Assembly: GCA_965237955.1 (NCBI GenBank)
Contig: OZ250169.1
Span: 1,504,001 to 1,568,000, forward strand
Direction of reading: 5' to 3'
Origin: Candidatus Marinacidobacterales bacterium
GTDB lineage: Bacteria; Acidobacteriota; Vicinamibacteria; Marinacidobacterales; SMYC01
Length of the DNA: 64,000 nucleotides
The notes beneath the pieces are model-generated. The model was not told where the DNA came from. It searched no databases and saw only the letters and a program-made list of their open reading frames with translations. Every line of letters begins with the position of its first letter. The stretch's first letter is position 1. Below are positions 1 through 64,000 of this stretch, in pieces. A program made the position numbers and the translations under genes.

Positions 1-609
1 TCGGCGCTCGCCGAAGCAGAGCAAGAGAAAAAGAGCATCGCCGATGCGATCGACCGCGCCCGCACGCTTCGCGAGAAGGTCGACTCCGATCGCGAAGCGG
101 CGGCAGTAGCCGGCGCGCTCGGCCAGCACTTGAAGTCGACCGGATTCGAGCGCTGGCTCCTCGAAGAAGCGTTCCACCAGCTCGCCACGGGTGCGACCGT
201 GATCCTGAACGAGCTATCGAGTGGCCAGTACTCGTTCGAGTACGACGAGAAGCTCAATTTCGAAGTCGTGGACCACCGTAATGCCGACGAGCGCCGCTCG
301 GCACGAACGCTCTCGGGTGGTGAGACTTTCCTCGCGTCGCTGGCGCTGGCGCTGACGCTCGCAGAACAAACCGCCGAGCTCGCCGCCGACGGTTCGGCGC
401 GACTCGAGTCCCTCTTTCTCGACGAAGGTTTCGGCACACTCGACAACGACACGCTCGAAATCGTCGCGAGCGCGATCGAAGACCTCGGCGCCAAAGGCCG
501 TATCGTCGGCGTCGTCACCCACCAGCAAAGCCTCGCGGATAAGATCGCCGTGCAGTTTCGGGTGAACAAAGGCCCAGTGACGGCGACCGTCGAGAAGATC
601 GTCGCGTGA
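1..609 (+). CDS. sbcC: SbcC/Rad50-type SMC ATPase, C-terminal part (starts before the window)
   Basis: Frame open from base 1; signature LSGGETFLASLALAL, Walker B/D-loop LFLDEGFGTLD, H-loop VVTH. Confidence 0.9.
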   Translation, partial: SALAEAEQEKKSIADAIDRARTLREKVDSDREAAAVAGALGQHLKSTGFERWLLEEAFHQLATGATVILNELSSGQYSFEYDEKLNFEVVDHRNADERRSARTLSGGETFLASLALALTLAEQTAELAADGSARLESLFLDEGFGTLDNDTLEIVASAIEDLGAKGRIVGVVTHQQSLADKIAVQFRVNKGPVTATVEKIVA

Positions 610-960
610 AATCGGCTTCGGCTGATGAGTTGCTTCGCCGATTGTCGGAGCCGCGGTGGCAGACGGTAACCAACAGAAAGCTGTTTTTCGACACCTTACC
701 CCTCCTGAGAAATCGATTGCATTGGCCTCGCAGGGAACCGCCGACCCTGGAAACCTGTCAATCGTCACAAACTGAGGGAAAACGCCCACACCAACATCCC
801 GCTAACTCGCTACAACCATTTGCCTTACACCCACGCTAATTCGTGGGAGTATGCCAACGCCTCGGATCACAGAAGTGACGACGCTCGCATGTCACACTCG
901 CAGTCCCCCGGATTCGTCCCGCCTCCCCCCGGGCAATTTATTCGCTCGAGTTGGACCATC

Positions 961-3393
961 ATGTCAGAGTCGAAATCATTGGACGCCGAGCTCCAATCAG
1001 CACTCACCGGAGCTTTCGGCAATCGCTACCAGCTCTCGGACCGGCTCGGAACCGGTTCTTACGGCGTCGTCTTCCGTGCGCGGGACACGATGCTCGACCG
1101 GGACGTCGCCATCAAGCAGGTGCGTCTCGACAACTTTCAAAACGCCGACCAGGCGGAGGAAGTCAAGCTTCGCACTCAGCGTGAAGCGAAGATGGCGGCG
1201 AGGCTCCGACATGCCGGAATCGTCGCCGTTCACGACATCGTGAATACGCAAACGAGCACGCTCATCATCATGGAGTACGTCCGCGGCAAGACGCTCGAGG
1301 ACAAGCTTCGCGAACAACAACGCCTCGGCCTCGAACAAACGATCGCGATCGTCGTGCACCGGGACATCAAACCGGCCAACTTGATGATTACCGACGATGG
1401 CTCGGTCAAGATCGCCGACTTCGGCATCGCCAAGTCTCAGTCGGGCTCGGAGATGACGTCGAACATCACCGCGACGGGGAACGTCCTCGGTACACCTTAT
1501 TACATGTCTCCCGAACAGGCCCGAGGCGAGGACGAGCTCGACGGACGCTCCGATCTGTTCTCGCTCGGCTGCGTCACTTACGAATGCCTCACCGGAAGAA
1601 AGCCGTTCCGCGGCAAGTCGGTCATTGACGTGCTCTTGACCATCGCGAGCGGTGACCCGGCGGAGCTCGACTGTGACGAGCTCGAGCTCCACGCGGATAT
1701 CGAGTTGGTTCTAGGCAAGGCGTTGGCGAAGACGCCAGCAGCACGCTTCCAAACCGCTCGGGAGCTGGTTGAAGCCATTCGCGCCGTTCCCGCGGTCGAA
1801 TCCGCCGGCGCAACGCCGGTGGTGACCAGTCGCGATCCGGGCGCGAGCTCCACGTTCGATGACGCGCTACAGGGTACGCTGAATGAGCGAGGGGTCGCCG
1901 ACATCATCCGTGACATTCAAACGAGCGGCAAGACCGGCATTCTGCATCTACAACGGGACGAGCTCTCCAAGCGTCTGTACTTCCTGGACGGTTCGATTGT
2001 TTTCGCGAACTCCGACGTCGACTCCGATCGCCTCGGGCAAGTTCTCATCAGCGGAGGCATCATCGATGCGCCGAGTTACGAACGCGCAGCACGTGCGATG
2101 AAGAAAACCCGACGACGGCTCGGACGGACGCTGGTTGCGCTCGGCAATCTCCAGGAGGAGAGCCTCGACGAGACGTTAAACGATCAAATCCAGCGCATCA
2201 TCTACTCCGTCTTCAGCTGGGAATCGGGAGACTACAAGTTCGAGACCATCGACAAGCCGGTCGAGGACGACCTCGCGCGCGCGCTGTCCACCGACGAGAT
2301 CGTCCTCGAAGGTGTTCGCAGCATGGCCACGGAGTCGACGATACGACACGCCATCGGTGACACTGACCGGATCCTCCAAAACGTCGAGGGAGTGACAGCC
2401 CACGAGAAGAACGTCACCTTGACGGCCGCGGAAGGATTCGTGCTGTCTCGGGTCGACGGTAGTACCTCGGTCGCGGAGATTGCGGCGATATCCCCACTCG
2501 ACGACGATGAAACATTTCGCTGCATCTACGGTCTCATCTCCACCGGCATCCTGCGGATCGAAGACACGTTGGGCAACGCAACCGGGCGCTTGCCGCGTGT
2601 CTCGACGCTCGATGCCGAGCCAACGGTTACGGAAGCCGCCACTAACGATACCGATACGGACCCGATGGTCGAGGAAATCGAGGCCAAGCGGTCGGCGATG
2701 GAGCAATCGAACTTCTACGAGATCCTCGAAGTGAAACGAGGCGAAACTCCGGAAGCGCTCAAGAAGGCGTACTACGCCCTGGCCAAGAAGTATCACCCGG
2801 ATCGGCACCAATCATGCGAAACGGACGCGCTGAAAGACCAGCTCGCGGAAATTCTTGCCAAGCTAGCGGACGCGTACGACGTTTTGTCCAATCGTTCGAA
2901 ACGCCTCCGCTACGATAACAAGCTTTCGCAAACCGAAGGTGTCGATCCAGAGCTCGTCGGTACTGTCCGAACCTCGCCCGATGTTCTCGCCGAGACCAAG
3001 TACCGGGCGGGCAGGGGACGCTACCAAGCGAAGGACTACCACGAGGCAGTTCAGAACCTTCGCGAGGCCGTGCGCCTCGACCCTACGAAGATCGCCTACC
3101 ACAAGCTTCTCGGCCAGGCGCTCACGAAAAACCCGTTGTGGCGTAAGCAAGCGGAGACCCACTTGCGCCGCGTTCTCGACGCCGAGCCGTACGACAAAGA
3201 TTGCTATCTCGAGCTCGCCACGATCTACGAGGAAGGTGGATTAACGACTCGTGCGCGGCAGATGTACGAGCGAGTCGCTTCTCTGGATCCGGATCACAAG
3301 GTCGCGCTGAAAAAGCTCGGCTTCGAAGGCGAGGCGGGAAAGGCCGCGTTTTTTCGCAAGTTCATCGGAAAAACGGACGACGCGTCGCACTGA
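961..3393 (+). CDS. Ser/Thr kinase fused to a DUF4388-like domain, J domain and TPR; short in-frame deletion in the kinase alphaE region
   Basis: LGTGSYGVV, VAIK, HRDIKPAN, DFG, GTPYYMSPEQ; GTL..DIIRDI...KTGILHL (DUF4388/PATAN-like); NFYEILEV...KKYHPD; TPR tail. Confidence 0.85.
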   Translation: MSESKSLDAELQSALTGAFGNRYQLSDRLGTGSYGVVFRARDTMLDRDVAIKQVRLDNFQNADQAEEVKLRTQREAKMAARLRHAGIVAVHDIVNTQTSTLIIMEYVRGKTLEDKLREQQRLGLEQTIAIVVHRDIKPANLMITDDGSVKIADFGIAKSQSGSEMTSNITATGNVLGTPYYMSPEQARGEDELDGRSDLFSLGCVTYECLTGRKPFRGKSVIDVLLTIASGDPAELDCDELELHADIELVLGKALAKTPAARFQTARELVEAIRAVPAVESAGATPVVTSRDPGASSTFDDALQGTLNERGVADIIRDIQTSGKTGILHLQRDELSKRLYFLDGSIVFANSDVDSDRLGQVLISGGIIDAPSYERAARAMKKTRRRLGRTLVALGNLQEESLDETLNDQIQRIIYSVFSWESGDYKFETIDKPVEDDLARALSTDEIVLEGVRSMATESTIRHAIGDTDRILQNVEGVTAHEKNVTLTAAEGFVLSRVDGSTSVAEIAAISPLDDDETFRCIYGLISTGILRIEDTLGNATGRLPRVSTLDAEPTVTEAATNDTDTDPMVEEIEAKRSAMEQSNFYEILEVKRGETPEALKKAYYALAKKYHPDRHQSCETDALKDQLAEILAKLADAYDVLSNRSKRLRYDNKLSQTEGVDPELVGTVRTSPDVLAETKYRAGRGRYQAKDYHEAVQNLREAVRLDPTKIAYHKLLGQALTKNPLWRKQAETHLRRVLDAEPYDKDCYLELATIYEEGGLTTRARQMYERVASLDPDHKVALKKLGFEGEAGKAAFFRKFIGKTDDASH

Positions 3394-3436
3394 TCGAGAG
3401 CCTTCGTCCAACCGCGTTTTTGGCTACACTACCAGC

Positions 3437-3991
3437 GTGAGACTGCCGAGACCCATTCTGTTCGCTGTGGCCGGTGCCGTGTTGTTGTCCTCACCGACGC
3501 TGGCTCAGGAACAAAAACGCCGAGAATCGGAGCGCGATCGCGGCCCCGAAGCTAACTTTCAGCGTCTCGATGACGACGGCGATGGAAAACTCTCCCCTGA
3601 CGAGCTATCCATGCTTGCCCGCGCCCGTTTCGACCAGCTCGATCGCGACGACGATGGTGTTCTCAGCTTCGATGAGTTCCGCGAGATGGAAAGCCAGCGC
3701 GCTTCGAGCGCGTCGACACCAACCGACGACGGCTTCGTCGACGAGGGCGAAATGAAGATGATGGCGCTCAGGGCGCGCGAGGCCCGGAATGCTCCGTCGG
3801 GCCTGATGCGACGCCTCATGGAGCTCGACCTCGACGGTGATGGGCGCCTCCACCGTGACGAGCTTCCGGAAGCGATGGAATATCTGCGCGCACAGTTCGA
3901 GCGTTTCGACTTCAACGCGGATGACTACCTCGACGGAGCCGAGCTCCGAGCGATGACGGAACAGACGTGGCGTCGTGGACGGCGACCCTGA
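3437..3991 (+). CDS. Secreted EF-hand domain protein
   Basis: Signal peptide; repeated DxDxDG loops (LDDDGDGKLSPDEL, DRDDDGVLSFDEF, DLDGDGRLHRDEL). Confidence 0.8.
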   Translation: MRLPRPILFAVAGAVLLSSPTLAQEQKRRESERDRGPEANFQRLDDDGDGKLSPDELSMLARARFDQLDRDDDGVLSFDEFREMESQRASSASTPTDDGFVDEGEMKMMALRAREARNAPSGLMRRLMELDLDGDGRLHRDELPEAMEYLRAQFERFDFNADDYLDGAELRAMTEQTWRRGRRP

Positions 3992-3999
3992 GAAAGCTT

Positions 4000-4203
4000 T
4001 TAGGACTCCAGCGCTTTCCGGACCGCCTCGATGGTCATGTCGATGTCCTTTGGCGTCGTGCGCCAGCTTAGTACCGGCACCCGCATGACCCGGCGGCCCT
4101 TCCAGTTGGAGCCACCGAACCACGTGATTCCACTTTTCTGAACGCGCTCGATGACCTCGTCGGTGCGCCGATCGTGGTTGCCATCGTCTGCCTCATCTGG
4201 CAT
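4000..4203 (-). pseudogene. C-terminal fragment of a pyridoxal-dependent decarboxylase
   Basis: VIERVQKSGITWFGGSNWKGRRVMR..V.SWRTTPKDID resembles group II decarboxylase C-termini; N-terminal part absent. Confidence 0.6.
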
Positions 4204-4311
4204 CAGTATCGCTCATCCATAGATGTTGTGCCGCTGCTCCGGGTCGAGCTGGCGGGCTTCCATGCGCCTATTATGCGCAACCTAGTCGCCCAAACTAACC
4301 GTTTTCGGACG

Positions 4312-6831
4312 TCAGTGCGCTTGGCGGTAGATCTGACGCGCTTTCTCGAACTGCGCGTACACGTGATCCTTTTCGTTCTGCGAGCGCCATCCCGGCCACT
4401 CGTCCGCCATTTGCTGGAGCTTGTCGATCCAGCGCAGCGAATACTCGGAAGCCTCGCGGCTTCGTACCGGCGCACCGCCGACCGTCACCCAGGTCGGATT
4501 CGTGAACGCCTGAGCGAATCTCACATCCAGCGGAAAGCGCTCAACCGGATCGCCCTCCGCGCGCAAGTGGTACCAGCCGCTCTTCGTCACTGAAAGTGTT
4601 TTCTCGAACGAGACGCTCCTGCGATCATCCGTCAGTTCAATCTCCTCGACAACATCGCCGTTCCAAATCAACATCACTTTCGCGAGCGGCGTGATCGAAC
4701 GTACGTGCGCTTGGACGTCGACCGAGCCTCCGCCATCGGGAAGCGACACGGTCTCGCCGGGAATCGCGCCATTCACGGTGAGCTCGACGAGCGGCCCGGT
4801 CGACATGAACGCGTGCCCGGCCCTGAGTCCATCGAACCATGCATCCATGGTCAGCCCACGGCCCCCGGTATACACGTACGTCCGTACCGAGCCGACGAGC
4901 TTGCTCCTATGGAGGTTGCTGATCGAATCCTCACCTCCGGTCGCGGTAACGGCGAGCCCGTTGTTCCATGCGGCGTAGACCGGATAAAACCCCGCTCTTC
5001 CGGCGTCCGACCACTCCACCGCATCCGTCGTGCCGAGTGCGGCGTCCACCATGAAGCCCTTCGCACCACCGAGACTTCCCTCGAGCGGGTCCGAGTCGCC
5101 GGAGAACGCGTGCACGTAGCCGACGGTAGCTCCTTGGGCTTTCGCCTTTCGGAACATGTCGGTGTTGCTCGGGTAGAGGCTTTCGATCGCGGTACCTTCA
5201 TAGCCCGTCGTGTACGGTGAGATCAGATGATCCTCCATGCCGAACATGAATACGTGCCCATAAAACGGCGGCCTGTACTCCTGCCCGACGACGAGAACAC
5301 GATCCGGCGTCGACATCGGGTGCGGGCCGCCCCCGGGGACGAAGAACTGATAGTCGAGAATGCGGTTGTCCTTGTTCGCGATTTGCTCGTTGACGATGTC
5401 TTGATCTTCCGCTTCCGACATCATCATCAAGTTCTCGAGCGTGTTGTGAAGGTTCCCGGCATAGTTCATATGGACGTGGGTCGAGCCGCTGTACCAACCC
5501 TTGGCGGCCATGTCCGTCATCGGCTTCAAGTCGACGACGAGCGATGTCACTTCGGTCGCCTCGATGTCGACCTCGGCGTCCTGGGGCCAGTACTCGAAGC
5601 CCTTGACGACCGTGACCGACGCTTTGCCGACCGGAAGTCGAACGGTGAAGCGTCCGGGCGTGTGGAAGATGTGATCATCCGCGCGGCTGACCCGAGCGTA
5701 AGCGTCGACGGGCGCGTAGAACTTGCCATCGGACGCTTCGAGGTGGATGCGCGAGCCGGTGACCTCACCCGATCCCGCTTCCCGTGTCGTCACCGACAAA
5801 ATGCCCATCGGCCGCTTGTAACGACGGTCGGTAATGTGCACGGTGATCTGTTTTCCACCGTAGGTCTCGAGGAGCGCGAGCTGGGGCAAGCCTTCCTGGT
5901 TCGAGATGTACGCAATCCACTCGCCGTCCGGCGACCATCTGGGATGGAACGCGTCATGACTGAAAAACGTCATCTTGTACGGCTCGCCAGAAACGGTGGG
6001 CTGGACGTACAGGTTCGTGAACTGATCCGCCGAGCCACCCGTGGACGCGTAGATGAAGCGTTTGCCGTCGATAGAAACGTCCGGGCGCGTTCGATACAGC
6101 GTCTGCTCCTCGAGCACCGTTTGTGCCTCTTCGATACCGCTCGCGGCCGCCGGAACGCGCAATACGTTCCCGGAGCCGAGGGGCACGTCACGATTCGAGA
6201 CGATCAGAAGCTCACGGCTATCCGGAAGCCACGCCGGAGCGATGTGCATATCCCACTCACCGAAATAGAGCCGGTTGCGGCCGTAGGTGTTGTCTTTCGT
6301 GAGCGCCAGCTCATCTCCAGTGAAGCGACCGTTCGCGATGTTGCGGATATAGATGTTGAAGTAGCCATTCGGTTTGGTGGAGACGTACGCGACCTTCGTG
6401 CCGTCGGGGGAAAAAACAGGATCGGTGTAGATGTGCGCGTCGTCGGTCAATCGCGATGTTTCGCCGGTCTCGATGTTCAGAATCTCGAGCTGGATCGTCT
6501 GGCCGCCGTCATCCGCGGTATAGATGATCCATTTTCCGTCAGGAGACCAGTCCGGCGACGAGTGGTACTTCTCGTTGTATGTCAGCTCGTAAGCCGTGCC
6601 GGTTTTGGGATCGACTTTCCAGATCGAGCCACTCATGCCGACGGCGATCCATTTACCGTCCGGAGACCACTCCGGCGCCCAAGGAGTGGAGCTCGGCGCG
6701 GGGGGGAAGTAGAAATTGTGCATGTAGTTGCCGCCGTGCTTCGACAACGGATAGCTCGTGCCGAGCTGACCATAGAGTTGGCAGGCAATCGAGAGCACGG
6801 CCAACACGATCGCGAAACGTCTTCCGTTCAT
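4312..6831 (-). CDS. TolB-like PD40 beta-propeller fused to a CehA/McbA-family (PHP-like) metallohydrolase
   Basis: Signal peptide; WSPDG repeats; GWYSGSTHVH, GQEYR..YGH, YVH, TGGEDS, AFTNP motifs. Confidence 0.85.
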   Translation of the reverse strand: MNGRRFAIVLAVLSIACQLYGQLGTSYPLSKHGGNYMHNFYFPPAPSSTPWAPEWSPDGKWIAVGMSGSIWKVDPKTGTAYELTYNEKYHSSPDWSPDGKWIIYTADDGGQTIQLEILNIETGETSRLTDDAHIYTDPVFSPDGTKVAYVSTKPNGYFNIYIRNIANGRFTGDELALTKDNTYGRNRLYFGEWDMHIAPAWLPDSRELLIVSNRDVPLGSGNVLRVPAAASGIEEAQTVLEEQTLYRTRPDVSIDGKRFIYASTGGSADQFTNLYVQPTVSGEPYKMTFFSHDAFHPRWSPDGEWIAYISNQEGLPQLALLETYGGKQITVHITDRRYKRPMGILSVTTREAGSGEVTGSRIHLEASDGKFYAPVDAYARVSRADDHIFHTPGRFTVRLPVGKASVTVVKGFEYWPQDAEVDIEATEVTSLVVDLKPMTDMAAKGWYSGSTHVHMNYAGNLHNTLENLMMMSEAEDQDIVNEQIANKDNRILDYQFFVPGGGPHPMSTPDRVLVVGQEYRPPFYGHVFMFGMEDHLISPYTTGYEGTAIESLYPSNTDMFRKAKAQGATVGYVHAFSGDSDPLEGSLGGAKGFMVDAALGTTDAVEWSDAGRAGFYPVYAAWNNGLAVTATGGEDSISNLHRSKLVGSVRTYVYTGGRGLTMDAWFDGLRAGHAFMSTGPLVELTVNGAIPGETVSLPDGGGSVDVQAHVRSITPLAKVMLIWNGDVVEEIELTDDRRSVSFEKTLSVTKSGWYHLRAEGDPVERFPLDVRFAQAFTNPTWVTVGGAPVRSREASEYSLRWIDKLQQMADEWPGWRSQNEKDHVYAQFEKARQIYRQAH

Positions 6832-6904
6832 AGCGAGCTCCTTAGCGTTCGAACCGAATGGAGACGAATTCTAGTCCTTCGTCAGAGGACGGGCAAGACG
6901 AGGC

Positions 6905-7390
6905 CTACTCGAGCAGCGCGTCCCAGGCAGGAGCGAGCTCGTCGAAGCAAGTGCGCGGATCGACGAGCCCCCACACGTCCTTGACGGAGCCGCGGCGCGC
7001 CCGCCCACTTTGAACGAAGCGGAACGCTTCTGTCGCTCGCTCCTCGAGCGTCGCGTGGCAGCGCAGCAAGTCGTCGTTCAGCTGAGACGCTTCGGCGATT
7101 TGCTCGCCGACGAACATCGCGCCCTCGTTGGCCGCCAGTTCGTCGCGGAGACGCTCACGGAGCGCACGCGACTCGCCGGCGGCTTGCTCGTACTGCTCAC
7201 GCACTTGTTGCAGCTTATCGCGAGTGATGTCGTCCGAGAGCTGGTTCAAAGCCTGGACGGCGGTTCGCTCCGAGGTGAGCGCTTGCCTGTGGAGATCAGC
7301 GATTTTGCCGGGCATCCCGCAACCGCTCACGGCGGCGAGCATGCATCCTGCAACGAGACCTCTATAATAATGTAGTAGCACCCAGACCAA
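6905..7390 (-). CDS. Hypothetical putative lipoprotein
   Basis: 161-aa ORF with lipobox-like VSGC and a helical body; no family recognised. Confidence 0.45.
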   Translation of the reverse strand: MVWVLLHYYRGLVAGCMLAAVSGCGMPGKIADLHRQALTSERTAVQALNQLSDDITRDKLQQVREQYEQAAGESRALRERLRDELAANEGAMFVGEQIAEASQLNDDLLRCHATLEERATEAFRFVQSGRARRGSVKDVWGLVDPRTCFDELAPAWDALLE

Positions 7391-7444
7391 GGATATTGAT
7401 GATTCTCGCCGGCGTCAATTCCGGCGCCATACGCGTTTGTCTCC

Positions 7445-7642
7445 ATGAAACAGAGAAGCCCCGTCCCGGCTGGCAAATACCTGGAGGGTGCCGGTCTGGC
7501 TTTGAAGGCGGGCCAAAAGTACGAAGCTGCCGAGTTCTTTCTCAAGGCCGGCGAGCTCGAGACCGCCGCGCTTCTGTTCGAAAAGATCGGCCGCCACGAA
7601 CGCGCCGCCGTCGCCTACGAAAAGGCGGAGAACACCGTCGAA
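7445..7642 (+). pseudogene. TPR-like repeat protein fragment truncated by an IS
   Basis: Repeats of type AAEFFLKAGELETAALLFEKIG; frame runs into the element end at about 7643. Confidence 0.45.
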
Positions 7643-9140
7643 GCCGTGCTTTTCGCACGATCATTGTAGAGGACGGAGAGCGAAGGTTCGACAGAATCCT
7701 TTGCAGACAGCCATGATCGGCCGGCTGGCGATAAGAACAGCTCCCTGCCATTCTTGGGCATGATGAGAACCAACGGATTCGCCGGACCTAAGACCATCGG
7801 CTGCGTGACGCCATCGCCGCGACTGGTCATGCGGACCTGTTCCGGGACGTCGCCATCCCTGCTTCGACGCGACGCACATGGGCGCGCGGCGACGTGCGGC
7901 CCGTGGTTGCTTCGGTGGGCGTTGAGTTGGAGGTCTACGAGTTGTTGGAGCAGGTCGACACACTACGACGGCGAGCCAAGATGCAGGCGGCGGTCATCGG
8001 ATTACTGGTGCGACTGTTGACGCTCCGCGGTGGCAACCTCGACGGCGATCGCGTTCCCGATGGGGCGACAAAATCCTCGGTGCTGCGTGCCATCGCGTCG
8101 GCGACTGTCCTCCTGCCGCTGGGGACTGCACTCAAGATCGTGGGCGTCTCATCGGCGCGCTATCACGCGTGGAGGCGTAAGGAAGAGGGCTGCGGGCTTG
8201 AGGACCAACCGAGCTGTCCGAAGTCTTTCCCGTGCCAGCTGACGCGCGAAGAAGTCTCCACGATGCGGGATTTCGTCGAGTCTGGCGCTTATCGTCACAT
8301 TGCGGTCCAGAATCTGGCGCTCTACGCGCAGCGCCTCGGCAATCTCTTCGCGTCGGCAAGCACCTGGTACAAGATGATCTGCGAGCGTGGCTGGAAGCGT
8401 CCACGGAGGCGGGTGCATCCAGCGAAGCCCAAAGAAGGCCTCCGAGCCACGCGCCCCAACGAGTATTGGCAGATCGATACAACGGTGATCCGGTTGACGA
8501 CCGGCATCCGAATCTACCTCCAGGCGGTCATCGACAATTTCAGCCGAAGGATTCTCGCTTGGCACGTTAGCGACAAGCTGATCTCGATCACGACGCGCGA
8601 GCTCCTCATCGAGGCCTCACAGAACCTCCCTCACGCCGCCGCGAACGCCAGCGTGCTTGTCGTCACCGACGGCGGTTCGGAGAACTTCGGCGAGGTAGAG
8701 AAGCTTCTCGATGAATCAAGTTCTCTGAGTCGTGTGCTCGCCCGAGTCGACATAGTCTGCTCGAACTCTTTGATCGAAGCGTTCTGGCGACAATTGAAAC
8801 ACGCGTGGCTTTTCCTGAACACCCTCGACAGTACGGTGGCCGTGCGGCGACTCGTCGCGTTCTACGTCGCGGAGCACAATGAAAAGATTCCGCACGCCGT
8901 TCTTCGGCGGCCGTACACCTGACGAGGTCTACTTCGGTCGGGAGGAGGATTTGCTGGAGCGCCTCGCCGAGCAGCGCAAGAGAGCGCAGCGGGTCAGGAA
9001 CGAGGCGAATCGAGCAGCGAGCTGCTATCGGTGCGAATCTTCACGCGCTGGCCCTGCTGTCCAAAACGTCGGCAGAGCAGGGGCTCGTCGAAAAGCTGCT
9101 CGGAATTCTCCATGAGGTCTATGTGAGTAGCACCGCTGCG
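7643..9140 (+). mobile_element. rve/DDE integrase-type IS (IS3/IS481-like core), copy 1; transposase about 7760-9115, disrupted
   Basis: WQIDTT, VIDNFSRRILAW, VTDGGSEN, NSLIEAFWRQLKH; end sequences shared with copies at 9141-9828 and 50284-50930; frameshifts. Confidence 0.85.
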
Positions 9141-9828
9141 CGTAAAGCGCTAAGTTCTGGACGGCGATGTGGCGATAGCTCTCGGACTCAACGAAATCTC
9201 TCATCGTGGAGACTTCGTCGCGCGTGAGCTGGCTGGGAGTGGACTTCGGACAGCTCGGTTGATCGTCGAGTCCGCAGCCGTCTTCCTTACGCCTCCACGC
9301 GTGATAACGCGCCGTCGAGACGCAACACGATTCTGAGCACGGTGCTTAACGACAGGAGACCAGTCGCCGACGCGATCGCCCGGAGCACCGCTGATTTGGT
9401 CTCACCATCGGGAAGGCGATCCCCGTCGAGTTTTCCCCGGCGGAACCTCAACACACGCACGAGTAACCCGATGATCGCCGCCTGCACCTTGGCTCGCTGT
9501 CTTAGATTGTCGACCTGCTCCAACAGCTCGTAGACTTCCAGCTCAACGTCCACCGAAGCGACCACGGGCCGTACCTCGCCGCGCGCCCATGTGCGTCGCG
9601 TCGACGCGGGGATGGCGACATCCCGGAAGAGGTCCGCATTGCCCGTCGCGGCGATGGCGTCACGCAGCCGATGGTCGTAGCTCCGCCGAACTCGGTGGGT
9701 TCTCGTCATGCCCAAGAATGGCAGGGTGCTATTCTCATCGCCAGCTGGCCGATCATGGCTGCGTGCAAAGGAGCCTGTCGAACTTTCCCTCTCCGTCGTC
9801 CACAATGATCGTGCGAAGAGCACGGCTG
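9141..9828 (-). mobile_element. rve-type IS copy 2 (5' half only, inverted)
   Basis: Reverse complement is homologous to 7643-8335 (same left end GCCGTGCT.TTCGCACGATC; MTRTHRVRRSYDHRLRDAIAATG). Confidence 0.85.
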
Positions 9829-9936
9829 TACCTTGAAGCGATCCCACGAGAAGTTCTATACTCTGGGTCTGGCGCAGTTGGCACCTTGAGAGCCTCCATG
9901 CAGGAGGAAACTCCGCACTTTCCTTCATAATCAGCC

Positions 9937-11391
9937 ATGCGAGACACCGTTAATCGACGAGACTTCCTGAAGCAAACCGCCGGCGTGAGCCTGGCCGCGT
10001 TCGCCTCCAGGCCGCGCCTGTCGGCCGTCCAACATGTTCTCGAGCGTGATCGATACCTGCTCATCGACTCCCGCAACGTCGAGCACACCGACAATGCGAG
10101 GCTTACCCCTGGGACCGTTCACAAGCACGCGGGCAATCCCCTCTTCAGTGAAGACAAGCCCTGGGAAAAACGGATCGATAACGTGTACGCGAACGTGATG
10201 TATGACGAGCAGGATCAGCTCTACAAATGCTGGTACAGCCCTTTCATCGTCGACCATTCAGCGAGGGGAATGAGCGCTGCAGAACGCGCAACTCCGTACG
10301 ATCCGCCCGGGAACCGCGAAATGGCGATCTGCTACGCGACATCCCGTGATGGTCTCAGCTGGGAAAAGCCTGAGCTCGGTCTCGTCAAGTATGAAGGCAG
10401 TACGGCCAACAATATTTTGTGGCGTGGAAGTCAACCCACGGGACAGGAGTGGTACGACCCTCACGGAACAGGCATATTCAAGGACCTGAGCGATCCCGAT
10501 CCCAAACGGCGTTACAAAGCATTCTTGAAAGGGAACATCCTCTCCGTGGCGTTTTCCTCCGATGGCGTTCATTGGAGCCCCGCGTTGCCCTGCCCGGAAG
10601 CCGACGTCCCCGGTGATACCCACAACAATGCGTACTGGGCACCGACGCTGGGGCGGTTTGTCGGGATGACGCGTCGGTGGGGCGAGGCACGTGGCCGGCA
10701 GGTGGCCCGGACAACCAGCCCGGATTTCGTCAACTGGACCAAGAGTGAAGTGGTACTCGAGGGATTGACGAAGAGATTCCAGACCTACGCCATGCCGGTC
10801 TTCTATCATGCCGGCGTGTATCTCGGGCTGCTCGCCCTTTATGATGCGGAAGCCGATCGGACATGGACGGAATTGACCTGGAGCCCCGATACAGAAACGT
10901 GGCACCGTGTCTCTGCGGGAACGCCCCTCATTCCGAACGCCGATGAAGAGGGTGCGTATGACTGGGGATGCGTCTATGCTGCCGCGACTCCTGTATTCCT
11001 CGAAGATGAGATCAGACTGTACTACGGCAGCAGTGACGGGTATCACTTCGGCTGGAGGAACGGCTTTTTCTGCTTGGCTACATTGAGACCCGATGGTTTT
11101 GCAGGATACGGACAGCAGGATAACAGTAGACCGGCGGTTGTCACGACCAGCCCGATAGCCGTACGTGCCGGCGTCTTGGCCGTCAGCGCCGATGTAGCGA
11201 CCTCCGGCCATGTTGAGGTCACGGTACTCGATGACGAGGGTGCGCCCTTGGCCGTCAGCGAGCGAATCGCAGCGATCGTTACGGACACAGAGGTTCGTTG
11301 GAGGAACGGTTACTCACTGGCAACGGGGAGCGACATTCGACTGAGATTCGAGTTGAGCGGCGCAAAGCTGTACTCGTTCAGCTTCATTTGA
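9937..11391 (+). CDS. Tat-exported five-bladed beta-propeller glycoside-hydrolase-like protein
   Basis: RRDFLK Tat motif; NPLF...KPWE, YATSRDGLSWEKP, SSDGVHW, S.DFVNW, LRPDGF motifs. Confidence 0.7.
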   Translation: MRDTVNRRDFLKQTAGVSLAAFASRPRLSAVQHVLERDRYLLIDSRNVEHTDNARLTPGTVHKHAGNPLFSEDKPWEKRIDNVYANVMYDEQDQLYKCWYSPFIVDHSARGMSAAERATPYDPPGNREMAICYATSRDGLSWEKPELGLVKYEGSTANNILWRGSQPTGQEWYDPHGTGIFKDLSDPDPKRRYKAFLKGNILSVAFSSDGVHWSPALPCPEADVPGDTHNNAYWAPTLGRFVGMTRRWGEARGRQVARTTSPDFVNWTKSEVVLEGLTKRFQTYAMPVFYHAGVYLGLLALYDAEADRTWTELTWSPDTETWHRVSAGTPLIPNADEEGAYDWGCVYAAATPVFLEDEIRLYYGSSDGYHFGWRNGFFCLATLRPDGFAGYGQQDNSRPAVVTTSPIAVRAGVLAVSADVATSGHVEVTVLDDEGAPLAVSERIAAIVTDTEVRWRNGYSLATGSDIRLRFELSGAKLYSFSFI

Positions 11392-11422
11392 TCGGGCAAG
11401 CCGATCGACAGCTTCCGCTAGT

Positions 11423-13115
11423 TAGTTCCTGTCCAGAAACACCATAACTTGTGGTGTGCGACAGGCCTACCGAAGATGTGGGTATTATACGGTTTCGGTA
11501 GGGAACTTCGTAGGGTTGAGAGCGAATGAAAATCTTGGACGAAACGAGAGGCGAATCGTCAGGAATCCAAGGCTATGGGAGCGGAAGAGTAATAGTTATT
11601 ATCTTAATAGATGTCTCGCCATCACCAGTAGATTGCAGGTGATGATGGAACCCCATACGTACGATTTAAAAGAAGGCAATGAGCGCCATGTGCATCGGTC
11701 GAGACCAAAGACTCGTTTCAAGAACGAAATGACGCCTTCGATCCCGCAGCGAAATCGCCGCAGGCGTTGATAGACCCAGGAACTCTTGACCATATCGGTC
11801 ACGGCGAAACCTTGAGCCTTGGTAAAGGCAACATCTTCAACTCCCTTGCCTTTGATGGCTTCCAAGTTTGCCTTTGAAGAAAACGCGCCATCGTAGGCGA
11901 CCTGGCGCGGGGCCCGCTCGTAGAGTTCGACTAGACGGTCGATCATGGTTTCCGCGAGAGTTGAATCGGCCGGATTCCCATCCAAGATCACGCAATCCAA
12001 AATCATCGAGGACGAACCACCAGTCAGACACACCTTGTGACCGTAGAGGGTCTCGCGCCGGTCTTTGCGAATAATGTCGGTGTGTTCTTCGAAGACAGAA
12101 ACGACCTTTTCCTCTGCAGGCACACGCTCTTCGTCGATCACTCGGCGTTGGGTTTGGTTGATGACTTTCTTGGTGAGGACGAGAAAGTGCTCAAAATCCG
12201 CGGCGATCCTCTCCGTACTCGCTCGCTTCACAGGCTCGGTCAAGCCCGACTCTTCCAACTGTTCTACAACGCGTTGAGCGGAGCGATAGGTTTCTTCCGT
12301 CACCTTCAGTAGATCTCGATAGACGCGACGCCTTTGTTGCTTATCCTTCGCGTTCAGAACTCCCAGTCGACGTCTCTTCGCTCGACGCGTTCGATTGCCG
12401 AAGACCACTACTGTACCCAGCAGTTCGCGAGCTCCGCACATCAGGCGAGTGAGAACCCGAACACAGTCATAAAGAAGCTCGGAGTCTGTAGGCGGATGAA
12501 TGTTTGATTCCACTACCGTGCAGTCCACTCGTACTTTTCTTCCCTTTTCGATCCCAGCATCCTCGGCAACGCTCACCAGCTCTCGGTTGATCTGCTCCAG
12601 CGTTTCGAACTTCACGGCTTTGATGTTTGCTGCTAGGGTCGACTTCGACGGGGTCGGCTCTATGATGCCGAGCTGGCAAAACGTCCGATAGCTTCGAGAG
12701 TCTGCCAAGTGAAACGCCAGCTCTCGATAGCTGAACTGATTCAGCTGCTTGACCAACAACGCCCGGAGAACCTGCTCCGCGCTCATTCCCCCACGACCAA
12801 CATCGCTCCCTGCCGATGGGGTGACCGACTTCAGGTCTTGCAGTACCAGCTCATTGAGCTTAGGATGGGCATCGAGCAGCGACGAGATCGTTTCGAGTTC
12901 GCGTGCGTGCTCCAGCTCCAGCCAGGGCTCACGTAGATTTGGCTGTGGGTTGATCGTTTTTCGCATTTAGGGCTGGTCTCCTTTGGAGTTAAGTCATTTA
13001 GAATCGGATGTTTTCAACGACACGGTCCTAATCGACACCCCCTCAGAAGACTAGCCCTAAATTTGCGATTTCTCCTTTTTTCTCAATCCCTTACAGGCTT
13101 CAGGACGGGTACTAG
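11423..13115 (-). mobile_element. ISNCY-type insertion sequence
   Basis: Imperfect TIRs TAGTTCCTGTCCAGAAAC / TAGTACCCGTCCTGAAGC around a transposase; CTAGTTA at both junctions. Confidence 0.8.
11599..12966 (-). CDS. ISNCY-family DDE transposase
   Basis: 455 aa; SYRELAFHLADSRSYRTF, RVDCTVVESNIHPPTDS, YDGAFSS, FRCGIEGVISFLKR. Confidence 0.9.
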   Translation of the reverse strand: MRKTINPQPNLREPWLELEHARELETISSLLDAHPKLNELVLQDLKSVTPSAGSDVGRGGMSAEQVLRALLVKQLNQFSYRELAFHLADSRSYRTFCQLGIIEPTPSKSTLAANIKAVKFETLEQINRELVSVAEDAGIEKGRKVRVDCTVVESNIHPPTDSELLYDCVRVLTRLMCGARELLGTVVVFGNRTRRAKRRRLGVLNAKDKQQRRRVYRDLLKVTEETYRSAQRVVEQLEESGLTEPVKRASTERIAADFEHFLVLTKKVINQTQRRVIDEERVPAEEKVVSVFEEHTDIIRKDRRETLYGHKVCLTGGSSSMILDCVILDGNPADSTLAETMIDRLVELYERAPRQVAYDGAFSSKANLEAIKGKGVEDVAFTKAQGFAVTDMVKSSWVYQRLRRFRCGIEGVISFLKRVFGLDRCTWRSLPSFKSYVWGSIITCNLLVMARHLLR

Positions 13116-13182
13116 TTAAGCGATCCACAGGCTGTCGGGAGAAAAGCGTGCCTCCCGCTTCTCGCCGTGACGAACACGTCGG

Positions 13183-14224
13183 ATGGATACGATCCCCTAT
13201 CCGTTCTTTTTCGTCTCGAACCGCGGCGGGAGCATGGATCTCTGGCAGCAACGCATCGGGGAGGAAGGGCCGGTAGGTGCGCCGGAGCCCTTGACGGTCG
13301 GTGTCGGAATGCGAAGGGCGGCCTTTTCTCCCGACGGGACGAAGCTCGCTTACTCCAAGGGCCGGTTGGTGGGAAACGTGCGGCGCGTGCCCATTCTCCG
13401 CGATCGTACGGCGAGCTGGGCGGATACCGAGCAGATCACCATAGGCCAGGCATACACCGGCGGCGTCGACATCTCTCCTGATGGCCGGAGACTCCTGGTG
13501 GGCTCCGACCGTTCGGGGAATCGGGATATCTGGGTGCTCCCCGCCGAGGGGGGCGATATGACCCAGTTGACGACGAATCCCACGGGAGATGGGGGCGCAA
13601 GATGGTCGCCGGACGGACGGGAGATTGCCTTCTGGTCCTACCGCAGCGGAAACCGAGATCTCTGGGTGATGCCCGCGGAGGGTGGTCCTGCCCGGCCACT
13701 GACTTCAGACCCAGAACGGGAGTCCAACGCGACGTGGTCTCCTGACGGAACGGAGATCGCCTTTGTCTCGGCGCGGAGCGCAATCCCGGGACATTTGGGT
13801 GGTCTCGGCGGATGGGGGTGAACCGCGCCAGGTGACGGATCATTCCGGTGTCGATCAATTCCCCGCGTGGTCGCCCGACGGCAAGTGGTTGGTGTTTCAG
13901 TCCCACGGGCGCGCGGCCGGTCTCCGGCGCATTCCCGCTGCCGGAGGAGAAGCCGAGCCTGTCACCGAGGGCAGGGCATACCGACCTCGCTGGTCTCCCG
14001 ATGGAAAGGAGACCTACTTCGTGCGACCGACCGACATCAACGTCAACATCTGGGCGGTGTCGCTCACGGACGGGCGCGAGTACCCGGTGACCGATTTCTC
14101 GGGACGGCACGGGAGCCTCGGCTGGTTCTCCCTCGCTACGGACGGGGAGTACCTCTACTTCAACTGGGAAGAGGACCTCGGCGACATCTGGGTCATGGAC
14201 GTCGTCACGGACGAGGGTGAGTGA
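13183..14224 (+). pseudogene. PD40/TolB-like propeller (C-terminal half of a kinase-TolB protein), 5'-truncated and frameshifted
   Basis: WSPDG and SDRSGNRDIWV repeats split across ORFs 13183-13821 and 13763-14224. Confidence 0.75.
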
Positions 14225-14972
14225 TGCTACCAATCCATGGTGTCTACGAGGTTGTTGTTCCGGTGAAGGATCTGGCGCGGGCCGAGTCCTTCTATTGCGG
14301 TGTTCTCGGACTCGAAGTTGGGATTCGGGACGAAGAAAGGAGATGGCTTTTTCCTTCGCGCGGGAGAAACGGCGGGGACGGTTGTGCTCCAGGAAACAAT
14401 CGGCGTTTCCCAAGACTCATTTCGCGCTCACGGTCAACGAGGGCGACATTGACGCCGCAGCATCTACGCTAAGGAAGCACGGAATCACAGTCAAGGGCCC
14501 CATATTTTATGGGACTAGCTTGACAACCCCATAAGGGCGATAGTGGAACACGGAAGCCGCTAGGAAACAGGGAAATCCGCCGCCGCTACATGGCTGGGCT
14601 GCTGGCGCAGCCCACAGCGCCCGAACTCACCGAGGCCGGGCTCGTCCGGCTGTCTCCCAACGGGAGACACGATGACTTATTACGATCCACACCGCGTACA
14701 TAAGACGTTGTAAATAAACGACTTGCTTAGAAAACGCCCGCTACCACGCACCAAAAAAATCAAACCTAAGCCGCAGACGGTGACGACGAGCGGAAGCGCA
14801 AGCGCAAGCGCCATGCCAAATCCAGCCTCGCCGCCCACCGGAAGCGGCGGGCGCGTGTCAAGCCATAGGTATAAGTCCCTATTTTATCGAGTGGATGCCC
14901 GCGAAATCCATCTACTTCTCCGATCCCGACGATCACGATTTGGAGCTGTGTGCGCCCATTGAACAACCTAGC
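14221..14972 (+). pseudogene. VOC/glyoxalase-family gene split by a 369-bp insertion
   Basis: VKDLARAESFY..VLGL, HFALTV, GITVKGPIF before the insert; EWMPAKSIYFSDPDDHDLEL after it. Confidence 0.8.
14511..14879. mobile_element. MITE or internally deleted IS with 8-bp target duplication
   Basis: Ends GGGACT...AGTCCC, both with an internal GCTTGACA; flanked by TATTTTAT at 14503-14510 and 14880-14887. Confidence 0.8.
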
Positions 14973-15052
14973 AACAGAATCCTCGGGGGAACCACCCTAG
15001 AGTTTGACCCCGCCCTCCCAGGCCGCTAGATTCCTCCTTAATAAGGTTACGA

Positions 15053-15457
15053 ATGGCTCTTACCACCGGAACCCGCCTAGGCCCTTACGAGATTCTCGCT
15101 CCGATTGGCAAGGGGGGCATGGGTGAGGTGTACAAAGCGAAAGACACCCGCCTCGACCGCACCGTGGCGATCAAGGTCCTCCCCGAGCACCTTGCCGAAA
15201 GTCCCGAGCGCAAGGCACGCTTCGAGCGCGAAGCCAAAGCGATTTCGCAGCTGAACCACCCGCACATCTGCACTCTCTACGACGTCGGAGAGCAAGACGG
15301 AATCGATTTCATCGTCGTGGAGTACATCGAAGGGGAGACCCTGGCGGAGCGGTTGAAGAAAGGGGCTTTGAAGCTCGAGCTGGCCGTGGAGCATAGCGTT
15401 CAGATCACCGACGGGCTACGCCGGGCGAAAGGTGACGAGCAACTTTCGTTGGACTAG
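15053..15457 (+). pseudogene. Ser/Thr kinase N-lobe fragment
   Basis: GTRLGPYEILAPIGKGGMGEVYKA.DTRLDRTVAIK...LNHPHI; ends before the HRD motif. Confidence 0.85.
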
Positions 15458-15568
15458 GACAGGCACCCTCGAAGGAAGCGGGGAGCAACAGCTAGGCCAT
15501 GCCTACGGCGCGCCGTGCCAGCCCTCGACCCTACCAGGTGCGGACCAATTTGCCGACGAGCGATAGTT

Positions 15569-16079
15569 TCACACGAAGGAAACCTTTGCTGAGGATCGAG
15601 CAGCCTGGCTGGTTCGGGCAGCCAGCGCCGCCTTCACTCGCTCTTGCGTAAACGGCACCTCTCGGATACGGGAGCCGGTAGCGTCGAAGACGGCGTTTCC
15701 GATGGCTGCGGCGGCGAGCGTGATGGTGGTCTCGCCGGCATCCATCGCTTCCACGTCGGCACGATCGATGATCACCGTTTCCACCTGGGGCACGTCGAGG
15801 CCGAGCGGAAGGCTTCGGTACGTTCCCCAGTCCACCGAGGTCACCTTCTTCTCGTCCCACGTGACCTCTTCGAGGAGCGCGCGGCTCATTCCCCTGTAGC
15901 GTGCCCCCCTCGACCTGATTCCGTAGCCCATCCGGGTTCGAGACGGGGCCGCAGTCGACACCGGCCACCAGACGCTTCACCGCTACGGCTCCAGTGTCCT
16001 GATCCACGTCGACGTGCGCCACCAACGCGCAATACCCATTGTCACCCTCATACAGCACGCACGCCATCCCGCGACCCGT
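15569..16079 (-). pseudogene. Xanthine dehydrogenase-family molybdopterin-binding subunit, C-terminal fragment
   Basis: VDCGPVSNPDGLRNQVEGG, GET.....AAAIGNAVFDATGSRIREVPFT; frameshift; cut by IS5. Confidence 0.8.
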
Positions 16080-17166
16080 TGCCTTGGTGCACAACTCCGA
16101 TAGAGGCCGAGAGCTCGCTTGGCCCCGACTCCCATCATCCGATCATCTCGCTATCAGGCATCCCGAGCGCCGTCATCGTGTTGAGAATCTTGCACCCGAT
16201 CCTTGCCTCGACTCTCTGTGCCGCCAACCCTCTCGCTCGCATCGCTGAGCCCACGATAGCCTTGTAGCGATGGAACGTTGTCTCGACTTTGCTCCGTTTG
16301 CTGTAGCCCGATTCTGTGTGCCACTTTCGTTTGCCGAGCCGAGCTTGTGCTGCAATGTTGCGATTGCGCTGTCGGCTGCTCGCCGGCCCCGATGCGAGCT
16401 GGGCGCCCTTGCGCGGCGGTATCAACACCCTCGGCGAGCGATGAGCGCTGTGATTCTCGATTGCCTCATAGACACCGCCGGCGTCGTATGCGGTGTCAGC
16501 TCTGGCCGATGAGATGGGACTGTCGATCTGTCCGACAAGCGATGCAACCCGCGATGAATCGCGGGCTCTTTTGCTCGTCAGCTCGCCGGCGACGACTTCG
16601 CCACTCTGCTCGTCGACACACAGATGGAGCTTGCGATAGTCCCTGCTCTTTGGTGCTCTGCGCAGCTGGCCGGCGTGGACAGCGAGACCGCTGCTGTCGA
16701 TCAAGATGTGCAACGGCGTCTTCTGCTTGTCTTGGTAGAAGGGGACCTTACCCAGCTTCGCCTTGCGCCTCGAGATCGTGGTGTGATCGGGCACATCATT
16801 GTCTAGCTTCATCAGAGCGAACAACGACCGCAGCAATCCCTCGCTCTGCCTAGATGACAGATGAAACACCATGCCCAGGGTGACAGCCGTCTCGATGGCG
16901 TGGTTCGAGTACTTGCGTTGACGGCCCGGTTTCCTCCTCCTCGGCCGGGGCGCGTCCCAGTTCACAAGCTTGCCGGCGGTGAGCGAGATCCAGGCGGTCA
17001 GGCTCCCGCCGTTGCGTAGACCCGCCTCATATTCACGCCAATTCCTCACGCGATAGGCCTTCTTCACATACTTCCGCTGAGTGCGTTTGAAAATGCTCAT
17101 GGGGAACCTCGAATCCGTGAGTAAAGGACAATTGTGGACCGAGATCGCGAGTTGTGCACCAAGGCA
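16080..17166 (-). mobile_element. IS5-family (IS903-like) element, copy 1
   Basis: Perfect 18-bp TIR TGCCTTGGTGCACAACTC; near-identical to 42030-43116 and 57742-58828; no TSD. Confidence 0.95.
16135..17100 (-). CDS. IS5-family transposase
   Basis: MSIFKR...NWREYEAGLR..GSLT, PDHTTISRR, IDSSG, ADTAYD, GYSKRSKVET. Confidence 0.92.
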   Translation of the reverse strand: MSIFKRTQRKYVKKAYRVRNWREYEAGLRNGGSLTAWISLTAGKLVNWDAPRPRRRKPGRQRKYSNHAIETAVTLGMVFHLSSRQSEGLLRSLFALMKLDNDVPDHTTISRRKAKLGKVPFYQDKQKTPLHILIDSSGLAVHAGQLRRAPKSRDYRKLHLCVDEQSGEVVAGELTSKRARDSSRVASLVGQIDSPISSARADTAYDAGGVYEAIENHSAHRSPRVLIPPRKGAQLASGPASSRQRNRNIAAQARLGKRKWHTESGYSKRSKVETTFHRYKAIVGSAMRARGLAAQRVEARIGCKILNTMTALGMPDSEMIG

Positions 17167-17893
17167 CTTCGACAACGGAAGCGAGGTCGTCACCAGGCAT
17201 GAGCGCGGTGAGTCGCTCGAGCTTATCGCGGAGCTCGGCGCTCGCTGTAAACTGAACCTTGAAACGAGCGGGTGCCAGCGGCTCCACGACCGCCTGCTTG
17301 GCGGGTGCCTCTTGCGCCGGAGGGGGCGGAGCATCCTGCCCAACTCCGTCTGGACGTTGTTGCGTAGCTTGCATCGCTGGCTTCCCGCCTTCGCTCGTCG
17401 AGCGTCGGCGAGGCCTAGCCGAAGCCTTGGCGTCGGCTGGCGCCAGTCGCTTCGGAAGCTTTCGGATCACGGACGGAACGTCCGGCTTCGGCGCAATCTC
17501 GGCCACTAGCTCCTTGATTGCGTCCTTGGTCTTGTGGGTCGCGCGAGCCAATAGCTCGTCGCGATTCGACTCGGTCAGATGCCGCGCCAGCTCAGCAATA
17601 CCGCTCAAGTGCATGCGTCCGTCGCCGAGCATCGTCAGCAGAACCGGATGTCTCCGTGACGCGCGCGCTACATGGATCCGTAGATAGGCTTCCGCCTTCG
17701 AAAAGTGCAACACATCGATGCAATATTGAAACATCGACGGCGACGCCTGGCGAGCAAAAAGTCGGCGTGTATCAACCTCAGCGATGTGCGCGACGAGGTC
17801 GGACTCGACACGTCGTGACTGTTTCAAAACATCCGACAGTCGACGGAGCAGCTCGTCATCCGACAGCGATTTCAAAGCTTGTGTTGTCTTCAT
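17167..17893 (-). pseudogene. DUF222-like/HNH-associated protein, N-terminal part, truncated by IS5
   Basis: LSDDELLRRL...LVAHIAEVDTRRL...SMFQYC...SKAEAYLRIHVAR and VEPLAPARFKVQFTAS are typical of this family; the HNH tail is absent. Confidence 0.75.
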
Positions 17894-18488
17894 GACCTTC
17901 TTATAACACGGACTTTTTCGACGCTCTGAGCTCGCGCGTGTCGTGCGCAAACAGGCCGAGAGACTTTCGACGTCTCGCCAAGCAAGAGAATACGGCTATC
18001 GCTTCTCTATCACGCGTAGAGGCGCATCACAGATCGCGCCCGCGATTTCTCTCAAACGGCCTTGGAAAAGCTGTCAAGTAAAAAATGGGGTCCGGACCGG
18101 GTACATTGGTGACAAAACAGACCCCGGAGCACTTCTACGTCGCGCAGACCTATCCCAATGGAATGCTCTCTTTTGAGTCCACGCAGTGGTACATAAGTGG
18201 CTGCCTAGAATCAGAGCGCGTTGGTCTCGAGGAAGTTGACTCGCGCATCGCCGTTCTTCCCGCCGGAAGTCGCCGTGGACGCTTCTCGAAGTCGTGGCGG
18301 CCGCGCCTTGCGCCGACGGGTCTTCTGCTCTTCCAGCGAGAGAGCTCTCTGTGGGCGGCTCCGTTCCAATCTCCAACGCAACCCCGTTTGTAGCAATAGC
18401 TTGCAGCGAGCGATCACGGACCAGACGCGAGCTGGAGCGGAAGGAGTGTGTCCGATGCGGTGCCTCAGGGAGGAAGACGGCTCGAAGC

Positions 18489-18662
18489 GCCAAACGTTTG
18501 GCACTCCGCGGCATCGTTTCGGGGAGCGGCGGTACGAGAGACGTGCTTTCGGGAACGCCGCGAAAGCGCTACGGCCCCTTGTCCCGTCTGCCAAACGTTT
18601 GGCAAACCTACACCTCCGCCCCCCTGGTTGCAGCCCTTTGATGTTGTTGCCAAACGTTTGGC
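18489..18662. repeat. Three copies of the perfect palindrome GCCAAACGTTTGGC
   Basis: At 18489-18502, 18590-18603 and 18649-18662. Confidence 0.9.
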
Positions 18663-18737
18663 GAGCGCGCTCCCTTCCGTGTCGTCTTCGCGAAGGGTTC
18701 AGCGATTAGCACGCCACGCCACGCTATACTCCCGGCG

Positions 18738-19544
18738 ATGGCGCTCCGCGACCACGCGATCTGGTGGCCCGGCCTTTTGACCCTGCCCGTGCTCCTCGGC
18801 CAGGCGATACAAGCTCGACGAACGACTCCCCTTTTGCCGAGCGCGCCTTCGCCGCACTCGGGAACGATCGCTCCCAAGGATCCGTCCGATGCACGTGCTC
18901 TCTCGCTCTACCTCATCGGCGAGTCCACCGTTGCCGGCGTCGGCGCGCGCACTCACGAGCACGCGCTGAGCGGCCAGCTCGCGCGTGGGCTCGCGGAGGC
19001 GCTCGCCCGCCCCGTTCGCTGGGAGGCGCTCGGTCTCATCGGTGCGCGGGCGCGTGATTGTCTCGAGCTCCAAGTCGAGCTCGAGCTCATCCCACGGCTC
19101 GAACGCGCGCCGGCGGATTTGATCGTCGTCGCCCTCGGCGTGAACGACACGACAAAGCTCACCGCCCGCGCGAAGTGGCGCGAGACCCTTTCTCAAATCG
19201 TCCGGCGCCTTCGCGAGAAAACGAGCTGTCCGATCCTGTTCACGAGTCTCCCTCCGATGGAGCACTTTCGAGCGATGCCGCAACCACTGCGCGTGATGCT
19301 TGGCGCACGCGCCCGGATGCTCGACGGCGACATCGCACGGGTCGTGAACATCAGCCCGGGAGTTCACCACCACCGTGCCGAGCTCGAGTTCGAGCCCGAC
19401 TACCTCGCGTCCGACGGATTCCACCCGTCCGAGCTCGGTTACGCTTTGTGGGGAACGCAGCTCGCCAAACACGCGGCACGGCTTGTTGCTCGCGATGGTC
19501 GCAAGGACGCTTGCCCACTACCGGGTCCTGGAGAAAATCGGTGA
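18738..19544 (+). CDS. SGNH/GDSL hydrolase
   Basis: IGESTVAGVG (block I), LGVND (block III), DGFHPS (block V). Confidence 0.88.
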   Translation: MALRDHAIWWPGLLTLPVLLGQAIQARRTTPLLPSAPSPHSGTIAPKDPSDARALSLYLIGESTVAGVGARTHEHALSGQLARGLAEALARPVRWEALGLIGARARDCLELQVELELIPRLERAPADLIVVALGVNDTTKLTARAKWRETLSQIVRRLREKTSCPILFTSLPPMEHFRAMPQPLRVMLGARARMLDGDIARVVNISPGVHHHRAELEFEPDYLASDGFHPSELGYALWGTQLAKHAARLVARDGRKDACPLPGPGENR

Positions 19545-19656
19545 AGGCGGTATGGGTGAACTCGACGACAGCGTCGCCGAGCCACCGCCGACGCACCTCG
19601 TCCTCGTCCAGAACTTTGACGAGGAATTGAAACGCCTCGTCCCGATTGAACAGTAA
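19495..19656 (+). pseudogene. Collapsed kinase-TolB gene (first ~22 codons joined to last ~31 codons)
   Basis: MVARTLAHYRVLEKIGEGGMGE joined in frame to ...LVLVQNFDEELKRLVP. Confidence 0.7.
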
Positions 19657-19668
19657 GCCCAGTCAGCT

Positions 19669-20839
19669 TCAGAAAAACAAGCTCGCCGAGACGTAGACCG
19701 TGAAACCCACGGCGCCATACTCTGATGGCTGCGGCGTTTGGGGGGTGACGATGTCATCTCCGAACCCGAAGAAAAGACCGCCGGATACCGTCGCCTCGTT
19801 GCTAGCCGAGTAGGAGAAGCTCGGAGAGATCAGAACGCTACCGTCGTCGATATTCCAGAGTCCCAGCGCCGCCAGGCTCCATAGCGGGTGGAGCTGGTAG
19901 GACGCCTGGACCGCGGTCTCGTCACGGCCGAGAACTTGAAGCTCACCGCGAAGAAACGGATCTGTCTGAAACAACTCGAGGTAGTCGTCCGCGCTCGGTG
20001 CCGCCAAACCGTCGTGCTGGTACTCAACGACCACATAAAGATCCCGCCTGTTCACGTTGAACAGCCGGTCGAACCCAATCGTGCCGCGGAAAATCACGTC
20101 ACCGTCGATCTCTCGAACGACGCCTTCGCCGCGCACCGCCCAGCTCCCGACAGATCCAGCAGCCGCGAAAGCGCCGGTGATATCGCCGTAGAGCGACCCT
20201 CCCCAGCCAGAGATCTCCCAGCTCTTCCACGTCGTGAGACCGCGGCCGAGCGTGGTGAGCTCATCATCCACGTTCTCGTTTTTCGTCGGACGCACCACAA
20301 GGTCGATCTCACTCAACGGGCCCGGGGAAACCCGCACGCGGACGGCATCGACGCCCGCACGGAACTCGCGGAACGGATCCGCGGGCTTGAACGCGGAGAA
20401 CGGCTCGGCCGGCGTCAAGAAAAGCGTCGTCGCCCACGACACCGCTTGACGACCCACGGTGAGCTCGAACGATCTCGTCGGGCTCCAACCGACCTCGAGG
20501 CGATCCAATCGGTGCTGCCAGAGGAAGTGTTCTTCTTCGACGATGGTCCACTGTAAGTCGAGCCATTCGCCGCCGCTCGGAACCAATCCTACGAAGATGC
20601 CCTGCGTGTCGTTTTGGCGAACGGTCGCTACTTGCTCGTGCGCGAAGCGGAAGGAGAAGTCTCCCCACACGGGATCGCTCATCACGCGGAAGCGGTTGAA
20701 GTCGCTCAGGTTTCCGTCGATAAGCTCCGTCTCTTGACTCCAGAGGGGTACGTTTTGGTAGTAGAAGGTGACGGGTTTCGGCTGAGCGCAAAGGGGCTTG
20801 GCAGCTAGTGCGGCGAGGACAATGAGTGCTTTTAAGCAA
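19669..20839 (-). CDS. Probable outer-membrane beta-barrel protein of the ABC/LolA-like operon (start uncertain, possible 1-base indel)
   Basis: Signal-like KALIVLAALAA; RLDRL, TVGRQAVSW, GVDAVR motifs; C-terminal Phe. Confidence 0.65.
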
Positions 20840-20850
20840 CGACGCTGCGC

Positions 20851-20910
20851 CCCCTCACCCGATGAGAATCGCCAGAGCTCGTCGGCCTCTCCCCCGGAGG
20901 GGGAGAGGGT
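20851..20910. repeat. REP/CIR-like intergenic palindrome
   Basis: CCCCTCACCC...CCTCTCCCCCGGAGGGGGAGAGG hairpin; weaker relative at about 49475-49500. Confidence 0.5.
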
Positions 20911-20930
20911 GCGTGCTACCAAGTTGTTTA

Positions 20931-21635
20931 TCAAGCCGCGCGTGACTCGTCGGACGCGATCGCGCCGTCGATGAGGCGGACGAGGCGGCGGGAGCGGTCC
21001 ATCACCTTTTTGTCGTGGGTGGCGAAGATGAATGTCGTGCCGAGCTCCTGGTTGAGCTCGGCCATCATGTCGAGAAGCGCATCGCTCGAATGCGAGTCGA
21101 GATTCGCGGTGGGCTCGTCGGCGAGCACTAGAGCCGGCTTTCCCACGACGGCGCGCACCACCGCGATGCGCTGCTGTTGGCCGCCGGAAAGTTTTCCAGG
21201 GCGACGGTCTTCGAGCCCATTCAGTCCAGTGCGTTTGAAGAGCGCACGCACCCGCTCGCGCCGCTCTTCTTCCTCGACTCCCTGCAAAAGCAGCGGGAAC
21301 TCCGCGTTCTCCATCGCTGTCAGAACCGGGAGCAAGTTGTACGCTTGAAAAACGAATCCGACGTGCTCGAGCCGGAGCCGGGCGAGCTCGATGTTCGACA
21401 TCTCGGTAAGATCGTGACCCGCAACCCACACGCGACCACTCGTGGGTCGGGTGAGACCGCCGATGAGATTGAGGAGCGTCGTCTTCCCGGAGCCGGACGG
21501 CCCGGCAAGCGCGATGAGCTCGCCTCGTTCTATTTTCATCGAGACACCTTGCACCGCTTTGACTTTCTCGGCCTCCTGCTCGAAGACCTTCGAAACTTCA
21601 CTCGTACGAACTGCAGGTGTGTTGTCTTCGCTCAT
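20931..21635 (-). CDS. ABC transporter ATP-binding protein (LolD/MacB-like)
   Basis: GPSGSGKTT, LSGGQQQR, LADEPTANLD. Confidence 0.93.
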   Translation of the reverse strand: MSEDNTPAVRTSEVSKVFEQEAEKVKAVQGVSMKIERGELIALAGPSGSGKTTLLNLIGGLTRPTSGRVWVAGHDLTEMSNIELARLRLEHVGFVFQAYNLLPVLTAMENAEFPLLLQGVEEEERRERVRALFKRTGLNGLEDRRPGKLSGGQQQRIAVVRAVVGKPALVLADEPTANLDSHSSDALLDMMAELNQELGTTFIFATHDKKVMDRSRRLVRLIDGAIASDESRAA

Positions 21636-21639
21636 GCGA

Positions 21640-22917
21640 TCAGCGCTCGAATTTCATAGCTTCGGTCACATCGATCCGCGCCGCGCGGTAGGCCGGGTAC
21701 AACGATGCAAGGGCTCCAATGACCACGATGAAGACGAGCGCCTGAATCACCCGGGCCACGCGAAAATACGGAACGATGACGGGCTCCATCACCACTCCGG
21801 AAAAGCTCCACTCCTCGTCCCACATTCCCGAGATGTCGAGACCCTCGCTCCAGAAGTACCACGTAATGAAGAGACCAAGGGCAATTCCGATGACACCGCT
21901 CAACGCCGTGAGGATCAGCCCTTCGATGAGGACGAGGCTCCCCGTCTGCCCCGGCGTCAAGCCGAGCGCCTGGAGCACGCCGAACTCGCGATAGCGGTGC
22001 AGCACCGACATCAGAACGGTGTTGACGATACCGAGCGCGATAATCGTGAACAGAATGCCCTGGAACAAGTAGTTGCCGAAATCGTCGATCCGCACCGCGG
22101 CGTCCAGCTCGGGCATGGCCTCGCGCCACCCCATGACGGTGAGAGCGCCCACTTCGATGGGTCCCGCGAGCTCTCGATCGAGATCCCGCCGAAGCCCTTC
22201 GACCTGACCGCTCTGCTCGACGAGAACGGCGATGTTGGTGACGTCGTTGCCGGAACGGAGCCACTCGCCTGCTGTTGTGAGCGGGATGTGAATCAGCGCC
22301 TGATCGATCTCGGGCACTCCGGTGCGAAAGATACCGACGACCCTCAAGAGCTGGCCCGCGATCTCCCCTTCGGCATCTTGAGCGGTCACGACGAATCGTG
22401 ACCCGAGTCGGAGCTCGAGGCTTTCGACGAGCCCGGCGCCGACGTAGGCGGCAAGGCGATCGCCGGATTCAAGGTAGCGCCCTTCCGAAACCTTCTCGTC
22501 GAGAATGGTGAACTCGGCTTCCGATTCGGGGCTCACACCGACGATTTGTGCGGGACGTGCGCCCGCGGCCGAGCTCGCCAGAGCTCCCAGCGTGAGCTGG
22601 GGCGTCGCGATGAGAACGCGCTCGGCAATCCCGGCCTGCGACAACGCTTCCTCGGCGGCGGCGCGTGCGTCGCCGGGCAGGCGGTCCTCGATCTTGCGGC
22701 TCGTACGGAAATTGGGGTTTTGAATCGTGATGTGTCCACCGCCCATGCGCACTGCAGATTCGATCCACGCTTCGTGGGTGCCGTCGCCGAGAGGCAACGA
22801 CATCATCAGAAGCGTGCCGCCTACGATCATCGCGAGCGACGTCAAAACCGACCGCCGCACGTGCCGGCGCAAGTTACGAACCGCGAGACGTGCGACGACG
22901 TGAAAGCGCTTGCTCAT
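21640..22917 (-). CDS. ABC permease (FtsX/LolE-like)
   Basis: RNLRRHVRRS, GIVNTVLMSV..R.REFGVLQALG, YPAYRAAR; start set at MSKRFHV. Confidence 0.9.
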   Translation of the reverse strand: MSKRFHVVARLAVRNLRRHVRRSVLTSLAMIVGGTLLMMSLPLGDGTHEAWIESAVRMGGGHITIQNPNFRTSRKIEDRLPGDARAAAEEALSQAGIAERVLIATPQLTLGALASSAAGARPAQIVGVSPESEAEFTILDEKVSEGRYLESGDRLAAYVGAGLVESLELRLGSRFVVTAQDAEGEIAGQLLRVVGIFRTGVPEIDQALIHIPLTTAGEWLRSGNDVTNIAVLVEQSGQVEGLRRDLDRELAGPIEVGALTVMGWREAMPELDAAVRIDDFGNYLFQGILFTIIALGIVNTVLMSVLHRYREFGVLQALGLTPGQTGSLVLIEGLILTALSGVIGIALGLFITWYFWSEGLDISGMWDEEWSFSGVVMEPVIVPYFRVARVIQALVFIVVIGALASLYPAYRAARIDVTEAMKFER

Positions 22918-24176
22918 AGCCCGGAAAGCGTATCCGCGGGAGGCACGCGCGCCGCCTGCGCCGCAGGATAGAGTGCGGCGACGAACGCGGTGAACAACAG
23001 CGCACCGGCTGCCCAAACTGCCATCGGTATGTTGTACTCGACGCGAAGCGTCGGGCGCATCAACGCACCGAACATCGTGAAGTCACCATAGATGAAGCTC
23101 AGATCGAGTGGTGCGTTGTGCCACCACATCATCAACGGAAAGGTGACGGCCGCGCCTACGAGCAAACTGAGGACGCCGAGAGCGAGAGCCTCGTACAGGA
23201 CCGTGAGCACGACCTGCACCGGCGTCGTCCCCAGCGCCAGCATCACCGCGAACTCGCGGCGTCTTTCGAACGTCGCCATCAACATCGAGTTGGCAACACC
23301 GAAGATCGCGATGGCGAACACGACGCCGATCACGATGAAGTACCAGGATTCGACGAGCCGGGTGTAGTCGAGCATATCCGGGCGGAGCACCGTCCATGGC
23401 ACGACTTCGACATCGAGACCAGTGGGAGCGAGTGCCTGCGCGATCCGCTCCGCCGCTTCCGGAGCGAGCCATGCATCCGTCGTCGCGGCCGCGATCTCGT
23501 GGATGCGAGAGGGCTCGAGCGCGACCAGGGTCTGGAGCGAATCAATCGGGACCAAGGCGTAGGCATTGTCGAGCTCGGTCATGCCGGAGCGATAGATACC
23601 CGCGACCCGAAAGAGGTCGTTTCCCATGGAGCCGTCCGCGGCCGGCACCACGAGCACGACTTCGTCGCCCATGCCGACTTCAAGCTGGCGCGCCATCTCG
23701 TGTCCAATCGCAATCTCGTTTCTGCCCGGGCGCGGAACTTGACCGTCCTCGATCCCAGTGAGGAGGCGACTCACGCGAGGCTCGAGCTCGACGTCGACGC
23801 CCATGATCATGGCCGCGGACGTCGATTCACCGGAGCTCACGAGGCCGCCGGCGTAGACCCGCGGTGCGGCGGCTTCGATCGCAGGATCCGAAACCACCGC
23901 TTCGAGGAGCGCGGACACGTCGGTGCCGTCGCGATCACCGATGGTGTCGTAGAGGCTTCGCTCGGGCCGGTAGTCGGCGGCGTGGACTTGCAACTGCCCC
24001 GTCAGAATGCCGGTGCCGTTTTCGACCATCTCGGCTTTGAGCCCGTCGGCCCATCCAACGATGAAGACGACGGCGAAGTACCCTGCGCCGAGACCAAGCG
24101 CGGTGATGAACGTCCGTTTGCGGTTACGGCCGAGATTCCTCCAGCCGATCCGCCACCAGGGAGACGCCGCCGCCAT
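22914..24176 (-). CDS. ABC permease (FtsX/LolE-like)
   Basis: WRNLGRNRKRT, ERRREFAVMLALG, YPAAQAAR. Confidence 0.9.
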   Translation of the reverse strand: MAAASPWWRIGWRNLGRNRKRTFITALGLGAGYFAVVFIVGWADGLKAEMVENGTGILTGQLQVHAADYRPERSLYDTIGDRDGTDVSALLEAVVSDPAIEAAAPRVYAGGLVSSGESTSAAMIMGVDVELEPRVSRLLTGIEDGQVPRPGRNEIAIGHEMARQLEVGMGDEVVLVVPAADGSMGNDLFRVAGIYRSGMTELDNAYALVPIDSLQTLVALEPSRIHEIAAATTDAWLAPEAAERIAQALAPTGLDVEVVPWTVLRPDMLDYTRLVESWYFIVIGVVFAIAIFGVANSMLMATFERRREFAVMLALGTTPVQVVLTVLYEALALGVLSLLVGAAVTFPLMMWWHNAPLDLSFIYGDFTMFGALMRPTLRVEYNIPMAVWAAGALLFTAFVAALYPAAQAARVPPADTLSGL

Positions 24177-24181
24177 CCCCG

Positions 24182-24955
24182 CTATCGCCGCCGTTTGAGA
24201 GTCTGGAGTGAAAAGAAAGACTTGTCCAAATCGATGTCGAACTCGAGGTGGTCATAGAGCATCGTCGTACGCTCGCCCGGTTTGTCCGCCGGGCGCATGT
24301 TCATGACCGCGGGAACGATGCGGCCGCCCATCGTCCGGAACTCGCTGAACTCCAGAGTGCGTGACAGCTCCCCGTCCTCGTCGTAGTAGCGTGCCCAGAT
24401 GGGCATGTAGTCGTCTTTGCGAACTCGATACTCGATGGAGCCCCACACCACGGGAGCTTCCGGCTTGGGTGTCAGCGTGAACTCCCACACTTTGACGCCA
24501 TCGCGCTCACCTTCGAAACCGATCTCGATATCGAAGTCCTCGATGAGACGGCTTTCCTTCACGAGATCATCGTTGGTGAAATGCGACCCCATCCACGAAC
24601 CGGACATCATGGATGCGGGAATCTTGATGGTGCGATCGACTTTCGGCAGGTAGTTCCAGATGTCTTGTTCCGCTTTGAGCGTCCCGGTGCCCGCTTCCCT
24701 CGCCGGCTGCGTCACCCGGACGAGAGAGTACTCGGTGCCGAGCGACCACACGTCCATGGTGATGCTGCGATTCCAGTGCTCGGTGACGACTTCCATCGTG
24801 GCCGTGCCGCGGCTCGAATCGCCGCGCATGATGCGATCGACTCTGTCGATGATGTCGCGCGGCGTTTCCTGTGCATACGCCTGCAACGAGATGCTGACGA
24901 GTCCCGCGGCCACACCGACGGCGCCGACTAAAAAAGCCCTGAATTTTCCGTTCAT
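24182..24955 (-). CDS. Outer-membrane lipoprotein-sorting (LolA-like) protein
   Basis: Signal peptide; IWNYLPKVDRTIKI, SWMGSHFTNDDL, FFSLQTL. Confidence 0.88.
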   Translation of the reverse strand: MNGKFRAFLVGAVGVAAGLVSISLQAYAQETPRDIIDRVDRIMRGDSSRGTATMEVVTEHWNRSITMDVWSLGTEYSLVRVTQPAREAGTGTLKAEQDIWNYLPKVDRTIKIPASMMSGSWMGSHFTNDDLVKESRLIEDFDIEIGFEGERDGVKVWEFTLTPKPEAPVVWGSIEYRVRKDDYMPIWARYYDEDGELSRTLEFSEFRTMGGRIVPAVMNMRPADKPGERTTMLYDHLEFDIDLDKSFFSLQTLKRRR

Positions 24956-25075
24956 GCTCGACTTCCTTCAGCCAGAAGCGAGCATAGCACAGCGCTTCGG
25001 TACTCTGGCTGATGAGACGACGCCGGCGCGTCGAGCAATTTGACGGCGCCACACCATCGAGGTGTAGGATCGGCC

Positions 25076-25336
25076 ATGCCGGTGACTCGAACGCCTACGG
25101 TAACGGACACGAGCCGCGACGCGGAGAAAGTCCTTATCGAGCTCCTCAGGGCGACCCCACCGTGGCGCAAGCTACAGATGGTGGACGACTTGAATCGGTC
25201 GTTACGTCAACTCGTCTGGAGCGAGCTTGCTCGAACCCACCCCGAGCGATCGGACAAGGAGCTTCGCGTCCTGCTAGCGGAGCGACTCTATGGGGCGCAC
25301 GTTGCCGAGATACTCTCGAAGGCCCTCAGTGGCTAA
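25076..25336 (+). CDS. Small helical protein, probable partner (antitoxin-like) of the downstream nucleotidyltransferase
   Basis: DTSRDAEKVLIELLRATPPWRKL...RLYG; overlaps the start of the NTase gene. Confidence 0.6.
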   Translation: MPVTRTPTVTDTSRDAEKVLIELLRATPPWRKLQMVDDLNRSLRQLVWSELARTHPERSDKELRVLLAERLYGAHVAEILSKALSG

Positions 25337-25849
25337 CGTCCCAGAGCCCGAATTCATCGCGGTCACAGTCCGTATCGCCCAGCTCCTCGAGAAGCTCGGG
25401 GTTCGGTACGCGATCGGAGGACAGTCGAGGCTGTGAGAGGGGATTTCTACGTGGCAGAAGAACATGTGACGACGGCCGTCGCTGGCGGTAAGAGTTTCAA
25501 CCTCATCGCGCTCGACCCGATATTCAAAGTCGATATCTTCGTCGCGAAAGACAAGCCCTTCGAAATCTCCCAACTCGATCGGGGCCAATCGCTAGCTGTC
25601 TCGGCCGATTCAGAAAGCTCAGCAAGAACGCTCTACGTTTCCTCCCCGGAGGACGTCGTTCTGGCGAAATTGCAGTGGTATCGCAAAGGTGGTGAGGTTT
25701 CCGATCGCCAATGGCAGGATGTTCTCGGTGTCCTCCGAGTACAAGGCTCAGCGCTCGACCGTGACTATATACAGCGCATGGCTACGCGAGTGGACGTGGC
25801 GGATCTACTCGCCCAGGCACTCAGCGAGGCCCATTCGTTAGGGTCTTGA
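25329..25849 (+). pseudogene. Nucleotidyltransferase (DUF6036/MenT-like) with the catalytic region deleted
   Basis: LEKLGVRYAIGG then a break; resumes at FNLI....FKVDIF, SPEDVVLAKL.W, DRQWQDV; the PR.T.D.D motif is missing. Confidence 0.7.
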
Positions 25850-25851
25850 TT

Positions 25852-26074
25852 CAGGTAGCCTGAGAAGAAGAGCTTGATCAAGAACAATCCAAGGATCTCA
25901 TCAACATCGAGAGGATCACGGACGCTGTAACTGACGTCACCAGCGAAAAATTGCGCGACGTAACTTGGGTCATCGTTGATCAATGAGGAGGTCAAGAGCG
26001 GCCATTGGGGCGTAGGTGGTAACGCGCTCGGTCTTGATGATGTGAAAAACATGATGGCAGGAGATTCTCAATGA
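25852..26074 (+). pseudogene. 4-oxalocrotonate tautomerase-family remnant
   Basis: Hand translation: DLI..ERITDAVTDVTSEKLRDVTWVIV...EVKSGHWGVGGNALGLDDVK; 5' end lost, stops/indels; its TGA overlaps the next ATG. Confidence 0.7.
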
Positions 26075-26646
26075 ACTACCCAATGCACCCTGAGTTGAAG
26101 ATTGGCAACAAATTCCCGGACTTTGAATTGCCGGACCAGACCGGTACGCCGCACAAACTGTCGCATCTTTTACGCGGGTTCCCCGGCGTGCTTATTTTTG
26201 GCCGCGGCTATTATTGACCCAAAGACCGTCGTCAGTTGACGAACTACGTGACTCATCTTCAGCCGGAGATGAAAATTAACTACTGCAAACTGATCACCGT
26301 TTCGGTAGATGACAAAATGAATACCAATGAGACCCGCGACGCCCTGGCCGCCGAGTGGCCCTTTTTGATGGATCCCGACCGCCGGCTGCTCTACGAAATG
26401 CAGATGATGGATACTACCGATCCAGTACATGGCGAAGTTTACATTCCGTATTCTTTTTCTCTGGATCGGGATCGGACGATCTACAAGATCTACAACGGCT
26501 GGTATCATGTTGGACGGCCAACAATAGAAGAGATTCGCCAGGATTGGCGCGCCTTGTTGAGTCACCGCCGGGATTACGTTTATGATCCGTCCAGGGCACC
26601 AGCGCCGAAGGGAAACGCTTTCTATGATCGGCGTGATCCGGAATAG
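26071..26646 (+). CDS. Redoxin/AhpC-TSA-like probable selenoprotein (Sec at codon 49)
   Basis: AGGAGA RBS; GNKFPDFELPDQTG...RGYY(TGA)PKDRRQ in frame with ORF 26236-26646; hairpin just 3' of the TGA. Confidence 0.75.
26218..26250 (+). promoter_or_regulatory. Putative bacterial SECIS hairpin
   Basis: TCGTC-AGTT-GACGA stem-loop; G-containing loop about 16 nt after TGA 26215-26217. Confidence 0.55.
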
Positions 26647-26706
26647 GCGAACTTTTTCGATCTTTTGTTGCTCGGCGAATTTACAGAATAGCCTGGAGAT
26701 TGGGCA

Positions 26707-28026
26707 CTAGGCCATGCGAGCCCAGCGGATGAGGGTGCGGAGGTTCGGTGGCTTTCCGTGCATCAGAAGGCCGATGCGAAAGATTTTGCCCGCGAACCAA
26801 AGCGCCGCGTAGACCGACGCGACGCCGATCGCGAGTGACAGTGCTACTTGCCAAAATGGAGGCGGTGAGTTGCTCGTCAGGCGCAGAAGCATTACGAACG
26901 TGTTGACCGGCGGCAGAAAGCTCGTCACCACGGCGAGCATGGAATTGGGGTTGCGGCTGATGGGAAGCCACAGGAGCCACGGCACCATCATCACAAACGC
27001 GAGTGGCGTCATGAGCGTTTGCGCTTCGCGCAGCTCGTTGACGGCGGCGCCGACGGCCGCCATCATCGATGCGATGACGAAATACGCAATCAAGTAAGAG
27101 ATCAACATGTACACGACAAGACCGATGTCGATGGCGCCGGTGAGCGAGAACGCAACGAGCCCAACGAGTCCTGCGCCCGAATAGAGGAAGAGAACGAGAA
27201 GCCCGACGCCGAGCTGCCCTAGAATTTTTCCAGTCATGAGCTCCATCGGCGAGACGGCGGCCAGGAGCATCTCCACCACCCGACTCTGCTTCTCCTCGAT
27301 CATCGTCGTCATCAAGTACTGGCCACTCACGAGAACGGACATGAGCACGAGAGCCATGAACGTAAGCGGCAGTAGCGTATTCAAGAGCTCGAACGTCTCG
27401 CGCTCTCCGTTCTCGGTAACGGTCGTCGATCGGCGATACGGCACCCGGATCAACGCGTCGAGCTCGTCGCGATCGAGACCGCGTGCGTCGACGCGAGCGT
27501 CCACGATCGCGTCTCGAATCGCGGAATGGAGCTCGCGTTCGAGACGGTCGTCGAGCTTCTCTCGGACGAAGAGCTCGTAGCTTCCTCGTGCACCGTCGAC
27601 CGCAGCGTCGGGGATAACGGCAATCGCGAGCGGACCCGAAACCGCTCGCAGAGAAGATTTCGCCGCGTCGACGTCGCCATCGTGGAGGATGACATCGAGC
27701 TTCGGGACTTCACCGAGCACGCTCTGAACCGCCGCCTCACCCACTCGGGTCGGCATGACCTCGGCAGCATCGTCTAGAAGCTCGGCACGTTTATCGGCGA
27801 GCGCGGCCAGCCCCAAATAGTCGCGCACACCCGGATACACCAGCCCGGTAGGGTCGCTCACGAGAACTTCCCCTACGATCGGCGGTGTGGCCTCGCTCAT
27901 GAGAACCGGCATCAATACCAAGGTGACCGCGACGAGGCACGGTGTGAGGAGGATGCCGATGATGAATCCCTTCGTCAGCACCGCCGACAGAAACTCGCGG
28001 CGCGCGACGTGCACAATCCGCGTCAC
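26707..28026 (-). CDS. ABC-2 permease (NatB/YhaP-like)
   Basis: ARREFL, EEKQSRVVEMLLAAVSPMELMTGKILG, multiple TM helices. Confidence 0.9.
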   Translation of the reverse strand: MTRIVHVARREFLSAVLTKGFIIGILLTPCLVAVTLVLMPVLMSEATPPIVGEVLVSDPTGLVYPGVRDYLGLAALADKRAELLDDAAEVMPTRVGEAAVQSVLGEVPKLDVILHDGDVDAAKSSLRAVSGPLAIAVIPDAAVDGARGSYELFVREKLDDRLERELHSAIRDAIVDARVDARGLDRDELDALIRVPYRRSTTVTENGERETFELLNTLLPLTFMALVLMSVLVSGQYLMTTMIEEKQSRVVEMLLAAVSPMELMTGKILGQLGVGLLVLFLYSGAGLVGLVAFSLTGAIDIGLVVYMLISYLIAYFVIASMMAAVGAAVNELREAQTLMTPLAFVMMVPWLLWLPISRNPNSMLAVVTSFLPPVNTFVMLLRLTSNSPPPFWQVALSLAIGVASVYAALWFAGKIFRIGLLMHGKPPNLRTLIRWARMA

Positions 28027-28964
28027 TCCGCCACCTCCCGGTCATCCCAGTCATCAACGACGAGTGCCAGAAAAACCTCCTCGAGGGTTGGCCGTTGCAA
28101 CTCGAGATGTCGTGGCGGGCAGGCGGCGACGATGGCGCGCATGGTCTCCGACACGTCGGCGCGTGCCGCGAGCGAGATCGCGTATCCGCGATCTGAGCGA
28201 TGCACGTCTTCGACGCCCGTGGTATTTTCGAGGCCACGAATATCCGCGTCGTCGTCAAGGGGGTCGAGAGGCTCGAGCAGAACCGTTCGCGGGTCGAAGC
28301 GAGAGCGCAAGGCGTCGAGACTCTCGTCCAAGACTTTCTCGCCTCGGTGGATCATGACGATGTGCTCGCAGATTTGCTCGGCCTGGGGCATCACATGCGT
28401 TGAGAACAAGATCGTCGCCCCGCGGGCATGCTGCTCGAGCACGAGCTCTCGCGCAAGTCTCATGTTCACGGGATCGAGCCCGCTGAACGGCTCGTCGAGT
28501 ATCAGGAGGTCCGGTTCATGAAGCACTGCGGCGACGAACTGCACTTTCTGCTGCATCCCTTTGGAGAGCTCTTCGCATCGCTTCTTCTCGACATCGGCGA
28601 GCCCTATTTTTTCGAGCCACTGACGAACCCGATCGCGGAGCACCGTCTCGTCGACGCCCTTCAACCGCCCCATATAGACGAGGAACGCGCCAACTTTCAT
28701 TTTGCGATAGAGTCCGCGCTCTTCCGGCAAGTAGCCGATCCGGTCCTTGGCTTCGAGCGCTGAGGTTTGGCCGAGAACCGACACGCGCCCGTCGTCGGGA
28801 AACAGAATCGACATCACCAGCCGAATCGTAGAGGTCTTCCCCGCTCCGTTGGGTCCGATAAAGCCGTAAAGCCCGCCGACAGGTACGGACAAATTCAATC
28901 TGCTCACAGCCACCGTGGGACCAAACGTCTTGGTGACGTTTTCGAGAACAATCGCGTCGCTCAT
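28023..28964 (-). CDS. ABC transporter ATP-binding protein (NatA/YhaQ-like)
   Basis: GPNGAGKTS, LSKGMQQK, LDEPFSGLDP, PTLEEVF; start set at MSDAIV. Confidence 0.92.
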   Translation of the reverse strand: MSDAIVLENVTKTFGPTVAVSRLNLSVPVGGLYGFIGPNGAGKTSTIRLVMSILFPDDGRVSVLGQTSALEAKDRIGYLPEERGLYRKMKVGAFLVYMGRLKGVDETVLRDRVRQWLEKIGLADVEKKRCEELSKGMQQKVQFVAAVLHEPDLLILDEPFSGLDPVNMRLARELVLEQHARGATILFSTHVMPQAEQICEHIVMIHRGEKVLDESLDALRSRFDPRTVLLEPLDPLDDDADIRGLENTTGVEDVHRSDRGYAISLAARADVSETMRAIVAACPPRHLELQRPTLEEVFLALVVDDWDDREVAE

Positions 28965-29008
28965 GTGTTGATGCCATCGATTATGACACGCGCGTATAAT
29001 CGAAGAGG

Positions 29009-29281
29009 ATGACGAACGCGACATGCCCCGGCGCGGAGACACTGGCCGCGTACGTCGACGGCCGGATCGGCGACGATGAGCTCACGGAGATTTCGAATCA
29101 CATTGTCGACTGCGCGCGCTGCTACGAAACCGTCGCCGCGACGGTGCGTGTCTTGTCAGGAGTTGGGCGAACCGAGAACATCGCGCCGCCTTTGGCGCTC
29201 CTCCCGGCCCTGCTCACGGGAACCGTCATGGCGATCGCGCTAGCGGTGAGCTTGCTCCTGTTGCTCCGCGGAGGATCGTAG
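29009..29281 (+). CDS. zf-HC2 anti-sigma-like small membrane protein
   Basis: CP..ETLAAYVDG...HIVDCARC followed by a TM helix. Confidence 0.65.
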   Translation: MTNATCPGAETLAAYVDGRIGDDELTEISNHIVDCARCYETVAATVRVLSGVGRTENIAPPLALLPALLTGTVMAIALAVSLLLLLRGGS

Positions 29282-29414
29282 CCTGCCTAGTGCACCGGGC
29301 TGGCCACTGGTGACTGGAGGCCGGAAGCTGGTCGAGCGAAACGGTTGGCGCGCCAGAACGTTCCCGTATCGTTCTCGCGCACGCAGCGCGTTCTCAAATA
29401 CGGAAGCACCCACG

Positions 29415-29705
29415 GGGTGCTTCCGCCATCAACTGTTACTCAGGCCGCCAGAAGCTCGTCCACGATCGGGGGGTCGGCAGCGGGCTCGGCACGGCGCACG
29501 TGATCGCGCCGATGCTTACTAATAAGGATGGCGGCAGACACACGAATACCTCGCGGAAAGTGAGTCGCCGGGTGGCGAGTCCGGCCTGCATCGCCGGAGT
29601 CCGGGTCTCACGCCCGAACTTCAGAGCGCCGTGCGGGCGGACGAAGTTGTAATGACAACGCAGCAGCTCGAGATGTTCTTCGAGCTGCTCCTCCGAGCGA
29701 GCATG
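29415..29705 (-). mobile_element. IS1-family transposase 3' remnant with terminal repeat
   Basis: HYNFVRPHGALKFGRETRTPAMQAGL; end GGTGCTTCCGCCATCAACTGTT at 29416. Confidence 0.7.
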
Positions 29706-29765
29706 GGAGAGGGGATCCACCGCTCCTCGCGTCCCTCCTCACGACAGCCTCATCGGAGGATGAAT

Positions 29766-31149
29766 CTACTCGACGAGCGCCTTTTCTACCGGAAGCCGGT
29801 ACCAGCCTCGCTCGACGCGAAGGCGAGACGACATCCGTAGCGGCCAGCGAAAGACGGACGGCGTCGGCCCGTAGCCGGGCCTCTGATAGAAGCGAAAGCT
29901 CTCGACAAGCCGGTACGTGTCTTCGTTCACCCAGGGGCCCACGCCGCCGACATAGTCAAAATCTGCCCACTCTTCGAGCGATTGCGGAAACTCGTAGTCA
30001 CCGGGTGAAAGATTCTGCACGATTTCCGCTCCCGGGTAGGGCCAGTAATAGAAGAGGGCCACTTCGAAGGCGGGGCTCATGGCGCGCAAACGGCGGGCGA
30101 CATCGAGAGACGCTTGGACCGACTCCGCGTCCTCTCCGGGAAAGCCGACGATAAATGGGAAGATGGCACCAATGCCATAGCGAACGCAGCTCTCGGCGCA
30201 TTCGAAGACCTGGCCGATCTCGATGTCCTTTTTCATCCAGTCGAGCATCTTCTGAGAGCCCGACTCCACGCCGATCATGACGCGTGTCAAGCCTGACCTC
30301 TTGGTCTTTTCCCAAAGGAACTCGTCCATGCGGTGTCCCTGGTCGGCACGCAAAGTCGCCGTCCACGAAACGCATCTCGGCCGCCAGTAACGCTTCGGCG
30401 ATGGCGTCCACCCGTTTCGGGCTGGTGAAAAATGTCTCGTCCTGAAAGGCCACTTCCTGAAAGGGGTAGACCCGCCACCAATATTCAAGCTCATCCACTA
30501 CCCGTTGGGGCTCGAGACCCGTCCATCCCCTTCCGTAAACGAACGGGTCGGCGCAGAAGGCACAACGAAACCGACAGCCCTGAGAGGAGATGTAGTCGAG
30601 CTGGCGATGTCTCTTGCGCCGGTAGTACTCCTCCACCGGCACGAGGCGGTAGTCGACTCGGGGAAAGGCGTTGACGTCACCGAGCGGACGCGGGCGCTCG
30701 ACGCGAGGCCGCCCTTCGGCTCGATGGGCGGTGCCGGCAACGCCGGCAACGCTCTCACCCCCGGCCAGACGTCCGATAACTTCGCCAACGCTCTCTTCGC
30801 CCTGCCCGATGACGACGACGTCCACCGAGCTCTCTTCCAGACACTGTTCAGGAAAGAGCGAAGGGTGCCAGCCGCCCCAAACGACGTGAAGATCGGGGCG
30901 GCGGGCCTTGACAGCGCGCGAAACGGCCAGGGCGTCGCGAATGGGAGCGCCGGTGAGGACCCCAACGCCGAGACAAAGTGCGTTCTCAGCGGCCTCGACG
31001 ACGGCGTCGATAGGGTCCTCCTCAAGCCGTCCGTCCACCACTACGACCTCGAACCGGCTACGGTCGAGGGCCGAGCCCACCGCCATCACGCCGAGGGGCA
31101 TGGTATGGAAAACGCCCGGGGGGTTGTATAGGACGACACGGTCCGACAA
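29766..31149 (-). pseudogene. B12-binding radical SAM protein, frameshifted near 30345
   Basis: PLG, WGGWHPS, SQGCRFRCAFC (CxxxCxxC), FQDETF; continues with GVESGSQ, FIVGFPGE in another frame. Confidence 0.85.
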
Positions 31150-31289
31150 GCGGGATACCTCCTTACCCTCCTTCAGCCTATCGTAGAGTCTAACCTATCT
31201 GTGTTCATCCACTTACCTCTTTAGCGTCGAAGAGCGATTGCAGCTCATGGGGTGAATGGCCGTAAGTTGTAGAGTTAACAGAAAATCCG

Positions 31290-31400
31290 CCCCCTCTTCT
31301 AGCTGTCGGTAGGTCAGTCGGCAGTTCAGAAACGTGAGGGTGGTCGCGTCGCCGTACTCAGCGGCGGCGCGATCGATAACGCCTGGCTGCGCTTCGAGCT
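31290..31400 (-). pseudogene. Acyl-CoA ligase N-terminal remnant
   Basis: IDRAAAEYGDATTLTFLNCRLTYRQL. Confidence 0.4.
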
Positions 31401-31434
31401 CGTACCGGAGGAGTTCCACCTGCGAGGCGGGCGG

Positions 31435-32150
31435 ATGGAGCTCGACATTCCCTTCACGCAGGCGCGTACCCCGAATCTCTTCCCCTATAACATATATTTT
31501 GCCAATACGGGTTTCGAGACCGATAGTATCGGCCAGTACCACGATGGCGGTGAGGTCGGCGGCTTCCTCGACGACGAGACCTACTGGTCGCTGGCGGTGG
31601 TCGATGGCCGGAGCAACGCCGATAACGCCGGTTTCGCCCCCAATCTCTACAGCCGAATCATGCGATTCTTCGGGGAAAACCGAGCCGGTGCCTTTACTCT
31701 TTTCGGCGAGAACACATTGTCTCGATCGAACCCCGACCCGACGCTTGGCGGGCCTGACGTCTCGTCTGGGATGATGAGCTTTTTCGTATCGGAGCGGACG
31801 GTTCATTCGACGTGAACCGGCTGAATCTCTACGGGCTGTTCATGTATGGGCGGAACGACAACTCCATCGCCGACGCCGCCAATCCGGAAGGGACCGTGGA
31901 GCCCCTGAGCTTCGCCGGCGGCTTCCTACAGGGAGACTACTTCTTCTGGGATCAACTCACAGTCACGGCTCGGCTGGACGTCGTCAGCCGCCCACCGGAA
32001 CAACCCGCCGATCCAAAGAAGACGTTTGTCAGCTTTTTCCCGGGGTTCAGAATATACTTTCACCCCCGAGTCAGACTCGTGGTCGAAGTGGGTTTTCGGA
32101 ACCAGGACCGGCCGACGGTTGGAGCCGTCGAGCTGGGGGTTGCTTTCTAA
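31435..32150 (+). pseudogene. Outer-membrane beta-barrel protein fragment (5'-truncated, broken)
   Basis: ELDIPFTQAR, alternating beta strands, GGFLQGDY, terminal Phe; split in two ORFs. Confidence 0.5.
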
Positions 32151-32190
32151 GGACACCAACTCAGGGCTGGGCGGGTGCTTGCGCTGTTCG

Positions 32191-32359
32191 CGGTGCTTCC
32201 GCCGTCTACTGTTGGCGATCCGTACGTATCCCCATGCGAGCAAAGCGATTATGCCCGGTTTGAGGCAAGCTGGACTCGACAACGTCTAAATGGACTGTAA
32301 GCTATTGAACCGTAGTGTCTAAAAGTCCATCTCCGCAACACTTAATGACGGAAGCACCG
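32191..32359 (+). mobile_element. 169-bp MITE, copy A
   Basis: TIR CGGTGCTTCCG...CGGAAGCACCG; homologous to the reverse complement of 37277-37445. Confidence 0.8.
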
Positions 32360-32883
32360 TAAAAGCGGTTTCTCATTTATTATTAACACCTCCTCTTGCC
32401 CATATTCAACAGAACATTTCCTGACGCTCATACCTATCGGTCGGCCGACGACGAGGGATTCGAACGGTGAAGCACTCGGAGCACCGAGCGCAACCACTTA
32501 GGAGCTATATTTCATGGTGAGATTGCGCCCTTGGAGGTGTCGTGGCGAAGCTCGGATACTCACGACAGGGCCGGAACGTGAGTGGCGAGAGTTGGGCAGC
32601 TCGCGAGATGCGAGGACGATCAGAAGCGAGCCACGGCGAATCCACGCCCGCGTTGGAAGTGGAACCCGAGGATCTAAAACTGGCTTTGCAACGGTGGGAA
32701 GACGAAGGTGGGAGCGCGGCCGGGACGGATGGGCCACGTTCGTCGAATTCAGCGACGGGAAGGCGATAATGGAAGGTTGTTAGATCGAAAACTCCACGAG
32801 ATAACCATTCGATAGTCTGAGCGAACCCTGTTTCGCAATCGTTTAGTCCGAAGAGGGACGATAGCGCCATGAGGTGATTCCCG

Positions 32884-33315
32884 ATGAGAAGAGATGACTT
32901 CCCCGCGCCACGTGAAGAGATGGTCCTCACGCATTTCTTAACCGTCGAGGATCTGGACCGCGCACGTGCTTTCTACGCCGATGTGCTCGGCGGCCAGGTT
33001 GTACTTGAACGGGATCCGTGCGTTATCAAGCTCGCCAACACGTGGGTGATCCTCAACGTGGGCGGCGGCCCGACCGACGACAAACCCGACGTGACATTAG
33101 CCCCCCCGACCGACCTCAAGAAGGTCGGCAGTTTCATGAACATCCGAGTGGCTGATATCAAGGCCAAGTACGAAGAGTGGCGTTCCAAGGGCGCGGAGTT
33201 CCTGACGCCGCCTATCGATCGAGGTCCGGAGATCCGGTGCTACATGCGTGATCCCGACGGGTACCTCATCGAGGTTGGCGAGGCGACTGGGATCCTGAAA
33301 ATGCTTGCCGATTAG
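32884..33315 (+). CDS. VOC/glyoxalase-family protein
   Basis: VEDLDRARAFYADVLG, MNIRVADI, RDPDGYLIEV. Confidence 0.9.
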   Translation: MRRDDFPAPREEMVLTHFLTVEDLDRARAFYADVLGGQVVLERDPCVIKLANTWVILNVGGGPTDDKPDVTLAPPTDLKKVGSFMNIRVADIKAKYEEWRSKGAEFLTPPIDRGPEIRCYMRDPDGYLIEVGEATGILKMLAD

Positions 33316-33395
33316 CGCGCAAACGAGTGCTGCTTTTCCCGTGAAGATGACCGCACGGTCAGCCGCGAGCCTATCAACGCACGACTAATTCATTG

Positions 33396-34037
33396 AGGTA
33401 AACCCCCGGCTCTGCCGGGGTGACTCCCAGAGGTTTGACCGTGTAAGGAAGTAGGAAAGAAAGTCCTCCTTGGAAAGCGCGAACTTCCAAACAAGGAGGA
33501 CTACCAAGGTGAAAGAATACAAGAGCCTATCCCACACACGATGGGACTGCAAATATCACGTTGTGTTCATCCCGAAGTACCGAAGGAAGAAGATGTATGG
33601 TGCAATCAGAACGCATCTGGGAAAGATTCTCCACGAGCTGGCGAAACAAAAAGAGGCCCGGATTCTGGAGGGCCACTTGATGTCGGACCACGTCCACATG
33701 TGCATCAGCATCCCACCGAAGTTTGCGGGTGTCGAACGTGGTGGGGTTCATCAAAGGCAAGAGTGCGATCTCGGTGGCACGGAACTTCCGCGGACGCAGA
33801 CGCAACTTCACCGGCGAAAGCTTCTGGGCACGCGGTTACTTCGTGTCGACCGTAGGCTTGGACGAAGAGATGGTCCGCAAGTACATTCCAAGAGCAGGAG
33901 GACCAACGTCTGGACCAGCTGAATATGGACTGGTCGGGCTCGTAGTTGGGGAGCAAGATCGCCCCCTTTAGGGGGCTCATGAACAGCCCCTTCGAGGGGC
34001 TCTTATGAATAGGCCCCCGGCTTTGCCGGGGGTCACT
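33396..34037 (+). mobile_element. tnpA: IS200-type element; Y1 transposase tnpA (from 33509) is frameshifted
   Basis: KYHVVFIPKYRRK, DHVH (HUH), FWARGYFVSTVG; subterminal hairpins CCCCGGCTCTGCCGGGG and CCCCCGGCTTTGCCGGGGG. Confidence 0.92.
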
Positions 34038-34814
34038 TTAACTGACCTTTACATCGGACGCCGTCCGATGGAGGTCGTGATTCAGAGGTACCTAGAGCAA
34101 CTACCGGGCCCGATGAAGGAATTTCGTGCTGAACGGGAGCTGAACCGGCCTTCAAGCTCGGACCTCACCGGAAGAGGATTGCCAAGAGCATCAACAGAGC
34201 CTGAGCCACTAGACCGAGGACGAACCAGCCCATCTGCGGCAAGAGCCTTCGGCGGCGGCGGAAACCGGCCAGGGCGCCCGCCGCCACCAGGGCGAAGGAG
34301 CGTCGGAGCGACAAACAAGCCGATGCTCCAGGCGCCGAGCACCACAGGAGTCAGAACGCACCCGCGGTTGTCCACGTTGCGTTACCCCAGAGCGGAGAAG
34401 CAGGAGCGCGGTTTGCGGACACGCTGATTAGTCCGCACAATCCGAGCGCTACGATCTCCAGCAGATAGCCGGCAGGAGGCGACCAGAGGCTGCGACAGGC
34501 CAGCGTTGGCGCGTAGGCCGACGAGTTCAGGTAGCCCCACCACTGCCAGGAAGCCCAACCAGCCGCAACAGCAGCGAAGGCCGCGAGCAGGATTTCGACA
34601 ACCCGCATCAGGAGTGCTCGGCGCCGAACATATCCGCTTCGCGCACATACCACAATCCGCACACGAAGCCGCTCTCAGGCTCGGTAAACTTCTGCCCGCC
34701 GAGCCGCGAAGGATGACCACGGCGCTCGAGTGGTAGACGCTGAATTTCCCCTCTAGCGCCGTGGTGGGGGTCTTGTAGCCCGTGAGTGATCAGCGATGAT
34801 TAGATTTCCCTTGT

Positions 34815-35299
34815 CCCCCTGTCTGCTCGAACAGGTCGACTCTCCGATCCGACGTTTCACAGCCGATGGGGCCTACGACACGCGGTCGGTGTACGAGCTG
34901 CTCGGTGAGGTCGGCACCGCGGACATCAAGTTCGTGATCCCACCTCGACGAGGGGCGGTGCCTTCGGACGGCGCCGAGGGCACGTGGGCGCAGCGGAACG
35001 CAACCCTCGAGACGATTCGCAATGTCGGGTGCCAAGGCTTGCAGCGGGAGTCACGGTATCGACGACAGGGCGGACAGGGCGCCGTCGAGAATCTTTGCTT
35101 CAGGTACAAGCGCACGCTCGGAAACAGCCTTCGTGCGCGCGCGGCTACGAATCGCAGAAGCAGGAGGCAAGGATCGGGTGCAATGTATTGAACCGGATGG
35201 TTGAGCTGGGCAAGCCTGAATCCCAAGCGATCGTCGGGGAGTAAGTTGGGCCGCCAAAAGGATCCGTGCGTGTCCCGAACTGATTCATGCACCAACGCC
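34815..35299 (+). mobile_element. Divergent IS5 (IS903-like) 3' remnant
   Basis: ADGAYD, VIPPRRGA, EARIGCNVLNRM.ELG.P; right end TTCATGCACCAACGCC. Confidence 0.8.
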
Positions 35300-35465
35300 T
35301 CTCGGCGGCCAGCCCGGCAAGCTCCTCCAGACCCAGCTCACCTCGCTCGAAGGCGGCGCCCTTTCCCGAATCGTAGCTCTCGTAGCGCTCCTTCTTTCCC
35401 TCCACGTAGCCGGAGCGATCCAGGATCTTGCTGGCGACGAGAAGGCCGCGCGCGAGTGTATCCAT
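35300..35465 (-). pseudogene. xylA: Xylose isomerase C-terminal remnant
   Basis: MDTLARGLLVASKI......KKERYESYDSGKGAAFERGELGLEEL matches class II XylA tails. Confidence 0.7.
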
Positions 35466-35487
35466 TGCGCTGATGTGTCCGGCCCGG

Positions 35488-37104
35488 CTAGGACGTTCTC
35501 GAAGCGGTCGGCAAGGTAATCGTAAACGTTGTCCCTTTGCCGACGGTGCTCTCCACGGCTATGTTACCCCGGTGCTTCCGAATGATATTATGACTAATCG
35601 ACAGGCCTAGCCCGGTTCCGATGCCGACTCCCTTGGTCGTAAAACCGGGGTCGAAGATTTTGTTTAGTCTCTCCGGTGGGATACCTCTTCCCGTGTCCGT
35701 GATTTTGACATAGACGTTCGCGGCGTCCGTCGAAGTCTTGATCCGTATCGTGCCCTTTTTCTCAATGGCCTGAACCGCATTCGAGAGGAGATTCATAAAG
35801 ACCTGGTTCAACTCCTGGGGATAACAATAGATCGGTGGAATATCGCCATAGTTCCGCTTCACTTCGGCCTTGTTCTTCAGTTCGTGTTGCAACAGCGTCA
35901 GCGTACTATCGAGTCCCTCGTGAATATCGGCCTTGTCAAGCTCCGCCTCGTCCAGTCGGGCAAAAGTCTTCAGACTTCGAATGATTGTCGAGATTCTGTC
36001 ACTTCCCTCGACTGCGATATCGACGTTTTCCGTAAGCAGTCGTATTGCCGTTTGAAAACGTCTGTTGTCTAGAATGGCCTGCGTAGAGTTTTCTTGCTCA
36101 ATGATTTCTTTCAGCTGTTCGACACACCGTCTCGAAACATCGGAGGCGCTCCTCACGGCCCCCATCGGATTGTTGATCTCGTGCGCCACACCGGCGACGA
36201 GGTTACCGAGCGACGCCATCTTCTCACGCAACACCAGTTGATTCTGGGTCTCTTTGAGCCGAAGAAGCGTAGCCTCGAGCTCTGCGGTACGCTCGTGCAC
36301 ACGCTGTTCAAGCTCAACATTCAGCTTGCGAATCTCTTCTTCGGCCTTTACAAGCTCCGTAACATCCAGCCCCGTTCCCACCATCCGGATCGGATTATTA
36401 GCCTCATCCGTAGTAACCTCACCGCGTCCCTGAAGCGTGCGAATCGTGCCATCCGGACGAACGATCCGGTGATAGAACTCAAGTGGCGTAAGGTTTTGAT
36501 ACGACGTATCCACCAGACCCCTGACACGTTCGCGATCATCAGGATGGACGCGTTCCAGGAAGCCTTCATACGAGGCCGCAAATTCTTCGGGGTTGAGGCC
36601 ATAGATCTTGTACAACTCATCGGACCAGGTGACGACATTTGCACGAATATCCCACTCCCAGATACCGAGATGAGCGACCCGCTGCGCTTCCAGGAGGAAT
36701 CGCCTGTTTTTCTCGAGTTTCTCCGCCGCTTTTCTGCGCTCGGCGTGGTCGCGAACAAAGCTGCAAATGTATTCCTTGCCATCGAGCTCGATAAAGTTGT
36801 TTGTGACGCCTACGGGGATAATATGACCATCTTTTCTGCGATGCTCGGCCTCGAAGTTGTGCACGCGTGTTTCCTTTAGCTTCCCCCAATACCTCGCCCC
36901 TCTTTCCGCCGAGTAGTCGACGAGGATGTCATAGATTGTCGCGGAGAGTAGCTCATCCCGTGTGTAACCGAGCAACTGGCACGCGGCCTCGTTGACGCGG
37001 AAAAGGCGAAAATCGGTGTCGATCCAAAGAATCGCGTCTGCAGCTCTTTCAATCGTAAAGTGGGAGAGTCGCTGCTCTTGACCGTTCTCTTTTGCAGTGC
37101 TCAT
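35488..37104 (-). CDS. PAS-PAS sensor histidine kinase (NtrB-like)
   Basis: Two PAS domains; AGVAHEINNP, QVFMNLLSNA, DTGRGI, GTGLGL. Confidence 0.92.
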   Translation of the reverse strand: MSTAKENGQEQRLSHFTIERAADAILWIDTDFRLFRVNEAACQLLGYTRDELLSATIYDILVDYSAERGARYWGKLKETRVHNFEAEHRRKDGHIIPVGVTNNFIELDGKEYICSFVRDHAERRKAAEKLEKNRRFLLEAQRVAHLGIWEWDIRANVVTWSDELYKIYGLNPEEFAASYEGFLERVHPDDRERVRGLVDTSYQNLTPLEFYHRIVRPDGTIRTLQGRGEVTTDEANNPIRMVGTGLDVTELVKAEEEIRKLNVELEQRVHERTAELEATLLRLKETQNQLVLREKMASLGNLVAGVAHEINNPMGAVRSASDVSRRCVEQLKEIIEQENSTQAILDNRRFQTAIRLLTENVDIAVEGSDRISTIIRSLKTFARLDEAELDKADIHEGLDSTLTLLQHELKNKAEVKRNYGDIPPIYCYPQELNQVFMNLLSNAVQAIEKKGTIRIKTSTDAANVYVKITDTGRGIPPERLNKIFDPGFTTKGVGIGTGLGLSISHNIIRKHRGNIAVESTVGKGTTFTITLPTASRTS

Positions 37105-37276
37105 TGGGGCTCCCGTCAATAGGTAACACACCAAGACATGGAAGACGAGGGTTCTTGAATTATAGAATCGACTCGTGATTCTCGCGTTATTTCAGCAGGA
37201 CCATCCGGCGAGTCTGGTCGACATCCGGCGCCGTCAAACGATAGAAATACACACCGGATCCCACCGTTCGTCCGGC

Positions 37277-37445
37277 GGGTGCTTCCGTCAAGAAGCGTTG
37301 GCGCAATGAAGTTAAGGCTTTATGGTGCAAGGGCTTACAGTCAAGTTGGGCCCTGTCGACTTCGGTTCGCGTTAAACTCGGCGTAAGCGCGTTCTTTGCG
37401 AGAGAAATGCGTACACATCACCAACAGTAGACGGCGGAAGCACCG
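37277..37445 (-). mobile_element. 169-bp MITE, copy B
   Basis: Ends GGTGCTTCCGTCA / GGCGGAAGCACC; same length as copy A and collinear with it. Confidence 0.8.
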
Positions 37446-37569
37446 GGCGAACCCTACCTACGCCGGGAAATGGCAGGCCACAAAGTGCCCTGGGGCGATC
37501 TCGGTGACGTCCGGAGGTCGAAGAATACGTGCGTCCAACGCAGCTACGCGGACTTGCTGGAGGTAAACG

Positions 37570-37821
37570 CTAATGCCTCGTCGGCAGGTGAACCGTTCTC
37601 ATGGGGAGCTCGGCAGAGCCGTCGATGCACTCGAGTCGACCGTTGGAGACTTTCCAATCTTGAAGGCGGTTGGCCCAGAGCTCAGGGCCTACCCATGTGC
37701 GATCGGCATTGACCGGCCACTGGATTGAGAAAGGATTGATGCCGGCATCTTTCGAGCAGCCGACGAATGTGATGGCCATCACAAAAACAGCTCGAGCGCA
37801 GAAACCATAGAGTCTCATCAT
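37570..37821 (-). pseudogene. N-terminal fragment of a large PhoD-like lipoprotein
   Basis: Lipobox FVGC; RTWVGPELWANRLQDW....GRLEC. Confidence 0.5.
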
Positions 37822-37898
37822 GGGGCCATTGGTATCAGGTCCTCATCAATACAACTGCCGGTTGACGAAGTCTCGAGAGATCAATTACGCTCACGGCC

Positions 37899-39425
37899 AT
37901 GCTCAGGTTCCGGTCGACGCTCGTTAGAGGACTTTTGCTTGTTCTAGTGGTGACGGTTAGTTGTTCCCAACCCGAAACGATCCCATCGAGACCCAACATC
38001 CTGCTCATTTATACCGACCAGCAACGCTTCGATACCATTGGTCGGCTCGGCAACAATCTCATTCAAACGCCCCATTTGGATCGACTCGTCGACGAAGGTG
38101 TCGCCTTTACTCACGCGGTCGTCCCGACGCCGGTGTGCTCGCCGTCTCGCTGGAGTCTCATGACCGGGCAATGGTCCACGACTCATCAGCGCTACTCCAA
38201 CCACCACGAGCCTCCGAGGCCGGCAACGGATTTGGTCAAGGAGTTGCGAGGGGCCGGGTATCGGACCGGGCTCTCGGGCAAGAACCATACGTTTCTCGAA
38301 GCCGAGGACTTCGATTTCTGGGAAGAGAAACCTGAGCCTTTGGACCCAGTGGCATCGCGGGAACGGCGCCGCTGGATGGAGTCCGTCGGGAAGAAGTACC
38401 CGCGGCTTGCGGAGGAAGCCGTCCCCGGCGGCATCGAAGCCGACCCGGCACACGCCAAGACCGACGCGGCCTTACGCTTCATTGAAGCCGATGATGGGCG
38501 ACCGTTCTTCCTTTGGCTTTCGTACAACCATCCCCATTCGCCGTACATGGTGCCCGAGCCTTTTTTCAGCATGTACAAAAACGTGACGCTGCCCGAGCCG
38601 GCTATAGAAGCTCAGGGGCTCGAAGCCGCCGGAAAGCCCTTTCGCCAGCAGTATCATCAAAAAAACAACGACGCTGTTGTGCCCTTCACCTCTGAGCAAG
38701 TCCGTCTCATGCGACAGGTCTACTACGGACAAATCTTTCTCCTGGATCGCGAGATCGGTCGGGTGCTCGACTATCTCGAGCAAAAAGGGCTTGCCGAGAA
38801 CACTCTCGTGGTCTTTACGAGTGACCACGGCGATTACATGGGCGATCACGGCTTGATGGCCAAAAGCCCAGCCATGTACGACTGCCTCGTGAGGGTACCG
38901 TTCCTCGTGCGTTGGCCCGGTCACATCGACGGGGGGCGGAGAGACACTCGCTTCGTATCCCATGTCGATCTGATGCCGACGTTTCTCGAAGTCGCCGGTC
39001 AACCGATTCCTAACTCGGTTCAAGGTGCGAGTCTCGTACCTCTTCTGAGAGATGGAGGACAGGGCGAATCAGTTCGTTCCTCGGCCTATAGTGAGTATGG
39101 TGTCCCCGGCGCCCCGTACGATGAGTCCCGTCTGGCTCAGGAAGGACTGGCTGATAAACCCTACGTCAATCCGTCTGATGATCGCCTGCCGTGGGAGGCG
39201 AATCCCGTTGCTCTGTCCGGCCGCTTCCGCATGATCCGAACGCATCAGTTGAAGTACGTCGAAGAGGTCGGCGGCACGTGCGAGCTTTATGATTTGGAAA
39301 ACGATCCCGATGAGCTCGTCAATCTGTGTCGCAGAAATGAGCACCGCGAAGTGCGGGATCGTTTAGCAGGACGACTCAACGAGTGGAAGCGCGGACTCCC
39401 GGGGATCGAGCTCGATGAACAATGA
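37899..39425 (+). CDS. Sulfatase (formylglycine-dependent)
   Basis: RPNILLIYTDQQR, CSPSRWSLMTG, GKNH, FTSDHGD, ELYDLENDPDE. Confidence 0.93.
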   Translation: MLRFRSTLVRGLLLVLVVTVSCSQPETIPSRPNILLIYTDQQRFDTIGRLGNNLIQTPHLDRLVDEGVAFTHAVVPTPVCSPSRWSLMTGQWSTTHQRYSNHHEPPRPATDLVKELRGAGYRTGLSGKNHTFLEAEDFDFWEEKPEPLDPVASRERRRWMESVGKKYPRLAEEAVPGGIEADPAHAKTDAALRFIEADDGRPFFLWLSYNHPHSPYMVPEPFFSMYKNVTLPEPAIEAQGLEAAGKPFRQQYHQKNNDAVVPFTSEQVRLMRQVYYGQIFLLDREIGRVLDYLEQKGLAENTLVVFTSDHGDYMGDHGLMAKSPAMYDCLVRVPFLVRWPGHIDGGRRDTRFVSHVDLMPTFLEVAGQPIPNSVQGASLVPLLRDGGQGESVRSSAYSEYGVPGAPYDESRLAQEGLADKPYVNPSDDRLPWEANPVALSGRFRMIRTHQLKYVEEVGGTCELYDLENDPDELVNLCRRNEHREVRDRLAGRLNEWKRGLPGIELDEQ

Positions 39426-39589
39426 CTCTCGCAAGGCTGCGACGCCGAAGCGAGCAATTCGAATAAGGAAACTTCATGCGAGGTCGCCATCGTAGGTTTC
39501 TTTCTCATCTTTCTTATATTTCAAGACTCAGAGCCCAACGACTGGGAAAACGAGGCTGTCTTCGAGCGCAACAAAGAATCAATAGGAAA

Positions 39590-40440
39590 TCAATAGGAAA
39601 AATCAAGGTCTGTTGGCGTGCCGGGGAGAGGCAGAACTCCATTTTGAGGGGGGTTCGCATGAGTCGTTGGTCAAAGCGGAGCTGAGTCCGACGCGCGGCA
39701 AGCGGAATTCACGCGGAGCGGAGCTGCTAGTCCCCTGGATCTTTGATTACTATACAAAGTTAGGCTTTTCGCCAGCCCATAAGATTCATAAGATTCATGC
39801 ACTTAGAATGGTTTCGGCAAGCTCTGCTTTATCTAGTTTGTTCTGATACAGGGGACTAGCTCTGATTGAGACACAGCCTCGAGACCCTGTTTTTTTCCTC
39901 AGAGCACGCGCTCTCGAGGCATAGGCCCCGTAGTCATGAATATATGTTTGCGCGGCTTGGGAATCGTCCGCATTCGGGCTCCTTCGAGGGTATGAGATGT
40001 TGCGGGGCTGCTTCGAAGGTCTACCCACCGCAAAATCTGGGTGAGGACGCGAGCGATAAACTCGAAGACATCGAGGGTCTCTCCGTCGGGATGGTTGAAC
40101 AAGCTCAACAGGCTCAACGGGGTGTCGTTGTTCGAGGCCTTGGCTTGGTAGAAGAGCGTGCGTGCGCCTTCAGTCCAATGGATGCGTGACAAGGAGAGAG
40201 GGCATCTCAACATGTAGCGCCCGAGTCTCTCAAGACCATCGGAGTCTTGAGGCCAAACGGTCGGAGAAGTGTCGACCGAGAAACCGCTATGTCGAAATGA
40301 GTTCAACAGCTCGATGCGTTCGTCACTCAAAAGTTGTTGACGCTCGAGGAAGTGGAGAATTTTGTGGCGGAACAACTTCTCGGCGGCGTACTTGGTGGCG
40401 GAAGCACCTAAAAATCGATGACGCCTTCGCCGTGTTCGAT
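39590..40440 (-). mobile_element. IS91-family (Y2) transposase 3' remnant, interrupted by a MITE
   Basis: FRHSGFSV, ERLGRYMLRCPLSLSRI, EFIARVLTQI; oriIS-like TTTTTCCTATTG near 39590-39603. Confidence 0.65.
39727..39859. mobile_element. 133-bp CTAG-flanked MITE, copy 1
   Basis: CTAGTCCCCTG...CAGGGGACTAG; near-identical to 59825-59957. Confidence 0.88.
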
Positions 40441-40474
40441 GCTCTGCTTTATGACATGCTGGAGTTCTAGAGGA

Positions 40475-42029
40475 TTACCGAGCTCCGATCTGACCGCGGA
40501 TTTCTCCTTCGGGATTCGTGGTTGTATGAACGCTCAAGTAGAGCTCGCCGTTTCCGAGTGCGGCGAGGAAACCAGAGAAATCTCCCGCGAACGGGCCCAC
40601 GAGATCGGCTTCGGTGAGGTTCCCTCGAGTCAATCGACCGCTGACGCGGCCGTCTGGGGCGGCCGGCCCGTAGAGCGTCGCGACGATGGGGCCGTTCTCG
40701 TTCGGGAGGCCGGCGCGAATGTGCGCTTCGGTTACGTCATCGATGCGGCGGACGGCGAGTACGTGCCTGAGCTCGATGTCACCTGGTAGCAATCGCAAAT
40801 TCAGCGCCCCTTTGGCACGCGTGTCTACGAACGTATTGTTTCCATCAACGTCCTGGGCGACAACTTGCGTGCCCTTCAGCCGGGCTCTGAACCTCCGCGC
40901 GCCCGAGCGGAGAGGCGTCACCGTGACGCGGACCGTCGGGCCGCCCCAGCCATGGGTCGATGGAACCAAGTCGTCTCCGCCGCCAACGCCGGCATGCGGA
41001 AAGATGCGCCCGCCTTCTGCGAGAGTGGGATCGCTCACGAACGTACCCGCGTCCGCAGACGTGACCCCAAGGAAAGATTGACAAGCCGGTACGAGGTCGG
41101 CGAAGTCCTCGGTGTTGATCTCGGTGCCGGCGTCTCTGACGCCGGGGAAATACACGCTCACGCCCCTCGTCGGCAAACTCACCCGATTGAGTCCGGTGAA
41201 TCCGTCGTTCGTGCACACCAGCTTGGACGCCACCGAAAGGAACTTGGCACGCTGGTTGGCTTCGATGAGGATGTTGGTCGAGCTACCAAGAAGTGTCCCT
41301 CCCGGATCGCTCCCGGGCACGAGCGCTCCGGTCGCTCCGGTGGCGATATCGGAGACGCGGGCATCAGCGCCAAGCCATGTCACGAGCGGGGCACTATCAC
41401 CGTTCTCGGCGAGCGCCTGAATCTCCGCGCTTGCGGGGCGACGAGGCCGGTAAAGCCGCACGCGGCCGGTGTGGGTCGCCACCACCGGCGCGGTGAGCGC
41501 TTGACCCCCGGTAAGGTTCTCGACGGTGACGCGATAGGAGTACTGAGGGGCTTCGACCGCGACGAAGCTCGCGTCGACGGCCAGATCATCCGGTGACGAC
41601 ACATGCGGCGCTACCACTGCACGCTCCGGTCCATGAGACGAACGTCGAGCCACTCGTCGGGATCGCTGTCAGTGTCACCCTGGTGCTGTGAGGATAACTC
41701 TCCGAGCAGTCGCTGCCGCAGCTGATGCCCGGAAGTCCACTCACGATCGTCCCCGCGCCGTCACCAGACGTGGTGACCGTCAGCGTTCGAGAACCCGGGT
41801 CGGTGATCGCTTCGCGGAGGTCGAGTCGCGGCTTGGTGATGCCGTTGCGGAAATCGGTGACCGGGTTACCCGAAGTCTTCAATGCTGCTTCGACGGTCGG
41901 GACCGTTGCCGACGGGTCGAGCTGTTTGAACACCGCCCACGCACCGGTAACGTGCGGGGCCGCCATCGACGTCCCGCTGAAGCTGGCGAAGCCTCCGAGG
42001 GGAACCGAGGAAGTGACGCGCACGCCCGG
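40475..42029 (-). pseudogene. S8 subtilase C-terminus + InlB B-repeat-like + Spondin_N + CHRD protein; 5' cut by IS5, frameshift near 41620
   Basis: SGTSMAAPHVTG; LTVTTSGDGAGTIVS...CGSDC; VTVENLT.GQ...LAENGD...TNDGF...DAGTE; AHI...YLSVHTTTNPEGEIRGQ. Confidence 0.8.
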
Positions 42030-43116
42030 TGCCTTGGTGCACAACTCCGATAGAGGCCGATAGCTCGCTTGGCCCCGACTCCCATCATCCGATCATCTCG
42101 CTATCAGGCATCCCGAGCGCCGTCATCGTGTTGAGAATCTTGCACCCGATCCTTGCCTCGACTCTCTGTGCCGCCAACCCTCTCGCTCGCATCGCTGAGC
42201 CCACGATAGCCTTGTAGCGATGGAACGTTGTCTCGACTTTGCTCCGTTTGCTGTAGCCCGATTCTGTGTGCCACTTTCGTTTGCCGAGCCGAGCTTGTGC
42301 TGCAATGTTGCGATTGCGCTGTCGGCTGCTCGCCGGCCCCGATGCGAGCTGGGCGCCCTTGCGCGGCGGTATCAGCACCCTCGGTGAGCAATGAGCGCTG
42401 TGATTCTCGATTGCCTCATAGACACCGCCGGCGTCGTATGCGGTGTCAGCTCTAGCCGATGAGATGGGACTGTCGATCTGTCCGACAAGCGATGCAACCC
42501 GCGATGAATCGCGGGCTCTTTTGCTCGTCAGCTCGCCGGCGACGACTTCGCCACTCTGCTCGTCGACACACAGATGGAGCTTGCGATAGTCCCTGCTCTT
42601 TGGTGCTCTGCGCAGCTGGCCGGCGTGGACAGCGAGACCGCTGCTGTCGATCAAGATGTGCAACGGCGTCTTCTGCTTGTCTTGGTAGAAGGGGACCTTA
42701 CCCAGCTTCGCCTTGCGCCTCGAGATCGTGGTGTGATCGGGCACATCATTGTCTAGCTTCATCAGAGCGAACAACGATCGCAGCAATCCCTCGCTCTGCC
42801 TAGATGACAGATGAAACACCATGCCCAGGGTGACAGCCGTCTCGATGGCGTGGTTCGAGTACTTGCGTTGACGGCCCGGTTTCCTCCTCCTCGGCCGGGG
42901 CGCGTCCCAGTTCACAAGCTTGCCGGCGGTGAGCGAGATCCAGACGGTCAGGCTCCCACGGTTGCGTAGACCCGCCTCATATTCACGCCAATTCCTCACG
43001 CGATAGGCCTTCTTCACATACTTCCGCTGAGTGCGTTTGAAAATGCTCATGGGGAACCTCGAATCCGTGAGTAAAGGACAATTGTGGACCGAGATCGCGA
43101 GTTGTGCACCAAGGCA
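42030..43116 (-). mobile_element. IS5-family element, copy 2 (transposase 42085-43050)
   Basis: Same 18-bp TIRs and ORF as copy 1; no TSD. Confidence 0.95.
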
Positions 43117-43346
43117 CCAGGCAGGTGCGTGTGCATCGTCGACTTCTGCCCCGCGGGGCGACGTGTCCGGATGACCCTCACGAGGTCGTTCTCGAACTCG
43201 ACCGTGTTGATGTCCGGTTCCACATCCACGGCGTTGAGCGAGGTCGGCACCATCGCTCTTTCGGTAGACTCCGTCGGCGCAGGCTCTTCGGCAGGCTGGC
43301 AGCCGACGACGCCCGCGAGCACGATGAAAATCAAGACGCTTCTCAC
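43117..43346 (-). pseudogene. Cupin-like lipoprotein, 3'-truncated by IS5
   Basis: Lipobox VVGC; FENDLVRVIR....G.KSTMHTH.P. Confidence 0.65.
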
Positions 43347-43530
43347 GTTCCCACCTCCAATTCAAGGATGTATTTACCACTACATCTTCACCGTCTCTAA
43401 TCGCGCACGGCGCTATCCGTTCTGACGACCATCGACGCGCCATTACCGTAACGCTCCGTCAGGTGTCCCGTCGAAAACTCGACGGAACACCAACCGCCGG
43501 CAGTCGGAGTTTCTGGTACGCTTTCTCGCG

Positions 43531-44631
43531 ATGGATATTCGGCCGGTTTCGGCAGAAGGTAGAACCCTGGGCGGTTTGGATTTTTTCTGGCTCTGGGCCG
43601 GGGTGGCCATCTCGCTGGCATAAATTTGGGCCGGCGGGTTTCTTGCACCGATGGGTTTCTGGCTTGCGTTTTGGGCCATCATCCTCGGACACGTCTTCGG
43701 CAACACGCTCATGGCGCTCGGCGGCGTCATCGGCTCGGATCACGGGATACCGGCGATGGTCTCGGTGCGGCCGTCGTTCGGTGTTCGCGGCTCCAACTTC
43801 GCGTCGATTCTGAATGTCGTGCAGCTCGTGTGTTGGGCGTCGATCATGCTGATCATCGGTGGCCGCGCGGGCGCGATGCTCGGCGAGCCGATGGGAGGCA
43901 TCCTCGCGTCGAATCGCTTCTGGATCGTGTGTATCGGTGCGGGGACGCTCGGCTGGGCTCTTTTCACCGGGCGGAGGGTGTGGAAAGTTCTCCAGGCGGT
44001 CGCGGTCATCGGTTTGCTCGCCGTTATCTCGATTCTGAGCTTCGAGACCTACCAGTCGTTCATCGACAGTCCGGACGCGCTTCGACCACGCCCTGGCGCG
44101 ATGCCATCCATGCCATTCATGACCGGTCTCGACCTCGTGATCGCGATGCCGATATCGTGGCTGCCGCTGGTCGCGGACTACTCGCGGTTTGCACGTCGAG
44201 GGGCCGGCGCTTTCTGGAGTACATGGTGGGGCTATTTCCTAGTATCGTCGTGGATGTTCGTCCTCGGCCTGATGGCGACGCTCGTCACCGGAATCGTTTC
44301 GATCCTCATCGCGCTCGTGTTCCCGATGGAGCGCTATGAGAGCTTTCTCTATTTCATCGGAGCGATGTTCGTACCGCTCTTCGGCATCGTGCTGACGGAC
44401 TACTTCCTCGTTCGAAAACGCGATTTGGACGTGAACGAGCTCTACAAAACGCGCGGATCGTACTGGTACTCCAACGGGTTCAACGTCACCGCCTTGATCG
44501 CATGGGTTGCCGGTTTCGCCACCTACAAGCTTATCGAGACGCTCCAATACCCCATCGGCGCCTCGCTACCTTCCATCGTCGTGTCGGCGGTCCTTTATTA
44601 TTGTTGCACCCTCGCGCGACCCCGCCCTTGA
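43531..44631 (+). pseudogene. cytX: CytX-like hydroxymethylpyrimidine (NCS1) transporter with premature TAA at 43621 and an internal deletion
   Basis: LWAGVAISLA*IWAG, RPSFGVRGS, AMPISWLPLVADYSR, FLYFIGAMFVPL; TM segments missing after ATLVTG. Confidence 0.75.
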
Positions 44632-44750
44632 GCGCGCACAAGACCCGCAGTTTTTACGCTATAATCAACTTGACTGGTCCTTTCATTTGACATCTTTCCA
44701 CTGAACACACCAAGGCAATACCACCGCACACAAACTCGACTGGGAGCTCC

Positions 44751-46160
44751 ATGAGTACCACTGTGACATCCAACAACACCTTTAGAGAGTTCGACTTATC
44801 CGAAGCAACCCTCCATTCTCTCGACGAAATGGGCTACGAGCATCCGACCGCCGTGCAGCAGGAGACCATCCCGCTCGGCCTTTCGGGAAAAGACCTCGTC
44901 GTTCAATCCCGCACCGGCACCGGCAAGACGGCCGCGTTCGGGATTCCCATCGTCGAGAAGATCGACGCCGACGAGCCCGTCGTCCAAGCAATCGTGCTGG
45001 CGCCCACGCGAGAGCTCACCGCGCAAGTCTGTGAAGAGCTTGGCCGCATCGGCTCGGGTCGCGGTCTGCGCGTGCAAGCAATCTACGGCGGCGATTCGAT
45101 CGGAAAACAGATCGACGGCATCCGCGGCGGCGCTCAAATCGTCGTGGGGACGCCCGGGCGGGTCCTCGACCTGCTGAAGCGTGGCGAGTTGAAGCTCGAC
45201 CGCGTGAACACGCTCGTCCTCGACGAAGCCGACAAGATGCTCGACATGGGCTTCGCCCAGGAGATGAGCGAGATCATGAAGTTCATCCCCGCCGAGCGGC
45301 ACACGTGTTTGTTCTCGGCGACCGTTCCTCTTGGAATCTGCGGGCTCATCCACAACTACTTGAAGGACCCGACCTGGGTGTCGCTGTCCGAAGACTTCGC
45401 TTACGTTCGCGAAGTGCGGCACACCTACATCATCGCTCCGGCGGCGCACAAAGAGCGGGTCCTCTACAAGGTCATCGAGCTCGACCAGCCCACATCGTCG
45501 ATGATCTTCTGCAACACGCGCAGCGAAGTCCGCTCGGTATCCGCGTTTCTCGCTCGTCAAGGTCTGCCGGTCGCGATGATCTCGAGTGATTTGACGCAGC
45601 AAAAACGCGAGCAGGTCATGGCCGGCTTCCGCACCGGCAAGATTCGACATCTCGTCGCCACCGACGTCGCCGCTCGCGGGATCGATATCGACGAGCTCTC
45701 CCACGTTTTCATCTATTCGACCCCGGATTCGCCGGAGGACTACATCCATCGGGCCGGGAGAACCGGTCGTGTTGGCCGCGCAGGCGACGTCGTCTCGTTG
45801 GTTGCAGCGCTGGATCTCGTGAACTTCAACCGGCTCGCGAATCGGTACGAGCTCGAGCTCATCGAAAGAGAGATTCCCTCCGACGAGGAGATCATCAAAC
45901 ACCGCGACCAGCGACTCGTTGCACAACTTCTCGCCGAAGCCAAAGAGGTTTCACCGGAGGAGCGCGAAAGCCTGGACGAGTTCGTCTCCGGGCTCCTGAG
46001 TCACGACGACGCGAAGACGATCGTCTCCTACCTAGTGCACCGCCGCCTCGCGGAAGCACCGAAAGACGCCGACAAAGAAGAATCGACAACCGAAGAGCGC
46101 GCGCCAAAGAACCCCGAGCGCAAACGCCGCCGTCGTCCGCGCCGCCCACGCCGCGATTAG
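44751..46160 (+). CDS. DEAD-box RNA helicase
   Basis: RTGTGKT, PTREL, GTPGR, DEAD, SAT, HRAGRTGR; basic tail. Confidence 0.95.
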   Translation: MSTTVTSNNTFREFDLSEATLHSLDEMGYEHPTAVQQETIPLGLSGKDLVVQSRTGTGKTAAFGIPIVEKIDADEPVVQAIVLAPTRELTAQVCEELGRIGSGRGLRVQAIYGGDSIGKQIDGIRGGAQIVVGTPGRVLDLLKRGELKLDRVNTLVLDEADKMLDMGFAQEMSEIMKFIPAERHTCLFSATVPLGICGLIHNYLKDPTWVSLSEDFAYVREVRHTYIIAPAAHKERVLYKVIELDQPTSSMIFCNTRSEVRSVSAFLARQGLPVAMISSDLTQQKREQVMAGFRTGKIRHLVATDVAARGIDIDELSHVFIYSTPDSPEDYIHRAGRTGRVGRAGDVVSLVAALDLVNFNRLANRYELELIEREIPSDEEIIKHRDQRLVAQLLAEAKEVSPEERESLDEFVSGLLSHDDAKTIVSYLVHRRLAEAPKDADKEESTTEERAPKNPERKRRRRPRRPRRD

Positions 46161-46163
46161 CGC

Positions 46164-47749
46164 CTACGGGACGAGCTCGAACACAGTCTCGTTCTCGGTT
46201 CGATAGATCCGGTTCAAGCCGGGCTCGGCGGTCATGCCCTCCTCCATCCGCGCGGCGCGCACTCGCAGGTAACGGTCGCGGTGCAAGATCACATAGCGAA
46301 AACCTAGCCGGCGCAAGAGCGCGACGCCGTCGGCATCGGGAAAGGTCTTCATCGACTCCGCGATCTCTGCATAGACCGGCGGAACGACGGTGGCGTAACC
46401 GTTCGCGAGCGGCTGGTAGTGCACCGTCGACCAGTACAGGTAGACGGCGTTGTCGCGTTGTCGTTTGACCGGCGGTAGCGGCATCTCGACGATGGGTACC
46501 CGCCCCTCTTCCTCGGCAAGCCACCGGTAGACCTCTGGAACCTCCGGAGCTTTGGCGTACGGGATCGGACCGCCGAACGACTCGACCAGCGGGAAGACGA
46601 TGAAAAGTGGAGCGAGGATTTTCGCTGGAAACCGACGGAACAAGACCGCGGCTCCTTGCGCCGCGAGAATCGCGACCGCGAACAACACGTAGATCGATAT
46701 TCTCGGAGGCACGCGCACGCCGCTAAGGCCTGGAACGAGCGCGTGCAACCAGCGGTAGAGCCCCCATGCGGGGCCGAGACTCGCCCATAGCGCTAGGGCG
46801 CCAATCAAGAGAAACAAGGCCGTTGAGCGATTCAGCCTGAAGATCGCAACAGCGCTCAAGCCGAGTGCCAACAATCCGGGGAAGAGTGTGCGCTCGGGTG
46901 ACGGCGGCTTCAGCCCGACGGACTGATGGAGATGCGAACCTGAGCGCAGGTAATCCGTCGGCCGTGCCGAAGCGCGTTGCAAGCGGTGGAGCGGCCGCTC
47001 GAGCCGGAAGCTGTCGCCCATGCGCATGAACGGCAGCGCGAGCGGCAAAAACGCGAGGCCCGACAACGTGAGCGCAAGGCCGAGGCCGACCACGCGCTTT
47101 TTCTGTCGGAGCGCACTCGTACGCCACAGCTCGTAAGGGATCGCAAAGCCGAGGAGCACCCACGTGAACATGCCGTAGTAGGCGGACGACGCGGACACGA
47201 GCCAGAGGAACACCGCGATACCGACCGCGTGACGCGTGCGTCCTTCTTCCAGAAACCGGCGCAGACACAAATACAAAAGCGGAATGTAGCCGGCGGCCTG
47301 CAGTTGAACGTGCTCGAGGTGATTCAACCGGTAAGCGGCGAACGCAAACACGCTTCCGGCGACCGCACCGGCAGCGCGTGAGCCGGTCACGTACCAGCCG
47401 AGCCGATAGGCACCGTAGCCCGAGATAGCGATCGACAACAGCATGGCGACGTTGAGGGTGAGCAGTGCGTCGCCAAAGATCCATTGGAGCGGCGCGAGCG
47501 GCACCGCGAGGCCGATCATGGGGTCGGTGTATGCAAGGGTTCCCTTTTCAGGATAGAAACGATTGGAGTCGAACAGATGAACCGGATCGCGCGGTAGCTG
47601 GTGTGCGACCCAAGCGAGCGCCCACGCGTCCAACAACGGATCGGAGTGGTCCGTCGTCGCCGTCCGGATGTCGCGTGCCAGGGGATAGGTGAAGACAGCG
47701 GCGCCCGCCAGGTAGAGGACGAACACGATGATTTCGCAACCGCGCATGT
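46164..47749 (-). CDS. Polytopic membrane glycosyltransferase-like (GT-C/YfhO-like) protein
   Basis: DPLLDAWALAW, LFDSNRFYPEKGTLAYTD, RVPPR, PLANGY; start approximate. Confidence 0.75.
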
Positions 47750-47803
47750 ATCGGCACGGCATTATCGGTCGTCTCGGAGCCCGAGACAACTTAGAATACC
47801 GCC

Positions 47804-49471
47804 GTGATATGTCGACGAACCGCGCTCGCGCTCATCGCCCTGCTCACGACGACATGTGCTCGGGAAGAGCCGAAGCCACTCGTGGTGATGATCGCCGTCG
47901 ATGGCGCCACACCCGAAACGATCACCGAGCTTCGCGCACACGGCAAGCTTCCCGAGATCGATCGTCTCATCCGTCGAGGAACGTGGGGCCCTATGGAATC
48001 GCTCGCGGCCCGGCGACGATTGAGGCCGCGGCCGCGACGAGGCTACTGGTCACCCATCGTGTGGGCGTCCATGGCGACGGGTAAAGTGCCGGACAAGCAC
48101 GGCATCGTCGACTTCCTGCTTCCGGTACCGGGAACGTCGTTCGCATGGATCGGCTCGGACGTTGGACCGCCCGAGGCCACCCTCCACGTCCCCGAGCTCG
48201 TCGGCCCACCGCCCCATGAGTTGCACCTGAGACTACGCAGCTACGCGCCAAACGGGGTCCAGGACGTCGCAGTCACGATGAACGGCAACGCGCTCGGCGC
48301 GGTGGAGGTCGGAGTGGAGTTTCTAGACTTCGTGCTCCCGATTCCCCCGGATGCTACGCGGCCTGCTCAGAACACGATCGCGCTCGCGTTCGAGCGACAA
48401 TCGCGTCCGTCGGACCATGGTCCGTCGAACGACCATCGCATGCTCGCGGGCGCGCTCGCGTCGCTACGCGTCACCGCTTCCAACGAAGCCCCGGTGGTGG
48501 AGTTCGATCCCATCTACGATCGGTTCGCGCTCGTCGGCGGGTTTCACCAGCCGGAAGCCAAGGTCGTCGAGGCAGGAAGCGGGCACATGCGCGCGCAACC
48601 GGTGTGGAGTCTTTTGGGCCAGCTCGGTCACCCCGTGGGCGTCGTGGGGTATTGGAATACGTGGCCCGCGTACGAAGTCAACGGGTTTCTCGTCAGCTCC
48701 CACATGGGCGTTCGGGGGAAACGTCAAGGCATCGATACCCAGCTGACGTGGCCGCCCGAGCTCGTGGACGACGTCGAAGCGCTCGCGCCCGATGAAGCGG
48801 CGATGGAGCGACTCACGAGAGAGCTCTACCCGGCGTCGTGCACGCCGCTCGAGGCGAAGAGCCTCGCGAGCTTCGAGCGCATTTTGTGGCAGGACGCTTT
48901 CTATTTTCGGATTGCACGCAACCTGCTTCCGACGATGGAGCACGGCTTTTTCACCGTCTATTTCGAATCGGTCGATGCGAGCGGTCATCTCTTCTTGCCG
49001 CTGAGCTACGGTGCCGAGCTAGCCCCTGGTTGTCCCGAATCGGTCAGAGAGGTCGTCGACAAGACGTACATGCAGATCGACAAGTGGGTGGGCGAGCTCG
49101 TGCGCGAGCTTCCCGAGCACGCGATCGTGATGCTGGTCTCCGATCACGGCATGGCACCGGGAGGCGATCGCGGACTGCATGCGCCCTTCGGCGTCTTCCT
49201 CGCAGCCGGCGCAGGCTTTCGTCGAGGTGGGCAAACGCGCGGCATGACGATTCTCGATGTCGCGCCCACGGTGTTGCACGCGCTCGGCGAGCCCGTTCCT
49301 CTCGACATGGACGGCAAAGTGGGCGCGTCGAGCTTCGAGGCCGCGTGGCTCGAAGCAAATCCTCCCCGCTATGTCGACGCGGATACGTCGCTCCTCCCCC
49401 TCACCGCTCCGACGGGAGAGGTCTCGGAAGAAATGCTCGAGCGGCTACGCTCTCTAGGTTACCTGGAGTAG
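47804..49471 (+). CDS. Alkaline phosphatase/nucleotide phosphodiesterase superfamily protein
   Basis: IAVDGA, SPIVWASMATG...HGI, VSDHG, LDVAPT, RLRSLGY. Confidence 0.85.
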   Translation: MICRRTALALIALLTTTCAREEPKPLVVMIAVDGATPETITELRAHGKLPEIDRLIRRGTWGPMESLAARRRLRPRPRRGYWSPIVWASMATGKVPDKHGIVDFLLPVPGTSFAWIGSDVGPPEATLHVPELVGPPPHELHLRLRSYAPNGVQDVAVTMNGNALGAVEVGVEFLDFVLPIPPDATRPAQNTIALAFERQSRPSDHGPSNDHRMLAGALASLRVTASNEAPVVEFDPIYDRFALVGGFHQPEAKVVEAGSGHMRAQPVWSLLGQLGHPVGVVGYWNTWPAYEVNGFLVSSHMGVRGKRQGIDTQLTWPPELVDDVEALAPDEAAMERLTRELYPASCTPLEAKSLASFERILWQDAFYFRIARNLLPTMEHGFFTVYFESVDASGHLFLPLSYGAELAPGCPESVREVVDKTYMQIDKWVGELVRELPEHAIVMLVSDHGMAPGGDRGLHAPFGVFLAAGAGFRRGGQTRGMTILDVAPTVLHALGEPVPLDMDGKVGASSFEAAWLEANPPRYVDADTSLLPLTAPTGEVSEEMLERLRSLGYLE

Positions 49472-49542
49472 CAAATCCCTCTCCCCCTTGGGGCAGAGGT
49501 TATTGTGAAGTAGACTGCCTCGGCGTTTCCGAGAGGCTCGAC

Positions 49543-50283
49543 ATGAAACCAATCCTTTTCTTCGCGGCTGCGTTCGCCGTTGCGTTCGCAGCGACGGCTC
49601 AAAACGTCTCCACCGACCACTACCAGGAGTTGAAGTACCGGCACATCGGACCCGTCGGCAATCGGATCGCGTCCGTGGCCGGTGTGCCCGACGATCCACT
49701 GACGTATTACGCCGGCGCCGCCACCGGCGGCATTTGGAAGTCCGTGGATGGCGGCGAGTACTGGAAGCCGATCTTCGACGGCCAGCCCGACCACGCGATC
49801 GGCGCGCTCGCGGTGGCGCCGTCGGATCCGCAGATCGTTTGGGCGGGCACGGGCGAGCCCCACCTCCGCTCGAACGTTTCCATTGGCAGCGGCGTCTACA
49901 AATCCACCGACGGTGGTGAGACGTGGCAAGAGATGAACATGAAGTGGCCGAGCCGCACGGCCCGCATCGTCATCCACCCGACCAATCCCGACATCGTCTT
50001 CGTCGCGGCGCTCGGGCATCGTCACGGCCCGCAAAAAGAGCGCGGCATCTTCAGAACGCTCGACGGTGGCACGACGTGGAAACACGTTCTCGCAGTCGAC
50101 GAGAACACGGGAGCGTCGAGTCTCGAAATGGATCCGAACAACCCGCGCATTCTCTACGCGGGCATGTGGGAAGTCGTGATCCACACGTGGGGCCGAGAAA
50201 GCGGCGGCGAAGGGAGCGGGATCCACAAGTCCAAGGACGGGGGTGAGACTTGGACCGAGCTCGAGGGCAACGGCCTTCCCGAG
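49543..50283 (+). pseudogene. VPS10/BNR-repeat glycosyl hydrolase, N-terminal part fused to an IS remnant
   Basis: Signal peptide; YRHIGP, GGIWKSVDGG, KSTDGGETW Asp-boxes; sequence switches to transposase at about 50284. Confidence 0.85.
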
Positions 50284-50930
50284 CTGACAACCGGCATCCG
50301 AATCTACCTCCAAGCCGTCATCGACAATTTCAGTCGAAGGATTCTCGCTTGGCGGGTGAGCGAGAAGCTGAGCTCCGCGACAACGCGCGAGCTGCTCATC
50401 GAGGCCTCAGAGGACCTCCCTGACGCCGCAGCGAACGCAGGCGTGCTTGTCGTCAACCGACGGCGGTGCGGAGAATTTCGGCGAGGTAGATCAGCTTCTC
50501 GAGGATTCAAGTTCTCTCAGTCGTGTGCTCGCGCAAATCGACATTGTCTGCTCGAACTCTTTGATCGAAGCGTTTTGGCGACAATTGAAGCACACTTGGC
50601 TCTTCCTGAACACCCTCGACAGTACGGCGGCGGTGCGGCGTCTCGTCGCCTTCTACGTCGGTGAGCACAATGAAAAGGTCCCGCGCGCTCTTCTCGGCGC
50701 TCGTACACCAGACGAGGTGTACTTCGGCCGGGAGGAGAATCTGCGAGAGCGCCTCTCCGAGCAACGCAAGAGAGCGCAGCGGGTCAGAAGCGCGGCGAAT
50801 CGAGCAGCGAGTTGCTATCGCTGCGAATCTTCACGCGCGGGTCCCGCTGTGCGGATTGTTACCAGACCACAGGCTCGTCGAAGACCTGCTCGCAATTGTC
50901 CATGAGGTCTGTGTGAGCAGCACCGCTGCG
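50284..50930 (+). mobile_element. rve-type IS copy 3 (3' half)
   Basis: Homologous to about 8493-9140, including the right end AGCACCGCTGCG. Confidence 0.85.
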
Positions 50931-51072
50931 AGGGAACGGGAGCCGAACGGGAATCCGGCTCGACAAAGTTGACAACTTCGATGTCGCACCGACGATCACC
51001 TACCTGCTCGACCTGCAGATGAGCACCTTGAGCGGCAGAGTTCCTTTGGAAGCGTTGATCGATCCACCGTGA
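50931..51072 (+). pseudogene. AlkP-superfamily C-terminal remnant
   Basis: Hand translation: VDNFDVAPTITYLLDLQMSTLSGRVPLEAL. Confidence 0.45.
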
Positions 51073-51220
51073 GTCCTCGACGATCGGGAAGCCACGCGAA
51101 CACTTCCATCGGACAGCCTTCCGGATCGCTGAACCGAACGGAACGAACCGGCTTTACACTGGAGTTCTTGCACCGAGCACGTTTGCGTCGAGGGGTGACT
51201 CCAGGTCCACGGAGGAAGCG

Positions 51221-54078
51221 CTAAGATATCCTCTGCTTCGAAACGCTTCCCGTTCTCTGGAGGCCGGTTTCGGTAATGTCGGCGCTCTCCTGGTATACCC
51301 GATAGTCGGTATTGATGGACCAGAGATCGTGCGCCGCGCCGTCCAGCAGGTTCTCGGCTGCCATCATGCCCATCAGGATGCTGTGGTCCTGGTTGTTGTA
51401 CTTGAAGGACCCATAGCGACCGATCACGGAAAGCCCCTCCACCGTATCCAGGTAGGCGCGCACCACCCCGAGGTGCTCCATGTATCCCTTCTTGTACACC
51501 GGGTAGCAGCGGTGGGCGCGCGTCACGTGCCCGGCGGTAATCGCCTCTTTTTCAACGAGCCCGGTTGCCGCCAGCTCGGTTGTCGCTTGGGAGATGAGTT
51601 GCTCGTCGGTCCAGCTCCACAGCGGATCCTCGTCGAAGCACCAGTACTCCATGGAAAGAACGGTGTCGCGCTCCTCCCCGCAGAGCGTTGGGACCCAGTT
51701 GCGGTAGTTCGTGATCCTGCCGGTCTGCAAGCTATCGCCTTGCACGTATAGCCACTGATCCGGAAACGGGCTTTCGCTTGCCACCTTCAGGTAGACGAAG
51801 ACGGTATTTCGGAATGTCAGGGCCGCAGAAGCTTCGAGCACAGCACGGGGTACCATCGGGAGCGCTTTCACCAGCAGTGTCAGCGGCATCGTGCTGACGA
51901 CATGATCGACCTTTCTCGTCTCACCACTAAGAAGCTCGACGGTGCAAAGCCCAGACTTCCTGCCCGAGACGCGGGTGACACGAGAGCCTAGGTGGAGCGT
52001 CCCGCCGAGCTCGCGCACTCGATTCGCCATCCTTTCGTACACCATCCCCGAGCCGCGAGAGGGATACGCAAAGCGGGTAAGGAGCGTCGGATGCCGGCGG
52101 CCGTTGCCGAGGCCGATCGCAGCGGTCACGAGCTTCAAAAAGGAAAACTCCTTTGATCCGTTGAGCCGCAAAATCGGCATCGACCTGATCCGGAGGGATA
52201 CCCCAAAGCTTACGGCTATAGCTCTCGAAGAATGTTTCGTAGAGTCTTTGTCCGAACCGGTGGACAAGCCAGGATTCGAGCGAGTCTCCATTCCTTTGGG
52301 CAAAGGGCGTCTTTATATGCCCGAGCAGATAGCTTCCCGTGATATGACACGCCTCCCGCAGGCCGATCTTCCTCAAAGTATCGAACGGCTGGAGGGGGTA
52401 AGGAGGAGATGCCCTGAGATAGTTGAAGGTTAGGAGTGGCGGCTCCTAAGGCCGGGTTCGATAGAATCCGGCTGTGAAGGAAAAAGAAAGGAGCCACCAC
52501 GATGTCAAATCACCAAATCATCGATGCGAAGAACAGGAAGAAGCTTCGAGAGATACTGAGCTCGAAGGGGCAAGCTCTGTTGCCGTTCTTGGATGCGATT
52601 GAGCGAACCGAGATAGCGATCGACGAAGTGATCGACGTTGCTGGCCGAGCGACGATCGAAGCGGTCTTGGATCTGTCAGCCCAAAGTGTGGCTGGGGAGA
52701 AACACCCGGGGAAGAAGGGTAGCGATGTTCGCTGGCACGGCCGGCAGGGTGGCGTAGTAAGCCTTGCGGAGCGGAAGTTGAGAGTGAGCCGGCCACGTCT
52801 GCGGCGTAAGGGAAAGGCAGAGGGAGGGGAGGTTGCGATTCCTGCCTACGAAGCGGTGAACAACTCGTCTCGGCTGAGCCAACGCATCTGGGAAATCCTG
52901 ATGCTGGGTGTGTCGACGCGCAAGTACGCGTCGGTTCTTCCCGAGATGGCGGAGACGGTAGGGGTTAGCAAGAGCGAGGTGAGCCGTGAGTTCGTGGAAG
53001 CAAGCGCGGAGCAGTTGCAGGGGCTGATGGAGCGTCCGCTGGACGAGTTGGAGATCGCGGTCGTGTACCTGGACGGGATTCGCTTCGGCGAGCACCACGC
53101 GCTGGCGGCAATCGGCGTAGATACAGAGGGATACAAGCATGTTCTGGGGCTTCGGGATGGAGCATCGGAGAACCAGATAGTGTGCAAGGCGCTGCTGGAG
53201 GACCTGGTCGAACGAGGCCTGAGCCCAGAGCGGTGTCGGCTGTTCGTGATCGATGGCTCCAAGGCGCGACGGGTCGCCGTCGACGCTGTGTTCGCTCGGT
53301 TATCTGCCGCAGGAGCTGAAGCCGCAAGTGCAAGCGAGCCTGCGTTCGGCCTGGCAGCTCCCAGCAAAGAAGGGCAAAGCGCGGTTGGAGCAACAGGCGA
53401 AGTGGCTCGAGGACGACTACCCCTCGGCGGCGGAGAGCATCCGGGAGGGGCTCGACGAGATGTTCACCATCAACGAGCTCGACCTCCCCGCATCTCTGAA
53501 ACGCTGCCTTGGATCGACGAACATCATCGAGTCGTGCTTCAGCGGTGCGCGAGGTCGTACCCGTCGCGTCACCCGCTGGCGCAATGGCAAGATGGTTCTG
53601 AGATGGGCCGCTTCGGCTCTGCTCGCCACGGAGAAAAATTTCCGTCGTATCATTGGATACCAATCGCTACCGATCCTCGAAGCGAAGTTAGCGGAGGTCA
53701 CTGAGAATCAAGCGCTCGACAAGCACGCCAAAGTCGGGTAAACCATGTGTCAGGAGCCGCCACCACCTCGAACCTTCAACTATGGTGGGGGCACCTCCGG
53801 TAAGGATAGAATTCGTTCCGATAGTAGATACGCGTTAGACGATCCACCATCTCGTAGTCCTTGCCCACCACTTCGAGCCATAGTTGATTGACGCGCAGAT
53901 CCTTGCTGAAGAACCGGTGCGGTCCGAGATCGACTCGCTGGTTCCAGAGATCGAGACTTCGTGCGAGCCCGCCAACGTTCTCGCTGGCCTCGTAAACATA
54001 CACCTAAACTTCACTCTTGGTAAGCTGGTAGGCGGCGGTGAGCCCGGCGGGACCGGCACCAATGACTGCGACTCTCAT
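51221..54078 (-). pseudogene. FAD-dependent oxidoreductase (HemY/UDP-galactopyranose mutase-like) split by IS256, with a stop and a frameshift
   Basis: MRVAVIGAGPAGLTAA, DLGPHRFFSK, FAAQRIK, GRYGSFKYNNQDHS. Confidence 0.85.
52405..53798 (+). mobile_element. IS256-family element; transposase 52502-53741 has an internal deletion and frameshift
   Basis: TIRs GGAGATGCCCTGAGATAGTTGAAGGTT / GGAGGTGCCCCCACCATAGTTGAAGGTT; 8-bp TSD GGTAAGGA; GVSTR, YLDG, STNIIES. Confidence 0.93.
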
Positions 54079-54194
54079 GGGAAAAGGTCGACAAAACATG
54101 CATCAGGATGTCGATGCGATGAGTTTCGGATACTATCACGGCTCTCGAGTCGGGAGGAGGTGGAGCCATAATCGAACGGCAGCAGTATTCGTAC

Positions 54195-55874
54195 TTGGAC
54201 GCCATCGAGCGCGGCATCGTCGAGCTCGTCTGTGAGTCGATCTTCGGGTCACCGCTGGACGAATCGCTGAGCCGTGTTCAGGATCAGATCAACCAGAAGC
54301 GAAGGGCACTGTCCTGGTACACGCAACTTCCCTGTGCGGGGTTTCTGATTCTCTACGATGCCGCGCATCTCGTGTTCTTGAGTCACTCGTACCGATTGAC
54401 GCGAAAGCGCCGGCGGCGGATATGGACTGTCCTGAGTCGACTCCCGCTGCTCTCGAACTTCAACCTCTACTACCAGTCCGTGTGCGTCTACTTCTCCTTT
54501 GCAGGCTCGGGGGAGAAGCATGCGAAACGTTCTCCGGGCCACCTCTCCCCTCCCGCTCGAGCCAAAGTCGTGGTCATCGGGTCGGGTCCCGGCGGGGCGG
54601 TCACCGCCGATTGCCTCGCTCAATCCGGCTCGGATGTCGTGGTCCTCGAAGAAGGGCCGGAGATTCCCGATTCGCCCGACCAGCTCTCCCCGCCACTGGC
54701 CGACCGCTACTGCCGCGGTGGAGGTGTGACGGTAACGTTCGGCAACGTCACCATGAGTTTCGTCGAAGGTCGTTGCTTCGGTGGCGGTAGCGAGATCAGC
54801 GGGGGCCTCTACTATCGCACGCCGCTTCACGTGCTCGAACACTGGCGTGACGTTTTCGGCGTCGAGGACACCTTCAACCGTACCAAAGTGGTGCTGGAGA
54901 GAGGCGCGGAATCCCTCGGCTGGAATGTCACCAAGGTCTCGAGTTGTCACTTCGTGGATCAAGAAGGAAAGCTGCGTCGCAGCTCGGTGGCATCGACTTT
55001 CCTCCGCTCAGCTCGTGAGCTGGGGGTCCAGTCGCTCACCGGAACGCGTGTCCACCGGATCCGGCCGGAGAACGGGCAGTACGAGCTCGATTGCACGGTC
55101 GACGGAAGCCCGCACCGGCTCCGCTGTGAGAGCGTTTTCGTCTCTGCCGGTGCGACGCAGACGCCCCTGCTGCTGGTGAGAAGCGGGGTGCGGAAGAACG
55201 TGGGCCGCACGCTCCGGTTTCAGCCGATCGTGAAGGTCGTGGCTGAGTTCGACGAGGAGGTCAATATCGGTAAATCCCGTATGCCGCCCTACCACGTCCG
55301 CAGTGTCGACTCGCGTTTTGTCCTCGGCTCATCGGTTAGCACTCTCGACCAGATCGCACTGAATCTGCTCCTCTACCCCGAGGCCCTGGCCGAGGTGAGG
55401 CACAGCTGGAGGCGCATGCTGATCTTCCACGTCGGCATTACCAGTTCCGCGGCCGGTCGCATTCTTGCCGTCGGTAATCGCGACGATCCAATCGTGACCT
55501 TCCGCGCTTCGACGGCCGACGTCGAGAAGTTGAACGAAGGGCTATCGAAGATGAGCCAACTCTTGCTGAACGCCGGCGCCAAAGCCGTCTACGTCAACGC
55601 ACGAGGGCTAGCGCCCATCAGAGAGCTCGACCGAGTCCCCGAGAGTCTCGACCGCCGTCAACTCAATCTCTTCTGCTACCACCTCTCGTCGTCTTGCCCG
55701 ATGGGAGAGAACGAGGCGCTTCGTGCCGTGGACTCATTCGGACGCGTGGAGGGACACAAGGGTCTCGTTGTTTCGGACAGCAGTATGCTCAGTACAGCTC
55801 CCTCGGTGAACCCGCAAGGCAGCATCATGGCCTTCGCCAGACGCAATGCCCTGCGCTACCTCGAGCGAGCGTAA
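54195..55874 (+). CDS. GMC-family FAD oxidoreductase (start uncertain)
   Basis: VVVIGSGPGG, GRCFGGGSEI, SAGA.QTP.LL.RSG, HLSSSCPMG, VNPQGSIMA. Confidence 0.85.
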   Translation: MDAIERGIVELVCESIFGSPLDESLSRVQDQINQKRRALSWYTQLPCAGFLILYDAAHLVFLSHSYRLTRKRRRRIWTVLSRLPLLSNFNLYYQSVCVYFSFAGSGEKHAKRSPGHLSPPARAKVVVIGSGPGGAVTADCLAQSGSDVVVLEEGPEIPDSPDQLSPPLADRYCRGGGVTVTFGNVTMSFVEGRCFGGGSEISGGLYYRTPLHVLEHWRDVFGVEDTFNRTKVVLERGAESLGWNVTKVSSCHFVDQEGKLRRSSVASTFLRSARELGVQSLTGTRVHRIRPENGQYELDCTVDGSPHRLRCESVFVSAGATQTPLLLVRSGVRKNVGRTLRFQPIVKVVAEFDEEVNIGKSRMPPYHVRSVDSRFVLGSSVSTLDQIALNLLLYPEALAEVRHSWRRMLIFHVGITSSAAGRILAVGNRDDPIVTFRASTADVEKLNEGLSKMSQLLLNAGAKAVYVNARGLAPIRELDRVPESLDRRQLNLFCYHLSSSCPMGENEALRAVDSFGRVEGHKGLVVSDSSMLSTAPSVNPQGSIMAFARRNALRYLERA

Positions 55875-57741
55875 CCCCGAAAACCTGCCAAGAAGCCGAG
55901 CACCGTCAGTAGTCCGACCGACGCGATCATCGCACCGGTATACAAGGAGCGGGGGCGGTAGACAAACCTAACGATATGGTCACCCGGCGGAACGGCAACG
56001 GCGCGCTGAGCGTGATGCGCGCGGTGTATCGGCATCTCTCTCCCGTCAACCTCGGCGGCCCAGCCGCTGTGGAACGTGTCAGCAAGGACGACGTAACCCG
56101 CGCGGGGTGCCACGACAGCCAGCTCCACCATTTCCGGCTCACGGCGGGTGATGTCGACCGACTGCAGAACGTCACCGGCTCCCGGTACCGGGCAGGACTC
56201 CACCGATACCCCCGCCGCAGGCGTCCAGCAGGAAAGGCTGTCGAGCGCCTCACGATCCGCGCCTTCGACGTAGGAGTTGCAAGCCTCGACGAAGTACGCG
56301 CGCGGCACGCGGTGGAGGTTAAGGTGAACACCGTCCAGGTCCAAAAAATCGTCCGTTTGTGCAATGGGAGCTCCGTCGAGCTCGATGCCCTCAAGGCGTA
56401 GTCCCGAGCTATCGTCCTTGGCGCGCACGGTTAGTTCTCGGAAAATTTCAGGCGGAGAGAAGCGTATTTCGAGGGGACCGCGGGCAGGAAACGAGGCAGC
56501 GTGGCCGTTCGCGAGGACGGAGGCACTCCCGGCGTCGCCGATCCAACTCCAAGTGAGTCGCAGGTCGCGCACTTCTCTCGGCTGCTCCATCTTCAGCGTC
56601 AATGGTGAGATCGAAGGAGTGATATCGATCAGCGGTGACGGCGAGTGGACACGGGAACCGCACCATTTCCCGTCGGACGGCACCCGGGTGATAAACGCGA
56701 CGTTCAAGAGCGACAAAATATTGAGGCTTCGAGAGCTGGCGTCCAGCAGCTCGGCATAGCGGCCATCGAGCATCGAGAAATGCCCACCGACGAACTCGGC
56801 ACCATGGAGCATGGCGTAGTTTTCGAGGCGTCTACCACTCGCGTAGCGGGCGGGAAACGCCTGGGCAGCAACGAGTCGGGTGATCTTCCTCTCGCCCGCG
56901 CGGGCGAGCGTTCGGTAAGGGTGCATCCCGCGATCCTTGACGAAACTCCCGAGGTCGATCACGACCAGACCTCCAACCAACCAGACGGGCCATCGAGCGC
57001 GCGGTTTCCATCGGTAGGCCAGAAGAAAGATCGTATTGAGAGCTAGTAGCATCAGCGCCCAGTTGGTTCCCGCCACAAGTCGATCGACGGGCACGGACCC
57101 CGTGCCGTCGGCCCCTGTTAGGAGCAAAGTGTACAAGTACGCACTCCATGCACACATTAGGACAAGCAAAACGACCGCCGCTCCCAGCAGCGGACGTAAA
57201 CGACGTCGAAGCCGGTGCCCTCCCGCCAGAAGGCATTGGACCCCCAACCCAACCAGCACCGACATCGCGAGTGCGTATAGCCCGAGCCATCGAAATGGGA
57301 TCCGAAAACGTCCGAAGCCAGGAAGGCCCAGGTAAGCCACGTCGAACAGAATAGAGTCCTGCCCGACGGACAGGAATACGGCAACGACGGCAACCGCCGC
57401 AAAGAACCAGCGCGAGCGAACAGCCGACCACGTCAGCCCGATCGCCGCCAGCAACAAGGAACCGATCCCGACATACACATGTAGTGGCGCCGACGCAAGC
57501 TCGCCCGGCGGCACGACCTGCGCTCTCGGGACAAGAGCGGCCCAGAGCCAGAGTGGGTAAAATTCGAAGCTGGTCGCAAACTCGTAGCCCGAACCAGCCC
57601 GATACGATTCTCCTGCGAGCAGCACGGTTGGAAGAAACTGGACGGAGGCGATACTCGCGGCGAGACCGAGCGCCGGAGCGAAGCGGCGGACAAGACCCCA
57701 GCCTCCGCCCAGGAACCATGCCCAGGCCGACGCCAGCAAGA
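55856..57741 (-). pseudogene. YfhO-family membrane protein, 5'-truncated by IS5
   Basis: YVGI, LPGFGRFRIPFRW, LADTFHSGWAAEVDG, VPPGDHIVRFVYRP. Confidence 0.8.
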
Positions 57742-58828
57742 TGCCTTGGTGCACAACTCGCGATCTCGGTCCACAATTGTCCTTTACTCACGGATTCGAG
57801 GTTCCCCATGAGCATTTTCAAACGCACTCAGCGGAAGTATGTGAAGAAGGCCTATCGCGTGAGGAATTGGCGTGAATATGAGGCGGGTCTACGCAACCGT
57901 GGGAGCCTGACCGTCTGGATCTCGCTCACCGCCGGCAAGCTTGTGAACTGGGACGCGCCCCGGCCGAGGAGGAGGAAACCGGGCCGTCAACGCAAGTACT
58001 CGAACCACGCCATCGAGACGGCTGTCACCCTGGGCATGGTGTTTCATCTGTCATCTAGGCAGAGCGAGGGATTGATGCGATCGTTGTTCGCTCTGATGAA
58101 GCTAGACAATGATGTGCCCGATCACACCACGATCTCGAGGCGCAAGGCGAAGCTGGGTAAGGTCCCCTTCTACCAAGACAAGCAGAAGACGCCGTTGCAC
58201 ATCTTGATCGACAGCAGCGGTCTCGCTGTCCACGCCGGCCAGCTGCGCAGAGCACCAAAGAGCAGGGACTATCGCAAGCTCCATCTGTGTGTCGACGAGC
58301 AGAGTGGCGAAGTCGTCGCCGGCGAGCTGACGAGCAAAAGAGCCCGCGATTCATCGCGGGTTGCATCGCTTGTCGGACAGATCGACAGTCCCATCTCATC
58401 GGCCAGAGCTGACACCGCATACGACGCCGGCGGCGTCTATGAGGCAATCGAGAATCACAGCGCTCATTGCTCGCCGAGGGTGCTGATACCGCCGCGCAAG
58501 GGCGCCCAGCTCGCATCGGGGCCGGCGAGCAGCCGACAGCGCAATCGCAACATTGCAGCACAAGCTCGGCTCGGCAAACGAAAGTGGCACACAGAATCGG
58601 GCTACAGCAAACGGAGCAAAGTCGAGACAACGTTCCATCGCTACAAGGCTATCGTGGGCTCAGCGATGCGAGCGAGAGGGTTGGCGGCACAGAGAGTCGA
58701 GGCAAGGATCGGGTGCAAGATTCTCAACACCATGACGGCGCTCGGGATGCCTGATAGCGAGATGATCGGATGATGGGAGTCGGGGCCAAGCGAGCTATCG
58801 GCCTCTATCGGAGTTGTGCACCAAGGCA
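57742..58828 (+). mobile_element. IS5-family element, copy 3 (transposase 57808-58773)
   Basis: Same TIRs and ORF as copies 1 and 2; no TSD. Confidence 0.95.
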
Positions 58829-59750
58829 AAGGCACGCCGCGGTGGCTTCGAAGTGACGCGCGGCTTGGTCCTCGTGCTCCGGTTGTAGAAGAAGCCGCAT
58901 GTCGACCGGGGGTAGCGGCGGCTCGTCGAATCGCTTTTCCAAGACGACGTAATCGGGACTCGCCGTCCACGCGAAATCGTGCACGTCCGCCTGCCGATAG
59001 CGGTAGGTCGTCTTGCCGTCGGCGTGTAAGTCCTTTTCGACCTCGCGCCCGGTCGCACCAACGACGTACTCGCTCGGGACGGTGATGCGCACGTCGTACT
59101 CGCCGTAGTCCGAGTAAAATTCGGTACCGGCATGAAACTGGTGCGCGTTCCAGCCATCTTCTTCGAGAACCGCGACTTTGGGAAACCACTGGGCGATGAA
59201 AAAGAAATCCCCCACGAAATCCGGTACGCGCGAACGTGCGCGGGATCTTCGCATTCCAGGTCAGCTCGACTTGCGCGATGCCCTCGGGCTCGACCGGCTG
59301 GGGAAGCGGTACGACCATGACCGTCCGGTCGTCGGGGTTGCCGTCGTCGGGCGCGTCGAACCGCGCCTTGCTGGTCAGGTCGATACTGGGAACACCCACG
59401 TCGGGGATGAGCTCGATCGAGGTAACGTCCGTATAGCTCCAATCACCTTCCTGCGGGTCGTCACGATTCCTGCCACGGGAACGGAGGCGAGACTCAAGGA
59501 GCCACGTGCTGCGGTTGTTGCGTCACGCGTTCCAATACAAATGCAGGCGAAGCTCATCGGTCGCCGTGGGCTGGATGTTGCGCCAGGTGATGATCTCCTT
59601 CCCCGACAGCATCTTCGTCTCCGGGTCGAGTTCGACCTCGATGCTGTAGCTCGCGTTTCGAGCCGAAGGATGCCCTTCATCGGAGACTTCCTCTTGTGAA
59701 ACTCCGAGCGAGGGAACGAGAAGCAAAAGACCCAGTAGTGTTCGCTGCAT
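58829..59750 (-). pseudogene. M1 aminopeptidase N-terminal part, frameshifted and 3'-truncated by IS5
   Basis: ASYSIEVELDP, LHLYWNA, AQWFPK, EFYSDYGEYDV, VHDFAWTAS; no HEXXH. Confidence 0.8.
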
Positions 59751-59824
59751 GAGGCCCTCCAGATGCATTAACGAGAGCGAAAAAGGCGCCGTGATTATAT
59801 GGGCGCCATGACGCCCCGAACAAG

Positions 59825-59957
59825 CTAGCCCCCTGGATCTTTGATTACTATACAAAGTTAGGCTTTTCGCCAGCCCATAAGATTCATAAGATTCATGCAC
59901 TTAGAATGGTTTCGGCAAGCTCTGCTTTATCTAGTTTGTTCTGATACAGGGGACTAG
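59825..59957. mobile_element. 133-bp CTAG-flanked MITE, copy 2
   Basis: One visible difference from copy 1; its CTAG overlaps the channel gene stop codon. Confidence 0.88.
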
Positions 59958-60602
59958 TCCCCAGGCGTAGGGGTAGATATTTGCAGCGAGACGAGGCGTG
60001 CCAGAAGGATCGCCGGGTAAAGCTGGCCGATAAGGCCTTCGAGAACCGCGAACTGCCTGCCGACCGGAGTGACCGGGGTTACGTCCCCGTAACCCACCGT
60101 CGTCAATGTGACGAAGCTGAAATAGCTGAGACGTCCTACGAGCTCGTCATACAATTCCTTAGTCGTGGTCGCGCCACCGGTAGCCAGCTCGGCCATTTCG
60201 AACGCGTCGGGCTGTAACATTGCGATGAGAGCGAAAATCGAACCGAAGATGAGGCCGACCAAGAGATAGACGGCCACGGCGCCTTCGACACGATGTCTCG
60301 TGACCGGTCCCGCGGCGAACACGCGGCCAAGGATGACGACGCTCGCGAACGAGAAGAAGGTGATTCCCAGAATCGTGGAGGCGATGAGGAGCTCACGACT
60401 TGGCGTGGCGTAGGTGGCCCAACGGGTCAGTAGCGTGATCACCACGAGCCCTAGAGCGATGCGTCGCAGGTTTCGCTTCTCGACAGCGAACGTGCCCGAA
60501 ATCAGAACGAGCGAGAGGAACACGTCGATGACGTATTTCCGAGGCCCTCGGGCGGAAAGAACGGGTAGATGAGGAACAGAAGGACGTGAGAAAAAATTAA
60601 GC

Positions 60603-60630
60603 TTGACTAGCGGTACAGCTATGTTATAGA
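60603..60630 (+). promoter_or_regulatory. Sigma70-like promoter inside the IS1182 left end
   Basis: TTGACT-16 nt-TATAGA about 10 nt upstream of ATG 60640. Confidence 0.5.
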
Positions 60631-60639
60631 GTGACCAGC

Positions 60640-60843
60640 ATGGGATACGTGACAAAGCTGCAGGTGATCAAGCGAGCCAACGACACCCGTCAGTTCTATG
60701 TGATTTGCCCGTCACCTTTAGCCCAGGCGCTAGAGATGGAGCCGGGCGAGGAGCTGGAGTGGGTGGTGGAGGATCGAAACACACTGATTGTGCGTCGGAC
60801 GCCTAAGGCAAAGCGTGGGAGGAAGCGGGGTAAACGTGGGTGA
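60640..60843 (+). CDS. AbrB/MazE/SpoVT-like small DNA-binding protein
   Basis: FYVICPSPLAQALEMEPGEELEWVVEDRNTLIVRR fits the swapped-hairpin pattern. Confidence 0.7.
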   Translation: MGYVTKLQVIKRANDTRQFYVICPSPLAQALEMEPGEELEWVVEDRNTLIVRRTPKAKRGRKRGKRG

Positions 60844-62401
60844 TAAGCAAACGTCACTTCCAGGCTTTCCGAGTCCGCGAAAACGCAGCGATGGTGATGA
60901 CGGCGATGAGGGAGCGCGCGTGACACAAGCTCGGTTGAAGGTGGTCGATAGGGCGCAGCTGCTGCTGCGGACGGTCGACGTGGAGCGTTTGATCCCAGAG
61001 GATCACCCAGCGCGTGCGATCTGGGAGTTCGTGGGTCGGCTGGATCTCAGCGGGTACACGGATCAAGTCCGCTCGGTCGCGGGTGGCGCAGGCCGGCCTG
61101 CGTTTGATCCTCAGCTACTGGTGAGCCTGTGGGTCTACAGCTACAGCCAAGCCGTGAGTTCGGCCCGCGCGGTTGAGCGGCTGTGCGAACATCATCCGGC
61201 GTATCAATGGCTCAGCGGAATGCAGAGCATCAGTGCGCACACGCTGTCGGACTTTCGGATGATTCATAGGGAGATCCTGGACGAGTTGTTTGTGCAAGCT
61301 CTGGGAGTTTTGAGTTCGGACGGATTGATCACGCTCGAGCGAGTCATGCTGGATGGGACGAAGGTGCGCGCGAACGCTTCGTCGAGTGGATTTCGCCGCA
61401 AGCCGACGGTCGAAGAGTGTCTGGAGCAGGCGCGTGAGGCGGTAGAGACTCTCAACGCCCAGACGGAGGAGGAATCGAGCCGGCAGATGCAGGCAGCGCA
61501 GCAACGCGCCAGGCGAGAGAGACAGGATCGTCTAGAATCAGCGTTGAAGGAGTATGACAAGCTGAAAGCCGCGAAAAGCCGCATAGACTGCGTGAGCACG
61601 ACCGATCCCGACGCGCGGGTGATGAAGCAAGCCGAGGGCGGCTCCGCACCTAACTACAACGTCCAAGTCTCAACGGATGCCGCACACGGCCTGATTGTCG
61701 ACATCGATGCCACGCAGGCCGGTAGCGATTATCAGCAGCTGACGCCGGCCATAGAACGGATTGAGCAGAGCATGCAGCGTGCGCCCGAGCAGATGGTCGT
61801 AGATGGAGGCTACATTAGTAGCAACAACATCGCGGAGATGGCGAAGCGCGGCATCGATCTCGTCGGCCCCGACCACGAGAACAAGGCAGCAGAGGCCAAT
61901 CGGCGCAAGTCGTATAAGCACCACGGCGTGAAAGCGGAATACGAGGCGTCGAAGTTTGTCTTCGATACGCAGACCAACACGTATGTGTGCCCGCAGGGCA
62001 AGCACTTACGCTACGACGCCAAGCAGGAAAGCCATGGCACGATGCGCTATCGATATAAGGCGTCTAAGCAAGACTGCCAGACGTGTCCGGCCAAAGAGCA
62101 GTGTTGTCCTCGTACGCAGCACGGCCGCTCGATCGAGCGGCGCGAACTCTTGCCCGACATAGCCGCGTTCCGGAAGAAGATGCAGACCGACGAAGCCAAG
62201 GCCATCTATAAGACACGCTCGCAGGTGGCCGAGTTTCCGAATCTCTGGATCAAAACCAAGTTCGGCCTGCGGCAGTTTAGCGTGCGCGGAGTCGCCAAAG
62301 TGCGCACTGAATCTCTGTGGGTCGCCCTCACCTACGATATCTTGCAGTGGATTCGCCTCCGCTGGAGGCCGAAGATGGTATCGACACTCGTGCCGACGTG
62401 A
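60836..62401 (+). CDS. IS1182-family transposase (start approximate)
   Basis: IPEDHPAR, GRPAFDP, LDGTKVRANAS, STTDPDAR, DGGY, YVCPQG..C..CP....C, KFGLRQF..RG. Confidence 0.92.
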   Translation: MGDKQTSLPGFPSPRKRSDGDDGDEGARVTQARLKVVDRAQLLLRTVDVERLIPEDHPARAIWEFVGRLDLSGYTDQVRSVAGGAGRPAFDPQLLVSLWVYSYSQAVSSARAVERLCEHHPAYQWLSGMQSISAHTLSDFRMIHREILDELFVQALGVLSSDGLITLERVMLDGTKVRANASSSGFRRKPTVEECLEQAREAVETLNAQTEEESSRQMQAAQQRARRERQDRLESALKEYDKLKAAKSRIDCVSTTDPDARVMKQAEGGSAPNYNVQVSTDAAHGLIVDIDATQAGSDYQQLTPAIERIEQSMQRAPEQMVVDGGYISSNNIAEMAKRGIDLVGPDHENKAAEANRRKSYKHHGVKAEYEASKFVFDTQTNTYVCPQGKHLRYDAKQESHGTMRYRYKASKQDCQTCPAKEQCCPRTQHGRSIERRELLPDIAAFRKKMQTDEAKAIYKTRSQVAEFPNLWIKTKFGLRQFSVRGVAKVRTESLWVALTYDILQWIRLRWRPKMVSTLVPT

Positions 62402-62819
62402 GCGCGTTGAGCACACGCAGCCCGACTTGTTAAAGCGCTAGTCATAGAGCACCAACGAAACGCCGATACGATATCGGGTGAATCCGTACCGCGCGGACCC
62501 GACCCCCTAGTTGACAGAAGTGTGGACCAACCATCCCCATCTCCCTTGGGAAACGCGATTTTTTCTCACGTCCAGAAGAGTGGACAGAAAGGCCAGGAGA
62601 AACGACAGCGCCCGATCGGACGTGAACAGCAGAATTTCCTTCAGCCAACTAGTGACCAACCGACGAGCCTCCTGAAACGACGCTCATGTTACATCGAATC
62701 GACGGGCAAGCCTCAGGACCCTAACGCTGCCGGACGTTGACGCGCCCGCAAGCTATGTCTAGAATGTTCGTTCGGCTTCTTGATAGGTTCCCATTCTCAC
62801 GCGCATCAGATATTCCCAT

Positions 62820-62905
<86 letters not shown>

Positions 62906-62934
62906 TACGATTCTTTTGGTTATAGGTTTCTAAG

Positions 62935-64000
62935 TTGAAAGTAGACTACGCAGAAGACGGCTCGGCGCTTCGGCATCTCGATATCGAGCTGCCGGCAGAG
63001 GAGCTGAACGACGAGTTCGAAAAAGGCGTCGTAAAGCTCCGGAAGTCGGTGAAGCTTCCCGGTTTCCGCAAGGGTAAGATTCCGAAGGACGTCATCCGCT
63101 CCCGCTTCCACTCGGATGTTCTCGAGCAAGCCGTTCACGACTTGCTGAACAAGGCCGTGCGCGACGCCTTGAAGGCCCGGGAGCTCTACCCTCTCGGCGA
63201 CCCCCAGATCAGTAACCTCGAGCCCAAGCTCGGCGAGCCACTTCGTTTCCGGGCATCGTTCGAAGTCATGCCCAACGTCGACGCCAAGGATTATGAAGGC
63301 CTCGAGGTAACCGAACAAAAGACCGAGGTTACCGAAGAGCAAATCGACCAAGGTATCGACCACCTCCGCGAGCAAAACGCGAGATTAGATCCCATCGAAG
63401 GGCGAGGCGCCCAGGATCATGACTTCGTGATGGGCGATCTGGTCGAGACCCCGTCGCTCGGAGGTGCCGCCGAGCGCCACGAAGGTGTTTCTTTCGAGGT
63501 GGGCTCGGAGGCCTACCATGAGGCGCTCCACGAGAAGCTCCAAGGCGCCGAGGCCGGCGCTCGGGTGCATTTTTCGGCCACGTTCCCCGCCGAGCACGGG
63601 GATCCAGAGCGCCGAGGGAAGAGCTTCGATGTCGTCTTCGAGGTCAAAGAGCTCAAACAGAAAGTGCTCCCCGACGCTGACGACGAGTTCGCCAAGGACA
63701 TTGGGGAGCACGACACTCTGGACGAGGTCAGAGCGGCGCTCCGAAGCCAGGCTGAAGAGCGCGCCCGACGCGACGACGAGCAGCACCTCCGCAGCCAGCT
63801 CCTCGAGAAAGTCATTGCTGCCAACGCTTTCGACGCACCCGCGTCGCTGGTAGAGGTCGAGCTCGACGGACGGGTCGAGGCCGCCGCCCGGGATCTCTAC
63901 GGGAGGGGCATCGACCCCCGCCAGGCGGGGATCGATTGGAGTAAAGTGCGTAGCGAGCAGCGGGCCTCCGCCGAAAACGCAGTGAAAGCAACCTTGCTCC
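62935..64000 (+). CDS. tig: Trigger factor (runs off the window; absent from the ORF track)
   Basis: TTG start; [11 protein letters not shown] ribosome-binding motif, [15 protein letters not shown]; follows tRNA-Leu. Confidence 0.93.

Follow-up and report, generated by a model that had tools for sequence, protein, structure and literature searches.

A redoxin frame with a single TGA

The window (the whole stretch of DNA analysed, 64,000 nucleotides) holds on its forward strand a gene for a redoxin, whose frame runs from an ATG to a TAG stop and contains one in-frame TGA and no other (Table 1). A 191-aa frame with these limits, an AGGAGA before the ATG and the TGA at this position had been proposed in a preliminary description of the DNA, and all of them were recovered from the sequence. 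PF00578 (AhpC-TSA) scores 57.6 bits on the protein against a cut-off of 26, and PF08534 scores 40.4 bits. The landmarks of the product are a U49-P-K-D52 motif, an invariant-like Pro126 and the C-terminal signature YNGW-x3-GRPT. A hairpin follows the TGA, and a broken remnant of another gene reaches the redoxin from upstream, its stop (26072–26074) overlapping the start codon as ATGA.

Table 1. Features at the redoxin locus, in positions of the window
Feature	Position	Strand	Remarks
Tautomerase-like remnant, broken, in two frames	25864..26074	+	Incidental neighbour; stop overlaps the redoxin ATG
AGGAGA, Shine-Dalgarno-like	26059..26064	+	6 nt upstream of the ATG (sequence)
AhpC/TSA-domain (Prx-like) redoxin gene, 191 aa	26071..26646	+	PF00578 match; predicted model with pLDDT 86
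In-frame TGA, predicted selenocysteine codon 49	26215..26217	+	First-Cys position of thioredoxin CxxC
Predicted bacterial SECIS, TCGTC-AGTT-GACGA	26229..26242	+	5-bp stem, AGUU loop 16 nt after the UGA

The TGA is not an assembly error, since it recurs in contigs from the public runs of separate studies. One such contig shows no difference across the whole stretch and may itself be the source of the DNA, and a second shows none over 26023–26755. A strain variant carries 22 other letters; among the variants listed, none lies in the TGA or in the hairpin. No transcript of the gene was found, three runs recorded as RNA or guessed to be RNA yielding only contigs of divergent relatives, and a promoter and terminator scan upstream of the gene gave nothing above shuffled sequences.

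The catalytic column and the selenocysteine machinery of the host

A protein search returned 386 homologues. When residues, rather than codons, were compared in the best 120 of the 386, column 49 was Cys in 116, Trp in 2, Ser in 1 and Leu in 1, which agrees with the earlier view that the TGA occupies the redox-Cys position, and column 52 was Asp in 117 of the 120. Codon 49 is TGY in 17/17 genome loci found by a pattern-based scan, one pattern of which contained the Cys. The genes selA, selB, selC and selD are all present in the host genome, each over its cut-off: the tRNA for selenocysteine (Sec) scores 72.6 bits (cut-off 47), SelA 544, SelB 366 and SelD 275 bits. Eight of the 26 AhpC/TSA matches of the host carry one TGA, none of the 26 carries TAA or TAG, and each of the eight TGAs belongs to an active-site motif, such as T-x-x-U or U-x-x-C. 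The hairpins of the seven TGA redoxins other than the window gene, two of which are identical copies, have a G-loop and energies of -8.5 to -11.7 kcal/mol. The host is selenoprotein-rich.

A reading of the UGA as Trp or Cys, by an alternative code or leaky readthrough, would be in line with the Trp shown by two database proteins (P0025 and P0077) and with an otherwise intact homologue (L163, genome G503) whose catalytic column is encoded by a genuine TGG (Trp). However, the only tRNA of the host with a TCA anticodon is tRNA-Sec, its tRNA-Trp having CCA, and Trp is rare at catalytic Cys columns; P0077, moreover, stands among TGA genes on the tree and, judged from its protein sequence, fits a gene-caller code artefact. 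We regard such a reading as very improbable and Sec as the residue to be expected at codon 49.

The seven further TGA genes of the host lie on G000:C1 at 7196488, 2917207, 7826398, 5653830, 5975066, 4321040 and 5215989, and the gene at 4321040–4321489 is a G-G-U-T-L-Q-F form without a second Cys. Host SelD (L007, G000:C1:4040942–4041856, minus strand) forms part of a 750-aa open frame in which another domain precedes it, and its N-terminal motif has Cys, not Sec. Three pairs of AhpC/TSA matches on G000:C1 have identical scores (2917207/7826398, 2988686/8045527 and 2081076/2979275), which suggests that segments are duplicated or that the assembly is redundant (contamination 6.2%).

TGA recurs at codon 49 and the frame behind it is under selection

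Metagenomes were scanned with a degenerate pattern in which the TGA was demanded and the hairpin was not, and at least 119 stretches were returned. Among the matches listed, 111 of 119 proved by tblastn to be true homologues, and eight were dropped as chance. More than 100 homologues thus have TGA at the codon-49 column, where the preliminary description had foreseen Cys or TGA, and their identity to the window protein ranges from 33 to 92%. Of these TGA homologues, at least 111 in number, 52 reach a stop after at least 120 codons, 53 stay open as far as the available DNA extends and 6 stop early, so that 105 of the 111 among the matches listed have no premature stop.

A scan that demands TGA says nothing on the ratio of Sec to Cys; genome searches free of this bias show the Sec forms to be a minority. 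One class of 401 genomes had 58 with a match and two TGA matches, another of 301 genomes had four with a match and no TGA, and among 400 genomes sampled from the host's phylum 18 other genomes gave a match, four of them with TGA, a tally that includes the unpublished genome G788. A further candidate, G174, was rejected as a TGA genome: its codon 49 is TGC and its TGA is the end of the gene. Co-occurrence of the Sec machinery does not discriminate between the two forms, since selA was also found in 5/5 Cys-form genomes tested. As for other genomes with U-P-K-D, G506 has selA, selB and tRNA-Sec, and the fragmented G411 has tRNA-Sec, with no selA and no selB over the cut-off.

Downstream of the hairpin, dN/dS was 0.04–0.27 in eight of nine pairs with the window gene, one pair being saturated, and the window gene gave 0.14–0.27 against its nearest relatives. 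Purifying selection acts after the TGA. These data bear on the possibility that the gene is a pseudogene in which TGC or TGT has mutated to a plain nonsense codon: a single base change leads from TGY to TGA, broken genes adjoin the locus, and premature stops do occur in 6 of the 111 TGA homologues among the matches listed. Against this, the TGA is shared by at least 111 homologues on several branches and over the whole range of identity, the protein is constrained past it, and it is accompanied by a covarying hairpin that is absent from Cys forms. A nonsense mutation is already largely refuted and retains a very small probability as compared with a decoded Sec codon.

A putative SECIS hairpin behind the UGA

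The stem arms occupy 26229–26233 and 26238–26242 and the loop 26234–26237, with a G at loop position 2; stem and loop, the 16-nt spacer and the loop G are all as first described. By ViennaRNA the hairpin has -4.8 kcal/mol alone and -6.6 kcal/mol with a lower stem, and it is the weakest among the host's eight TGA redoxin genes. Its AGUU loop, 5 bp and 16 nt comply with the bSECIS consensus in the legend to Fig. 2 of PMC13188914, while the energy limit of -7.5 kcal/mol stated in that review is missed, and the hairpin was not filed as a canonical bSECIS. The UGA plus 38 nt folds at -6.6 kcal/mol with a z of +0.22, and 111 of 200 shuffles fold as well; the folding energy was consequently rejected as a stand-alone proof, not being distinguishable from chance. 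A comparison with Rfam gave one match, with an E of 0.93 and under the gathering score. The evidential weight of the hairpin comes from comparison across genes and not from energy alone.

When distinct genes with an identity of ≥55% were compared, 48 of 50 TGA forms (the window gene included) and none of 10 Cys forms had, at the same register, an AGUU loop closed by a stem of 4 bp or longer. We aligned the hairpin in 47 of 68 distinct TGA stretches, namely 46 close ones and L097, leaving out L082, L124, L134 and other distant ones. In this alignment pairing holds in 88.7% of cells, and both sides have changed in 12 cells, values neither of which is reached by any of 500 shuffles, the covariation counts being inflated by related sequences. 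At columns 18/25 the 47 sequences have U-A in 33, C-G in 9, U-G in 3, G-C in 1 and no pair in 1, and the swap from U-A to C-G is a silent Arg change combined with Thr57Ala. The window hairpin has the commonest stem-loop sequence of the family.

Synonymous choice is nearly frozen at four codons. In 58 close TGA genes, codons 53–56 read CGT (54/57), CGT (49/58), CAG (58/58, Gln55) and TTG (57/57, Leu56), with a variability of 0–0.62 bits versus 0.68–1.92 bits at other conserved codons. Residue 58 is Asn in 118 of 120 database proteins (the best 120 of 386) and in 10 of 11 Cys loci, and Thr in 25 of the 58 TGA genes; Thr58 adds a sixth pair to the stem (G-C in 22 of 47). The sole Cys locus with Thr58, L018, is placed among TGA genes on the tree, a position that would fit a reversion to Cys. 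As judged from these alignments, the hairpin is under selection at the RNA level.

Sec/Cys switches, a second hairpin and a sister branch

A tree was built from 90 loci (54 Sec, 36 Cys) with the codon-49 column masked and with near-duplicates and the TGG row left out. It requires 13 changes between Sec and Cys, at least 7 of which are forced by strong branches, and a single Sec clade is rejected (AU p 0.0002, with long branches present). Since the tree is unrooted, gains and losses of Sec are indistinguishable. A loosely defined hairpin was found in 48 of 54 Sec versus 12 of 36 Cys loci; upon correction for phylogeny, the link between Sec and this loose hairpin had the expected direction and was not significant (7 pairs, median p 0.06).

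Another branch, which is some 40% identical and reads R-R-Q-A-E-G-L, is without the AGUU hairpin and has a different one, whose loop lies 29–30 nt after the UGA. This second hairpin was present in 11 of 12 TGA genes versus none of 26 others (25 Cys and 1 TGG), in a search window chosen after seeing the data.

Besides, four genomes of one genus form a sister branch that shares the C-terminal signature of the window family at 37–39% identity. Its motif is U-P-K-C in L194 (G831) and L195 (G892) and U-P-K-U in L197 (G844) and L198 (G1046). A hairpin is located 30 nt after the first UGA and 21 nt after the second, and the U-P-K-U forms thus have two in-frame TGAs and one hairpin within SECIS range of both. 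Both selA and selB are present in 4/4 of these genomes, and the branch has no NCBIfam model over the cut-off.

Predicted fold and proposed chemistry

A structure model was built with Cys in place of Sec, and in this model residue 49 stands at the start of a helix formed by residues 50–62. The model matches the folds of BCP, AhpE and Prx6 (Z 18–20, identity ≤24%), the closest solved fold being 3hjp (Bcp4; Z 20.2, rmsd 2.4 over 155 residues); a sequence search found no close solved structure (best E 2.5e-7). The first Cys of ResA, the first Cys of the host's U-x-x-C redoxin and the Thr found in peroxiredoxins all share a column with Sec49; Asp52 falls on the peroxidatic Cys of peroxiredoxins, and Pro126 on their catalytic Arg and on the Pro of thioredoxin-like proteins. 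Pro is present at column 126 in 119 of 120 homologues. The alignment bears out the proposed U-x-x-D, rather than U-x-x-C, in a thioredoxin register. Unlike peroxiredoxins, which have P-x-x-x-T/S-x-x-C/U, the window redoxin has R45-x-x-x-U49-x-x-D52. The defining residues being absent and the active site being in the thioredoxin-type register, the protein is not a peroxiredoxin, whatever database names say.

In 150 family representatives, 39 of them with an unreadable motif, C-P-x-D/E was found in 101 of 111 readable motifs, and by this comparison an acid at position 52 characterises the whole family. That this acid stands in for the resolving residue is confirmed by the U-x-x-C/U sister branch, and because of the Asp at the second position the window motif is devoid of a resolving Cys or Sec. 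Cys72, conserved in 106 of 120 proteins (the best 120 of 386), lies at the start of strand 73–78; we infer from the model that its distance to Sec49 is too great for a resolving role.

Altogether, the window gene is predicted with very high confidence to be a genuine selenoprotein gene. Of the three outcomes by which the preliminary description would have been refuted (a genome lacking sel genes, no further homologue with TGA, Trp as the aligned residue), none was observed. With equally strong confidence, and by reference to the established SelB/SECIS pathway, SelB carrying Sec-tRNA would bind the loop of the hairpin and Sec would be inserted at UGA 49. Only slightly less certain is the reading as a whole, in which one gene encodes a 191-residue thioredoxin-fold redoxin, UGA 49 very likely becomes Sec by way of the AGUU hairpin, and the product is a predicted single-selenol U-P-K-D enzyme. 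The selenolate of Sec49, at the start of the active-site helix, may attack a peroxide or a disulfide, a chemistry that we consider evenly balanced between right and wrong. With Asp where a resolving Cys would stand, the oxidised selenium would depend for its recycling on an external thiol, either a small thiol or thioredoxin/glutaredoxin; on the model of 1-Cys peroxiredoxins and monothiol glutaredoxins, we regard this as the likeliest cycle. The conserved acid at position 52 could act as a proton donor or as a residue that positions the substrate. Among 849 flanking ORFs at about 90 loci the largest shared cluster covers six loci, and no conserved neighbour pointed to a substrate.

Known relatives and what is new

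The Prx-like thiol:disulfide oxidoreductase selenoproteins with U-x-x-C or U-x-x-U, as given in Table 1 of PMC13188914 and by a representative in the supplement of PMC12013277, have in common with the window redoxin PF00578, F-x-R-G-x-x-U-P where the active site begins and an in-frame SECIS, as well as Sec at the first thioredoxin position and Pro where peroxiredoxins have Arg. The window redoxin differs from this class by Asp at the second position (Glu in many Cys forms) and by a C-terminal signature of its own, and its identity to the host's own U-x-x-C member is 29% over 100 aa (E 0.005). A single-Sec motif without a second Cys is also found in the U-x-x-S AhpC/TSA selenoprotein (cd02970) and in the SelL-related NF040769. 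The latter is the best NCBIfam match of the window redoxin, yet it reaches 30.1 bits versus a cut-off of 120, and the motif is U-x-x-D and not U-x-x-S. No model of NCBIfam 20.0 scored over its cut-off for nine members tested (the window gene and eight others). The peroxiredoxins BCP/PrxQ, AhpE and 1-Cys Prx6, T-x-x-U forms included, share the Prx-type fold at ≤24% identity, and a G-R pair before the last helix of the window redoxin aligns with the G-R-N of host AhpC and of Prx6-like proteins.

The Cys forms of the same family are 65–84% identical and have C-P-K-D, with a TGY codon and no hairpin. Their source names are 'peroxiredoxin', 'redoxin domain-containing protein' and 'AhpC/TSA family protein', none of which mentions selenium, and in the ESM Atlas only the generic cluster names 'peroxiredoxin/redoxin' were found. 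A title-level literature search found no function in print for these C-P-K-D redoxins.

None of the 119 families in Table 1 of the 2026 review PMC13188914 has U-x-x-D; its AhpC/TSA-type entries there are T-x-x-U, U-x-x-C/U, U-x-x-S and UGC, and a different motif is treated in that table's scheme as a separate subfamily. The motif is not listed in the portions of PMC9312934 and PMC2398784 that were compared, and 'UPKD' does not occur in the supplement text searched for PMC12013277 and PMC2398784. Literature searches for a UxxD selenoprotein and for UPKD brought up nothing relevant among the papers listed, and entries of BSepDB (PMC13326102), as far as its description goes, could hold members under a Prx-like name. 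On these sequence comparisons the subfamily is absent from the catalogues compared, its recoding mechanism is standard and its function would be that of the inferred redox enzyme. As the recoding mechanism itself is textbook, the surprise is limited.

More tentatively, and with a little less than even confidence, we propose that this is an uncatalogued family with many Cys/Sec switches, at least two SECIS hairpins in coding sequence, an RNA structure that overrides protein conservation (Asn58 to Thr), U-P-K-D, U-P-K-C and U-P-K-U sites, and a single hairpin that serves both UGAs of the double-Sec forms; its U-x-x-D members would be single-selenol enzymes, to which the conserved acid gives a chemistry unlike that of thioredoxins and peroxiredoxins. 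Gene callers cut U-P-K-D genes at the UGA, and a widespread redox protein is consequently mis-annotated and missing from selenoproteome counts; the short hairpin, under the usual SECIS energy limit, suggests how such families get missed. The family is a natural series with close Cys/Sec pairs, two hairpin designs and D, C or U at the second motif position, suited to test how a SECIS originates inside coding sequence, what it costs the protein and what Sec brings without a resolving cysteine.

Genomic context

A stop and a frameshift interrupt the remnant upstream of the redoxin, and these breaks are also seen in short-read contigs. The tautomerase label given to it is weakly supported by Pfam (PF01361, E 0.1, 12.9 bits versus a cut-off of 22). 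Translational coupling of the redoxin to this remnant, which had also been put forward, is not supported for the present day, the remnant being broken and found beside none of the other homologous loci; the redoxin is provided with a ribosome-binding site of its own, so that any coupling would be no more than a relic. In the close relatives L076 and L087 the corresponding start is preceded by AGGAGG, and no tautomerase is present. Coupling to a tautomerase was likewise rejected as a trait of the family, none being present beside other loci. A PF01361 search found no intact tautomerase in the host, and there was no plasmid match.

Horizontal acquisition of the redoxin gene is suggested by its sequence surroundings, since 60 relatives searched gave no homologue, the nearest genes are metagenomic and the local GC dips to 0.51–0.54 versus about 0.60 around. 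On such recently acquired DNA the window copy could be a decaying, poorly decoded passenger, even within a real selenoprotein family. The same distribution and GC dip would fit this, as would the two broken genes upstream, a SECIS weaker than in any other TGA redoxin of the host, and the strain variants of the gene, 6 of 12 among those listed altering an amino acid, one of them at a column invariant in 29 sequences. The frame is nevertheless whole and is kept by strain variants in other studies, the hairpin has the commonest form of the family, and dN/dS against the nearest relatives is low; decay is improbable, and we retain a functional selenoprotein gene as the preferred reading.

In the closest relative, L091 (92% identity), the end of a transposase-like element is located directly upstream of the gene and resembles a broken one at 33470–33971 of the window, which we take to be IS200/IS605. 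The arrangement is a hint that the redoxin gene may move with mobile DNA. Further upstream in the window, at 25040–25849 on the plus strand, a two-gene module consists of a 98-aa ORF and a gene broken by a frame change near 25430, which also appears in short-read contigs. The module gave no Pfam, NCBIfam or PHROG match of note; its second gene presumably resembles a nucleotidyltransferase-type protein. Finally, a gene at 29766–31149 on the minus strand, presumably similar to a B12-binding radical SAM protein, is apparently split over two overlapping frames.
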